This document shows positions 1 through 64,000 of a DNA stretch of 64,000 bases, piece after piece. Made by a program: the position numbers and the translations under genes. The stretch covers positions 5,146,001 to 5,210,000 of the forward strand of contig CM102288.1 of the NCBI GenBank assembly GCA_046563655.1. Direction: 5' to 3'. The notes beneath the pieces were generated by a model. It did not search any database, was not told the origin of the DNA, and saw only the letters and a list, made by a program, of their open reading frames with translations. Origin of the DNA: Yuukianura sp. NJ FZ-2021 (Eukaryota). Each line of letters opens with the position of its first letter. The first letter of the stretch is position 1.

Positions 1-19
1 ACAGCCGGATTTTTTAAAT

Positions 20-134
20 TTGACATACCACGAATTGGTACCAATTTTTTGGATACCATTTTTTTTCTTGACAACAAGACAGGTAGTAATCAACCTGTTA
101 AAGAAACTTAACGTTCCGTTTTCAAAAAACCTTG
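20..134. mobile_element. Right end of a CAAGG-terminus MITE (same family as 38882 and 41266)
   Basis: aattggtaccaatttttt...aacctgttaaagaaa...aaccttg matches the right ends of the copies at 41266-41526 and 56724-57125. Confidence 0.65.
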
Positions 135-197
135 GTTGTGGGCATTTTCTATATTTTTTAAAGTTTTGTAGGTTTTTTTTAAAAGTTGAACTTATAC

Positions 198-3100
198 CTG
201 CCATTCTAATTTTACTGAAGTAGAAGACGTAGCATACGCTGTTTTTAATAGGACGACAACCGGCGACTCGAGTTGTTCCCGCGCTTTGCTTACGTCATCG
301 CCGGCACTCTGCCGAGTGGAGAACGTAGTTGTTGTGACAGGATCCGAAAGTGGACTGGGAGGTGACAAAATCCCATCAGCACTAACGCTTCTGACGAAAA
401 ACAAGTATTCTGCATTGGGTTTAAGATACTGAAGAGTGGCTGTCTCTATGGATACTGTTGCTCCTAGCAACCACTCTGATTTGACCTCTTGAGCACTGTA
501 GTACTCCACATTAAACGTGATTCTTCTAATCGAGTTTCCTCTACTGGAGAAAGTTGCAGTCGGCAGAGAGGGAGTCGACGATAATTGAAAATCTGAGGGT
601 GTTGACTCGGGAAATTTGAAAAAATTTGTGGGAGATTCATTTGTAGTTTGATTGGAATTGGTTCTGGGCCTGCTTTGAATAATTAGATTGTACCCGCCGT
701 CGTCTTCATCCTCGTCCTCCATTTCCCGCAACTTTTCGACGCCCGTCTCAAACTGCCCCAGTGCCTCCTCATAGTCATTGTCATCCTCATCTTCTTTTGG
801 CGGTTCTTTCAGGTTCAAATTTCCTGAATTTGGATTGTCCGAGGAAAATTTGGCGCCAATTTTCAAATCCATGTCGTCCATCGGTTCATCTCCGAGCATC
901 GGTTCGGTTTTTTCGGAGATTCGCTTTTCCGACTTTTGCTGAGTTTTAATAGTTACCCGGGGTTCAGCTGAATTCGGTTCGACCGAAAAGTACTTTGGGT
1001 GCCAAGCTATAGTGACTGAAGTGGAGTCGACCTTGACAATGTGTGGTTTCATGGGTGAAGGGCGCAGGATATCTCCGTTGGAACTTCCTGGAAAGCCGGG
1101 GTTAAAGTTTGGGGTATTTTGAGACGTAACGGTGAGGAAGCTTCTCCAAACGTATTTGCCCGAGCGTGAAGACGCCACGCACTCGTACATTCCCGCATCC
1201 TCCAAAGTGAGATCTAGAATCAGAAGATCAAACTTCTAAAAATAGAAAAGGGAAGCTCCCTGTGGAAAAAGTCATAAATTGCCCAGCTCATGCTTCATTT
1301 AATCTTGATTGAGTCTAACAAAAATGGCCAAGAACAAGCTGAACAACCCCCTGTAGGCCCCCCGCCAACTTTCTCAGCGGCAATTCCAACTTTTGAACAA
1401 CTTTGTTAAGAACCAACTTTCTGCCAATTTTCATAATTTTTCAAAAACCTAGCGATTTTCAATGTGCAGATTCTTTTTTGGAACAAACGAATTGACAAAA
1501 ATTTTGAATAAATTGTAAAAACTACAACAGAAATTTTGTTACACCGAAACAAGGAGTTTTTGCTCAACAAAATGAAACCCTTAGCCTTAAACCTTTAGCG
1601 CTAAATTCTTATAGTGTTCTATGCTTTTCCTATTGCTGTGTTCCAGTTAATAAATTTTTGAAGGAATTCGGAGAATGTTTCTGAGTCTTTTACTATACTT
1701 TTTAGTGTTCTAGAAACGCAGAGATGCTGGATGCTGGAGATTGAGGAATGTGTAGGTTTTAATTTTCCCAGAGAGAGAGAGAGTTTTGGAGAAAGTTCTC
1801 TTGTTCATCATGTTCCAGATTCTTCATTTCGCCTCAAAACTTTATTCTGTCGATTCAAGATTTCCCGCCAGGCAAAAGTTGAGAGCTGAGCGAACCGACG
1901 AGGGCTGAATCCGAATTTGGCGGAATGAGGGATGAGGGGAATGTGATCCGCATGCAAAGGAATGCGGCAGATGCTTTCTCCTAACCAACCTTCCCCTTAA
2001 CACCACCAATTCCATGTCGCAAACGACAAGGAGCCACTTTCCCTCCAAACGACACAGACAACATCCTTAGCTCGTCTTTCCAGACGTGCCAAAATTCAAA
2101 AGGAGACACGCCCCTCCAAAAGTCATTTCAAACTGGCAGAATTGGTGATTCGGCTTAAGCCGATTCATACAAAACGATCTCAAGAGAACACGACTTTTGA
2201 CAAACATAAATCCTGCATTTATAATTGAAAAGTTTGTTTTTATCAGGGTTCGAAGGCTGTAACTTACGTCCTGTAACTTACGTAACTTACGTACGTAAGT
2301 TACGTAATTTTCAGAGGGGTTGTAATTTTCGAAATTTTCATTCTTTTGAATTTTGAATTTGAATTCTGCTCGAGAAATACCAGGATATTCTTCGAGCAAT
2401 CTGCTCGAGAAATACCAGGATAATTCTCCAGCAGTCTGCTCGAGAAATACCAGGATATTCTTCGAGCAGTCTGCTCGAGAAATACCAGGATATTCTTCGA
2501 GCAGTCTGCTCGGAAAATACCAGGATATTCCTCGAGCAGTCTGCTCGAGAAATACCAGGATATTCTTCGAGCAGTCTGCTCGAGAAATACCAGGATAATT
2601 CTCGAGCAGTCTGCTCGAGAAATAACATGATATTTTTCGAGCAGTCTGCTCGAAAAATACCAGGATATTCTTCGAGCAATCTGCTCGAGAAATACCAGGA
2701 TAATTCTCGAGCAGTCTGCTCGGGAAATACCAGGATATTCTTCGAGCAATCTGCTCGAAAAATACCAGGATATTCTTCGAGCAATCTGCTCGAGAAATAC
2801 CAGGATAATTCTCGAGCAGTCTGCTCGGAAAATACCAGGATATTCTTCGAGCAGTCTGCTCGAGAAATACCAGGATATTCTTCGAGCAGTCTGCTCGAGA
2901 AATACCAGGATAATTCTCGAGCAGTCTGCTCGAGAAATACAAGGATATTCTTCGAGCAGTCTGCTCGGGAAATACCAGGATATTCTTCGAGCAGTCTGCT
3001 CGAGAAATACCAGGATATTCTTCGAGCAGTCTGCTCGAGAAATAGGTTAGGTTAGGTTAGGATTGGTTAGGTTAGGTTAGGAAATTTGAAAAAAATCGGT

Positions 3101-6100
3101 GGTAGTACACGATAGTAAAATTATTCCACCAATTTTTACTTCTAAATATTTTTTTAAGATTCAGAAACAAACATATTTTCGAAAAAAAAATTAAGTTAGT
3201 GTTGCATGAATTATAACTTCAGAAACAATAAGTTACTTTATACTAACTAAGAAATATTTACTCTGTTAAACTGATCGGTAAAGTTTGAGTGGGAGGTGGA
3301 ACATGCCGACATGCGACACCAAAAAAAAGGACGGTGTAAGAGGTGATGAGATTGGAGTAATCATAAGCGAGCCTGAGGAAGAGTTAGATGTGATGGCAAT
3401 GGAATAATTAGTGTTATGTTTCTCGAACTATTTGTGTTAATTGCGTTAAGTGTGTTAGTTTAGTCTTAAAAATAAAATAGTAGTAAATATTGTCTACCGC
3501 AGTATATTTCTATCAAGCCTTGGTTTGATTTTTAACGCAATTAGATAGTAGATATTAATAGTTTATGGTTTGGGGATGGGAGTGGGGTGCAGGCGGCTTG
3601 TTTTGAAAATTACAATCTTACGTAGATTACGTAAGTTACGATAATTACGTAAGTTACGTAGTTTTCGGCAAAAATACCGTAATTTTCGAACCCTGGTTTT
3701 TATGGTTCCCAAAACCGGAAACTATTTATGTGTTCAGTAATCCTAACACGCCGTTGCATATTGTATTTTATCAGTTGATAGGAAAAAATCCATTTTCAAT
3801 ATTTTGGATGCTTCTTTTTCTTTATTTTTTAGTTTGACTTAACGCGACTTATGCTCTAATTAAACTTTCTAACAATAAGTGATGACTCGCAATGTCGACT
3901 CAACAAGAGACGCTTTTTCTCTCAACAATTTCTGTGACCTTTGACCTCTCCCTCGCCAAGCGCTCTCCTCTCTCTCATCCAGGATGAACATTTTAAGGTC
4001 GATTTCTATTCCGCCTCAGTCTTTCCTTTGTCTTTGGCGATGGATCCTGAATGTGGAATCGTGAGTGCATAACTAAGGAGAAATCGGAGGAATCCGACAA
4101 AGCAACTGAGTCGACTTGACGTGAATCTCAAGCAATCCCAAGTGCAATCGGAGTTGAATACAAAAGTAGCTTTTAAGAAATCAGCACACTTTTATGGGGC
4201 TTTCCCCTTTGTCTTTGAAGCACAAATGGACAAAAGAACAGTTGTGCTTTACCGTTAATACGCAGAGTTCCTGCCGCGTCTGTAAAGATGCGGTGATTGA
4301 GGGGGAAGGAGTTGGAATCCTTGTACCATGTGATCACAGGGAGCGGACTTCCTTCTGCTCGACATGGCAACACAGCCACCCCACCTAAACTTCGCGTTTC
4401 GTTACCCGCTCCAGTCAAAATTATCGGTGGCGGTAAATCTTCAATCGGAGTAACCTGAAAAATTATTTGAAAAAAATTAAATTTTTTAAAATCATAGATT
4501 TGCATTCCAATGGATTTTAGTTTTGATTTCCACCAATTTTTGACATCTCTATCACTGACATCACATTAGCAGAGGACTGTTTCAGATTGCCCCAATATGA
4601 CTTTTAAAAATGGCGGGAAAATGTAAACTCTTGAATTTTGTTTTCGTAGAAAGCTTTTGATTGCATTCATTTAATGTAAATGGAAAACAGAGTGGAAATA
4701 CATGTGAGCCGAATGTACTGGCCGGACTAATTTCCTGTTTGAAATTTTGGAATGCGGGAAAATTTTGAATTTTGGCGGTCAATCATTTGCTTACCTTCAG
4801 ATGGATTTTGTGCATAACCGATCCAGCGTACGAAACAGCAGCACAGAACCAAAACCCTTCATCCCGCTCCGACACATTGTCAATCTGCAAATGGAAAAAA
4901 GAGACACCAGATTAGCTTTCCCCTCCGGACACACCGCCCCCACGTCATCTCTCTCACACTATACTTATTATCCACCCCTCCCCACCCACTACTCATATTT
5001 TCCCCCTGCTACTATACCCCCCCCCCCTTACACCCCCAGACCCCCCCCCACCCAGCCTCAATTCAATTAGCTCACAAACTTTGACTGCCTTTCACTTTTC
5101 TCAATTTCCTCAATTACTTTCACCAGAACCTCCTCCGAGCCAAAACTGTCTCCCTGCCAAACCCAATTTCAGAAACTCGGGGTAAAGTCGGAGTATTTCG
5201 ATGAATTTCAGAAAAATGATACTTTTTCGAAAATGTATTTCGAAAAGTAAAAGTTAACTTGATTTTGCGTGGTACCTTGAGTGTTCCGTCCTGGCCAACG
5301 TGCAAGTTATGAGATGACGTTCCTTGGAAAACGACAGAGTGACTTCCTTCTTTGGACCAAAAAAGCGTGGGATGTGGATCTCCCTGAGCAACACACTCAA
5401 ACACTGCACTTTCGTTTGGTTGAAGTTCAAGGTCGTTTGGTTTAACTGTAAAAATGGGTGGAGCTGAAAGGTTCAAAATTTCAAGAAAACGTTTAAGAAA
5501 GAAACTTATTTCTGTTTTTTTTTTTTTTTGATTTCCCAAAGTTTTGCGGCTTACTCAGAATAGTGATTGTGGCAGCAGATACGATGGATCCTGCTTTGTT
5601 CTCAGCGATGCAGCGATAAACTCCGGCGTCTTCTGCTGAAACGTTTGAAATCAAAAAGCGCTCTTCGTCAAACCGAGCTCTTTTGAGCGGCAGACTCCCA
5701 CGCTCCTTATTCCATGAGATTTCCGGTGGCGGATCTCCTCGAGCGACACAAACTACATAAAAGTGAAACCGCGGTCAAAATTTAGAAAATTCAGAATTTT
5801 TAAGAATCCAACACTGTTGTACCTAGTGATACGTCGCTTCCTAAAAGCGCAGACGTATTTGCTGGTACGATTGTAAACTGCGGACGGACGATGACTCTGA
5901 GATGAGCTGGATTTGATTGTCGAAGGCCCACGATACTTTTGGCTACGCAGACGTAGTTCCCCTCATCATCTTCTCGGACGTCCGAAATGCTTAGACTCCC
6001 CAGTCCTAGCACGGTGAATCGCCTAAGGTAGTTAGAATTACGAATTAATTGCAATTCACAAATTCCTGCACGTACTAACGAAAGAATTAATTCTAAAAAC

Positions 6101-9100
6101 GCTTTGACTTCTTAACAAACGCGCAAGAAAAGTTAAATTTTAATGTTGCATTTCTTTTCAATAATTTTTTTCGGCTTGTAATTATAATTATGTTAAGTAA
6201 TTCGGTAAAATAGCTGCAAGTAATTATAGAAATTACTTGACCCTCGAAACTGTGTAATTCCTAGTTCCGTGCCAGCATAAATCTGAGTTCCAAAAGATTA
6301 GAACAAAGGGAAAGTCATGAGTGTTGCATTAATTAAGGACGGGATTACATTCGGATCTAATTGAAAAGATTTGAGAGTGAAGATCAAGCGGAGAACGAAA
6401 AGCTTCGCTTGCAGCCTCCGTGAATGCCCAACTCTGCTTTTGTTCCTTTTGTGTTTTGACTTATGTGCGGTTGGAAGTGGGCGGAAGCTCCATCAAATAT
6501 GAAATTAGAAAAGGAAACCATACACATGTGGGCAGGATTTATGTCTTCCCAGACTCTCCACAATGGAGAAAGCACAAAGTCACAAAATAATCCTCACTAC
6601 AGTTACTCCTTTCACCACAGGCACAAACCTAGTCTAACGTAACATAACGTAACTGGAGGCCACAAGTCAGGATCTAGAAACCACAAATTATGTGCAACAA
6701 TCCACTCATTTAGACCGTCTAAAAAAATTTTAGAGCTGGAGGGAACTTTAAATTGGACACAAAGTTATTTCTAATTTGCTCTTTCTTGTAGTAAGTGTGC
6801 TGTGTCTAAACGTGCTTCAAAATTTTTATAACTTTTTTTTTTCAAAATTTTGAAAAAAGTGCTTACCCAGCCCCTTTTACATCAATGACTTGTCCGTTCT
6901 TTTTCCAAAATACTTTTGGTTCGGGATTTCCACGCGGCGGTTCACAGTCCAAAATTGCCGTTTCTCCTTGAGCTATCCACGTATTTTGTGGAGAAATTCG
7001 GAAGTCTTCACGAAGTGCTAAACCACAAAAGAAAAACAGCCAAATTTGTTGAAATTTTCAAAATTCAAAATTTTTGAAATTTTTTTTTGAAAAATTTGGA
7101 TGGGTTGACATTGCCAAAGTAGGAAGGGATGCATCATGAAAAAGTTTCTGGAAAGTCAAAGAAGTCACCAGTGCAAGCATAATTCAATCACCGTTGATTC
7201 CCTTTGACTTCAACCGTAGAAAACAACTATACCAAAAAAAAAAACTGAAAATTCTTTCAAAATTATGAAACAAAATAATTTTTTTATTACAAAAACTGTT
7301 TCAATTTCCGCCTACTTTTTGTCTCTTACTTGTATGATTTAAGTTTGTGTAATTGTTTGTAACCCAACAATCCCTTTATACAAACCCACTCGAGTGTTGC
7401 TGACTTTTTCCAATCGACAGACTTTTATTTGACGGCCGTCGCTTGACTTTTGTGCTTATGACAGATTTGAATTCTCCCTCCACCCATCACAACTTCCCGC
7501 ATTTTTTCCACACGTCGACTCCAGGATTTGAACCCACACCGTTAGGTTGACGTTAGGTTAGGGTGACTGTTTGTAGCACACTTTTGAGCACAACGTCCTT
7601 CCACTTGAAGTGATACGCAGACGATAAAGAAATTAGGACCAGCTATGAATCACCCTCTCAATTTAAGTTTTAGGCAAAGTCAGCGGAAGGCAAAACGAAA
7701 CCGCCCGCCAACTTTCAAAATTTCAAATTTTAAGCAACTCCTCTCCTTTCCCGCTACTCTAATTTCAAAAGAAGAGGAGTCCTCAACCACAAAACGTTCC
7801 TTGACTTTGTTCGAGTGTCGTCTTGAGACCACTTCCGTTCCACAAGAGCATATGCCGCACTCAACCAACTTCCACTTAAAACTTACACATTCACGTAATT
7901 TCCTAAATTAATGTTTCAACGTCTTCCACTTAAGCACCCACAAACTTGGCGCCAACTTTTGAAACTCAGAAAAAACCATTTCCAAATTCAAAATTCAGTA
8001 TAGCCTTTTCTTGCAATTGTGAACTTACACGAAGTCTCATGTATTCCTCTCCTCCATAGTATGGTTTTCGCAAGGTTCCTATGGCAACGAAATAGTTTCT
8101 TTTAACAGGTTGGGCAATAAGTCCTGCTTACAAAAAATTACACCCTGGAAATTTTTTTCCATTTTCTAACGTCCAAGTTTTGAAGAAGTTTGCGAATGAC
8201 TTATTTTGAAATTGAATTGTTAAAAAATTAAAAGTGATGACACTGTTTTGAAGTGTTTTCGTTTTTAGCGGTTTTGTTAAATTTTCGAAATCCACACTCC
8301 TGATCAGGTGAATGGTGAAAGTGAAAGGTTGTTTGAAAAGAAAAATTCGAGTTTTTGCCACTTGAATAGAGAGAAATGCGGTTGTCATTACACTGCCTCT
8401 TTTGCTTTCTGTTCCAATTCCCACTTTCTCCATTTCCTTTTTACAAAAGAAAATAATACGTAATTTTTTTTTCAAATTCTTTTTAAAAAATTCTGTTCTT
8501 TTCAGAAACATGTGTTAAGAGCACGCTGTTCCATTCTTTTGTGAAAGATTTATGTTTGGAACTTATGCAAAATTAAGTAGAGAAGGAACTTGTAAAGCTT
8601 CTCATAAAAAGAAGTTTTTTGTGCTCTTTTTCTAGAAAATGAGGATGTAAGTTTGAACATGAAATGAGCATTTTTTCTCTTTCTAATTTCGGGTTTAGTT
8701 TGAATGAAAGCAGAACACCTGAAAATTAATATGGAAAATACGACAAGAGAATCATAATTCTGAAGAATCGATTTACGAAAAATCGTTTTCTCCTTCAAAC
8801 TGACAAGCTGATTATTACTTTCCATTTTCACTCTTCAATTTTTAGGGCCTCACGTTTTCATTCTCTGCTTAATTTTCTCTACTCACCATTTTTATCAAAT
8901 TTTTCAAAAAAGAAGAACTCAAATCAAAAATTCCTCATCATCACGTTCCTCATTTTAGAATCAATCTTAACTTTCTACTCTTCATAATCATTTTCTCCTC
9001 GAATCCAACAAAAGACGATGAACAAATGAGAAAACTGAAACAATGGAAATTATAAGAAACAAAAACTGCTGTAGAAAATCTACTCTGCGTAGCTCAATAA

Positions 9101-12100
9101 TCAAGAAATTTTAATTTTGAACCATGATTTAATATTTTTTGAGAAGAAGTGGGAAGAGGTTTTGGAAGTGAAAGCGAGTGGAGTGAGTGGTGAAAATTGA
9201 ATTGGTAAATAGTATTGGAGATATCGGTGGACAAGAAAATCCACTTGTGTCCTTGGCTGCATGTTCTAAATCCATTAGGTTTAGAAACACAAAAATGATG
9301 AGGCTCTTTGGCCCTATGGATTTTTAGCTGATTCTCACGTACTAAACACACGAAAACAGAAATTCAAACACGCAATCCAAATAACTGTCCACCATAACTG
9401 CATAAGCAGCGTTATATATTGTAAACAACGAGTGGGTGACTTCCATAGTTACTCCCTTCACAAAACAACAAACACTTTTCCCGTACCCAGAGAAAGCGCA
9501 AAATTTTGAAAAGTAGAATACCTGAAAAAGGTAAAAATTTCATTCAAAAAACTAAAGTTAGGAGTTTGAAAAAATCTCAGGAAATTCAAAAGGCTTATTG
9601 GGATTGGGAATGAATTTCTAAAATCGAATGTGGAATTAAAAATTGTCAACTGGAAATTTTTTTGAGAAATTCAAAATATATTTTTACAAAATGTGACAAA
9701 TTTTGGAATAAAAAGGACATTGAGAAAAAATTGAAAACAAACAGCTCAAAAATTTGAGCGAAAGAAATTGGAATTTCATTCTAAAGATGGAAAGGAAAGA
9801 AAAAAAATAAGAAACTCTACAGGAGTAGAATTTATGAGAGCCAAAAATTCCAAAAAGTGGGAAAGTTCAAAAATTGGGAATTTTCAGAATTGGAGGTAAC
9901 GAAAGCAGAAAAGCAAGAAATAGGTGTCTGTTGAGAAGTGAAAGTGGAGAAAACAAAATTGTGTGGCCTTGGAAGGACTGTTTTTCGTTTAAAGGGGATT
10001 TCCCCATTATTGTTCACCATTTCCCTAAATTGTATTTTCTCTCCTAAACCTCCACGTTTTCCCGCGTTTTCTGTTTCGACTTTACTTTAGTACTTTCCCG
10101 TTCAAGATCTCTCTGGTGAATCTGAACTGTGTACAAACATTGACTAATCTCATTAAACGAAATGGGAAGTCATAACCGTTAGACCTAATAGGAACGACAC
10201 AGAAAACAGTTGGAAACTTTCTCTCCACTTCACCTAACCTTGCAAGGCACTCCACAATTCAGTGGATTCTCAACGACCAAAATCCCTTCTATTTACACTA
10301 AATTCATTAAAATAACTTGCACTTTTTCAGAAAAAAAAATCCAAACAGGGTTACATTTTTTAGAACAACCTGCAACGAACAAAATTTAGAAAGAAAAAAA
10401 GTAATTTTCTCCAAAGTATTTAACTTCGAAATGGCACAAACTTTAAATTTTGGACCGAGATTGCCCCGCCCAAATCACACTTGCTGGTCATAAATTTTCC
10501 AAGTTTTCTACTTTTTTTTTCGTAAAATGTGGCCCGTAATTACAGGCTGGTTGACAAGAAATATTGAGCCAAGTTCAAAATGGATTTTCACTTCCTCTTT
10601 TCCGCTCTCAGACTTGCTAATTACTTTTCTTGATAATGGGCCTACAAAAGTGATATGCATTGAACATACAGATTTTTTGGGTTGATTAAACCCGAAATTG
10701 GAATTCACTTCCCCTTCATTACAGCCTTCGGACGTAATTTCAAATTTCCCGCTTTCACCTTTCCCCCTGCTTTCTCTTACGTCGTACCAGCTTCCAAGGG
10801 ATTCCACCTTGGTTAGGGTAGGAAGCCAAACCTAGCTTTAGATTTTCCTAACCTAACCTTCCACTTATAAGCCAAACGGAGCTTGAAAATTTTCCATTTC
10901 CTCCAAGGTCTCAAAATCACGATAAATGTCACAAGGGAAGAGTGCGGGTCGTATTTTACCCCTCCTCAAGATGACCACCCATAAAACCCCTCCACCCGCC
11001 AAATTCAAAATCAACTTCCCCTCTTCCCGCCAAATTCAAAATCAACTCCCCAAGGTTGCTATAGCAACGAAATAGTTTTCCTTTAACAGGTTAGGCAATA
11101 AGTCCTTTTTTGAAAAAATCTTGAGTCAAACAATTTTTTCCACATTTTTTCTACATTTTCCTTTTCTACTTTGAATTTGCCATTTCTCAAAATTTTTGTT
11201 AATTCCGTTTACCATACCAACCGCGATTGAAACTCGGCGAATTCAGTTTTGTTAATTTTTCGGAAAAATCTTAAAACTTGATTTGATGCCTAACCTGTTA
11301 AAGAAAAAGTGTTTCTTTGTTTATCCACCTTGTCAACTCTCCCTCTTCCCGTCAAATTCAAAATCCACTTTCCCTCTTCTACACCTTCCCTCCTGTAAAT
11401 CTCCGCAGTCCAATCAACATTTAAAACCCGGAGAATGGCCATTTCAACGAAAATTCAAACAATTGACACGGGTAGTTTGTTATTTTAAATTGACTTTCAA
11501 TTTCAGCGCCTTTTCAAGAAATAACCAGAGGTAAGAAGTCAAAAAACCTTCGAGTGACATTCGAATCCATCATTTTTGTAATGAGTTCAATTTCCCGCGT
11601 TTCCATTGGGGTGCATTTTGGTGAGTTGGAAATCACCTTGTCCACTTATAATTCCACTTCCTTAATGCTCTGTAGTCATGACACGGTCCAACTACAAAAC
11701 ATAATCACAAATCTCCGGGTGAAAGCTAGTGAAAGTTAGGTCATATAAGGTTTAACCTAGCAAAACTGAGCACAGAATATCAGTTCCTAAGTTACTACGC
11801 CCTGAAACTGTAATTAACCTGATGACACTTTGAGCCAAGATTTGAAATTTGGCGCGAAAGGGTAAAGCTTTCTCTCGGCCTCGAATGAAATGAAAACCTT
11901 TCAGGTTAATGAGAAAATTAACTTCGTCTTCTCATTATGTGAATGTTCTAGATTCAGATTAACTTTAATTGAAATTGATGAGAGTTTTAAAAACTGAGAA
12001 CAGTTCTTACAAAAATTGCACAACTTTAGCTTCTCTGTGGGCGGCAATAAAGTAATTGAATTTTGTTTTGCTGTCATGCAACACATTTTAGACGAGATGT

Positions 12101-15100
12101 TGTGCACTATGCCATTTTTGGTAAGTTACCGTAAAATTTCCGATAGTCGGCAGAATATTTAACAACATCAGCGTACTAGCTAAAAAGAAAGCATCCGCCA
12201 TTTTAATTCCTTTTTTTTTAAATGAGGTATGTTTGAACAAACACGCCAAGCTCTGTTAAACCAATATGTCATGTTTAGAAAACGAGGGGTGTTCAAACAC
12301 GCGACATTGCTAAAAAAAATCTGCTTCCAAACACGAAATAATGCAATGGTAAAGAATAACATGAATGGTCTGTCAAATATGAAAAGTTGACAAGACAATT
12401 CGTCAAAGTCCTCCACTGCACCAACTCTCCACAACATGATTGCATGACTGTAGAGAAACAAACTAAATTTTCTCTGCTACTCAGACTTTCACCAAATAAA
12501 TTTCCCTCAACTTGCTTTTCATTTCACTTTAACACAAAAAGTAACTTTTTGGCCTTGAATTTAAGTTACGCGAGAGTATTAGCGCCTACGTCTAGTCTAA
12601 AAATTTGTTTTAAGTTATGCCAGACAACTGTTTTTATTGCGTAAAAAGTCTTAGTAGGGTTTGTGCTCAATTTTCAACACAATTGTGCTTCGCCGCTTTG
12701 TTTACTGTTAGCATTGTGACTTTTGATACGACTGTGATGGCTTGAGGAACGAAGAAATGAAAGCATAAAAAACTATAGAACCGAGCGTGACTCGAACCTA
12801 CGTCTTCATTTTCTTGGGTACAAACTTTAGTGGTTGAGCTACACCCTGTAAAACCACAAAAATAATTCGTGCTCTACGGGGTACTCAATGTAAATTAAAA
12901 TTCAAATGAGATGCGCAAAAAGCTAGTTCTCTCCACCAAAACCTTGTTACACTTTCACTCTCCAGGTTATCATGAATCTATTAACACTGAACAAAAAAGA
13001 TAGCATATACTAACACAGCCTAAAAATTGAAAAGTTTTTCCAAAATTTCGAACCTTGCAACTTTTTCATTTTTTCTACAAAGCTTGTTTATAGAATTGAG
13101 CAGTTCTTGTTTTAATTCAAAGAGAAAGTTCGCCAAAAACTTCATGTTGGCGCTGCTCGCTTTGGGCGTTTTTTAATCCATCTGCTTCAAGAATGTCGTT
13201 GACACTTGGTGGATTGAAAATTTGAAATTTTCACAAAATTTTGAAAAAAAAAAAACAGCGTGACATGGTCGTCCATCACTTGCCCTTATTTCTGGTTGGA
13301 AATTGGAGCAATTCATCACATTTGGCTTCTCATAACTCCCGGTCTCTTCCTAAATCCGTCACCCTTCCCGCAGTACAGTCTCCAAACTTTAAAAAAAAGG
13401 GCGGGAAATTTTTGAAAAGAGGTTGAAAAGGGCCCCATTTGGCAGGAGTGTAAGTGATGGGATCAGAGTGAGACTTAAGCCACCTCCTGCCACTGACACA
13501 TCCATCAATTAATTTATGTCTTGCCAAATTTCATTAACGACACACACGACAGGAGGAGTAGTTTCAGTATAGTTAGGTTATTTTAGGTTAGGCGTATTAG
13601 GTTAGGTTGAAGCAGTCCTCCAGCGTATGTGTGTTTGGTCGCAAGTCGAACCAGCTCGTCTTGACATTTGTGCCGGAGATGAATTTGTGCCTCAGCTGCT
13701 GCTCTCTCCGTTGATTCAATTTTCCCGCTGCTCTTCTGGGAAACTTTTTATATTGATCCCATTTATAATTTATTAAATTCCGACCATAGCACACCCAAAA
13801 GCTCTCATGAAGAATCCAGCAGGAAGGAAGGGATTTTTAAGAAGGAAAATCCATTTCGACTTTCACTTTTCTGTAGAAAGTGGAATTGGAATTATTGACT
13901 CACTTGCAACCTCCAGAGTCGCATCTCGACTTGTGACTTGCCCATAAGAATTCACTGCTCGACAGGCATACACGCCAGAGTCCTGGGAACGAACCTGCAA
14001 ACGAACAAAAAGAAAATAATGGAAGGTTCACATCAAATAGACGACAATCAGCATAACAAAAATCAATTCAATGTCTTGCATAAATCACAAACTTCAATCA
14101 CGACTCCCCTTCTTTTGTCGTTTACTCCCTCAATCCCAGCAAAACACGAATTATAGGTTTGAAAAAATCGAAACTCATTGAGAAAAATCGAAAGTTTTGA
14201 AAAAACTAGAGTACCCTGTCTGCTCTAAAGATGTCTGTTCCAAAGAGAAAGCCAGAAAACAATAACTTTTCATTTTTAAAAACAAAGTTTTAAAAAATCG
14301 AACAAAATGTGAACTTACAAAAAATCAGAAAGAAAGAAATCCAATTTCCCCGTAAATAAAATCCAACCCTACCGAAAGAGAAATTAATCTCGTCCGACAG
14401 AAATCAAAACTCGCGCAAAAATCAGACGAAAATCCTAAAAATTAAAATTACAAACGTGGGATGAAAAAATATTTCAAATATAATTCTAGACTATTCGAAA
14501 AATCGGCGGAATTGTTCAAAACGAAACCGAAATTCTTTCATTTAAAATAGAAAATCGTCAAAATTCGTCAAATGAAAATCGCCGACAAAATTGTATTAAT
14601 AATCTTGGAGGAGGAAACAGACTAAAGAGTGTTTTCTTGTGATCTGGAAATGAGGTTGGGAAGTGAAAGGATGAGGCCCCTGTCACCTTGGTCTTCATTA
14701 CACTTTCATTTCCTCTCTTCCAGGGATTGAACAGAGAGAAAGGGCGGGAAAAGTCAATCTGGAAACCATTTCCACTTTCTCTTTTGGAGAAAGCAGGAAA
14801 ATCAGGAAAGGAAGCTCCTCTCTCGCCTTCCCTCTCGAACAAGGGAAGGGCGGCAATTTCAAATTTAGTACAAAAGAATGGAGGAGGCTAAAAACGCTAT
14901 GGAAAGTTAAAATTACTGGAGCCAGGAGAGGTTCAGAGGGGGAGGGGAAGGAAGGGGGAAAAGTAGAGTAGGAAGTGGAAGTAATCAATGGATACCTCTG
15001 CCCCTGCCCCCCCCCCCTGCTCATCCCATTGAGCCAAGAGTAAGGAAACGTGTAAAAGTTTCTCCTGTATTAGAAAAGATCTTTGGCTCAATGAATTTTG

Positions 15101-15397
15101 GACTCAGTCGAAGTTTTCACGTGCTTTCACTTGCGTTGAAATTCTGTCTCACTTCGCCCCTTCTTCATTTTCAAGTTTTTTCGTAACTTACGCGTAGGAA
15201 GAAGAGTGATCCGGAAGGAAGCGGGAATCTGAGTTGCCTAGAATCTGAAATTTGCGTCAAAGGACGGCCGTCCTTCGTCCATGAAATGGTAGGAGGTGGA
15301 TCACCTTCTGCTTTGCAGTTGAGAGTCACCGGTTCGTTTCTTGGAACTACAGAATCTACAGGATGTTCAGAAATTTTTGGCGGTTGACCAGCTTCAC
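198..15397 (-). CDS. robo: Roundabout (Robo) axon-guidance receptor, partial: Ig1-Ig5, FN3-1 and start of FN3-2. The signal-peptide exon was not found and the 3' part lies beyond the window start.
   Basis: Phase-consistent GT-AG exons: 15397-15192 ([27 protein letters not shown]...[10 protein letters not shown]), 13994-13904 ([30 protein letters not shown]), 7017-6867 ([33 protein letters not shown]), 6022-5823, 5752-5555, 5463-5276 (LFWSKEGS), 4884-4795, 4454-4253 (PPPII...LPCRA), 1213-198 (Ig5 end, FN3 with VEYYS and YLFFVRS...SPPSPLS). These motifs are diagnostic of Robo; the paralogue is not assignable by eye. Confidence 0.95.
2366..3043. repeat. 35-bp palindromic minisatellite, about 19 copies
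   Basis: Unit CTGCTCGAGAAATACCAGGATATTCTTCGAGCAGT, with a TAATTCTCGAG variant, repeated head to tail without spacers. Confidence 0.97.
3043..3081 (+). repeat. Interstitial (TTAGG)n run
   Basis: taggttaggttaggttaggattggttaggttaggttagg directly abutting the 35-bp array. TTAGG is the arthropod telomere motif. Confidence 0.9.
8071..8125. mobile_element. Left terminus of a CAAGG-terminus MITE; right end not recognised
   Basis: caaggttcctatggcaacgaaatagtttcttttaacaggttgggcaataagtcc is nearly identical to 11051-11105. Confidence 0.7.
11051..11332. mobile_element. CAAGG-terminus MITE
   Basis: Left end caaggttgctatagcaacgaaatag...taacaggttaggca; right end tgcctaacctgttaaagaaaaa...ccttg. Flanks tcaactccc / tcaactctc. 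Inserted in a short CCGCCAAATTCAAAATCAACT tandem repeat. Confidence 0.75.
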
Positions 15398-17226
15398 CTA
15401 GGAGAAAGTCAGAAAGCAACATATTTCACAAGGTAGAACTTTTTTCTTTTGTGTCTCTGGAGATATAAAAGTCAGAACATTCACAGTTGGAGCTGTGGGC
15501 AGAAAAGTCCAATTTTGAAATTTGAACAGAAGCGCCACAAGGAAACAAAGTCCATGGTCTCCGTCGCTTCCAGGAACAATTAGAGACACTCAAAACAAGC
15601 CTATCTGTCCACAGTCCCTGGTGGATACAAACTTTCACCATTATCTAGCACACTGTCACCCGCAGGATTTCCCCGATGCGGAGTTGGGCACTTTAGGCCA
15701 GAACAACTTTAATGCCCAACTGATAAACTCGAGACAATTTCATACCGTAAATCATAAAACAGTTTTCATACAGATGTTCTCTGAGGTGACAAACTCTCGG
15801 GACTCGTAAACTCACAAAAGTTTGCGCCATTTTGCAAAATACCGTAAACATCCAAAAACGGACTGGGGGCGTCGCAAACAAACTCAGTCGCTGGCGTTGT
15901 ACTTTGTGAAATACCGTAAAACTCCAAAAAAAAGTTTCGTGGCAAAAACAAACAAACTCATTTACACGATTTCCCATGTCTAACCTAACCAAATTTTTAG
16001 TTTTGAAAATACCATAAAAACACAATATAACTTTCGGAGAAGTTAGCATGAAAAAATACAGGGGAAACCGGCTACGTACGTGTGAATCTGACTTTTCTTG
16101 GAATTCTGCACGCGTGTCAAATACAAAATTCAAAAAGCTGGAACCCGCTTTCTCCCGCCATTGAAAATTCAAAATCTGAAATTCGCTTTCCCCAGCCTTG
16201 TATTTTGGGTTTTAATGGATAATGAGATGGAAAGTTGCAACGTTAGAAGCTGCTCTCGCTTTTCTCTCCTATTTTCTAGAAATCTAGAAGCTGTCACCCT
16301 CTGCAAAGGAAGACGGAGCAGCCGATAATCATCCAATTTTTTCTGTGACACGACCACCACCGCAGACGCTTGACAGTTTGTCTTCTGCTCGGTTCGGATC
16401 ATTCGAGATGAAGTGTCGCCAACGGTGACATTTTTTATCCTCCAAAAGATAAAAAACCGAAAAGTTCTTTTTTCTTCTCTTATCCCAGACATTAGTTACG
16501 CACTGGTCTCCCGCCCTGTCAACAGTGTCACTCAAGTCGTTAAACGAAAAAGTTACATGTTTTTCAAATTGTGAATTTAAAATATGAAAAGTAGCCCCGA
16601 CTTTTATAACGGTGTGCTTAAAAGTATTTCTTTCTCGAAAGTTTGTTGCGAGATGTCAGAGACATATGAGGAGTGTGGACAGAGAGGAAGATATATTTCT
16701 GTGCACAGTCAACAAAACTTTCTCTTTTCCCTAACCTAACTTTTCCAGTTGCGAGTCAAGGAAAAGTGAAAGTCAAACTTTGGTCATGAATATCCCGTGT
16801 AACTTCTGCTCACTTTGATTTGAATTATGATTTTGAACAAGGGAAAGTGTCATTGGAACTTGTTGCCAAAACCAACAAGAACCAGATTTCGAATAACAAA
16901 AATGAAAGATGGCAAAACATAAGTATCAGGAGGGTTACATTTTGAAAACATGACCTACGGAAAATTTATGCTGCTTTTGTGATAATTTTGAAAAAAATTA
17001 AATTTTTAAGTTCAAATTGAAATTAAATGTTGTGAATATCAGTCAAATTTAAAAGCAATTTCGAAGTAATTAACCTCTGATAATCTAAATCTTCTGGCAC
17101 TTACTAAATTATCATGAACAACTTAAAACTGTTGTTAATTAAGCGTAAATTCAAATTTTAAATTTTTTTAAAAAATTTTAATGACAAAAGTCATTTATGT
17201 AATCATATACTATGTAACTCAACAGG

Positions 17227-17258
17227 TATAAATACAAATGAAACTGAACTATTCATTC
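17227..17258 (+). promoter_or_regulatory. TATA box and initiator of the nested CBM14-knottin gene
   Basis: TATAAAT at about 17228 and TCATTC about 25 bp downstream. ATG at 17300 is in a CAAAATG context. AATAAA at about 18062 follows the stop. Confidence 0.6.
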
Positions 17259-17299
17259 GTTACGAAAGTAGTAAAAATTGTGTGCTACCAAACCTCAAA

Positions 17300-17917
17300 A
17301 TGAAACTTTTCATCCTCACTTTGTGTTTGGCTTACGCCGTTGCAGCTGAAAGCGGTAAACATTTGTACTTGTTATTTATGTAAAAACATTTAATTATAAT
17401 TTCATTACATAAATTTAATCCATAATTTGCATAATTTTCCTTATAATTCCGAAACCCACACTTGAACAAACCTTCAACATAAAATTGTTTAGTGAATTAC
17501 TGTTTTTGTTTGAATAGACTTCGAATGCCCAATTCCGGAAGGGTTGTATCCGCATCCCACACTGTGCAGCTATTTTTACAACTGCGGCAACGGTATTCCG
17601 ACTAAGCAGGAGTGTCCGGAGAACCTCGTCTTCAATACCAAGAACAACCAATGTGATCATCTAGAAAATGTGGACGACTGCACCAATGAAGTGCCTTACA
17701 CCAAAGTATGTATAGAAAACCCACAAAGCTAACCTAAATCTTATTCATTTGCTTCACTTTTTTAAATATATTTTTTGTTCACAAGTGCTTGCCAAAGGGG
17801 TCGGTGGGATGCACGACATATCCGGGGCCTGACGACGTCAAATGCTGTGGAGGCTACGCCTGCTACAACTTCGGTGGACCTGGAGGCAGCAACTACTGTG
17901 TCGCTCCTCGTCCCTAA
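17300..17917 (+). CDS. Secreted 124-aa protein: signal peptide + chitin-binding peritrophin-A (CBM14) domain + C-terminal knottin-like (ICK) domain, antisense to robo
   Basis: Exons 17300-17354 (MKLFILTLCLAYAVAAES), 17518-17705 (FECPIPEGLYPHPTLCSYFYNCGNGIPTKQECPENLVFNTKNNQCDHLENVDDC, 6-Cys CBM14 pattern) and 17786-17917 (CLPKGSVGCTTYPGPDDVKCCGGYACYNFGGPGGSNYCVAPRP*). Phases 1 and 0 are consistent; total 375 nt. Confidence 0.88.
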
Positions 17918-18363
17918 CTAATTCACCAACGCCAACCTCCTAATTCCAAACAGTTTAGGTTAACCTGACTTTCCGTTGGATAGATTAAGTTAATCTTAAC
18001 GTTGGGTGATGCAGTAATTTGTAGTTGTTTCAAGCACTTGTCAAAGTGTTTTTAAAGTAGAAATAAATGCATTTGAAAAAAAATTCCGTAGTCTGACTAA
18101 AGTTGTGTGGCATAACCTAAAGTTAAGAGAAAACAGTTTTGGAGAAAACGTTAAAACAGGAAAGTAAAGTAGAAAATGAAAGTTGGTACGATAAATATCC
18201 TTCAAAGGTTGTTTAAAACATGGCGCCTGATTTATGATTCCACGGGACTTAAAAGTGTCAAGTGAGTCCAAGTCGTTTGGGACCCCATCGTAAGTCCCAT
18301 GGCCACTCACAAACCTAACTCCAGCCAGACTCCCTATTGTTCCTGTTGGATGTTAGAGTGTGT

Positions 18364-18892
18364 GTTACTTCTGGCGATTGTGTCAACACAAATAAGTTCA
18401 ATTGTGATTGGATCAACTGAAATGCAGCAACTCAAATTGTGCCAATATAGGCTCACGACTATCGGCGATGCCGGTTAATTTCAACCAACTCAGATAATTT
18501 ATTGTTTACACAATTCGAGTCGATCTAGCTCTAGTTTACGCAAACCAGTTGAATTAATTTCCTATACAAAATTATACTTGATCCATTTCTGTCGAATTTT
18601 TTATACCAATAATCCTAGTTAATGCAGTTGTAGCAGACATGTATCAGTCGACGGAATTTGAGTTGATCAAAACCTTTGTTGGTACAATTTTTGTAGAAGC
18701 AACTTTGGGTGGCTGAAATCAGTTTACAAAATTGGAGTTGATCAAAATGTTTTTGATACAATTTTGATTGAATCAATTGTAGTGGAGTAGAATCAAATTA
18801 CCAGATTTGAGTTGATCAAAATCTGTTTGATGCAATTTTAATTGAAGCGATTACAGTTGACTTGAATCAGTTGCGCAAATGGCAATGGAACC
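18364..18892. mobile_element. Degenerate foldback-type element with three ~75-bp subterminal repeats
   Basis: GAGTTGATCAAAA recurs at 18660, 18735 and 18809. The end aatggcaatggaacc resembles the terminus aatggcatggaacc of the 60027-60295 element. No TSD seen. Confidence 0.5.
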
Positions 18893-21800
18893 ACTTGAAT
18901 TTATACAATACCGTGCTCCCTCGTGGGCAGATGAAAGTGAATTTTGGTAAATGAATGCTCAAGCAGGGGGAAGGTCGAAAGTGAAAGTAAAATGAGATTG
19001 TTTCCTGGAGGAACTGTCAAGGAATGTGAGAGACAAGATTAGTCAACTTGAATCTCCGCATAATTCAAACTTCCCTCCACTCCAACTTTGTTCTTTCTTC
19101 CAAGTAAAGGATTTCCTCCACTTCCTTCTGCTTTTCTGCCCTAATCAAAATGAACGCAAAAAGAGACTTTCTCTCCCGGTTTTTAATAAGAACCAAAAGA
19201 ACTCTTCCAAATGCTTCCTTGTGCTTTCTCTCTAAATTGGTCTCTGCTGTTCCTAGATAATGGTTACTCCAGCCCTGTTCCTCCGCACTTTCATTTCCTT
19301 TTGCTTTTCTACATGCTCTTTTCATTGTTTCAATTTATAACTCCCTCTCAAACGAATTTATGTTCCCTACATTCCTTTGTTACAATCCTCAAATTTTACA
19401 GTTTCTTTTTTCAAAGATTAGCAAGCTGACGCAAAATCACCAAAAGAAAAGAATTCTTTTTTGGAAAAACCAGTTTACAACTTCTCTTGTGAAGAAAAAT
19501 TTTTGAAAAAAAATCGAGAAATGAAGTTTCCAAGCTGTTCAAAATAAACGGAATTTTTTGGTCACAAGATGTTGGAACTTTTTTTGAACAGTCCGCACCG
19601 CGGGTTATATCGAAACCCCATTTCCGAAAAGTGTCACAGCAGAAAACGAGTTTTTCTGTGCAAAAACTGTAATCTTTTTCCCTCTTTTTCCACATGACTT
19701 TCACTTTCTCCATTGCAAACCACGAGTAAGTTTGAACTTTGGCCTCAGGAAATGGTTATCGTTTCCCTCAAACATACGAAGATAGATTTCGTACTTTCTA
19801 GACTCTGAGAGGCAGGGCGTGCTTATCAAGTGACTAGCCCAACTTAGTTTTTTTCTACCACAAGGAAAGTTATGAGGAGAAAGTATAAAAGTTAAAGTTG
19901 ATCTTTTGGTGGGGATTTCCAATATTCTAATGTTTCCAGCTCTAGGCTTGCACCAGAAAGGAAAGAGTTAGAAATAAAGTGAGTCTATTCCTGGGATAAA
20001 TGCTGAAGACACTGGCTGTGCTGTTCATCGGAGGAGAAGAGATTTAGGGGTTTCTTTGGCAGAGTTTGTGGTGGCGGGAGATTCAAAGTGTGGAGGAGGA
20101 GGAGGAGGAAGTGGAGGATGAGTGACTGAAAGTGAGAAAGTGATCTTGAGAGGAGATCATTTCAAGGCTAAACCCACTGTGCACCTGTCACTTCTAATGA
20201 GAAAGGATGAGCTCACCCACTTCCCTCTGTAGCTCAACTTTCACACCACTTTCACTCCTGAAGATGAAAAAAAGAAGTTTTCAAAAAATGAAAAAATTCT
20301 CCACTCTCTTAGTTTTTCTTCCCCAACTTTCGCTACTTTCTCACACCCCGGCTATCGCCGTTTTTTTATTTGATTTAATTTTAAGCCGCAGTGCAGATTT
20401 GCTTAGACAAAAATTCTTGAATTTGGGAAAAGAGAGTGCGAACTATAACTCATAAAAATGAATTGTTTTTCTTACAGAAGTGTGATAAAGTTATTTACAG
20501 TATGTTGAAGTCTGTTTTTCCCCCTCCTGGATACTATGCTGAAAGGAAAACAAAGGGAGAAAGGCCCAATCGATCGGACTCCCTTACCTCCAGCAGCGTT
20601 TTCACAAAAAATGGATGTTGGCGGTAAGTTTTTGAAATAAGCAAAAGCTAACTCTCGTGGTCATGAAAGCTAACGACAATTTGATGTTTGAAAACAGCTG
20701 GAAGGAGAGAAAGGCCCATCATCATCATCACCCTTCACTGTTATGATTATGCCTCTATTTCTCCAGATTCTAAGATTCCTACACAACCACCATGTAAATA
20801 CCGACATCAACCCAAATGGCACCTTCAGGCACAACACTCCACTTCAAAACTAACAACAACCAACACAACAACGCAACATAACCTAACTGCTCCTCAAATA
20901 ACTCCATTTCAGGTCTAATTTGAACTGAAGTCGAACCTCAAACTTTCAACTAATTTCAACCAATTTTGTGTGTGTTTTTAATTTTGAGTGTTGTTTGGAG
21001 AAAGTGAGAGTTTTTATAAACAAAGCTGTTTTGTTTTATTCATGATCGCTCGGTACAGGAACTCTGCATGGGTTTTCTTTTATGCTGTTGAATTAGTAGT
21101 AGAAACTTGTTTTTCTGAAAATTTGTTCCACACATTGTTCAAATGCAAGTTCATGCAATTTCGGAACAAAAATTGGAGGCGTTGAAGTGCATGAAATTTT
21201 GAATTTTTTCAAGTGGAGCCAGGGAAACGCCAAGTGTCTTTTGGACATTTTCTCAGAAACTGAAGGCAGCAACGGCGTTTTTTAAAACAAGTTCTTGTTT
21301 TTTGGCTCTCCAGAAATAAGTGCGTAGTGAAAGCAGAGAAGCATGAAATTCAAGTGTCGTTGGCGGTAGAGAAAACGAGTTTTTGGATATTTTGAAAAAG
21401 TGCGTTTAAAAGAAAGAGAGCAGGACTTTCTTAGTTGTAGGAAAGCAACTTATGGTGGATGTCAACCGAACATGCAACATGGAGCTTCTTCTCCTGTCCA
21501 CTTGCCCATTTCAAAAATACCCGCTCAAAAATATTACCACAATTTCTCATGCTTTTCCCGCCTTTTTCTAAGCTCACCTTCCACACCTTTTTGGTCCATA
21601 AATAAAATGTTCCTACTTTTTTCTGTGAGAAGGATCCGTTCTATTTGCTCTCATCTTCCAAATAAAGTAAAATTCTGTTAGACCAGAGTAACTTTTTTCT
21701 CTACTTTTTCCCAAAAAAGCAACAAACGGAAAGACTGTTATATTTTTTCATCTTGAATCGAAAAAGAAGTTTGGAGGATGTGCAAACAGGAGAAACTCGA

Positions 21801-24764
21801 CGCCGTTTCCCTGTCAGATGAAGATGAGAGGGCGGGTAAGTGGAAGTGCGGTGGCGGGAGATTCGAATTTTGATGGAATCGATCCGGGTGCCCTTTGGCC
21901 ATTTCACACTTTCAATCCATTTCTGCCTGTCTGCTACTTTAAGACGTCCATCTTCACTCTCCGCACTTCCAATAATATTTTCCTTTGTCTTGGTCTTACA
22001 AATATTTTCACTTTCACCTTTGCCAGTTTACCTTTCACTCAAAGTGTTACACACGAGGTTGCTTCAAAAAAAAAATAATTTTGAAGTTTTTTTTTCGACG
22101 AAATTGTCCAAAATATTTTTTGGACAGACCCGCTGAGAAGCACAAAATTGAAAAAAAGGAAGATTTTTAGACAAATTTTGAGATCTGGAATTCGGATTGT
22201 AGAAATCATTTCTAAGGAAACATAAATTCAAAAAAAAGAAGAGATTTGAAATTTTTCTTAACACAAATTGGCAACAATATCTTGAAAAACTAAAAAGCTG
22301 CTGTTGTGTTTTTGATATTTAAAAAAAGCGCCCCTTGTTATGATTTTGATACGTTGGGCACGGTTTTCGGAAGAATATTTTGGAGGCTGGAAAGAATTTA
22401 AGCTTTTCTAAAAACTTTTTGAAGAATTTTTTTTTGTTAAATAATGGAATAACTTAGGCTGAAATGAGTTGACATTAATAAGTTGTTTCATCCTAAAAGA
22501 TTTTCTTTTCTTGCACATTTCTGTTTGTCTTTCAATTCAAACAAAGTTCTAAAAAGTCCTTTTCTTTGCTCGTAAAACACAACTGTGTCTCCTCTCATTT
22601 ATTTTCTGTCTCTCTTCTATGAATTGTGTCTCAATCGAAATAGAAAATGTAACAGCCCCTCATCTCCCATCTTCCCTCAAGATCAATGTTTGAAGATCAT
22701 TAACCAAAAAATTCCACCATTCAAAGCCCCCCTCCTGCGCCTCTCTGCAAACACAAACCAACCGCCACTGCTTTCTCCACTTTCACTCTGCTTTACCTCC
22801 CAGTCCAGCCTAAAGTTTGAAGTTTTGTTAGGTTAGGAAGAAATAGCGCCAAAAGAAACGAACCGCGGCAACTTTTGAAATGATTCATTTTCCTAAATAC
22901 AAACTTTCCGACTCCAAATCCCGGTTTCAAAATCTTTCAATTGACATTCACTTGTGGAAAGCTCTTTGATTCGACACAGTTGAAAAGCAGGAGAGAGTCT
23001 CATCAAAGGAAATTATAACATCACTCTACCTAACCAAAAGAATTTAATGATCGCATCCCGCAAGCATCAAACACAAAAGTTTAAAAAGAATTACAAAAAA
23101 AAAAGTTTAAAAAACAAGTTTGACTTTCATTCATAAAAAATTTCTTGGAGCTATACAATGGTGAAAACGAGATCTGAGTCAAAAACAACTTTTTTAAAAG
23201 CTTTTTTTTATGTTCTGTCAGCTTTTGTTAATTTTTTTTGGAATTTAAAAGGAATGAGTTTTTGCTGTATTTTGTTGAGATCATTTCCAAGATGAGAAGC
23301 CAGGAACAAGATTTGAAAGTTTTCTTTTTCTTGAGCCTTTAAACTCGTTTCCACTTCTGGATTTCAAGTTGAAGTTGGTCTGAAAGTGGAAGTTGGAGAA
23401 AAGAGAAAAGTTTCCTGTGGGAATTGTAGGTGAAAGTCCGTTTTCTCCGATTTGACATTTCCTTGTTCTGGGTCATTCAACAAGGAGAGCCAAATAAATA
23501 GACTCAGAAGGACCAAGATTAATGGCATTCCCAGCCATCGCTTGAACAAAAAACGAGGAACTTCCACAAGTCTATACAATGCATTGGTACACAGCATTCC
23601 AAATTCCATAACATTTGGGACACCTTGTACATTTTATAGTACCGAAAAAAGAGCGGGAAAGGGGAAACTTTCTCTTTTTTGAAAAGAAATTTAACGCCAG
23701 CCTCGTCTCGCCTATTTGAACAACGTGGAAGCCCAGGCGGCAACTGCATTTTGTCAATTTCCTCTATTTTGATGTGCTTCTTTCATCTCCTTTTACTGGA
23801 ATGCACTGGATACACAGAAGGAATGCACAAAAAAGCATAAAATGCATAAATCTGTGCACTGGAAAAGGAAAAATAATGAAAACATTCATCTCTCCCCCAA
23901 AAACGTCAAATTTCCTTTATGCTCCTCTTCCGGCATTCTTTCCGCTTTTCCATCTCTGGGCTTCCGCTTTCAAAAACATAAATTTCCCCATTTCCATGAT
24001 TTTTTTTTTCAAATATGAACATTAAAAATATCCGGAACATAAATGGTCATGTTTTATTTTCAAAGTCTACTTTTTCAAAAACTAAGTAACGAGAATCAGT
24101 CTGCGCAGCAGAATAGGAAGGGAGTCTGCGCAGGCAAGAGAAATTCACTTGTTCACTTAATTGTTATTCATTTGAAGTTGAATTGAGTTAGTAAATGGTT
24201 CTCTGCTCCAAGGATCCTTCAACTTAGGAACCACAAATAACGGAATTAAGTCTCTTCCTTTCTCCACTTTCTTCAGGGAAGCTAGGTTAGGTTAGCCTAA
24301 CATAACCTAACTTCTGGAGAAAGCGGGAGAAAGGATTTATTATTTCTAAACAGGAAACACGAACATCCTGCTCTCAACTGCTGTCTTACACCCATTTACA
24401 ATTTAGTACAAGACGAAACATACTCTAGTTTGAAATCAAAAGGATCCATTAACTCCTGACTAAAACAATAACCCCAAATTTACCTTCTAGCGAAGCAACT
24501 AAATTCAATTCAAATGTTTTGGCGCTGATTTACTGCTGTCATTCTAGTCTGCTTCTTTACACTAAAAGCCTCGACGTCAAAACAGGCGCGCAAATCTTCA
24601 CATTTGTCTCAATTTTTCAAGGAATTCTTTGTCTCTCTGTCCAGAAATAGCACCATTTTGCAAATGCATTTTTGAAATATGCAATTACTCTAACCATCAT
24701 CCTAAAAGGTGCTAAACGGAAACATAAAACAGAAGCCAACTTTTAAAAAAAAACACGCAAGCAG

Positions 24765-25010
24765 TTTTTAAGAAGTAGCGAAACCGATTTTACGATCTGA
24801 GTTTGTCTGTCTGTCTGTCTGTCTGTTTAGGCATCATCGGCGGAAATTTCAGAAAAAGTACAAAAAATTTTTGCATGATAGCTGAAATTTTGACAAAATT
24901 TAGAAACTGATTTATGTCTAACCATGCGAATATTCTACGCAACCATTAGTAAATGTTGTGGTACATTTTAAAGGCCGTCCACCTTTCGCTACTTCCGTAC
25001 ACTTTTTTTT
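24765..25010 (+). mobile_element. DINE-1/Helentron-like non-autonomous element
   Basis: 12-bp subterminal inverted repeat GAAGTAGCGAAA (24772-24783) / TTTCGCTACTTC (24984-24995), (CTGT)n microsatellite near the 5' end, T-rich ends. Similar CTGT-bearing remnants at about 26630, 27780, 42380 (minus) and 53132-53360. Confidence 0.65.
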
Positions 25011-28000
25011 TTGTTTTTTGTTTACGGTTTAATAGTTAATAGGCAAATGAACAAGCTAAGATTAGTTTTTTAAAACTATCTTTGGATGCTAGGTCGTTCA
25101 CTTTGGGTTGAGCGTTTTATTAAAGTTCGTTGTTTTTAAATTTTGTTTTTCTTTTTGAAGTTTCCGGAACCTAAATTTTTGCATGAAATTGGTTGCACTT
25201 TGTTCCTTAAATTTTTCTTGGAACACAATGAGAAATTGAATCTCATATTTTCATTACGTTTTTATTACACTTTTCCGTCCGCTCCTCAAGCTGTCATAAC
25301 TTTGTTCAAAAAATTAATCTCTACATCTTTCCCTCCCTATCATAAAGGTTTAGAAAATTCAAAGTGTCAAATTGCTTCCGTATGGCAGATCATCATAAAG
25401 TTCAACAAGTTGAGCACTTTTCCTCAAATTTTGTCTATATCCACAAAATTCTCCAAAGTTCATAAATTCCAAAAATCTTGTTTCAGTTTCCAAAAATTTG
25501 GTACAAGTAAAAATGACGCAAGTTTGGCGTGTCGTTCCGGAGAAAAGTGAATTTGTCAAATCTAGTTAAGGAGATAACTAGCTTAGTTTTTTGTCTTTTT
25601 TGTTAGTTTTTTTTTGTCCTTTACTACTATAGTAATAGAACTCTACCAAGTGCATGATGCCAAAAAGAAAGTTCAAAGAAAGTTGAGCCTGCGATAGTTA
25701 CTTCCTCCGTCAGAGAAGAGTTGATTGAATTGGGAAAAAGCAAATCAACTTTCTCCAATCCCACGCTTCAATTTCCCTACGCCCCCGGACTGTCTCTGTA
25801 CTTCCCTTCTGACCCTAATCTCATCACAGTGAAGCCAGATGCCCAGGTCATGAAATCAGAACTTTTCCCGCCCCCGGCTAAAATACAAATTGCATTTGCT
25901 TTTAGCTTCTGCTTCAAATCTCACTTTGAAAAGTTTCTGCAACTGCGCAACTTAATTGGCAGCACTGTGACGCACATTAGCTTATAAACAATTCTGGAAT
26001 TTTGCAATTTTGAAAGTTTTGGCATTTCGATGATTTTTTTGAAGCAGCCGGAAATTAGTGCTATTTACCGACGTTTTGAAATGACAAATGTTTCTCTCAC
26101 TGTGCAAATACTCTAATGACAGCGCAAGACTTTGGAAATTGCGAAATAATTCTTTGCGAGTGCGCAAGATTCCAAGCATCGTGAATAAATTATTGTCTCC
26201 AGTTGTACTTTTCCTCTAAAATGAGCCTAATTATGGACTACGTGGTGGTAATTTCTCAACTAACTTCTACTTCAGTTGCTCCTAAATAAACATAGAAAAG
26301 TAGAGAAAACATGGCTGGATTTGGGCAACATGTAGAGGGCAATTGAGAACGGTGAAACATGTAATTAAGGAACTATTCATTACAACCATTACTCTAATGT
26401 GTTACTTCATGGCAATCAGAATTCCAAAACGCACAACAAAAACTCCCCTCTCGCCCTTTTCTCAGACCCTCCAAGCAGAAACGTTTCCAAATTCAAATTT
26501 ACCCGCTCATTTTCTTTTAAAAAGAAAAAAAATGTAAGTTACGCAAAGGATGAAATGTTTAATCTCTTGTTTCTGAAATATTGTTTGAGATTAACTTTGT
26601 TTCAGAACAACATTGTGAAATCACCAATCGCGTCTGTCCGTCTGTACGTCTGCGTGTTCACTGGACTTTCCCAACGGTTAAAAACGAAAATCAACTCGAA
26701 ATCAATATCGTGTTTTGATTTAGTTTTTAAACGCTTACGTTTGAATTTAATTTCCTTACAAGATCATTTGAAATATTGTTCCAAAGGAAAATCGACGACG
26801 AACTTTCCCAGGTCAAAGTTCAAACGGAAACTGAGGTTAATGAAAACTAGAAATTGGTTGGATTGCCAAAAACGAGTAGCTCTTTGCCCTGAAATTTACA
26901 CTTTTCCATTTGAAATTAAGTTCCTGCTCTGTTTGTTTGAATAAATTTGGAAGTAGCTGGGGGGAGTATTGGAGTCTCACAGTTTGTGATTTGAATTCAA
27001 GTAATCTCGAAATGCATTTACTTTGTAAAAGAAGAGTCACAAGGTTAAAATTAGCTTCGGAGGCTTCATTCTGCAAGTCGTTTGTCAAGGTCCACAACCC
27101 ATGAAATCGCATCCGTCCTCTTCACAGTTTGAATTTCCCTCCACATCTGGTTCCCACTCTTTCCCCATATCCATTCATCTACTTCCTACGCAAATGCATT
27201 TCATTCTTTGAATTATAAAGATGAAACATCGAATCACATTTGTCTAACTTCCTAACACGCGTAAACAAACGCAGAAGAAATCAAAAGTGAGAAAAACAGA
27301 GTCAATTACCGGAAGAAAAAATATTTTCATCAAACTTTTTTCTTACATCAATAACTGCCTTAAAGCTGCTAAAAATTTTGCAAAACTTTATAGAAAAATT
27401 CACTTCCGGATGAACTTTTGCCGAAGTAAAATTTTTTTTTCCTTCGATCCGTTTTATTTTCAATGTTTTGTATTTTTTTCTTTGAAATTTGAAACTTCCG
27501 CTTCTGGGCTTTGAAGTGACCCCATTCGAGGACCCTTAATCCCCGTCGCCCCTTTCAGCACGTCGTAATTAACAGAAGAGAGAGGAGGCGACAGGAAAGC
27601 GTCTTTGAAGTGGAAAGCTTTTACGCCGCTGTGAAAATAAAGTAAACGAACGGTTAGGAGACTCGAGGCGTATTTAGCACGCGATTGCACACAGAAACCA
27701 CTAAATCAACTCTAGAAATCTATTACTCCCAACTTGTATTAAATCTCAAAACTTACTAAAATTCTATAAACTTCTACTTATTTATTAAGCAGCAATAACT
27801 ACTTTATGAGTTTATATCATTCTGTCTGTCTGTCCGTTTGTCATTCATAACTACCAAACTACTACAACTACCGAAATCGTGTCGTAATTGATTTTTAGGG
27901 TTGAATTTCTACGGCTCCGGAAGTAAGAAATGTGTAGATTAGAATAGGCCAATTCCAATGTTCAAGTAAAAACTAAGGTTAAAGTAAAATTTTAACTACA

Positions 28001-30732
28001 TTTAATTTGAAAAAAATGCGTGTAAAAAGTGAAGTAACTTGTGTCGAGAGCATAGTTTTAAAGTGTAAAAAATTCACTGTCGCTACTTGTGTATGAAGGT
28101 TTACAACTGCTTATTTATTTAGTTGTGTACAGAAGTAAGCAGCTGCCTCAATGCAACCAAAACGGAAGAGAACAAATGTGCAAACTTGAAATACAAATGC
28201 AAAAGTTGCGTGTAGTGATTATCCTATCGCACAATTATTTTCAGTTACAACCATTTTGCACGAACTTTTTTCATATCGAATTCTGCTCAACTTTCACTAC
28301 CGAGTAGTGGAACAGTAATGGCCAGATAATGCAAAATTACATGCCATTACGCCCAATTGCTCAACCGTATGTTTTCGTATGTTAGTTTTCATAATTTGCT
28401 GATATGACGAAGTCTAATTCTGGCTCAAACTGAGAAAAAATTCTGCAATTTTAAAAAATTTCAACCTAAAAGGCTTCAAATTTGAAATTTGTGCAATATA
28501 TTCGTTATGCATAGCACAGAAGTGAACATTTGCAAAAAGTAGTTGGTACTCGTGAATTTTTTGCACAAACAAACAGGGTTCAAATCGACGAGTGATCGGC
28601 GTTTTTACACATCCGAAACGATGGGGGCGACAACCAAATGTAAACAACGACCAACACAGTTTTTTGAAAATTTAAAACTAGACGGAAAACTGAACAAGAA
28701 ATTTCTTGTTCCTTGTTGGATTTTTAAACAAGCTCCGGAAAGAACCACAGTTGACCTGGTTTTGTAAATAATAAATTACACGGCAAACTCCATCTTCTTT
28801 TTACTTACACACATAAAAAAAACCGCTGAACTTTTCACCTTTAGCGAAAAAGTAAACTTCAAACTAAACTCTTTGGCAGAAGCCTTCTTTTCTAAAAATT
28901 TATTTTGTCAGAATTTTAAATTTAGTCAATTTTCTTTTGTGATGCTCTAACCGACATTGTTGCGACAACTTTTCTAATTTTTGGTTTCAGGATCAGCTCC
29001 CTTGTGGCTCCAATCACGTCAGCAGCCTGTGAGATTAAACTTTTTCATTTTTGAAAACTGCAAAATGTTGAACAATTTGAATTTTAAATTTGGGCAGAAG
29101 GAGCAGTGACTCCGCAGGGCACAAAATTGCGCTCTGGAAAATATTTTTCTGGGAACTGAGTTTAAGTAATTGTTAGCCTGCGGCTCCATTGCAACTGAAA
29201 TAGCAAACCTCATCGTTCTATAAATCTGCTTTTGAAAAACCTCCTTCTCCTAAAAATTTTTATAAAATCTCACATTAGAAGTTAGGGTTACTTCAAATTT
29301 ATGTTATTCCATCATTTAAATAGATCTGAAGGCGGTATGAATTCAACTAAAGTTAATGACCAATGTTAAGAGACGACTGAATGAACGAAGTGAGGTGAAG
29401 TTGCACTTTGATGAATTCGGAGGAACCCGGACTGCAAAAGACCCATGCTGAGTGACCTGTGACCTTGTGAATGCTCCATGCCACTCTGTCCCTAGTCGTT
29501 TGTGCAGTTAGTGTAGAGTGCAGTTAGGCTAACTTAACTGAAAGTGGCACTTGAACTGAAGCTTGAAACGGAATAAATGGAATTAGGAGGCTAATAAAGG
29601 CCTTGGTCTATTTATCTTTGTCTGCCCCACGAGCTCCTTCCAAGAGAGTCTTCCAAGAAAAGCATCTTGGGCAAGATCTGCAGAAGATGCTGCGGGAGAT
29701 GAGTCTGTTTGAGCATGAGGCTTGATCCACTTCCAAATTCATTTTGATGAGCCCACCGAGATGCTCTGAGGAAATATTTCTGTTAATGAATTCATTAGGA
29801 CCCAATGGGAGACAGCAGAAACAACTTTCACTCAAACTCTAACTTTCTTCCAGTATATTTCCGCTCCTCTGGTCCATGTCTCACACAGACTTCTTACTCA
29901 AATTCAAAAACAAGCGCTATCAATAACAATGACTTTACGATTCTTCAAACCTTGACGCAATTTTTGAGTTTTGCACATTTTTGTATACTATATGTTTACA
30001 TTTTTTAATGTTTATATTTCAAACTGGCGAAGTGGCGGAAATTTCAAACTCATTAGTGGGAAAGGGCGTTGACTTTTTTTTTCGTTGATCGCGTGAGGCG
30101 TGAGTTTGTGGTTTGCAGTCGTTCCAGAAAAATTCAACTTTGGCTTAAAAAGGCTTCCAAAACAAATCCGCAGTTTTCCCGCCCAAACCATTAGATTTTT
30201 TTTTGTTTCAAAAATGTGTTTTTTTGAAAATAAGTTGAGACATTACGATTACGACTAGTATCCAGCAGTTGGACATTGTAAGAAAATCGACTGGGGTGGT
30301 AAGAACATTAGACACGGCGCACTGGCCATCACAGTGACTCCAGCTCTCTTAATTTACTCCACGAAATATCGCTGGGGGTCCAAAGCCCCATCTTCCAAAT
30401 GGACCTAAACTTTCCGCCGCCGCCCAAAACACAACCAACAAATCTTTGGAAACAAAAAGTTCATTTCAAATTTTTCAAATTTCAAGTCTCCCGCCACATC
30501 ATAGACAGAAATCCCTCAACCTCCATGGTGTCTGAGGTGTTCAGTAAATGTGGTTACTATTTCTCTTTGTCGGCTCATAATTTGTCTTCCTGGAATCTAC
30601 TTTATGATTCAGATCTGTATGTCTGCCCAAAGAAATTTTTTGAGTTTTAGTTGAGTAGAAATTATTGTTGATTTTTCAATTAACTAGGTGTCCATCACTT
30701 TGCGTGCCAGATTTTTAATTAGTCCAACACAT

Positions 30733-30893
30733 CAGTGTTGCTGGATATCCACTTTTTTGACGTTTCGTCCAGTGGATAATATATTTTATCCGGAAGAAAT
30801 GACTGGATAAAATGGATATAAATTGATACTTCTGGTTACTTCCACCTATTTTAATGTAGGTGGAAGAATTATTTTATCCATCCAGCAACACTG
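30733..30893. mobile_element. hAT-type MITE (161 bp)
   Basis: 14-bp TIRs CAGTGTTGCTGGAT / ATCCAGCAACACTG. 8-bp TSD CAACACAT / CAACACGT (7/8). Internal TGGATA repeats. A degenerate relative lies at about 43901-44260. Confidence 0.85.
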
Positions 30894-31646
30894 CAACACG
30901 TAGAACACTGTTATTAATTTTTTTTTGGTTCCGCTACTTCTTTACAACGTTTTTTTTGTAAAACCGAAAAGGTGCGTTTGTTTCACCCAAAAACAAAAAC
31001 CACTTTTCAAATTAAAGCGCCGAGGGTTTTTGGGGAAGATTACTTTATCTGGAGCCATAAGTGAGAACAAAAGGGGAGATGACACCTTACCGCCGGAGGA
31101 GCGGTAAATTTAAAAATGAGGCAGGGGCAAAGTGAGACTGGAAGTGGAGCTCCCTGGAGAGTCCGCTCCGCCTCCACTTGACTTGAAAACTTTCATAAAT
31201 GTCACAATCTCACAAGGGCTCCAAAACTTCATCTTCTCCTGGCGGCATAAATTAAAATCCAAACTTCATCTTCATAATTATATTGGAGGATTTTCATTAG
31301 GGAAGACACAAGGAAAACCCAAATTGGGACGCCTTGCCACTGGAAAACACGGAATTTCAAAATGTTCAAAAGGTATGTTCCTGCCAAAAAACAAAAGTTT
31401 AGAAACCCCCCACTGTCCACAGAAAGCTCCCTGCCACTCAAACTTTACGGGAGAAATAAGAGGGAAAATTCAAATTGCAGAGGAGAAAGTAAAAGTGAAG
31501 GTGATGATTATTATAATGAAGGATTTCTTCTACGCCAATTAAAAACTGAAAACGCGGCTCAATTTAAATTTCCCACAAGGATTTTGGAACCATTAATAAA
31601 CTTTTCTCTCTACTTTCTCCTGTTCTTTGCAGACGTCGGCGCTTTC

Positions 31647-31847
31647 CAAGGTTTGTAAGCAACAAAATAGTTTTTTCTTAGCAGGTTAGGCAATGAGTCG
31701 CCTTTTTATTTTTTCCTGGTTGAAATTTCCAAAGTAAAACGCATATACAACTTCAGGAGAAAAATTGTTTACAACAAGATTTTTGGAAAAGTGGAGTTAT
31801 TGCCTAACCTGTTAAAGAAAAACCATTTCGTTGCTATAGGAACCTTG
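31647..31847. mobile_element. CAAGG-terminus MITE
   Basis: About 50-bp imperfect TIRs caaggtttgtaagcaacaaaatag...gcaggttaggcaat / attgcctaacctgttaaagaaaaaccatttcgttgctataggaaccttg. Flanks ggcgctttc / agcgctttc. Confidence 0.8.
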
Positions 31848-34800
31848 AGCGCTTTCCACTCGCTTTAGCGCTTTTGGACTCTGCCTCTTCACAAGGGCGG
31901 AGTCCGATATGCTTACCTTTTAATTATAATTTTCGTTTCATTTTTCAAATTTTACAGGATTCCCGCCATAATTAAAATTTAACTAGCAGCATCGCATTTT
32001 AATCAGGAAAGCTATAGATGCCCGCTAAATTTCAAACTCTTCATCTATAATTTTGGCTCGAATTTCGCTAAAGGTTTCACTTTTTCTTTTAGTTCAGGTT
32101 TGCTTCCATGCCAATTTTGAAACCAGCGGTAAACTCCCGCCAAAAATCGAAAATCCTCCCCTTTGTGTTCAGGGACTCTGAAAAAGCTGATTTCATTCTT
32201 TTGCTGCTCTTTTTGGCACGTGAGTTGACACAATACGGCATAAGATATTGAAGGGACAATTGACCTTTGACCCCTTGGAGCGTAAAGTAAATGCTTTTGG
32301 CTTTTTACACTGTGCAAGATAAGGAAATACCTTCATCCCTCTGGATCAAATTAATTTAAGCCTTCAGCTTCCTCTTTTTTCACATTTTTTTTTCAAAATG
32401 TCTGTTTTTTTCCTTTTTTTTTTGTCGAAACGTCTTTTTCAAAGTCAAATCTTTACTCCCGCAAAGCTCCGGATTTTAGGATTTTGCCAAATCTCTTCAC
32501 TTTTTGGTTTTTAAAATTTTTGGCAACACAAACTTTTTGTTACCGATTTAGAAGTTTAAGTGAACTTTGCAAATGAACACACCGCTACGTGCGTGCTTCC
32601 TAATGAATAGCAATACTTTTCCTCTCCATGCCTCATTTCCTTCTGAAAAAGCTAAGCTTTAGGAATTTTGAAAAGCCATTTTTTCAAAACTTGAAAAAAA
32701 GTTTTTGAAATTCCAATTCCAACAACCTGGCCACAAAAAAGTTTAGTTTTAAAAGTTTCTTTTTTAAAAAATAGGCACGGATTTACTGAGAGTTGAAAAA
32801 AGTTTCGTTCTAATGATAATTTCGAGTGCAAAAAAAGAAGGAACTTAAGCCGAATCCAAACTTTGATGAAAGACTTAAGCCCAGTTCACACACACAGCTC
32901 TCTGCTGGCTCTGGTGACACTTTACAAATGGCTTTGGCACACAGTCTCATTTTGCCCCAAAGTGAAAGTGCCCTTTTCATCATTTGTCTCTCGCCGTTAT
33001 TTCTCAGTTGGCAGAAGGCGCAGTGCAGCACAAGTGCTTCAACTTTTCTCATTTGTGCTGCCAGTACTTTTTTTGTTCTGGAGAGATTTTTTGTGTGCTG
33101 GAGATCCATTATCTATGGATAATGTCTCATAAGTTTGTATTAGATTTTCCTATTAGACAACTTCTTTGCTCCAACATCTTCCCCCTACTGTAATGTCTTA
33201 TTAACAACGAAGCACACACACTCCCCTCCCCACCCTCAAAACACATCTTCTTCCGAGGTGTTAAAATTCGTAATTACCCGCCAGCCAAAATACGGACACT
33301 AAACTTGTGCCTGCTCTCTGACGCTGAGCCGTACTTGGAAAAATATTAAAATGGAAAAGTAGGTGCTAAATTCCTATCCTCCGATTCTCCCCTCTTTTCC
33401 AACAAAAATGGTTAACATGGTTGTGTGCTTGGAGCCAAAACAGCGAAAAAACATTTTGGTGCCAAAACAGCGAAAACAAAGTTGTTGATGCCAAAACAGT
33501 GAAGAATATGGAAGAATAGAATTCTTTGTGCTAAAAAAAGTTAGCAAAAGAACTATTACTCGGGAACAGCGAAACAAAAAAAAACTTAGAATGCAAAATG
33601 GGCGAAACAAAAATAGCGAAATAAAAAATCCTTTAAACTAGGAGAGAATGCAGGCGGGAAGATCTTTGGTATAAAAAAAATTGAAACTAAAAACAAAGGA
33701 ACTTTAATAATCAAAACGCTAAACCTGTATGGGTAAAAGTATTGGAGAAAAATAGCGAAATAGAAAACCGTTTACTCAAAACCTAAAAATATTGTATGTT
33801 CGTGCACGTAGTGACAAGAATATTTTTTTCAAAATGTTTGTCTTCAGTTTGTCTTTCGACATTTTTGTCTAGCGGCCCGTCAACTCTGGTTATTAATTGA
33901 CATAGGGACATGACGCGATGAGAAGAGCAGAGAACAAGGGAAAATGTGCTTCTTCGCCACTTCTGTTTTTTACGACCGAAAATATTAACGATCTCTCTCA
34001 AGTTTTAGTCTGGAGAAAGTTTTAGTTAGAGCTTTCCCGCGCATCTAACAGCAGATTAATGCTGCTACGTGTCTTAAAGAATGTTCTGACTTTCTAGAAA
34101 GTTGTAAAGAAGTGATGATTGTAATTACCAGAACTGATGAGCAGTTGAGACACCACCACCAGCACTACTAGGGTCCCTCGTCCACCGTCCATCGTCCGTC
34201 GTCCACCGCCCATCTTCAATTAGACCAACTTTCACAAGAGTTAGGTTTGTTCCTTAGCCTAACACTGCAGCATCCCTTGAGAGTTTCCAACTTCGTGAGG
34301 ACATGGAGCAGTCAGAGAAAGTTCCTGGAACTGAAAGCACCGTTTTTCCAGCCACTTTTCCGTTTTCCAAAAGTTCGGTTTTTTCTTATTGAAAGTGACT
34401 GCTCAGACACCCAAAAGTTTTTCTGAATGCAACTGGAAAATGCACTTTCCTCACTTTTTTTTTTGAATTTTGGTTCTTAAACAAGACAAAGATGAAGAGA
34501 AAGTAGTTCGTTTTTGGCACAAGTGAAAATTCACGTTCACTCCATCTTCTGAAAGTGTCACTTTCTCTTTTCCCGAAAAAGTTTTTGTGGCTCCCACGCT
34601 TCTTTGGGCTCTTGTAGTTCTCAGTATTTGTTCAAATTTCAAATTTTGAAAATTTCTCTGGAAGAACTACAAATTCCAAATTTCGGTTTTTTCTTTGCAA
34701 AGAAAGTCTGAGAGTGGCAAGTTTGGAATGACTTTTTCTTGAACTGAGTTTTTGAGGTAGCCAAAGGCGGATTTTTTTAAACAGGCGGAAAAATTTCACA

Positions 34801-36220
34801 CAAGTCAATTTTTTTGTGAGTTTCTCCTTGACTTTCAATATTTTGAGTTCTGAGAAAAAATGCCGCAGCTCACCAGCATCTGGTTTGTAAATTAAACAAA
34901 AAACTTGCACTTTTTTCTGTTTAGTAAAAACAAAAGTTTTGTAATTTGAACTTTGTTGGTGGCTGCTTGTGTGTATGTGTTGTTTTTGTTAATAAAAAGT
35001 CAAGTGTGCGTAATCTTGTTCCGGGAAGGACAAGATGGTGCGATAGGAGATGAGGCTCTTCAGAGTCTCATTGTCTAAAATAAGATCTCTGGCTCCGGAG
35101 TTATGTCTTGAGATTGTTGGCAACCGAACAGGATGCAGCAGTCTAATCAATGTCAATTTGCACGTATTTGCAAGTGTACACAAACGTCAGTTGTGGCAGT
35201 TTCAGAAATTAACAAAAGGTCATGTTGACAGGTCAACTGCCGGGGAGGCGTCAACGTGACAGTGACACAAACTGACAGTAACAAAAACTGCTTTTCTTTC
35301 GTCGATCTTGATCCTGCAAATAATGGAAAATAAAAGTGACATTCATTTTTTAGCACTAAACAATTCTGGTCAAAATATTTCCAAACAAAGTATCTTGTTT
35401 CATGTTTCTCACGCTTGACCAAATCAAAATTTTTAAACAGCGAATCAAAACTATATGAATTTTGATGCTCCTGAATTTGACCAAGCGATGTCTATTGGTC
35501 AGAAACACACTTTTTGAAAGGTTATTCAAAATGAAACTGTTTAAGACTTTCACTAAAAAGAAAATCTACTTTTTCTCGAATTTTTCTTTGAAAGTTCATG
35601 AAAGTGCAGAATGTAATAAGTAAATCAATTTTGCATAAATTTGAATTAAAATAATTTATCGTTGAATGGAGGTTGAATTTACATTTACAGAATTAAAGAA
35701 AATCGAATATTTAAAGTGAAACTGTGTGATGGTCTGGTTTGGTTTGGCTAAAAATATGCGAAATGAAACTTTCTTTTAATTTTAAAATTTTCCGGACTCT
35801 TCTGATTGAATTCGATCCTACAGCTGTCTGTGCTATGAGATTTGCGATGACTTTGAGACTTTGTGGAAATTTTGGCATGGTGGTTGTTCGTAATTAGTTG
35901 AAATGGAATTCCATTTGGAAAGTAACTTTTTGAGCTTTGGTATTCCGAGAATGTGGTTTCGCATTGGAAATGAACGTGAAAAGAAAACCACTTGTGCCAA
36001 CCATTATTGTTGGCGGGGAATTTCAAAAACAGAAGATCAAAATGAAAACACTCTTCGCACTTTCATTAGACCTGCCCCTGTCGAATCTCTCTTTGAACTG
36101 ACCTCATACTCTCTCGCCTCAAACAGAATAATTTATTACTTCCACCTCAAAAGCATACCCTAACTTTGACTTTAAGCCTAACTAACCTCACCTAACTTGA
36201 AACAGAAGGAGAATCCTTAC

Positions 36221-36581
36221 CTTGATGTTGCTTCTGAGATTCTTAATTGCTTCTTCAATTTATGTTAATTATGTTAACCAAAACTCGCACAAAATTCAAA
36301 GTTATTATAAATGTGACTTTCACTATCAAACCACTTTCTCGTAAAGTGAAAATGGTTGTACTGTTTTTCAAAGTTTTAGTTTAAGTTTCAATAGTATTCA
36401 AGATTTTTTTAAAACTGTAAGTGTCACTCGGCTGTTTTTGAAAAAAACGACGTTTGAATCACTAAATTTTAAAAGCTTTTGACAATATTGTTGGTTTATG
36501 TTATACTATTGTTTGAAATTTTGAAGAACGCAGTATAGCGTGCAGCACAACCGGCAGCGTCGACTACTCAAGTGAGACTGA
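36221..36581 (-). promoter_or_regulatory. Inr+DPE core promoter and putative non-coding first exon, probably of robo
   Basis: On the minus strand: TCAGTC initiator (+1 at 36579), GGTTG exactly at +28..+32 (DPE consensus RGWYV), about 360 nt with no ATG, then a strong donor AAG|GTAAGG at 36220. Same strand as, and upstream of, the robo coding exons. Linkage to robo is inferred. Confidence 0.65.
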
Positions 36582-38881
36582 CAGGGAAAGGGCGAGTTTT
36601 ACCCGGGTTAAAAGCACAACTTTTCTCCCGCTCCCGCATTTTCTCCCGTTTTTTCATGTTTAGACTTGGTTAGTCCACGAACTCAAGCACTGATGAGACT
36701 TCAGCTCAAAAATTCTAATCCGACTGCTACACTACTCTGTCATTACGCAGATCAAACTTTCTCAGTTCCTCGACCAGGGTTCACCATCCCCAGGTCAAGC
36801 GAATGCCAAAACAGACCAATTTTAACTTCCTTATAACTTTGGTTTAAATTTTCATTGAGTTGAAGAGTAAGTTTAGTTTTAGGGTATGTCTGGGCACACC
36901 AAAAATGAAGTTCTAATTGTAGGAAATATTGAAATATTTGGATGTTTTGAACAAGTTAGAGTTAGTTTTAAAATCGCTAAAATTTTGAAACTTTATTTTT
37001 TTTAACCTCTGAAAATTTGGATCGATTGTGCATTGTATAGTCCGTCCCCAAACTTCCCCGGGATCCGGATGCCTCTTGCTACTTAGAATAAATCGTTTCG
37101 TCGAAAAATGAATGCGAACAACTTTTTCCTTTTTTGAGATTTGGAATTGAGCTGAGGAGGCTAATGGGAATTGTGGTGGTGACTGAATAAGGAGACACAC
37201 GACACTCCCTCATTCTCCGATTCGGATAATGCCCGCCATCATTTGAATTTTTCCCTCTTATAGTCCCCATTGTCTCTAATGAGAACACATTCAAAAGCAG
37301 TGAGGATTAAGGACCGGATTAGGAGACTCCAATTCCACTGCCAGCGATCATCCACGCATGCGCAGTACAGTTCAACTGCGCATTTCCACAGAAAAGAACT
37401 TAGAAGAAAAACGGAAAAAATTAAAAACAAAAAAGTGTTGACAAATCGGTTTACGCTGAATTAGGTTCACTTTTGTCCAAAAATGGAACTTTTCTTTTTG
37501 TAAAATAAAACAGACACGGGAAGTTTTTTGTTTTTGAAAATGTTCCTAAAAGCTACGTAACCCCAAGTTCAAAAATCTCAAAAAGTTCAGAAAAAAGAGA
37601 GTTAGTACTTCTTAGCTTGGTTTCTGTTGTCACCAATTTGTTGACAGACAGAACGACCAGTTCCAGGCCAAAATGGATTGTGTAACGCGAGATTTTCAGC
37701 TGTTGTTTCTGCTTTTTCCGACTTTTAGCTCACATTTCTACTTTTTTTTTCAAGAACCTGGAAATCCTAAATCTCTTAGTGAGTGTTTTTGTTTTAAAAA
37801 ATTTTCACTTTTTGTTTTACTTTTTTTCGTTTGTAGGAATGATGAAGTGACCTCAGAGGTCACCGCAGAGGGATACTCGAAACTCAATGACTGTCGTCAT
37901 TTATTAAGTTCAAGTCCCCAGAAGCTCTTGGATTTTTCAAGTTAGGCCTAAGTCAGGTCAAATGAGCGTAAAAGTCTCGTTGCTTGCGTTTCCACAGATT
38001 AAGGAGGGAAATGCAAATGTGATTTGGCAGTGGGGAACCATTTCTTAACTTTTCCGGACTCTAATACTTTCTTGGAGTTCATAAAACTCTTTTAGGTTTT
38101 TCACAGAGGAACATTTTCAGTTTAAATTTTCCCTCCAAAAGCCTTTTTTTCTGAGAGTTCAAACTTTTAGTGGGGTCAAGGGACACATTGCCTTGTCTTC
38201 CTTAATGAAATAAGAGGTTTTGCGTGGCCCTGAGTACACTTTTTTTTCTGTCTCCCGCCATTGGAACTAATCATCTCAATTTTTTCTTAAGACCTGCTTT
38301 TTTTTAAATTTTCGCGCTTCTTCATTTTTTGCGCTCAGCGGAGCGCCAAATGCTATAAAAAGTTATGAGTTCTTTTGTTGCTTCTGGAGAAAAGAGGTAA
38401 CGAAACAAAATGAAATGCTACTCGTTTTCTCACCGGAGAGAATTTGCAAAGTGGATCTTTCATGCAAACGCAAAGTTTATGGTCGTTTTATTGCGAATGG
38501 CTTCGCTACTCAAATACCCGCCAAATTTACAAAGTTTCAAACACCTGCCATAGTGTCTAATTTCGCACTTGAACCGAAATTAGCGCCAAATTCTCAATTC
38601 CGGAATTTCTCATGTTGTAAATTAGACGCTAATCCAGCAGCATAGCGAGAAAATCGTAAATTGCTCCTCAACTATTTTTAGAAATTAAAAAATTCCAAAT
38701 TTTATTATTTTGAATAATTTCAAGTCTACGCTTTTGTTGCATTGCACGAGTTACACAGAAAGTACAGAAACATTAATACATTGGGTGGCCTACGTATGTT
38801 GCCTAAAAAACAGCTTCTTCTGCTACAATGGCAAATACATACTTCACTATTCTCCAACCATACTTCGCTTAAGTAGTAACT

Positions 38882-39108
38882 CAAGGTTTCTTGACAACCG
38901 AATTTTATTTTTTTCAACAGGTTGCCGAATAACTCGGGGTTTGCAAAAAGTTTCGCTTCAAATAATTTTCCACTCCAATTCCAATTGGTTTACAGAAAAA
39001 TAATTAGCATAGGACATACGTCTTTGAAATTTTTCCCCAAAATGAAAAATATTGAGTTATTAGACAACCTGGTGTAGAAAAAACATTTTTTTTTGTTTAC
39101 GAACCTTG
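38882..39108. mobile_element. CAAGG-terminus MITE with 8-bp TSD (P- or hAT-superfamily-like)
   Basis: Termini caaggtt... / ...aaccttg, inner IR caggttgccgaataactc / gagttattagacaacctg, perfect TSD TAGTAACT (38874-38881, 39109-39116). Confidence 0.85.
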
Positions 39109-41265
39109 TAGTAACTGTACTAATTTACAATAATTATGTAATTACAAACTAAGCTTTTTCTGTTGAAAATGAAAATCGCTTGAACGTGTCACGTATATAA
39201 TATACTACCGTTTTTACAATTGCAGCTGTTACAAGGTTCAAAATTTTGTTACTTTCTTTTTGAGCAACAATGTGGAAGGGATAACTTCCAGATTTTTTGT
39301 GACATAACTTTCTAAAAAGCAAACGTTTTTTTTCCCTGAACTTTCGACTATGGATGTTTTTTTGCTTTTGGTTGGACTTACACTCTGTTCATTGTCATTT
39401 TGTGATCCCATTGTTGTCCAAGTACCCAAAACCTTATTGTATTTTCCCAGCTCAGAAACATTGTTGAAGTAGGCCTTGGTTTGAGTGAGGTAATAGTCGA
39501 ACATTGTGACTTCAATGGGACTTCACGCTGTTTCAATGAGCTCTCTCACAACTTCCACTACATAATGGACTTGTACCCTTCACAACAAAAAACATAAAAC
39601 TAGACATTTCCAGAAACAGCTGCAAGGGCCCCTGCAGCCCTTTAAGGGCCTTTCTCCTCTTTTTCAAGGCACTCCCACTCAGGCTACGCTTCTAAAAAGT
39701 GTAAATTCTAAAAGTAAATTTGAAATTTCCTTGACACGTTAGTGGTAAAAAAATTTATTTGAAAGCCAAACGTGGTTTAGGTTGTACGGTAGAGTTAGAT
39801 TGTGGTTTGGTGAGAGTTGTGCTATGTTTAGGTACTTGTTTAGTAAAAGTTAGCCTAGGTTATGTTTTCGTTTGGTAAAAGTTAGGGTTAGGCAAGGTTA
39901 GTAGTCTTCTCCAGAAAGTTTGGATCAAAAGAAGCGGAGATAGAGATCTTAATGACTCTTTTTCCAAATCCATGTTTTCCATTTGAAAAGAAGCATCACT
40001 TTCAAATTCTACCGCCTCGAAATTTTTGAATCCCCGCCATTGCCGCCTCACATAGCGTTTGACCTCTCCGACCAAACTTTTTTTTAAAACATGGAAAACC
40101 AGATTCCATCTTCCCCTGACCAATTCCACACTGCTACCTTTCCCATAAAACTTTACATTTTGTTACGTCAGGGAAGACACTTTGGAAAAAAATTTCAAAA
40201 AGTGGAGATTCCAATTCTGTTCAAAAAAGCCTCTCAAACAGAATCCGTTTCGGTAGTTGAGGTATTTAGGCACTTGAATTATTGGTGTCCATGTCACATT
40301 TCCAAGGGCTCAGGAACAGTTTAAGTCCCCCCTAAATCGTATTCTATTCCTCTTGACTTCACACTTGGAACCCCATTCAGATTGTGAATGGACAGGCGAT
40401 GGGATACGGTCGTTGGATTTTGTAAAAAAAGAATTTTTTTTTTTTGAATTGTAGCGGTATGTTTTAGATTTTGAAAATGGTTAAACACCTCTAGCCGAAA
40501 TGGGACAACCAGGGTATGTTTTTTCTGTCCCATCCATTATGTCACACACTGTCAAATACCTTCTCAACTACACACAATTTATGTCATACATTCAGGTATT
40601 TCCAATGTACACTTCAATGACTTCTTTCGTTCAAAATTTTTAAAATCTTTTGAAATTTGTTATAGTAAAAGTCCTTTTTCCTACTAAAAACGACATTTCA
40701 GTGTAAAAAATCCAAAAACCAAAAAGTAGCAGAATAGCTACCGCTCTAACATAGCCTATTAAATTTTCCCTGATTTTTCAAAATTGTAAAACATTTTGAT
40801 AACAAAAGAAGCAAAACGGCTTCCTTTTTTTTAAATCCCGATCATCCCAAGGTTTTTAACTTTTTTTTTCTGGAAATTTTTTTCGGACATTTTGCGCTGT
40901 TGTCTGAAAATCAAAAGACGATTTTTGGTTTTTCCCTCCACATTTTTCAAATATTTTTGATGATTAGAAACGAGAAAAATTTCTCCCGCTCCCGCTTGTG
41001 CTAATGTAATTTCGGGAGCTTAATGACAAGCGCTCTCAAAGTGTTGTTGGTTTCCGCTCCCTTCGCAACTCCCTGAGTGCGGGGAGCGGGAAAAATCGTT
41101 TTGGTGCTTAAGGGACATACGTTGATCCTGGCAGGAGAAAACCAGTCTCCCCCAATCCCATTTTCACCGGTGATTGGACTCTGGCTCTTGAGATATGAGA
41201 TCACATCACTCATAAGGTAAGGCCATCATAACCTAGCCAAGCCTCACCATGTAGTACCTAGAGTC

Positions 41266-41526
41266 CAAGGTTTGTTGATTTTGATTTTCTTTAACAGATT
41301 GGGTAATACCTCATGTTTTTTTTTGATGTTCCAAAAGAGCTTCTTTTCATTTCAGGACATCGTAGTCGTAACAATAAAGCGGAGTTTTTTATATTTTGCA
41401 TAAGAATTGGTAGCAATTTTTCGGATTGAATTGGTACCAATTTTAGTTTTGTTTTCGATTTTATGTCAACAAGCGAGGTAGTTCCCAACCTGTCAAATAA
41501 AATCTTTTTGTTGCCATGAAACCTTG
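41266..41526. mobile_element. CAAGG-terminus MITE with 8-bp TSD
   Basis: Termini caaggttt / aaaccttg, perfect TSD CTAGAGTC (41258-41265, 41527-41534), internal aattggtagcaatttt motif shared with the 56.7-kb copy. Confidence 0.85.
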
Positions 41527-44500
41527 CTAGAGTCTCGTTCAAAACATCAGTCAGGTCAAAATGAGTCACATGACCATGCTACGGGCCTAATCTGTAACAA
41601 TGTCAAAAAAAGTTTAATTCAAATTTAAAATATAGCCGATTTTTTTTTAAATTTGGATCCAGTTGGAACCAATATTAGGAGAAAGTTACAGAAAATCATA
41701 AAATTTCGCTTAGAAATGAGGCGTCTACGACACATGTGAAGTGAAAGTGGACGTAAAATATTGGGTGTAGGTTGGGGGTAGTAAGTTGAATTGATGCGAT
41801 TCCTGGAAGGAGAGGAACGACACATGTTCCCCCCTCCACTCTGATTTCATATGAAAAAGTAACGGAATTCTTCTTCAAAAAATGTTAGACCTACCATAAC
41901 CTAACTTTCTCTTTGTTTTTGGCAATCATGACCAAAATTCCAGAGGGAGAAAGTTGGAGCCAGAAGGACTTTTTCCATAATTTCTCAAATGTCATATTTT
42001 CTCCAGAAGGGTCATGAAGAAAGACGTCGATTCCCCAGATGGAATGGAATCCACAGATTTTCCCGCTCTTTTTTGAAAAAGAGAGGAAAACGCAACGCCA
42101 TACCTACCGTGGTGCATGGTCTCTTACAAGATGCGTTTTTTCTTATTTCTTGTGCCAAGAAATTCCTACGACCTGACAAAAATAACGAAATTTTGAAAAT
42201 TGGATTTTATGGGGATTCGGGATCTAATCTTTATTCCAAAAATTGGAATTTCGAAACATCCAAACTCCACATCAATTTTTTATGAAATCATAACCAAAAA
42301 ATTTAAAAAAAAAAAAAAAAGAAAGGGTAGAGGACATGGAATCCTAATATAGCACAACATAAACTAACATAACGTACAGAGACAGACAGACAGACAATAA
42401 CGGCAAAAGTGTAACAAAACATACAAAGTAGCTTGTTTTCAAAGTTTTTTAAAGCTGTACGGCAATGCAAAGAAAGTCGAAAGCATGTTGTTTGTATTCT
42501 TCTGATTTTTTTTCAAGAAAGGAGGAAAAGTGTGTGCATTTTTCAAAATTCCTCTGGGAGTAGCCCGAACATGGAAACCCTTGTTAGTAGCCTTTTGGAA
42601 TTCCTTTGAAGGTTGCAGTGGAAGTTGACCTTGGTGCGTGCTTGTGCAGCATGTCACTTTCTCCACTTTCACCAAAGTCAGTGGAAGAGTCAGGATGTTA
42701 AAATGTTTGATTCCAAGGAAACACCGTCCTCCATTAATCTTCTCTTTTTCAATTTTCCCGCCTGTCTCCCGCTCTCCGATTCAAACTCAATTGAACCCTG
42801 CTCAAATGGCTTTCCAGGAGACGCAAGTTCTCCTGGAAGCCTAACTAACCTAACATTTTCTAGCCTAACTTAACCGAAAGCAACTTTCCATTATTTTCCC
42901 GCCAGATTTAAAGTTTACACTCGGACATTTCAGTCCCCCACTTTACACTTTCTCGGATTTGGTTTCTCCCACCCCAAAGTTAGTTCCAATGGATTCAAAA
43001 ATTTAATTTCCCGTTTCAAATTTCAAGTTGAAAATTGAAAAAATAACATAAATGAAATTAAAATCTTGAAAAACAGGTTTTCGATCTTGATTGCGTCAAG
43101 TGGTTTTTAACACCTTTTCTGCTTAATGAAGGGCCCTTGGAATAATGGATAATTAAAAGTACTCAACAGAGGTGTGTCTTCCCTTAACAGCCTTATCATG
43201 TCTCTCCTGCAGGGATTCACTTTACTAATCTGGGATCTCGGAGGTACTTAATTACCAAAAGGGGGCCCTTAATTCCAGAAAAGAAGCCTTAAAGTGACTT
43301 TGAAATGTCGTTAGAGCCACTCGGGAGCCCTTTGGGGGTTTTGGTTTTTAGAGTTGAGCGGAGATTTAAAAATGTTGTTAAAAAGGATTTGAGGAAAGTG
43401 AGAATGATGGGGGAGAGAAGGATAAAGTATGTTGAGGACAGTTTTTGAATGTATCATCGCTTGCCGCACTTTTTTTTTTGAACTTTCCATCGCTTTCTTC
43501 TTCTTCGAAAGCGTTAGTTATATGCATCAGCGTCTTGAGTCCGATTTCATCCTTTGGCGCATTTATTCCCATCACGTTATTCTCCCATAAACGATGAAAG
43601 ATAAAGGCCCCTCCTTTCCACAAGCGGATTTTCTCCATTTCAGAGTTTTAAGTGCCCCCGTCTCCCCTTCAACATCTCAAGTCATCTCGGAGCATAAAAA
43701 TGTCTCAAAAGTAACGACAGACCTTATTCATCAAAAATTCCATTTCAGAGAGGAAAATATGTGCAGAAGCCCATCTCTTATTTCCACAAATGGGCATTGT
43801 CACTTTGGCATTCATTGAAAGTGTCGTCCTGACTTTGGATTCTACTTCTTACTTCAATACCATCCAAAATGCAGCAAACGTTTTAAAAGTTGGTCAAAGG
43901 CAGTGTTGGCGGATGCTTAAACGTCCAGTGGCTTAATTGTCACTTCTACTGGATATACACTGGAAAGTAAAGTGCCCACCCACAATGTACGAGTGGATGG
44001 AAGAAAACAAAAATTTCGCGCGGAATTCAAAAAAGTTAAAATCACAAAATAGTATGAATTGCATTTAAACTTTCACTTTTAAAATTCCGCTAAAACTTAC
44101 TTAACAACGATGTTTACATGATTTTTGTACAGTATTGTGATTTTTGCATACAATTAATTCAAACAAGGCGGGCAAAGCTCCTCCCCTTTGGATTATTAAT
44201 TTTCATCCATTTCTTCCACTGGATATCCAGCCGTGGATGAAATGTCGAAAAAGTGGATATGTACGTTAGTATTATTATTTGGTGCAAATGAAACAATTGT
44301 GTACAACTAAAAAAATGAATTACAAATTAATCGTACTTTTTTTGGCAGATGTGAAGTACATTTTAAAAGTCAAGCAACGTCTCCTGTGAACAGACTTTGA
44401 ATCTCCTGCATCCAGTATGTGTTGTGGAAAGTGAGTGGATGGATTGAATGGTCCTTAGCGTTGTAATCCCCTTAATTTAAGAAGTCTCACTTTCCCCATT

Positions 44501-47500
44501 GTTGTTCAAATGTTCCCCCTTCTCAATTTCTCTATCGTCCATAGAATAAAAGCTAGGTAGTCTAACCAAACTTGGTTTTTGTAGCGTTTTCTTCTTAATC
44601 TTTGCTAAGAATGACTGCGGATTTTCCCCAGAGGACCCCGCTGCACTTCTTGGATCCAAGGGTGCTTTCCCCAGGTTATGCTCCCTGTCCTATCCTTCTC
44701 CAGGTTCCAAAAAGCATAAAAGAGGGATGAGGCGTCCAGAACGTGAGACGGTGCAGGATGTGATCAGAATCCTGATCAACTTTTGCCCCTCTTCAGCTCT
44801 CGGCAGCTCAAGATTCTGAAAATTCGGGACTTAAAGTTTCTCTGCTTTCTCCCTCGGTCGAAAAGTAGCTTTTGAGATCATGAAAGCTTTAGTTTCTTCT
44901 CCCTATCATCTCCAAACTTTGTTTCGTCAAGTGAACAAGAACAATAAAGTGGAACGTACGAGAAACAAACCTAGTTGATTGTAATTACTGTAATTTCAAA
45001 TCAAACAGTTCTCAAAATAATTCTAGTTATTTTGAATCAGCACATCGTCAGCATCTTTTTTAAGCACATATTTGAATTATAATAAGTTAGGTTCATTTAA
45101 CATAACCTAACTGGAATTGGCTGGAAACACAATTTGAAAGTTATGTTAGATTACTTTCAACGTAATTGAAAAAAGGAAAGCCAATTTTAGGTAGCTCGCA
45201 ACTTAATACTTTTCATTTTTTGAGACATTAATTTCATAATTCAATTTCACCCTGGTTGAGTTTGAATTACAAACCATTGTAGAAAAAACCGAAAAAAAGT
45301 ATTCGAAATCTGATCTTTTCCAGTGATCGGAAAAAACGAAATCGATTTCACTGATCATGCAGAGTCCCTCTTCTGCTGTTCTCTCCATATCAAATTTAAG
45401 GGCCAATTTCCAGAACTCTCCAGAGTCACTTTCCTATTGTTCTGCAACATAATCAAAAATCACAATTTCAAATCAGAGGAACCCTTATAAAAAAAGGGGT
45501 CCCTTCATAAGGGACCCTAAAATAATAGTCTTTACTAAATCCGAAAAACCATTATGACAGAGGATCATCTCCTTTATTTTTATGCGAAGACCCATATAGG
45601 GGTTCCTTTGGTCTTTAATGAAGGGACAGGAGGACCCTATCCTAATCCTACTACTCGCTCTTAATTTCTGCACAAAAGTGTCTCGTTTTGGGGCTACGTA
45701 GGCCGGGGGACCCTTAATGGACCCCTTATCACTTGTGCCTTGCCTCATCCATTCCCTCCGCTTTGCCATCTGTCATCAAATCTCAAATCTTATGCGTACA
45801 GTCATGTGCACTCGCGCATGTCCGTTAACTTCAAAATCAAAATTTTAAATTGGCTTTCATTTTTTTCGAAAACGAGGCGAACCAAACTTTCACTAGCTTT
45901 GGAACTTGAGATTACAAAATTAGTTGGTAGAATGTTAGGCTAGGTAATGTATGTGCTTTCTCTATATTTATATTTTTTTTATCTGCCACTCCCAACGCCC
46001 GAACTTCATTTTCGAATGCAAATGGTCCAATTTTGGACAAAAAGAAAACAACTGTGAGGAAGTTAGCATTTAGACAAACGTTGATTGGACAATTCAGCTG
46101 CAAAGTGGAGCGTATCTCGTTTATAGTTTGGAGACTTTTTGAAATTTCCTACTTCCAATTCTCCTGATTCCTCCTTCCTTTCTAATGTCTTTTAATTTTA
46201 TCTTTCCAAATTAAACTTTTCACTTTGAATACAAAGTGAACCCAAAATTTACAACTGGGAACAAGACAAGTTAACTAGCTAGGAAAAACTGCTAAAACAA
46301 GAAACTTAGCAGGCAAGTAAAAATTCAATTTCGGCATATGTCATAAAATAAATCACACCAAAACACTTAACCCGAAACAGAAATTAAAATGGAAACATTT
46401 TTTTTTTCAAATTTAGATTCTACACTTCACACTGCTTAAATTTTTAAACTGTCTAACAGTAAAGGTTAAAGTTGGGAGAACAAGTCTAGCCCATAGCCTA
46501 ACATTTTAGATGACCATTTGAGTATTAATTTTTATTTCGTAAAGGTCAAAGGTCAACTGCGGTTGACTTGGCAATTGTAAGTGGTATGCGACCAGTTACT
46601 TATTTTTTTCGTTAGGTTTAGGTAATGTTAGTTTGTTTTCCCCAGCTTAGGTTAGTTAGCCGTTGTGTAGCTAGGAAATTAGGAGTGAAAGTCGCTGATT
46701 GGAATGAGAGAGGGGATGGATTAGCAAGTTTTCTTTTATTCCTTTTGTATCCTCTGCAGTACAAGAGGGGAATGTTGTAATCACCATTAAGAGCGGGGAG
46801 ATTCAAAAAATAACGAAATGACCCCTCCAGAAGGTTCCCTCTCAACGGTCAAAGGCACAAAATCAGTAGCACAAAAGACAATTTGTGGGGGCAAAGTTTT
46901 CTCTTTTTTGTGCCTTCTTACGAGTTAAGTTGGGAGGAGAAAGTAGTCAAAGGAAATGAGCCCTTCTCCAAATAATTTGAAGCAAGAGGAGCAGCAACAT
47001 TTATTTAATTACAATTCCTTGCGATACTCATTTCCAACTAAAACTGGAAAGGGGAAGGCATGTTAGAGATGCTGCAGCTCCGTGCTGTTTCGTTTTCTGG
47101 CAAAATTGAAGCTGAAATCTTTAGCGGGCAGGAGCGGAACGGAGAAAATAATGAAAATCCGAAACTTCATGCATCGAAGCTTGGAATAACAAAAACTAGT
47201 ACAAGAAACGGGAAAAAATTTTGCGTATATAAAACAGAACGCTAAAAATTTCGAAGCTGCGGGGTTAGATCTGCAACACGGAAAGGAAAAATCCCCATGT
47301 ATAAAACATTTTTTTTTCAATGAGTAATTTTTTTTTTTCAAAAAGTGCAAAATCAGAAACTGCAATTGGGGGTTTCTGTTAAATGAGTTAATTTTCGTCC
47401 TACTTGATACATGGTTTCATAAATACTAAAAAAAAAAATTAAAGTAAAATCGACCTTTCGCAGTTTTCAAAAAAAAAAATTCAAAACGGAATTGGCCGCC

Positions 47501-49241
47501 ATCTCTGTTTTTAGAAATGACAGTGATCATCTCCTACCGTTACACACAAATATACTACATTGTTACATCAACTTTGTTGTAAAAGTTACACAGTTTAGTT
47601 TTACTGCTAAATTAAACAGTCAATGTGACACTCTCAGGTAGTGCTTTCAAACTAATTAAAGCTAATTAGCACTTCAAACTTTTAATTGTTGTAATAGTTG
47701 TGTCATTTTGCTAATGAAGCAACAAATGCATGAGATGCTTTGACTTGTGTAAGATACCAAGTCCTGGCGCTTCACTTTGCTTAAAAAATGTTGAGATCTT
47801 AAGGTGAAAGCTTAATTAAAACTGATAAACCTATCTAGTTTAGGTTATAATTGTGAATCGACTACAGGATTGAAACGATGGAAGTCATTTGTTTCCATTT
47901 GCCCAAATTGAAGCAAAACGCTAACACTAAATTGACATGGTTGTTTGTTTTTTTTTTGACAAAGCACAACTGGGACTTTTTGACCGGATAAAAAAAATCG
48001 TGAAGTTGTTGAAAAGTCCGTTTCGTAACTTGTGCCATTAGGCTGATTGGTGTTTAACTCTTTCACTTTCCAACTCTCAACAGCGAAGAAATGCAATGCT
48101 TTCTCCTGCTAAAGGCCAATTTTCTCACATCACATCCTTCCTTGTTGAAATTCACAGTCCTCTGGATTCGTAAACATAAAAAAAAACTCTTCCTTACTGT
48201 TTTTTTTTAAAGTTTATTAAAATATAAGCAGTCTGGGATATATTTTCGCATGAATTGGTAATCTATCGGTAAAGCCGCAAGCTCAAATACTTTCGTTTCG
48301 GACACCTAACACTATGAATTCAACAGATGTCGCGCAAGCCTTCACTTTCAAACGCTGACTAACTTTGAATATTGATTTTGCCTTATAAATAATTTTAAGA
48401 ATTTATAACTTATGAAGTTTACCATTTACACCATTATTACCTCAGAAAAAAAAAACTTAAGCAGAAAACACATCAGCAAAATACGTCCTTTCCGGTTCCG
48501 GAGATACACGTGCCGAATCATGTCAAAAAGGGCGGCCTTGACCTCATATAACTCCGTTAAGGTCAAACTTTTTTCACGAAAATTTTTCTTTTCAATGGTA
48601 CTTTATTTCTCCAAAATTTGGAAGGGATCAAAAACTGCATGTAACACAAAAAATTTGTTTTTTTAAACATATTTGGCAAATAGTTGCTCTTACGCTGAAT
48701 TCAACCAGTATTTGGAACTTGGCCAATATTTTAACGTTTGCCTATACAATTTGGTCCGTGTGAAAGAGATCAGTGGGCAATGGTGCTTGTTCCATACAAA
48801 GATACCCAAAAAAGCAAAACTCGTGGACGGGAGTCTTGTAACACGTGGACTTAAATTCCTTGCAAAAAAGTTCCTACACTAGATCCCGCTCCCTTGCTAA
48901 ACAAATACGAAGCGTATATAAGCGTTATATTAAGTGCTTAACGCTAAAAGCTTATCGTCATAACGCTGTGGAGACCAGTTCAGCGTTCACCCGTTTTATC
49001 TTTCGTCTTGTTTTGTTCTGTAAATAACATATTCCATTATTTCCTCCTCGCGCCTACAATCCCGAGTCTCAGTTTCTGTTTGGGTATGGAAAGGAGATGA
49101 CACACTCTCACTTTTTGTTACTAACTTGTAACCAGTAGTGTAACACTGGCTTTATGGAAACGTGAGTGGACTAGACAGTAAATGATAGCTCAATCAGACA
49201 TTCTCAGTTTCTTCCTGGATCAAACCTATATTTAGAGCAAC

Positions 49242-52200
49242 ATGGATGGAAAAGAAAAAAGTGATTTGACTAAAACTTCATTGTATGAGTTTCGGCATAA
49301 TCTCGGGTTGCTATTGGATACGCGCTACAAATTGTTGGTAAGTCAAATTAACTAAAAGTTCAGCTTATTTTAATTTTAAACGAAGACGATATCATGATTA
49401 TAACGTGACGCGTACACGTTTAGAGATCAATCACCTCTATAATTTAAGTATACTTTCTTGTTTATGACTGCAGAATAGTATGTAAGGGAGGTTAAAGTGG
49501 TTTAACCTTAATTAAGGAAATACAAAATAATTGTATTTCCTATGTTGGACTTTTAGGAGCTTAGGTTATTGTGTGTGTTTATGCCTCTGTTCTGCCGTGC
49601 CTGTGTGTGTTCGTGAATTTAACTCATTCGTGCGCATGCGCTATATCCACCTAATCTGCGACTAAATTTCTGTCCGGTGCGTAGATACGAGATCACCGAA
49701 GGAATTAATTAATTTGTGATTTCGATTTCTTAAGTAAATTTATTCTCCGTTGTTGAGACTCTCTGTATGTGAACAGCTTCAGTTTTGGTTTAGTTAGACT
49801 GGGAAAAAATATTTAGTACCCAAAACCTATAATGTTAATGTAAATCGTTTAGGGGCTTCATAAACTAAATATTTATATTTTTTTCGGTGTACCTAATGTT
49901 AATCATTGAAACATATTTGGTTTCTTTTATTGCAAAAATTAATATTTGAAAATATTTAAAATGCGTTTGTAAATATTTTTTTCCACTATAACAATTGATT
50001 TTAATTTTCTTAAAGTTTTGGCGCAGGTTGAGTTAGGCTTAAAAGTATAAAGGTATAGGTGGGTTTTGGTGCAAAATTCACCCATTTGCGATTTGGTTTC
50101 ATTTTGTCGGTCTAAAACGATCTGTCCTCTTGCAGGTTTAGTATTCCGAATTGCCGCCGATTTTCTAAAGAAAAGTTGGAGATTCTTCTGTATTAGATTT
50201 GATGCCGATGACGCATACCATCCAACATAACTGGTTACAATAAGTCTATTGTTCACTTTCTAAAAACATAAACTGTGAGTATAAGACAATGTTATCAATT
50301 CACAACGACGGACAACCGTAAATCTAAATTTGTCTTTTACAAATAACGCCCCGGCATATCTTGTTTTTAGCTTTCTTTCTGAACAAAGAACAATAGAAAT
50401 TGGAAAAAATCGCTGCGTTTGAAATTGTTTACATGGTTGTAATGGAGTTGTAAGTTAAATACATCAAATAAGAACAGTCAGCACTGTCACTATCCAAAGT
50501 CGAAAGAGAAAATGATGAGGAAAGAAGGAATGAAGGATGAGAAAAGCACAACAATGTGTTGACCTAGCTTTATTTCTACATTTCAGTTTAGTTTATAATT
50601 AAAAGGCTTATCTTGCTCATTTTTCAAATCGTGGTTTTGTTCTCGTCGTCGTGTGATGACTCAAGCAGAGCGATGGTATGGAATGTGAACATAATTACGA
50701 CGAACCTTGGGGTTTTATGATTTTGAAACTAATTAATTAAAATACGGATTCATGTTTCATTAGACGTTTAATTTTTTTGGGATTTGCAGGGTCTTCAAAT
50801 GTCACATATTGAAAAGGAATATAGTTTCTGGTTCAAGGAACAGATGAAATTGGATTGCCTAGAAACCCATGAAAGTAGCTGGCCGGCATTGTTCAAACAT
50901 GAAAAATTGCTCAAGGACAGATTCTTTGTTGTGACGAAAAATAGCGTCCAATATGTCAAAAGCAACCCAGATAAATTGGGCGAAGACAGTACAGAGCTGT
51001 TCAGTTTTGCCAATTACAAAGAATTGCAACAATGGAGAGCCGGAAACAAAGTAAAGCCATGTACAGCCGAAGCTGGCGTACAAGTATCGTTGCTGCCGCA
51101 ATTTCCAAGTATTGCTGAAGACGTTGCTAAATTTCAAGAAAGGCCTTTCTTACATAGGAGCATTTCATTGGAATCTGGAGCTTCGGTACCAGTAAAAGTA
51201 CAATCGTACAAGTGTGAGGTTGCAGACTGCGCAGTTCTGGCAGAAATACTTCAGGTGGAAGCTGTCACACAAACGTCTCACCGCCGTTTAAAAGATAATG
51301 CCAGTCAAACGTCTTTTCTTCGCCAGCGCCGTTCTGTAGATTCTGGAACTCAAACCGTTACTTCTACTTTAGTGGAAAGCGCAGTTCAAACACCTCAGAG
51401 TCCATTAGTCGCCACTGGAGTACAAACAACTCGAACGGTAAATGCTCGAATTCAAACTCGACCCATTGTGAATTGCTCAAAAATTGGCGCTGGAACTCAA
51501 ACTGAAAACAGTCAGATATCCAGTTCTGGCGGAACTCAAAAGTCCATTGCCAGTAGGGCGCCGACTGGTAATAAAAAATTACAAAAATCGAGTTGCACTG
51601 GAGGGGCTACTGGAAATCAAAATCTTAAAAAATCCAGCTTTGTTGCTGGAAACAGAGAAATTCAAAATATACAAAATTCCAGTGCAGTGAATGCTGAAAT
51701 TCATTTACCAAAGTTCAGTTCCAATTTTGCGCCCGCCAATACTGGAAATGTACAAAGATCTAGCTCGATTGAAGGGACTGCTGAAATACAAAGCTTACAA
51801 AAATCCAGTTCCGTTGGAGGAATCACTCGGAGTCAACGTATCCAAAAGAACAGTTCAATTGGAGTTGAAAGTTCTCAGCATTCCAGTTCTGCTGCAACTC
51901 AAAATCCTAATAAACAGATTACTGTTGGAGTGGATACTAGGACTCAACTGCCACCGTCGTCAAGTCATGATGCAGAAATCAGCGTTCAGACGCTTCCTAT
52001 ACTGACGCTGGAACCCCAGAGTGGAAATGATGAACCTGTTTCAACCTCGCATACGTCTCAACCTTTGGCGTCGTTCCAACCAGTACCAACCATTAGTACC
52101 ACACACGAGATTTCCACTGCTGTAAGTGTACACAAATTAACTAAGCAAGGTTGTGTGGTTTTCGTTTTTTTTAAATATAGATCAGTAAACTGGGTTTAAA

Positions 52201-53140
52201 TCGGGTTTTTATTTGGCATGACTCAAAATTGTGTTAAATCCCGAAAAACAAATGGATTACTAAAGTTGCTTCAAAATGGTTGAAAACGTGATTGCGTTAC
52301 GTTACGTTAGCGTGATGCTTCAAAATACGCGATGCAAATACAATAGTTTGTGAGTCAGCAAAAACAAATCAAATTTTGAAAAAAAAAAATCGGTATATTT
52401 GGCAGCTTATTGTTTGCGAATACAACCCACTTCGTTTAAATCGCCATTTGAATCACGCATTTAAATCAATGGGTTTGAAAATTGATGTTGACGAATATTT
52501 AATGAATTTATTAAGGTCTTTTTTTTTACTCCTAACACTTCTTTTGTTATTCAATTCCTGATTTAGATGGAACCTCAGCCATCAAGCTGCTTGATTTACG
52601 ATTACGGACATTCCAGTTCTTGCAACACAAATTTCAGTGCAAACGAAAGTGGTAGCAAAGCTCCAAATATTACCTCGAACAAGAACGTCGATTACCGTAA
52701 ACCTACCATAATTTCGCAATAAAGCAAAAGCAGCATTCACTTAAATAAATTTGTCAATAGGTGAAGTTGCACCTGGCGATCGGCAACTAGTAACGCCGAC
52801 GCCTAATAAACGGAGATGCAGCGGCGCCGAAGATGATAAAACTCCTAACAAACTTCCAAAGTTTCAACCAACATTCCAACCAATCCACGTACAAAATGAA
52901 TCGGTTGCCAAGCATAAAACAATTGATGACATACCGTTGGAAAATGTATCGGAACTAATACACAGTAGGCCAGAAATCTCTCTCGTAAAAACTGAACAAC
53001 TAGAACAAGAACAACGCCCAAAAATCAATGATGAAGGTGAGAAACTTCCTGACAAATGATTTCTGTTACTTGTGCTAGTTTTTTAATGGTATAATTTAAT
53101 ACAACTTTTAGAATTGAAAACGAAACGCCCTATTTATTAA
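49242..53140 (+). CDS. LOTUS/OST-HTH-like domain protein with a long S/T/Q-rich linker containing multiple TQT motifs (about 620 aa if it ends at 53140)
   Basis: Exons 49242-49337 (MDGKEKSDLTKTSLYEFRHNLGLLLDTRYKLL|GTAAGT), 50790-52121, 52567-52696, 52761-53036 and 53112-53140 are phase-consistent. The spliced N-terminus FRHNLGLLLDTRYKLLGLQMSHIEKEYSFWFKEQMKLD...WPALFK...FFVV fits the LOTUS winged-helix pattern. The domain call is by eye and the 3' end is uncertain. Confidence 0.7.
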
Positions 53141-53813
53141 CTTGTGAAACCCACATTATGATTTTATCTGAATCCGTCTGTCTGTCCATCTGTCACCAAG
53201 AAGGAAGAAACGCGAACCAATATATAAATTACCTTTTAGGTGTTTAATTCTGGCCTTACTGTAGGAATTATAAAAAGTAAACAGTTACTCCACGATCTTC
53301 CTGCTTTTTAAGTAAACTTTAGATACAAAGCTGCGTGTCTGTCTGTCTGTTACGAATAGCTTCTGTTCCTACCTTTTCATATCCATGAATCTCAACTGAA
53401 TTTAAGTACTGTGACAGTGACCTCTCACGTTTTATACAATGATAATTGACAAATGTTGAAAGTTACATCTTATCTCTGCCGCTACTAGCGTATTGCGTTT
53501 CCAACGTTTTAACACTTCTAAGTTTCTCGTCTGGAAAATAAGTCACAATTTTACTCCGTGTTCTCATAATGAACACTCAGGTGAATGCTGAGGCAGGTCG
53601 CGTGTTAATTTATGGAAATAAGGTTTTGAAAGATCACCTTATTTTTGAAATTACATTCTCACTTAAAAGTCCGGAATAAAAAAGGAATTGCTATAAAATT
53701 GGATCCGTAACAATTTACCTAGTAACAAAAGAATTACGCAAACAGAACAGATTTTCGCGCGTCTTCCATTTTTAATTGTGTCAAATAAAACAATGGATAT
53801 TTCACTATTCTAG

Positions 53814-55350
53814 TGTTGGACATGGATATGGAACTTCACAAAATCTTCGTCATGCTTCCGGACCACATTTACCCGAACGCTGAACCGTCACCTCATCGTT
53901 CCAAATCCAGCTCAGTGGATCCCAATGCACTGGTGACGGGCATTGACTCGACATTTCTGGAAGACATGACGAAACTTGTTCAAAAAACTTCCGGACCAAG
54001 ACGGCTCATTGGCTCATCACCAAAGAGTGCCAGGAAGGAGCAATGGATTGTATTTCCCATACAGAACAAAGGACTCGGAATTTATTTGAGTCAGTAATTT
54101 CTAGCAGCTTTTTAAAGCTTTAATTCGATTAAAAAAATTTCTATCTCAAGGAAGAGTAAAATCTAGTAAATCTAAAATTTTTGAATTCTTTACTAAAATT
54201 CCGAATTTGAAATAGGTAACCATGATGGAACACCATTTTTGTGGAAAGGAGATCTCTGGGACCCAAATTTTACGATTCCAGAAGATGGCGTCAATCTTCC
54301 GTTTGTGTTACCACCTTGTTCACTTGTGTACGGAGAATTTTTGGAAATTCGTCAAAAAGTTTCTGCTAAGGTCTTTGTGGAATTCAATATTATTGATGTG
54401 GGGTCCTTCTTAGGAAAAATGCTTGATTCTGAAAATTTCTATGAACGGTAAGCCAACGAACACGTCATCACAATATATACAATATTTCAGTTATATTAGT
54501 TAGATGATACGATCTATCGGGTGTACCAAAAGTCCATGTAAAGCTTTCAGCAATTCCTTGCTCAAAAAGATCGACGTTTTACAAGTAGCATTGAAGGGCG
54601 GGCTTTTCTCATAGCTGCACTTGTAGCATTCTTTTGTGGCTTTATATAGAGTTTTGGTACGCCCGATATTTTATAAACTTCAATTATAAATATTCATTTA
54701 ATTTACATATCCTCAGGTACTCGCTGTGCAGGAATTACTTTGATCGTTATAGCAAAGAACTTGGCCCTTTGACGGGCAAAATGTTTGTAACTATGAAACC
54801 TACGAAGCCACTTCAACACGTCGCAAAGTCTCTCAGTTTGTAAGCTGCAAATATAATAATTGAAACATATTGACATTATTTATGTCAATATAAATTTTGT
54901 CTTCATTTTAATTAATTTAGAATTTTTTTTTAATTTTTACGGTAAAACTCTTTTGAATTGCTAATTTGTTTAAATATTCTTTAGAATAAAGCGGAACGCG
55001 ACTGAGAAAACGTATTATACTAATCGTACCAACACGTCATTGGATGTGTCTGGAGTCGGCCTAATGCAGGTTTACACAAGTAGCGAAAGCAGTAGGAAAA
55101 ATGAATTCCAGTAAGTGTATGCGTCTTGAATTTTTTTTATTTTACTTATTATTATGATGAAATTTTATATTATATACTAATGCTCTTCATGATAATACAT
55201 CATTTTATTGAAATGACGTGTTTCAGATTCGCCATGAGACGACGCTACATTTTGAATATAGAATACTCTTCGAACTCATTCTTAGACACTACGGTAAAAG
55301 AGTTGTCTAAAGTTTTTGTGGACATGGATGCCCAACCACACAGAACTTAA
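53814..55350 (+). CDS. Protein region resembling the C-terminal guanylyltransferase-like domain of cap methyltransferase CMTR1, with no methyltransferase domain; either a separate gene or the 3' part of the LOTUS gene
   Basis: Exons 53814-54089, 54216-54447, 54717-54839, 54985-55110 and 55227-55350 splice in frame. LPPCSLVYGEF, FNIIDVGSFLGKMLDSENFYERYSLCRNY, FVTMKPTKPL and VSGVGLM follow the order and spacing I recall for the CMTR1 GTase-like domain. An alternative own start is possible at 53569 (ATG...GCAG|gtcgcg, phase 1). Confidence 0.7.
54517..54666. mobile_element. Tc1/mariner-type MITE in an intron
   Basis: TIRs tcgggtgtaccaaaagtc / gagttttggtacgcccga flanked by TA on both sides. Confidence 0.8.
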
Positions 55351-56108
55351 GTCTTTGGATTAAGTGGTCGCTAAGTTGTAACAATTCTAAATTATTACGT
55401 TTGTACAATTGTTACGTTCTTTAAGATCCAACTGTGCCGAATGTTCATTTTCAAATTCTGCAGAAACTGATGTTATCTAGTTCAGAGCTAGGTTTATGTT
55501 ACCAATTTCATTTACTTCAAATTTCATGATCGGTTTAAGTATGCTAGTAACTTAATGTTAAAATGAAAGCTGAAATTTTTCGCAATATTTTGAGTTGTTA
55601 TAGATTTTTAAAAGTTATAAGTTGCTAAACTCAAAAATATTCAAAACTAAAATTACAAAATGCTATGAAAAAAATCAGCAACCCTGTCTAAAACTGCGAT
55701 GTTTATGATTTGACGCTCGATATTCCAGTTTTATTGTCTGCGTCATCAATTTCTCACAGAAAAATCATTCCAAGTGCATATTGACAAGACCTTTCAACTT
55801 TCAAACTGCACTCGCATCTCGCATGAAGTTTATTCTATTCTAAAACCTACTCAACCTAAGGACAAAGGCTCACAAAGTTCTAAGACCAGTATGACTAATC
55901 CCTTTAACTAAAAGTCTATTCTTAGTTTACACTTCAGCCTTCTCTTTATTATAAGAGTACGAGCAATTACTTTTCTTCATTTCAAAATCCAACCAACTGA
56001 AAGTGCTTTTGCGCCAATTTCGCTTAGCGTGAGCGATTTCAATTGCAATTTGTGGAGTGACAAACTTTTAAGTTGAGTTTTGAAATTTCGAAAGTAATAA
56101 ACAGAAAC

Positions 56109-58692
56109 ATGGAAACGATAGAAGACCTGGCTGCTTGCAAGCACTATTTGCTATACGGAAATGACACTGCAGCAGTATTTTGTGACACAATTGAGGAGAA
56201 AATGACGGAGCTAACTTATCTCAAGAGGGCAAGTATTAGCTCGGAAGACACAGAGGATTCGGACTGCTCAAATAGAATGAAAAGTATCCAGTCTTCATTG
56301 GCTTCATTTGTTCAACTTTTTCTGGAAATTGTTGTTGGCGATCTGGAAAAGGCGAAAAAGACGCTGGATGAAGTTGAGGACATTATGATGCTGCTTAATT
56401 CAACGGAGTTTGACCAGAACTACCTTCCGGGATTCGAGTACTTGCATGAGTTGGTCAAACTGCACTTCAAACTGGCTTTCCAAAACGTCGCTGGATACGA
56501 AAATGTTGAGAGTGACATCAAGGTACGACATCCACCACCGACTGAGTTGGACTTGAATGCTGAGTACAGTGATTTGGGAAGTCAGAGCAAATGTGTCGTC
56601 GTTTTAGCAAAGTGGATACTAAATCTAACGCAGCTTCGACGTCGTCGTCAAGAAGGACCTCAAATTATGAGAGAGGTAAAAAGAACAGACGGATTTCCGG
56701 AATTTAATAGAAATGATGAGCAACAAGGTTCCGTGACAACGAAAAGTTAATTTTCTTTCACAGGTTGGGTATTACCTCGCTTGACAGAAAAGCGAAAAGA
56801 AAAAAAATAGTATCAATTTTAGTGCCAATCCAAAAAATTGCTACCAATTTATATGCAAAATCTAAAAAATTCGGCTTTATTGCTATGGCTACGATGCCCT
56901 GAAATGAAAGGACACCTTTTTTGCAAAACCGAAAAAAAAACATTAGGTTGTACCCAACCTTTTAAAGAAAATCAAAGTCCTAACGTCCTTTTGAATATGA
57001 ATTGGTAGCAATTTTTTGGATTGGTACTAAAATTGGTGCTAATTTTTTTGCTTTTCTGTCGAACGAGGTAGTACACCCAACATGTTGAAGGAAATTACCT
57101 AACTTTTCGTTGTCACGGTACCTTGTTGCTCATCATTTCTAAATTAAACAGTCGCTAATGTACTTTTTTTTTGTTTAGATTATTGAGCTGGATCGAACGA
57201 ATTGGTACTGGTATAACCTACTGTACAATAGATTGCGTTTCATGAGAAGGAGTTATGGCGATGGTGCTGCCTCAATGTCCTTGCCATCCATGGAGGAGAT
57301 GCAAACAGTGACCGAAGCACTCAAGCACGTCGGCAGTGACCAATCCAAAAGCAGACTCAGATGCAATGCGAATTTGTGTCAGTGTCTTGCGGAAATCGTG
57401 GCTTTCCAGTGTTCCAAAAACAAATACGAACCGGTAACATTGGACAAAACATACGACGACGTTGCCAAAATGGTGGAGCATATCAAAGCATCTGCAATGT
57501 AAATGTTTTGTAATGTTTTTCTTTGTGAAATTCAACAACACATTTTCATACCACTTTTTCTTCGATTGATGTTTATAGGGATGCTTTATCCTCCTCAAAT
57601 TGTGGATTTGCCGAGTACATTCGGTTTGGAGACATTTTTGGAATAATTCTTCCAGTTGACAAGCGCGACTACGTGATGGCTACTGAATTTATCACCACTG
57701 CCAATAAGAAGTATCCTGACAATTCCAAGGGACACCACAAAATGGGTGCCATCATTGTCAATACTGTAAAAATTAAAATACAAATACTAAATTCTCAGTA
57801 CAGTGAAACCCCTCATTTCGCAACACCCTGAGAACACATCCGACCCATTGAACTACCAAATAGTGTTTGTTTTTATTCCGTTTAGAACTGAAGTCTTTTT
57901 AAATTCCATTTTAATTTTAATTCAGTACGTAGGTCTTTGCGGTATATCCGCTCAGGAACGTTGCGCAACGAGGGGTTCTACTGTAACTATATTACGAATC
58001 CAACACTACAAGTTAACTCTAAAATATTTCAGAGAAAGGGCATGGAAAGTGCAATTCACCATTTTGAAGAAGCCGTTCGCTTGGAACCACGCAGTTTCCC
58101 TGCTTGGATGGATCTCCTTCCAGCACTTTTGGGTGACTACAAGAAGAACGAGGTCAAAGTAAACGAAGTTCTGAAAGACGCTCGTAAAGAGACTCAATGG
58201 ACACAGAGTCAGCTCGGAGCGTTCTGTTTTTACGAAGCATCAATCGCATTCCTCACAGGATCCACTGATAGCGCAGTCAAACTGTGGCGGAAGGCGATGG
58301 AACTGGAATACAACGGTTTCAAAGTTGGAAATTGAAAAATTTTAATTTATATGTGCATTTTTGTGAGCGGTGATTAACTTCATGTTGATATTAATTTTCA
58401 GGAACTTGGTAGAATCAGGGCTCGTTTTAGCTGGCCGAAGGACCATCCGTTGACGTTTGACGCTGTAAAAAGTGCCCTTGGCATTTTATCCTTATCCTTA
58501 TCTTTATCCAAGCAACAACCGGACGTACTAGACGAAATTAACAAACTTCGAAGAATTGTGGAAGAAGCACATCAGAAGACATCAGAATTCTATCACCAGA
58601 AAAATGCAAGAGAAAATGGTCAGCGGAGAAGGCAGCAACCAGCTCAACATCGCGCCAGCGCACGGCTGCATCGGAATTCCGCTGGATCTTGA
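56109..58692 (+). CDS. Tetratricopeptide-repeat / alpha-solenoid protein, 551 aa
   Basis: Exons 56109-56675, 57179-57498, 57579-57765, 58033-58323 and 58402-58692 (1656 nt, in frame). TPR-like motifs: GDLEKAKKTLDEV, IIELDRTNWYWY, ANKKYPDNSKGHHKMG, SAIHHFEEAVRLEPRSFPAW, GSTDSAVKLWRKAMELE. Confidence 0.8.
56708..57141. mobile_element. CAAGG-family MITE with long inverted arms in intron 1 of the TPR gene
   Basis: tagaaatgatgagcaacaaggttccgtgacaacgaaaagtt / aacttttcgttgtcacggtaccttgttgctcatcatttcta, with imperfect inverted similarity continuing about 130 bp inward. Confidence 0.85.
57801..57983. mobile_element. pogo/Tigger-like (Tc1/mariner superfamily) MITE in an intron of the TPR gene
   Basis: TA|cagtgaaacccctcatttcgcaac ... 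gttgcgcaacgaggggttctactg|TA. Confidence 0.8.
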
Positions 58693-58876
58693 GTTCCTTT
58701 CATTTGATTGTAATCTACAGTAAAAAACATTGCGCAAAATCATTGTTTAGGTTTAAACGTAGGAACTTCTCAGTTATATTCCACGGGAAACAACATATAT
58801 GATCACTTTTCATAAATTTTTATACCATTAAACGTATTTCTATGTACATCCTAGGAACGCATGACATATTTTAATG

Positions 58877-59896
58877 TTAGAATTTCAGCGCCATCACAAT
58901 CGCCACTTCGTCTTCCTTTGCGTTCGGCATCAACTGTTGACCATCCTTTCCGACAAAGTCTCTAAAGTATTTCCGTGCAAGTTCTTCAAATCCGTATTTG
59001 ATCACCACTTTCTGCATAAAGGGACTTGTGAAGGTACTTTTGCAGAGTGGAATTCCACGTGACCTGAGGAGATCAAATGACCTCCTGTAGATTTCTGTCG
59101 CAAGTCCTTGACCTCTGTATTTTGGATCCACACTTGTGAAGATCAATTCTGCATACTCCTGGATACCATAACGCTCGTAGATGTTTATAGATTCATCTAG
59201 ACCAAGAACATTTGCACGAATATCTCCAATTATTTTCGATTTGAAATCCAAGGGAGCCTCTTCTGGGTTATCCGGTCTCTCAATGTAAGTCACCATCACG
59301 CCAGCCACCTACAAAAATAAACATTAACATGAACTTGGCTTTTTAACTGTTCCCAACATGCATGGGTTATATGACCGGGTAATCCAAGTGAACTGGCAAT
59401 AAATCTCAGTGGACCCCAAATCACACGAAGGCTGCAAATGTATGTACCTATGCGATGGGTACAATGGGATAGGATCAATTAGAGCAATACTAAAACTTGA
59501 ACCGGAGGGTACAGCGGGGAGCCCAAGTTTACTTCAACCAATCACAAACAATCTTCATGGAATAAGAAAGTGAAAAAACGACACAAGAACGTATGCACAA
59601 CTTCAAAAATGGCGGCAAAATGTTTTTCTTGAAGTTTGTGATACCTCGCTAGTGGTCTTGTCCAAAGCTAAGAAACTGAGCCTGTCAGTTTCGTTTTTCT
59701 TCAAAATGAGAGCAGCGAAACTTGAAAAATCGTCCAGAAAGTCTGAAGATTCGTAAGCTTTCATGGCCTTCTTGATTGGCTCATCCTTGCAAAAAACGTG
59801 GAGTAAATTTTCAAGGACGCGTTCCTCATCTTCGGGTTCAATCATTTTAAACACAAAGTTTTTCCACTCTCCCGCCACACAACTTGATCCCTCCAT
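58877..59896 (-). CDS. GNAT N-acetyltransferase of the insect arylalkylamine/dopamine N-acetyltransferase (AANAT-like) family, 227 aa
   Basis: Two exons, 59896-59645 and 59308-58877 (phase 0). FCKDEP motif, SFLALD...EVAGV, acetyl-CoA motif VDPKYRGQGLA, and TSPFMQKV...GFE. Confidence 0.9.
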
Positions 59897-60026
59897 TTTG
59901 TGCAAAACTAAACTTCTCCGAAAATTTAGTTCCACCGTAAAAATTTCAAAAACAAACTCAAAATTTCAAAAGTCGAAATAAAATTGAATTGAAGAACAGT
60001 TTCACGACAGCTGTTTCAGTTTTAAG

Positions 60027-60295
60027 GGTAGCACGCCATTGTATCAATTGAATTGTATCAACTGCCATTGCATCAACTGAATTGTGTCAATTTGAATTGT
60101 ATCAACTGGTCAATTGTATCAACGACTAATTGTATCAACGAGTGTAATGCTTAGTTCAGCTTAGGTTAGGTTAGGTTACGTTGGTTGATACAAGTAGCCG
60201 TTGACACAATTGAGCGTTGATACAATTCAAATTGACACAATTCAGTTGATGCAATGGCAGTTGATACAATTCAATTGACACAATGGCATGGAACC
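60027..60295. mobile_element. Foldback-type MITE with tandem-repeat arms and a central TTAGG run
   Basis: The arms are built of AATTGTATCAAC-like units and are mutually inverted (ggtagcacgccattgt / acaatggcatggaacc). Centre ttaggttaggttaggtt. 8-bp TSD GTTTTAAG (60019-60026, 60296-60303). Confidence 0.88.
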
Positions 60296-60741
60296 GTTTT
60301 AAGTGTGATACCACACTTCTGCATAAATTCTGCTCCCATACGATCTCTCTGTTTGACCTCGTAATTCACTAAAAACTTTTTCTTAAAGCAAACTTTTGAA
60401 ATTTGCACTCATGAATTAGGTAGTATACTTAGAAACTTCCACTCAACATGACATTTCGAAAGATTACAAAGTCAATTTCGTCGTCAGAGTCAGAGTTATC
60501 GTGCTATAGCCAATGATGAACACCCTAGAGATAATGAACACAATTTATTACAATAAAGTTATTTAATTTAAATAATAATAATAACTAAAGTATTTAAGTA
60601 TGACGCTAATAAGATCAACACTGAATGAGTTAAAATAAAAAAGCGCACGAGTATACGTTTTTTACTGCGATTTTCCAGTTTATATTTTTTTTAATGTGAG
60701 GAACGTCAGCTTTGACTATGTGTTATTTTCCCTGTTCTTTC

Positions 60742-60860
60742 GCCAAGGTCCATACCACGTTGAAAGCACCAGTTCTCGTCCGATCACTGAAGTTAAGCAA
60801 CGTCGGGCCCGGTTAGTACTTGGATGGGTGACCGCCTGGGAACCCCGGGTGCTCTTGGCT
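60742..60860 (+). rRNA. 5S rRNA: 5S rRNA, copy 1
   Basis: GCCAAGGTCCATACCACGTTGAAAGCACCAGTTCTCGTCCGATCACTGAAGTTAAGCAACG...GTACTTGGATGGGTGACCGCCTGGGAAC...CTTGGCT, followed by an oligo-T Pol III terminator. Confidence 0.98.
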
Positions 60861-60947
60861 TTTTTTTTACCGTCATTTTCCAATTTCTATTTTTTTTGAA
60901 TGTGTACAAGTTGTACTTTGACTGTGTGATATTTTCCTTCTCCTTTC

Positions 60948-61066
60948 GCCAAGGTCCATACCACGTTGAAAGCACCAGTTCTCGTCCGATCACTGAAGTT
61001 AAGCAACGTCGGGCCCGGTTAGTACTTGGATGGGTGACCGCCTGGGAACCCCGGGTGCTCTTGGCT
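60948..61066 (+). rRNA. 5S rRNA: 5S rRNA, copy 2
   Basis: Identical to copy 1; oligo-T terminator. Confidence 0.98.
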
Positions 61067-61154
61067 TCTTTTTTTTTACCGCCATTCTCCAACTTCTTTT
61101 TTTGGAACATGGACAACTTGTACTTTGACTACATGATAATTTCCTTCTCCTTTC

Positions 61155-61273
61155 GCCAAGGTCCATACCACGTTGAAAGCACCAGTTCTCGTCCGATCAC
61201 TGAAGTTAAGCAACGTCGGGCCCGGTTAGTACTTGGATGGGTGACCGCCTGGGAACCCCGGGTGCTCTTAGCT
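61155..61273 (+). rRNA. 5S rRNA: 5S rRNA, copy 3 (one substitution)
   Basis: As copy 1 except G>A at 61270 in the terminal helix. Confidence 0.97.
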
Positions 61274-61362
61274 TTTTTTTTACCGTCATTTTCCAATTTC
61301 TATTTTTTTTTTGAATGTGTACAAGTTGTACTTTGACTGTGTGATATTTTCCTTCTCCTTTC

Positions 61363-61481
61363 GCCAAGGTCCATACCACGTTGAAAGCACCAGTTCTCGT
61401 CCGATCACTGAAGTTAAGCAACGTCGGGCCCGGTTAGTACTTGGATGGGTGACCGCCTGGGAACCCCGGGTGCTCTTGGCT
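61363..61481 (+). rRNA. 5S rRNA: 5S rRNA, copy 4
   Basis: Identical to copy 1; oligo-T terminator. Confidence 0.98.
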
Positions 61482-62004
61482 TCTTTTTTTTACCCACGTT
61501 CTCCAACTCCTTTTTTTTGAACGTGGACACTCATGAGATAAATGCCGATAACCGATAACAAATGATGTACGCACTCACATTAATGCAATCATGCCAAAAG
61601 TTTAAAGAACTCTGGACTTTCCTCCCTCTTTTACGAATATAAAGGTCTTGTTTTTCTTTCCAATGTCGTGTTCATGGCATAGCTCATTTTGTTGCAATTT
61701 TTTGTTTCGTGCTAGAGATCTGGAACCGGATTTTGGAAGTAAACCTTCATTGCTTCATTGGAAGACTGTAGTTTCTCATTTTCAGTTTGATTTCGATTTC
61801 ATAGCTACGCTTTCTTATTGTCCGTGAACTTCCAAACTGTCTGCCTTTTCTTCGTGTGTTTAGAAAATTCACATCGCCATCAACGCCGTGCACAATTTTT
61901 CCACTTCTTTTCTTTCCGCCTGGGGCTAAAGTTTTCCTGTTGTTCATTTATTTTCAATTTCCACTTCAAAGATATAAAAGTGTACAAATTGTGCAATTCG
62001 CGAT

Positions 62005-63991
<1,987 letters not shown>

Positions 63992-64000
63992 GTATGTCAA

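Follow-up and report, generated by a model that had tools for sequence, protein, structure and literature searches.

An acidic, predicted disordered loop of 160 residues within the first FN3 domain of a Robo/SAX-3-type receptor: probably a lineage-specific expansion, not an exitron

Introduction

Robo/SAX-3 receptors are characterized by an ectodomain of five Ig and three FN3 domains, by cytoplasmic CC motifs, and by Slit binding through Ig1. We analysed a stretch of 64,000 nucleotides from Yuukianura sp. NJ FZ-2021 (the window), in which a Robo-like gene runs on the minus strand. An earlier note on this DNA described an open reading frame (ORF) that runs for about 160 codons between strands B and C of the first FN3 domain (FN3-1), and proposed that 450 nt of it form an exitron, giving two isoforms. 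The locus therefore raises the question of whether the extra segment is removed from some transcripts by splicing or is a regular part of the receptor. Robo ectodomains are considered strongly conserved arrays of five Ig and three FN3 domains (PMC7580999).

Results

The insert lies inside one coding exon, and the coordinates and sequence of the long open frame are as the earlier note described them. The domain-bearing features are as follows.

198..1213, minus strand: coding exon of 1016 nt, with the C-terminal half of Ig5, the whole FN3-1 including the insert, a linker, and the start of FN3-2
4253..4454, minus strand: upstream exon, N-terminal half of Ig5 (splice sites read; Pfam Ig_3, 32.4 bits; collinear with P0152)
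1002..1061, minus strand: FN3-1 strands A and B (20 residues), from the AF2 strands and the alignment to ROBO2 chain 463-541
522..1001, minus strand: enlarged B-C loop, 160 residues long (ORF aa 79-238), net charge -14, cysteine-free, predicted to be disordered
336..521, minus strand: FN3-1 strands C to G (Pfam fn3, 30.7 bits; AF2 pLDDT 94-97; Z 15.1 to Robo3 FN1, 6pol)

The exon is bordered by the acceptor gattctag/AT at 1214/1213 and the donor CAG/GTATAA at 198/197, and both junctions agree with the spliced Allacma fusca model P0152 (TLRIND/L.. and ..EWQ/IVNAG). The surrounding ORF (192..1235, minus strand) encodes 347 aa. Within the window, exons for Ig domains at 4173-6111 (Pfam Ig_3 and I-set) are followed by FN3-1 and the start of FN3-2, an order that fits Robo. 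The frame of the insert is open for 160 codons, and the remaining frames of this stretch contain stops. With a stop frequency of 0.040 taken from the neighbouring intron, the insert frame would remain free of stops with a probability of 1.4e-3 in the window and 6.6e-9 in the relative L004; the open frame across the insert exceeds chance.

The insert divides a recognizable FN3 domain. The Pfam fn3 profile (PF00041) matches only ORF residues 233-295, which correspond to profile positions 26-79 of 84 (30.7 bits, cut-off 25), and since the match begins at position 26, the first third of the domain must sit beyond the insert. ORF residues 85-232 match no Pfam family. In the alignment with human ROBO2 (6iaa), query residues 4-87 correspond to chain residues 463-541 and query residues 243-347 to chain residues 547-648, so the gap between query 87 and 243 represents about 150 extra residues in the window protein. 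The AF2 model gives pLDDT values of 94-97 for residues 11-30 and 191-250, with strands A and B at model residues 16-20 and 25-28 (pLDDT 95-97), and unites strands A-B and C-G as one FN3 domain, whose Z scores against numerous FN3 structures are 11-15. In the insert blocks (model residues 41-180) pLDDT is 45-58, and over the insert loop as a whole it is 45-60, without secondary structure. The model thus suggests that the FN3 sandwich still assembles from its two halves, and that the insert is an intrinsically disordered, cysteine-free loop with a net negative charge.

Several comparisons place the protein nearest to known Robo proteins, not to other IgSF/FN3 receptors. The top structural matches are Robo3 FN1 (6pol_A; Z 15.1, rmsd 1.7, 93 aligned residues) and ROBO2 (6iaa_A; Z 14.6), at 34-35% identity to the window FN3-1. 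ROBO2 is also the best sequence match among solved structures (E 4.7e-18), whereas contactins reach only about 1e-5, and the named homologue is a mosquito "protein sax-3-like" (P0153). In the ESM Atlas, the whole ORF matched only generic Ig/FN3 clusters, and the insert alone had no usable match. ROBO2, ROBO3, and P0153 have the same Ig and FN3 order as the window protein, with collinear Ig5 and FN3-1 flanks, but in them strand C follows the strand-B Trp after about 11 residues, whereas the window protein has 160 residues there, with conserved motifs of their own.

The loop contains 21% D/E and 28% S/T/P, which bears out the D/E- and S/T/P-rich composition that had been noticed for this B-C insertion. 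From strand B towards strand C, it contains the following elements.

987..998, minus strand: PKYF anchor, just past strand B
915..932, minus strand: SEKRIS, a dibasic site within the charged head
765..797, minus strand: first acidic run with tyrosine (11 residues)
720..752, minus strand: F-[ED]-x-x-[VLM]-x-x-[LI] motif (11 residues), aligned in the window, P0002, P0005, P0003, and L004
690..719, minus strand: second acidic run, with tyrosine at its end (10 residues)
672..689, minus strand: NLIIQS motif, better conserved than any other element of the insert
543..671, minus strand: mucin-like S/T/P-rich tail, 48% S/T/P, with two N-x-S/T sequons (NQT and NES)

These elements recur in relatives. 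The anchor, [KR]Y[FW] following AW[HDN]P, is present in the window and in nine relatives, while the tenth, P0015, has TQY, and NLII[QK]S occurs in 6/10 inserts, with a variant form in two and absence from two. Among the eight inserts with the NLII[QK]S motif, S/T/P makes up 44-51% of the tail, compared with 12-26% of the head. A tyrosine flanked by several acidic residues in a protein of the secretory pathway is a typical sulfation-type site. Such acidic contexts had been claimed for the insert tyrosines, and the counts agree: 29 of 44 tyrosines in nine inserts (2/3 in the window insert) have at least three D/E within five residues on either side, against a null mean of 10.3, and none of 1000 permutations reached 29. 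Judged by this pattern, the tyrosines would be sulfation-type sites.

Inserts at the same place are open for 164-458 residues in 10 relatives, most of which are plain ORF calls on short contigs; the metagenome scan was seeded with alignment A2, the closer set. Among the 81 matches in which both flanks could be measured, the B-C loop is 164-458 residues long in seven and 7-36 residues long in 74 other Robo-type proteins. In a tree built from the C-terminal part of FN3, the window belongs to a 13-row clade (SH-aLRT 100, one change of state) made up of all eight insert rows and five rows whose state is unknown; it contains no canonical row. This pattern suggests that the insert is lineage-specific and of single origin. 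Local alignments of the inserts alone gave z 11.5 for window-L001 and z 10.1 for L002-L004 (0/300 shuffles each), z 4.7 for L001-L004 (0/300), and z 4.3 for L001-L002 (1/300); window-L002 (z 2.2, 12/300) and window-L004 (z 0.8, 59/300) were weak. Together with the common motifs visible in the alignment, these scores argue for homology of the inserts beyond composition.

The closest view of a spliced form comes from P0152 of the springtail Allacma fusca (Collembola), an NCBI model that is automatic, partial, and possibly lacking RNA support, and the only spliced model among the relatives. It joins the same exon borders and retains an insert of 283 residues. P0152 shares with the window the exon junctions, the insert position, and the motifs, namely a tyrosine-containing acidic run, NLIIQS, and a tail rich in Thr/Pro; the flanks are 57-58% identical, whereas the insert is largely unalignable outside the motifs. 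Searches for longer proteins returned P0001 and the mosquito P0153, which has a canonical loop, and no full-length insert-bearing relative. L003, a near copy of L001, was set aside as a test of the insert, since Ig5 and the FN3 core are disrupted by its frameshifts as well. A transposon or repeat origin of the insert was ruled out, as no other copy of the insert DNA was found within the window.

The segment proposed to be spliced is delimited as follows.

544..993, minus strand: candidate 450-nt exitron, with GT at 993-992 and AG at 545-544, phase 2 at both ends

Reading the sequence confirmed this pair, AAA/GTACTT and CTCCAG/T, at a separation of exactly 450 nt, the candidate donor GT lying in the K-Y codons of the PKYF anchor. 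Splicing of 993 to 544 in one isoform, with retention in another, would leave a stop-free frame and a B-C loop of 10 residues, the canonical Robo length, as had been predicted. The segment has the formal features of an exitron, being inside a coding exon, bordered by GT..AG, free of stops, and divisible by three in length. Its acceptor has a fair pyrimidine tract (0.67), and GTAC donors are indeed used elsewhere in this gene, in two of the six donors in the window (TAG/GTACAA at 5822 and AAG/GTACCA at 5275). According to Marquez et al. 2015 (PMC4484396), exitrons typically have weak splice sites, long exons, and disordered encoded regions, and the window stretch fits all three tendencies. However, exitrons as defined there are recognized by observed alternative splicing, whereas the sites in the window are known from their sequence alone, lack conservation, and do not exceed chance. 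The window has two in-frame GT..AG pairs that would leave a loop of 6-16 aa, whereas 500 codon shuffles contain 0.52 on average and 32.6% of them have at least one; the pair is at chance level, and four complete loci have 2, 1, 0, and 0 pairs. The donor GT, present in 3/5 loci, results from a synonymous variant at the third position of a Lys/Arg codon (AAG or CGG in 3/5 loci, AAA in 2/5), and the AG/T acceptor is present in 1/4, the window only. Relatives had been expected to keep both the frame and the splice sites: the frame is kept in 10/10, but the sites are not. The candidate donor also lacks G at both -1 and +5, whereas each of the six genuine donors in the window carries G at one of these positions. 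Of the 48 GTs within the exon, six, the candidate among them, score equal to or better than it on the donor consensus. None of the 81 measurable matches combines high flank identity with a short loop, and P0152 retains its insert. We therefore consider the proposed pair of isoforms unlikely. Since an in-frame GT..AG around a disordered insert, however clean it looks, is expected by chance in about one case in three, no pair of this kind should be taken for an exitron without RNA.

The 450 nt might instead be a normal constitutive intron that lacks stops by accident, or the stretch might be an assembly artefact or pseudogene. The GT..AG pair would suit an intron, but 10 relatives keep the frame open, over as many as 458 codons, the motifs are conserved, and pN (0.43-0.56 in the insert, 0.19-0.34 in the flanks) stays below a saturated pS of 0.79-0.91. 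The flanking exon parts are intact, with 71% protein identity to L001, and this explanation is close to refuted. Another alternative, compatible with a translated loop, is that the insert serves as a processing loop. Furin-type proprotein convertases cut at R-x-[KR]-R, and cleavage within FN3-1 would give a two-chain receptor joined by the split beta-sandwich; the Notch S1 cleavage loop follows a similar logic. R-x-[KR]-R is present in 6/10 inserts (5/9 when the near-duplicates P0001 and P0007 are counted once), with a probability of 0.03-0.15 each in shuffled sequence, and [KR]R occurs in the head of all 10 inserts. The relatives are not independent samples, however, and the inserts of the window, P0002, P0004, and P0152 have dibasic sites without R-x-[KR]-R. 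A processing role is improbable on this evidence, though slightly less so than the exitron.

Discussion

The insert is best explained as translated exon sequence that represents a lineage-specific expansion of the B-C loop in FN3-1 of a Robo/SAX-3-type receptor, a reading that we put at a probability of about 0.78. Most likely it is present in the main or only isoform; constitutive inclusion is suggested by the sequence comparisons above. The expansion probably arose once, in a clade that includes Allacma fusca, and has since come to range from about 160 to about 460 residues. The inserts largely share one layout: the PKYF anchor, a charged head that carries dibasic sites as well as acid runs with embedded tyrosines, F-x-x-V/L-x-x-L/I followed by an acid run, NLII[QK]S, and the S/T/P-rich tail leading into strand C. 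Overall, the insert appears to be a lineage-specific, disordered, polyanionic, mucin-like loop variant of a known receptor.

Cell-surface receptors can carry acidic segments that are mucin-like and tyrosine-sulfated, as terminal or interdomain stalks. The insert resembles them in its S/T/P-rich tail and in the enrichment of tyrosine in acid runs, but it forms a loop inside a folded FN3 domain, and its modifications are predicted from composition. During passage through the secretory pathway, the tail may be O-glycosylated and the acidic tyrosines sulfated. This would place a large polyanionic brush on the N-terminal pole of FN3-1, adjoining the Ig5-FN3-1 junction. The candidate roles offered in the earlier note were a heparan-sulfate mimic, a spacer, and a cleavage site.

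In mammalian Robos, FN1 lies within an Ig4-FN2 hairpin and influences the open/closed and oligomeric state (PMC7083938). Given this role of FN1, the brush would most plausibly adjust the conformation of the ectodomain, its spacing, or ligand contacts that depend on heparan sulfate, a mode of action that we propose tentatively. In Drosophila, Fn repeats are reported to be required for regulation by Comm and Robo2 (PMC7580999). A more specific idea, and a doubtful one, is a built-in regulator instead of a passive spacer: a sulfated, O-glycosylated polyanion, tethered at the elbow of the Robo hairpin, might compete with or replace heparan sulfate at basic Slit/Robo surfaces, or keep the ectodomain open. 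In lineages with R-x-K/R-R, it could also be cut, leaving a two-chain Robo held only by the split FN3 sandwich. If either the regulator or the cleavage reading is true, this would be a previously undescribed way of tuning a Robo receptor.

A literature search on exitrons with Robo gave no Robo exitron among the matches listed, as judged by title and start of abstract. A search on Collembola or springtail roundabout, Robo, and Slit gave nothing on the insert and matched only biodiversity databases. A clade that keeps a disordered, acidic, mucin-like FN1 loop of 160-460 residues through saturating synonymous divergence would amount to a natural experiment on how much FN1 tolerates, and on whether signalling responds to charge or bulk at the Ig5-FN1 elbow. 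As a side observation, the Rfam and tRNA scans detected a 5S array only.

An insert within the first FN3 domain

The insert lies in a Robo/SAX-3-type receptor gene with the following features (slash, splice border).

192..1235, minus strand: open frame of 347 codons, by ORF reading
198..1213, minus strand: exon with the insert, 1016 nt; acceptor gattctag/AT (first base 1213), donor CAG/GTATAA (last base 198)
4173-6111, minus strand: Ig-domain exons upstream of the FN3 exon, from Pfam Ig_3 and I-set matches, with intron borders read
1002-1019, minus strand: FN3-1 strand B (SVTIAW), by sequence reading
495-521, minus strand: FN3-1 strand C (ITFNVEYYS), by sequence reading
993-992, minus strand: candidate intron GT of AAA/GTACTT, phase 2
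545-544, minus strand: candidate intron AG of CTCCAG/T, phase 2

The 1016-nt exon encodes the whole of FN3-1, flanked by the end of Ig5 on one side and by a linker with the first FN3-2 strand on the other; 160 open codons separate strands B and C of FN3-1. The Pfam fn3 match covers only ORF residues 233-295 (profile positions 26-79 of 84, 30.7 bits, cut-off 25), residues 85-232 match no Pfam family, and human ROBO2 (6iaa) aligns to query residues 4-87 and 243-347 with only five chain residues between. The candidate GT and AG are exactly 450 nt apart, and deletion leaves a stop-free frame and a 10-residue loop. The earlier note had described an insert between strands B and C, a phase-2 pair whose removal gives a canonical-length FN3, and other GTAC donors in the gene, which we find at two of six readable donors. 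As the Pfam match is partial and the ROBO2 alignment is split around the insert, this observation is correct in every detail, and the insert is real. No second copy of the insert DNA is found within the window.

The AlphaFold2 model of ORF residues 50-305 (29-row alignment) has a mean pLDDT of 67.5. Model residues 11-30 and 191-250 form the strands of a single FN3 sandwich, with pLDDT of 94-97, and residues 41-180, taken in 10-residue blocks, have pLDDT of 45-58 and no secondary structure; block 181-190 has a mean of 60. In a structure comparison over 48,161 chains, the top match to the FN3-1 model is Robo3 FN1 (6pol_A; Z 15.1, rmsd 1.7, 93 aligned residues, 34% identity), and ROBO2 (6iaa_A) matches with Z 14.6. 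The pLDDT pattern and the fold matches therefore indicate a Robo FN1 that is normal apart from the insert, which is predicted to be a disordered loop.

Coding evidence and conservation

A protein search over 1.84 billion representatives (E<=0.001) returned 215 proteins, the closest of which (P0001-P0007, P0015 and P0024) are plain ORFs, uninterrupted through a long insert at the equivalent position. P0152, an "unnamed protein product, partial" of the springtail Allacma fusca, is a spliced model with exon borders identical to those inferred for the window, and its insert of 283 residues is retained. Five related DNA loci were found in a scan of metagenome contigs.

Loci and codons at the candidate donor (locus; ORF; insert; codons)
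Window; 347 codons; 160 codons; AAG TAC
L001; 413 aa; 164 aa; AAG TAT
L002; 373 aa; 166 aa; AAA TAC
L003; frameshifted
L004; 667 aa; 458 aa; CGG TAC
L005; partial; AAA TAT

L003 (742-1750) is a near copy of L001, at 83-85% nucleotide identity and with 59 gaps over 739 aligned bases. Since frameshifts fall alike in its Ig5, FN3 core and insert, it represents either a pseudogene or a contig rich in errors. L001 carries a GC-type donor, CAG/GCAAGT (1530-1540), at the exon end homologous to window position 198 (CAG/GTATAA).

The neighbouring intron has a stop-codon frequency of 0.040, a value lowered by an open tandem repeat; at this frequency, the insert would be open by chance with a probability of 1.4e-3 in the window and 6.6e-9 in L004. 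Insert-only alignments were compared with 300 shuffles per pair.

Insert-only pairwise alignments (pair; z; shuffles reaching the score)
Window-L001; 11.5; 0/300
L002-L004; 10.1; 0/300
L001-L004; 4.7; 0/300
L001-L002; 4.3; 1/300
Window-L002 (weak); 2.2; 12/300
Window-L004 (weak); 0.8; 59/300

These comparisons indicate that the inserts are homologous beyond composition. Between insert lineages pS is saturated (0.71-0.91), and pN is 0.43-0.56 in the insert versus 0.19-0.34 in the flanks; thus the insert evolves 2-3 times faster than the domain core, yet not neutrally. From sequence comparison, we consider the insert old and, with a probability of about 0.8, translated.

Distribution and origin

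Loop length, from the strand-B Trp to strand C, could be measured in the 81 matches with both flanks locatable. It is 164-458 residues in seven and 7-36 residues, mostly 9-11, in the other 74; unlike the window, the mosquito "protein sax-3-like" (P0153) has a canonical short loop. A fast maximum-likelihood tree was computed for the C-terminal portion of FN3-1, from 104 rows and 111 columns, too few columns to resolve many of its forks. There the window belongs to a 13-row clade (SH-aLRT 100) that unites all eight insert-bearing rows with five partial rows whose state is unknown; canonical-loop rows are absent from it. A single change of state explains the trait on this tree, which indicates a single origin. 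The clade is probably Collembola or near, an assignment resting on one named match (Allacma fusca). Arthropod telomeres usually consist of TTAGG units, and the intronic repeat below fits an arthropod origin.

3043-3082, intron: interstitial TTAGG-type repeat, period 5, 7.8 copies, adjoining a 35-bp array

The 35-bp tandem repeat (2365-3044, 19.4 copies, 91% matches) lies in the intron of ~3 kb upstream of the FN3 exon. On both strands, several of its frames stay open, the longest for 329 aa, and can mislead ORF callers.

Layout and composition of the inserts

In the insert alignment, [KR]Y[FW] lies immediately C-terminal to strand B (TQY in P0015), followed by a charged head, F-[ED]-x-x-[VLM]-x-x-[LI] and an acid run. 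The motif NLII[QK]S is exact in six of ten inserts, variant in two and absent in two. All ten lack cysteine, with a net charge of -8 to -41 and 17-21% D/E; the tail is mucin-like in composition (S/T/P 44-51% versus 12-26% in the head, in the eight inserts with NLII[QK]S or a variant of it). Tyrosines concentrated in acid runs are a hallmark of tyrosine-sulfation sites. The acidic, sulfation-like Tyr contexts noticed earlier are borne out: 29 of 44 Tyr across nine inserts have at least three D/E within 5 residues on either side (two of three in the window), against a mean of 10.3 when non-acidic residues are permuted (0/1000 permutations reach 29).

P0015 also contains ~26 stop-free codons (YIHTKNRLL...TSTYFF; residues about 318-345) between TYKV and QVEYYS. 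The stretch resembles a small intron that keeps the frame and that ORF calling failed to remove; strand C would then contain an intron in that lineage.

Possible roles of the insert

The earlier note proposed two isoforms, with the 450 nt retained as an exitron in one and spliced out in the other. PMC4484396 describes exitrons with weak splice sites that sit in long exons and code for disordered regions; the window therefore fits these permissive features, the defining feature being RNA evidence. However, one or more in-frame GT..AG pairs leaving a 6-16-residue loop arise in 32.6% of 500 codon-shuffled window inserts (mean 0.52 pairs; the window has two, sharing one donor). The G of the donor is a Lys/Arg third base and its T opens a Tyr codon; comparison of these codons across loci thus finds the GT in three of five, varying like a synonymous site. 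The AG/T acceptor occurs in the window only, one of four loci, and the four complete loci have 2, 1, 0 and 0 suitable pairs. Among orthologues, then, the frame stays open (L001, L002 and L004) but the splice sites are not kept. Scored against the consensus MAG/GTRAGT, the donor matches six of nine positions, as do several real donors of the gene, but neither its -1 nor its +5 position is a G, whereas each of the six real donors has G at one or both; 6 of 48 GTs in the exon equal or beat it. The acceptor pyrimidine fraction (0.67) is equalled or exceeded by 11 other AGs among 65 in the exon, and none of the 81 measurable matches combines a short loop with high flank identity. The tested evidence speaks against a selected exitron. 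This reading lacks support, and comparison with relatives makes it unlikely; we give alternative splicing of the 450 nt a low probability in this species. As a secondary possibility, the insert may be a cleavage loop in some lineages: R-x-[KR]-R occurs in six of ten inserts, versus 0.03-0.15 per shuffled insert, but the window insert offers only a dibasic KR.

Since the B-C loop of FN3 domains sits at their N-terminal pole, the insert adjoins the Ig5-FN1 junction. The most economical reading, which we put forward tentatively, is that the insert, glycosylated and sulfated, would form a polyanionic brush at the Ig5-FN1 elbow. Such a brush might tune conformation, spacing or heparan-sulfate-dependent contacts. 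PMC7083938 describes ROBO2 Ig4-FN2 as a compact hairpin in which FN1 is able to dictate the open/closed and oligomeric state, and PMC7580999 reports that regulation by Comm and Robo2 in Drosophila needs the Fn repeats. In the literature on Robo exitrons and on springtail/Collembola Robo, we found nothing about the insert; the gene is a new variant within a known receptor family.

Other features of the window

A G-rich tract (runs of 7-9 G; about 4940-5070, minus strand) lies in the intron separating the two Ig4 exons. Further features are as follows.

50772-52199, plus strand: 475-codon open frame, S/T/Q-repeat-rich, no Pfam match
58877-59308, minus strand: neighbouring GNAT-type acetyltransferase exon (PF00583, 25.2 bits)
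61978-62292 and 63460-63999, plus strand: neighbouring carboxylesterase exons (PF00135, 40.8 and 25.8 bits)
60742-60860, 60948-61066, 61155-61273 and 61363-61481, plus strand: four tandem 5S rRNA genes (period ~207 bp, 105-109 bits)

Long ORFs on both strands across the 5S array (60742-61481) are repeat artefacts.

Follow-up and report, generated by a model that had tools for sequence, protein, structure and literature searches.

Exon chain and reading frame

Between positions 49242 and 55350 of the window, by which we mean the whole 64,000-nt stretch of DNA that was analysed, lies a chain of nine exons on the forward strand, with a short alternative terminal exon between exons 4 and 5 and an array of short motifs within exon 2. 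The features are as follows.

49204..49209, + strand: Initiator-like TCAGTT (motif scan), 36 nt 5' of the exon 1 ATG
49242..49337, + strand: exon 1, 32 codons from ATG to donor TTG/GTAAGT; would supply helix 1 of the LOTUS-like domain
50790..52121, + strand: exon 2, 444 codons; putative remainder of the LOTUS-like domain (50790 to ~50963), then a disordered region
51249..51548, + strand: eight [TSVI]Q[TK] motifs, with Q at residues 193, 205, 220, 232, 244, 254, 269 and 282
51549..51893, + strand: degenerate [LIV]Q[KNR]SS-type units continuing the same ~13-residue period
52567..52696, + strand: exon 3, 130 nt, phase 0 to 1
52761..53036, + strand: exon 4, 276 nt, phase 1 to 1, ending at donor AAG/GTGAGA
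52808-52816, + strand: KRR basic patch in exon 4
53112..53140, + strand: short last exon, alternative to exons 5-9, preceded by a 75-nt intron
53675..53680, + strand: AATAAA (motif scan), candidate polyadenylation signal of an upstream gene
53692..53698, + strand: TATAAAA (motif scan), may be the promoter of a second gene downstream, 130 nt 5' of ATG 53822
53784-53789, + strand: second AATAAA (motif scan)
53814..54089, + strand: exon 5, 276 nt, phase 1 to 1, with in-frame ATG at 53822 and 53828
54216..54447, + strand: exon 6, 232 nt, hydrophobic core of the C-terminal block
54717..54839, + strand: exon 7
54985..55110, + strand: exon 8
55227..55350, + strand: exon 9, with stop TAA at 55348-55350

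All eight introns of the nine-exon chain run from GT to AG, and the exons sum to 904 codons plus a stop, which reproduces the single 2715-nt frame of the original prediction, together with its phase 0 join of the 96-nt exon 1 to the exon at 50790 and the compatibility of the 53036 donor, which leaves phase 1, with the acceptor at 53814 (ttctag/TG), which accepts phase 1. An in-frame TAG precedes the exon 1 ATG, and TCAGTT, which resembles the Initiator consensus, is a candidate transcription start of the upstream gene. Both unused frames carry at least one stop in every one of the nine exons, so that the exon chain goes beyond chance, and a coding interpretation of the locus is supported.

The protein had been predicted to be lineage specific, and no homologue search returned a relative, whether exon 6 was compared with longer proteins or exon 2 residues 1-110 with proteins of 30-777 aa. 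In metagenome contigs, exon 2 gave 132 pattern matches and no relatives, and exon 6 gave 356, with three loci sharing only 14 residues at 71%, which we judge to be chance. No non-coding RNA family was found in 48000-56000. The absence of a homologue from every collection searched would suit decaying or transposon-derived open frames with no functional gene, but all nine exons stay in phase and keep their splice sites, the frame is free of internal stops across 2715 nt and the window has no further copy of the locus, and we consider this explanation very unlikely. The reading that is supported is of a gene that appears real but lineage-restricted.

The motif array and the LOTUS-like N-terminal part

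The one solid feature of the locus is the motif array, which had been described as a TQT linker and proved stronger than claimed. It comprises about 16 units with a period of ~13 residues; spacing between the eight [TSVI]Q[TK] motifs is 10-15 residues, their make-up is three TQT, three VQT and one IQT plus SQT and TQK, and the autocorrelation of Q peaks at lags of 12, 15 and 27. [TVI]QT occurs 7 times against 0.75 expected, a count reached in none of 2000 shuffles, and TQT 3 times against 0.28 expected (reached in 2 of 2000). S, T, Q, N, P and G make up 49% of the middle region, and no tandem repeat was found at the DNA level beneath the array. PMC6607443 gives TQT as the LC8 anchor in disordered partners and adds that many TQT peptides fail to bind LC8. 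The array places TQT-type anchors within a disordered region, as is expected of a multivalent LC8 client, and its motifs are candidate LC8 docking sites; four of seven are VQT or IQT, which speaks against an LC8 array, and as units of one old repeat the motifs are not independent. A cluster of SQ/TQ kinase targets was also considered and was dropped because [ST]Q shows no enrichment (11 observed, 9.3 expected; 632 of 2000 shuffles have as many). A literature search found no publication linking LOTUS with LC8 or TQT.

A LOTUS domain had been predicted to appear on joining exons 1 and 2, and this claim stood in part. The nearest protein-language-model (Atlas) neighbors of the exon 2 part were OST-HTH/LOTUS clusters, a family named before the search was run, at ranks 1, 2, 3, 9 and 20; the score was 0.83, where scores of <0.9 count as leads only, and the ten best family-bearing matches agreed, as they also do in one third of shuffled proteins. 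Exon 1 and residues 1-90 of exon 2 co-folded with an ipSAE of 0.56, against 0.09 for the best of three controls, with at least 81% of contacts in agreement between runs and a partner pLDDT of at least 62. Of 78 solved complexes 51 reach this mark, as do 2 of 108 mismatched pairs; passes scoring ≤0.60, however, include only 5 of the 78 solved complexes and yet all 4 passing mismatches of 180. The modeling lends weak support to a co-fold of the two exon products. The exon 2 model rose to a pLDDT of 65-66 with exon 1, compared with 46-56 with unrelated partners.

Profile and structure searches gave the domain no confirmation. The Pfam OST-HTH profile (PF12872) matched neither exon 1 nor exon 2 when each was searched singly at E 10, the putative domain being split by intron 1, and phmmer against the PDB with the LOTUS-like part found no LOTUS chain; the exonuclease 3e2v, at E 0.67, was set aside as a chance-level match. 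AlphaFold2 without an alignment gave exon 2 residues 1-110 a pLDDT of 44, drawing a helix-helix-strand-strand element at residues 32-58 with low confidence and a helix at residues 76-83 with a pLDDT of ~70, and Foldseek with that low-confidence model returned nothing below E 0.88. A profile of 63 bacterial OST-HTH domains did not match the joined product (hhalign P 0.66); against the PDB it recovered 16 rows, with only 2 bacterial structures and no animal LOTUS chain, so that it is blind to animal LOTUS. An N-terminal LOTUS domain is probable, and it is a lead rather than a result.

The absence of a profile or structural match for LOTUS would also suit a fast-evolving disordered orphan, whose N-terminus lacks a LOTUS domain and whose xQT row represents a decayed low-complexity repeat with no LC8 function, and so would the sharing of one periodic repeat by all of the motifs, which makes their recurrence a single event, and the unremarkable frequency of [ST]Q. 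We nevertheless consider this improbable: the family named in advance was returned as the top Atlas neighbor, exon 1 lifts the fold confidence of exon 2, and the QT core is preserved in eight successive units even though the DNA repeat has decayed.

The C-terminal block and the gene boundary

The original prediction assigned the C-terminal block to a CMTR1-type GTase-like domain, and this was not borne out, with none of the five C-terminal exons giving a sequence signal for it in any test run. Pfam at E 10 matched none of exons 5-9 to any family; phmmer with exon 6 recovered, from 1.84 billion representatives, four proteins, all internally repetitive and none a credible match; and phmmer with exons 5-9 against the PDB returned only rows at E 0.79-3. 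These similarity tests used single exons of 40-91 residues, and their power is therefore low. The nearest Atlas neighbors of exon 6 were Band 7 clusters (0.91, 113 shared features, recognition 1851), all of them weak, and AlphaFold2 without an alignment gave exon 6 alone, one of the five exons that the putative domain spans, a pLDDT of 40.6. By eye the block is strand-rich, with Lys-Gly-Leu-Gly, Tyr-Gly-Glu and Ile-Ile-Asp-Val elements that appear to follow the order in which nucleotidyltransferases have their motifs I, III and IIIa. This apparent motif order is its only likeness to the C-terminal part of CMTR1, with which it has no detectable sequence similarity, and the G-patch, RrmJ methyltransferase and WW parts of CMTR1 orthologues were matched on no exon in Pfam. 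A literature search found no publication linking LOTUS with CMTR1. The full original reading, in which a fusion protein with a true LOTUS domain would hold RNA 5' ends through a C-terminal, inactive guanylyltransferase fold of the CMTR1 type, draws on this apparent motif order and on the Atlas lead to LOTUS, but with the searches blank, the weak neighbors of exon 6 being Band 7 and every other CMTR1 part missing, we consider it very unlikely.

Exon 4 has two possible continuations. The competing last exon at 53112-53140 is present as described earlier and gives a 620-aa product ending in ELKTKRPIY; the Helentron-like remnant in which it was said to stop was not confirmed, the sole match elsewhere in the window being one of 65 nt at 75% (53131-53195 versus 27779-27843). 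Its 75-nt intron is comparable to the 64-nt intron 3. The in-frame ATG 53822 sits 8 nt inside exon 5, and the following gene begins 758 nt past the stop at 55350, which indicates that spacers of such size occur here; the locus is flanked by Ig/FN3, TPR and GNAT genes. The short intron and exon, AATAAA, TATAAAA and ATG 53822 would suit two genes at least as well, and the fusion of 53036 to 53814, for which the sequence offers phase compatibility, is in our judgment not supported. A resemblance between the acceptor regions at 53080-53104 and 53769-53793 (76% over 25 nt) was examined as a duplication and rejected as chance for such short pairs.

We lean toward two transcription units over the 904-aa fusion. 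For a single gene, with a main product of 904 aa that runs from the LOTUS-like head through the LC8 array to the C-terminal block, it can be argued that phase 1 meets phase 1 and the frame stays open across five further exons, that the donor AAG/GTGAGA is near consensus and the open frame ends 7 codons beyond it, that the acceptor at 53814 is pyrimidine-richer than that at 53112, and that exon 5 has no preceding Initiator motif (none in 53037-53830 by motif scan); but a phase match is expected by chance in one case of three, Met-Asp-Met begins 2 codons past the exon 5 acceptor, and the polyadenylation-type and promoter-type motifs and the alternative intron suit a gene boundary, so that one gene is a credible but rather unlikely outcome. 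To two neighboring protein-coding units on the same strand, neither with detectable relatives, a LOTUS-like/LC8-array unit upstream and an orphan downstream, we give about an even chance. The strength of the 53036 donor and the phase-matched acceptor at 53814 count against these two units, as do a short upstream ATG at 53793 and the ease with which AATAAA or TATAAA arises in DNA of 37% GC.

Under the preferred arrangement of two units, the upstream one would consist of exons 1-4 and the short exon 53112-53140 and would encode ~620 aa, with a LOTUS-like winged-helix domain, its coding sequence interrupted by intron 1, at its head and ~480 disordered residues, carrying the eight [TSVI]Q[TK] motifs and ~8 degenerate units, as its remainder. 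LC8 dimers may dock along successive motifs of two chains, zipping them into a parallel ladder that would set two LOTUS-like heads side by side for an RNA or DEAD-box helicase partner, a role for LC8 that is modeled on Egalitarian and ASCIZ. The downstream unit would run from ATG 53822 to 55350 in five exons, with its own TATA-type promoter, and would encode a hydrophobic, strand-rich orphan of 290 aa; the splice from 53036 to 53814 may arise as a minor read-through form.

Comparison with known LOTUS and LC8 systems

LOTUS proteins are organizers of germ granules and activators of Vasa-type helicases. Disordered clients are usually forced into parallel dimers by LC8. Like the germ-granule scaffolds TDRD5/Tejas, TDRD7/Tapas, MARF1 and C. 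elegans MIP-1/2, the predicted protein would combine LOTUS with long disordered regions; unlike them, it has no Tudor, NYN or RRM match (Pfam) and a single LOTUS-like domain. If the fusion is real, it would share with Oskar an N-terminal LOTUS domain, a disordered linker and a C-terminal globular domain, but its C-terminal block appears strand-rich, unlike that of Oskar, no exon matched the OSK (SGNH-like) family in Pfam at E 10, and Oskar is not known to have an LC8 array. In PMC5458760, the Oskar LOTUS dimer is presented to Vasa, and the eLOTUS subclass has a C-terminal extension (helix 5) and binds the C-terminal RecA of Vasa.

The architecture had been thought unlike that of known proteins, and it is less unprecedented than that. 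Drosophila Egalitarian (Egl) combines LOTUS-like winged-helix domains and flexible linkers with a catalytically dead enzyme-type domain (PMC13186709), and its dimer function is promoted by a site for dynein light chain, LC8 (PMC13186709; bioRxiv 10.1101/2021.05.12.443861). Egalitarian carries three LOTUS-like domains and an exonuclease-homology domain, with a single LC8 site at the C-terminus, whereas the protein of this locus would have one LOTUS-like domain followed by 8-16 motifs in a row. No exon matched the exonuclease family in Pfam, and phmmer against the PDB with the LOTUS-like part and exons 5-9 gave no chain below E 0.6; orthology to Oskar or Egalitarian was dropped because OSK and exonuclease matches are absent. 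With ASCIZ/ATMIN and other multivalent LC8 clients the protein shares a disordered region in which numerous TQT-type motifs lie close together, and Drosophila ASCIZ has seven such motifs (PMC10046861 and PMC5963919); ASCIZ is a zinc-finger transcription factor, whereas the locus protein has no zinc finger (Pfam).

Were the fusion true, LOTUS would have been paired with a dead enzyme fold independently for a third time. We attach very little probability to a single 904-aa protein zipped by LC8 into a ladder of up to 16 units, with two LOTUS-like heads and two inactive nucleotidyltransferase-like RNA-end-binding domains; if true, it would be a dimeric RNA/helicase scaffold in which the logic of Oskar and Egalitarian has been reinvented from unrelated parts. 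Forced dimerization has already been proposed as the basis of the LOTUS scaffold for Egalitarian, and by joining a LOTUS-like head to a long, regular LC8 ladder this protein would offer a compact natural test of whether such dimerization suffices by itself for a LOTUS scaffold to work.

Coding potential and surroundings of the locus

The nine-exon locus on the plus strand is a real, lineage-restricted coding locus. When the chain was rebuilt from the sequence, the exons summed to 2,715 nt, or 904 codons plus a stop, in exact agreement with the frame originally predicted. All eight introns (1,452, 445, 64, 777, 126, 269, 145, and 116 nt, in order) are bounded by GT and AG with matching phases, and each of the nine exons carries at least one stop in both unused frames, so the chain represents a real coding signal rather than a chance open frame. 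The initiating ATG at 49242 is preceded by an in-frame TAG, with an Initiator-like TCAGTT 36 nt upstream. Relatives were found in none of the collections searched, nor was there a second copy within the 64-kb window.

Exons of the locus (plus strand)
49242-49337, exon 1
50790-52121, exon 2
52567-52696, exon 3
52761-53036, exon 4
53814-54089, exon 5
54216-54447, exon 6
54717-54839, exon 7
54985-55110, exon 8
55227-55350, exon 9

The DNA of the window comes from an animal, most likely an arthropod, and its GC content is 33 to 43%. The Ig/FN3 gene resembles roundabout-type guidance receptors; its exons adjoin a minisatellite that stays open in several reading frames, on either strand, generating spurious ORFs of 230 to 330 aa. 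(TTAGG)n is the arthropod-type telomere unit, and the interstitial tract fits an arthropod origin of the DNA. The protein of the TPR gene looks like an orphan with a C-terminal TPR-type part. The 5S rRNA array spans 60710-61529 with a repeat unit of 207 to 208 bp, and the long open frames on both of its strands are artifacts of the array.

Other features in the window
192-5554, minus strand, Ig/FN3 receptor-type gene exons (Ig_3, I-set, and fn3 matches)
2365-3044, 35-bp minisatellite (19.4 copies, 91% identity)
3043-3082, interstitial (TTAGG)n tract (7.8 copies)
56109-58335, plus strand, TPR gene (TPR_2 in the C-terminal part, E 4e-5, below cut-off)
58877-59965, minus strand, GNAT acetyltransferase gene (Acetyltransf_1, E 2e-5)
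60742-61481, plus strand, four tandem 5S rRNA genes (Rfam RF00001, 105-109 bits each)
63460-63999, plus strand, carboxylesterase exon (COesterase, E 7e-6)

The probable LOTUS-like head and the TQT linker

By composition the product falls into three parts: bulky hydrophobic residues make up 35% of residues 1-130 and 37% of residues 612-904, and S, T, Q, N, P, and G account for 49% of the intervening residues 131-611. The N terminus is probably LOTUS-like, and we consider it likely to adopt a LOTUS-type fold, as originally proposed. With residues 1-110 of exon 2, the neighbors returned by Atlas, a protein language-model search, included OST-HTH/LOTUS clusters of mostly arthropod proteins at ranks 1, 2, 3, 9, and 20; the best score, 0.83, is a lead only by the tool's own calibration, but the LOTUS family had been named beforehand. 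Cofolding of exon 1 with residues 1-90 of exon 2 gave an ipSAE of 0.56, against 0.09 for the best control, a verdict of weak support; contact agreement among runs was at least 81% and partner pLDDT at least 62. In calibration, 51 of 78 solved complexes passed the mark, as did 2 of 108 mismatched pairs; passes at 0.60 or below comprised only 5 of the 78 complexes and all 4 of the mismatches that passed among 180. Pfam returned no OST-HTH match for exon 1 or exon 2, and PDB phmmer likewise returned no LOTUS chain; intron 1 splits the putative domain, and these searches covered its exon pieces separately. AlphaFold2 without an alignment returned a pLDDT of 44 for the exon 2 part. The joined product was also not matched by a profile of 63 bacterial OST-HTH domains, but against the PDB this profile recovered only two bacterial chains among its 16 rows and missed every animal LOTUS structure, and this negative is therefore weightless.

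The TQT linker proved to be the firmest part of the original prediction. There are 7 [TVI]QT motifs where 0.75 would be expected, a count reached in none of 2,000 shuffles; for strict TQT the figures are 3 observed and 0.28 expected, with 2 of 2,000 shuffles reaching that count. The array glutamines lie at residues 193, 205, 220, 232, 244, 254, 269, and 282, with autocorrelation maxima at lags 12, 15, and 27, and the period of approximately 13 residues runs on to residue 384 as [LIV]Q[KNR]SS units. No tandem repeat was found in the array's DNA; the array is therefore old, and its QT core has nonetheless been kept. TQT within a disordered region is described as the anchor of clients of the dynein light chain LC8, with many TQT peptides failing to bind (PMC6607443), and multivalent clients such as ASCIZ are described as having seven or more TQT-type sites. 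By its motif content, the array is significant and of the LC8 type, and its units are candidate docking sites. A kinase-target cluster is not indicated, since [ST]Q is not enriched (11 versus 9.3 expected).

One gene or two, and the C-terminal block

The donor after 53036 (AAG|GTGAGA) is strong, making a downstream exon likely, and two acceptors compete for it. Use of 53112 would remove an intron of 75 nt, similar in length to intron 3 of this gene (64 nt), and add nine codons to give a 620-aa protein; use of 53814 would remove 777 nt and yield the 904-aa fusion. The phase match between 53036 and 53814 and the richer pyrimidine tract at 53814 favor the latter, and a gene boundary is further disfavored by a motif scan of 53037-53830 that found no Initiator and by a six-codon upstream ATG at 53793. 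Against the fusion, AATAAA at 53675, TATAAAA at 53692, and an in-frame ATG at 53822, which lies just two codons into exon 5 and could give a 290-aa product, favor a boundary, as does the 758-nt gap between the stop at 55350 and the ATG of the next gene at 56109, which indicates that spacers of such size separate genes here. We therefore regard the 904-aa fusion as a rather doubtful main product; three same-strand units lying head to tail with spacers of approximately 0.76 kb, the last being the TPR gene, are a candidate arrangement. Each of the competing acceptors is closely preceded by a 25-nt stretch that begins with TTTTTAAT (53080-53104 and 53769-53793, 76% identity), probably by chance or through shared branch-point-like composition.

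The CMTR1-type guanylyltransferase-like domain proposed for exons 5 to 9 was backed by none of the tests. At E 10, none of the five exons matched a Pfam family; PDB phmmer returned chance rows only; exon 6 had four matches among 1.84 billion representatives, all internally repetitive proteins, and yielded a weak Atlas pointer to Band 7 and, folded alone by AlphaFold2, a pLDDT of 40.6. The queries were single exons of only 40 to 91 residues each, so that remote homology could have been missed; the nucleotidyltransferase-like order of motifs, noticed in the original prediction and by us, is a reading by eye. Support for a CMTR1-like fold is thus lacking, and the fusion is unproven.

Comparison with known proteins

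Egalitarian is described as combining three LOTUS-like domains with an exonuclease-homology domain that is catalytically dead and with a site for dynein light chain (PMC13186709). Oskar and Egalitarian are thus two precedents for the proposed logic of LOTUS plus a dead enzyme, and a LOTUS-like domain with LC8 has one, Egalitarian. The novelty here would lie in the length and regularity of the LC8-type array that follows one LOTUS-like head; a guanylyltransferase-like tail would add to it only if the fusion and the fold are both true.
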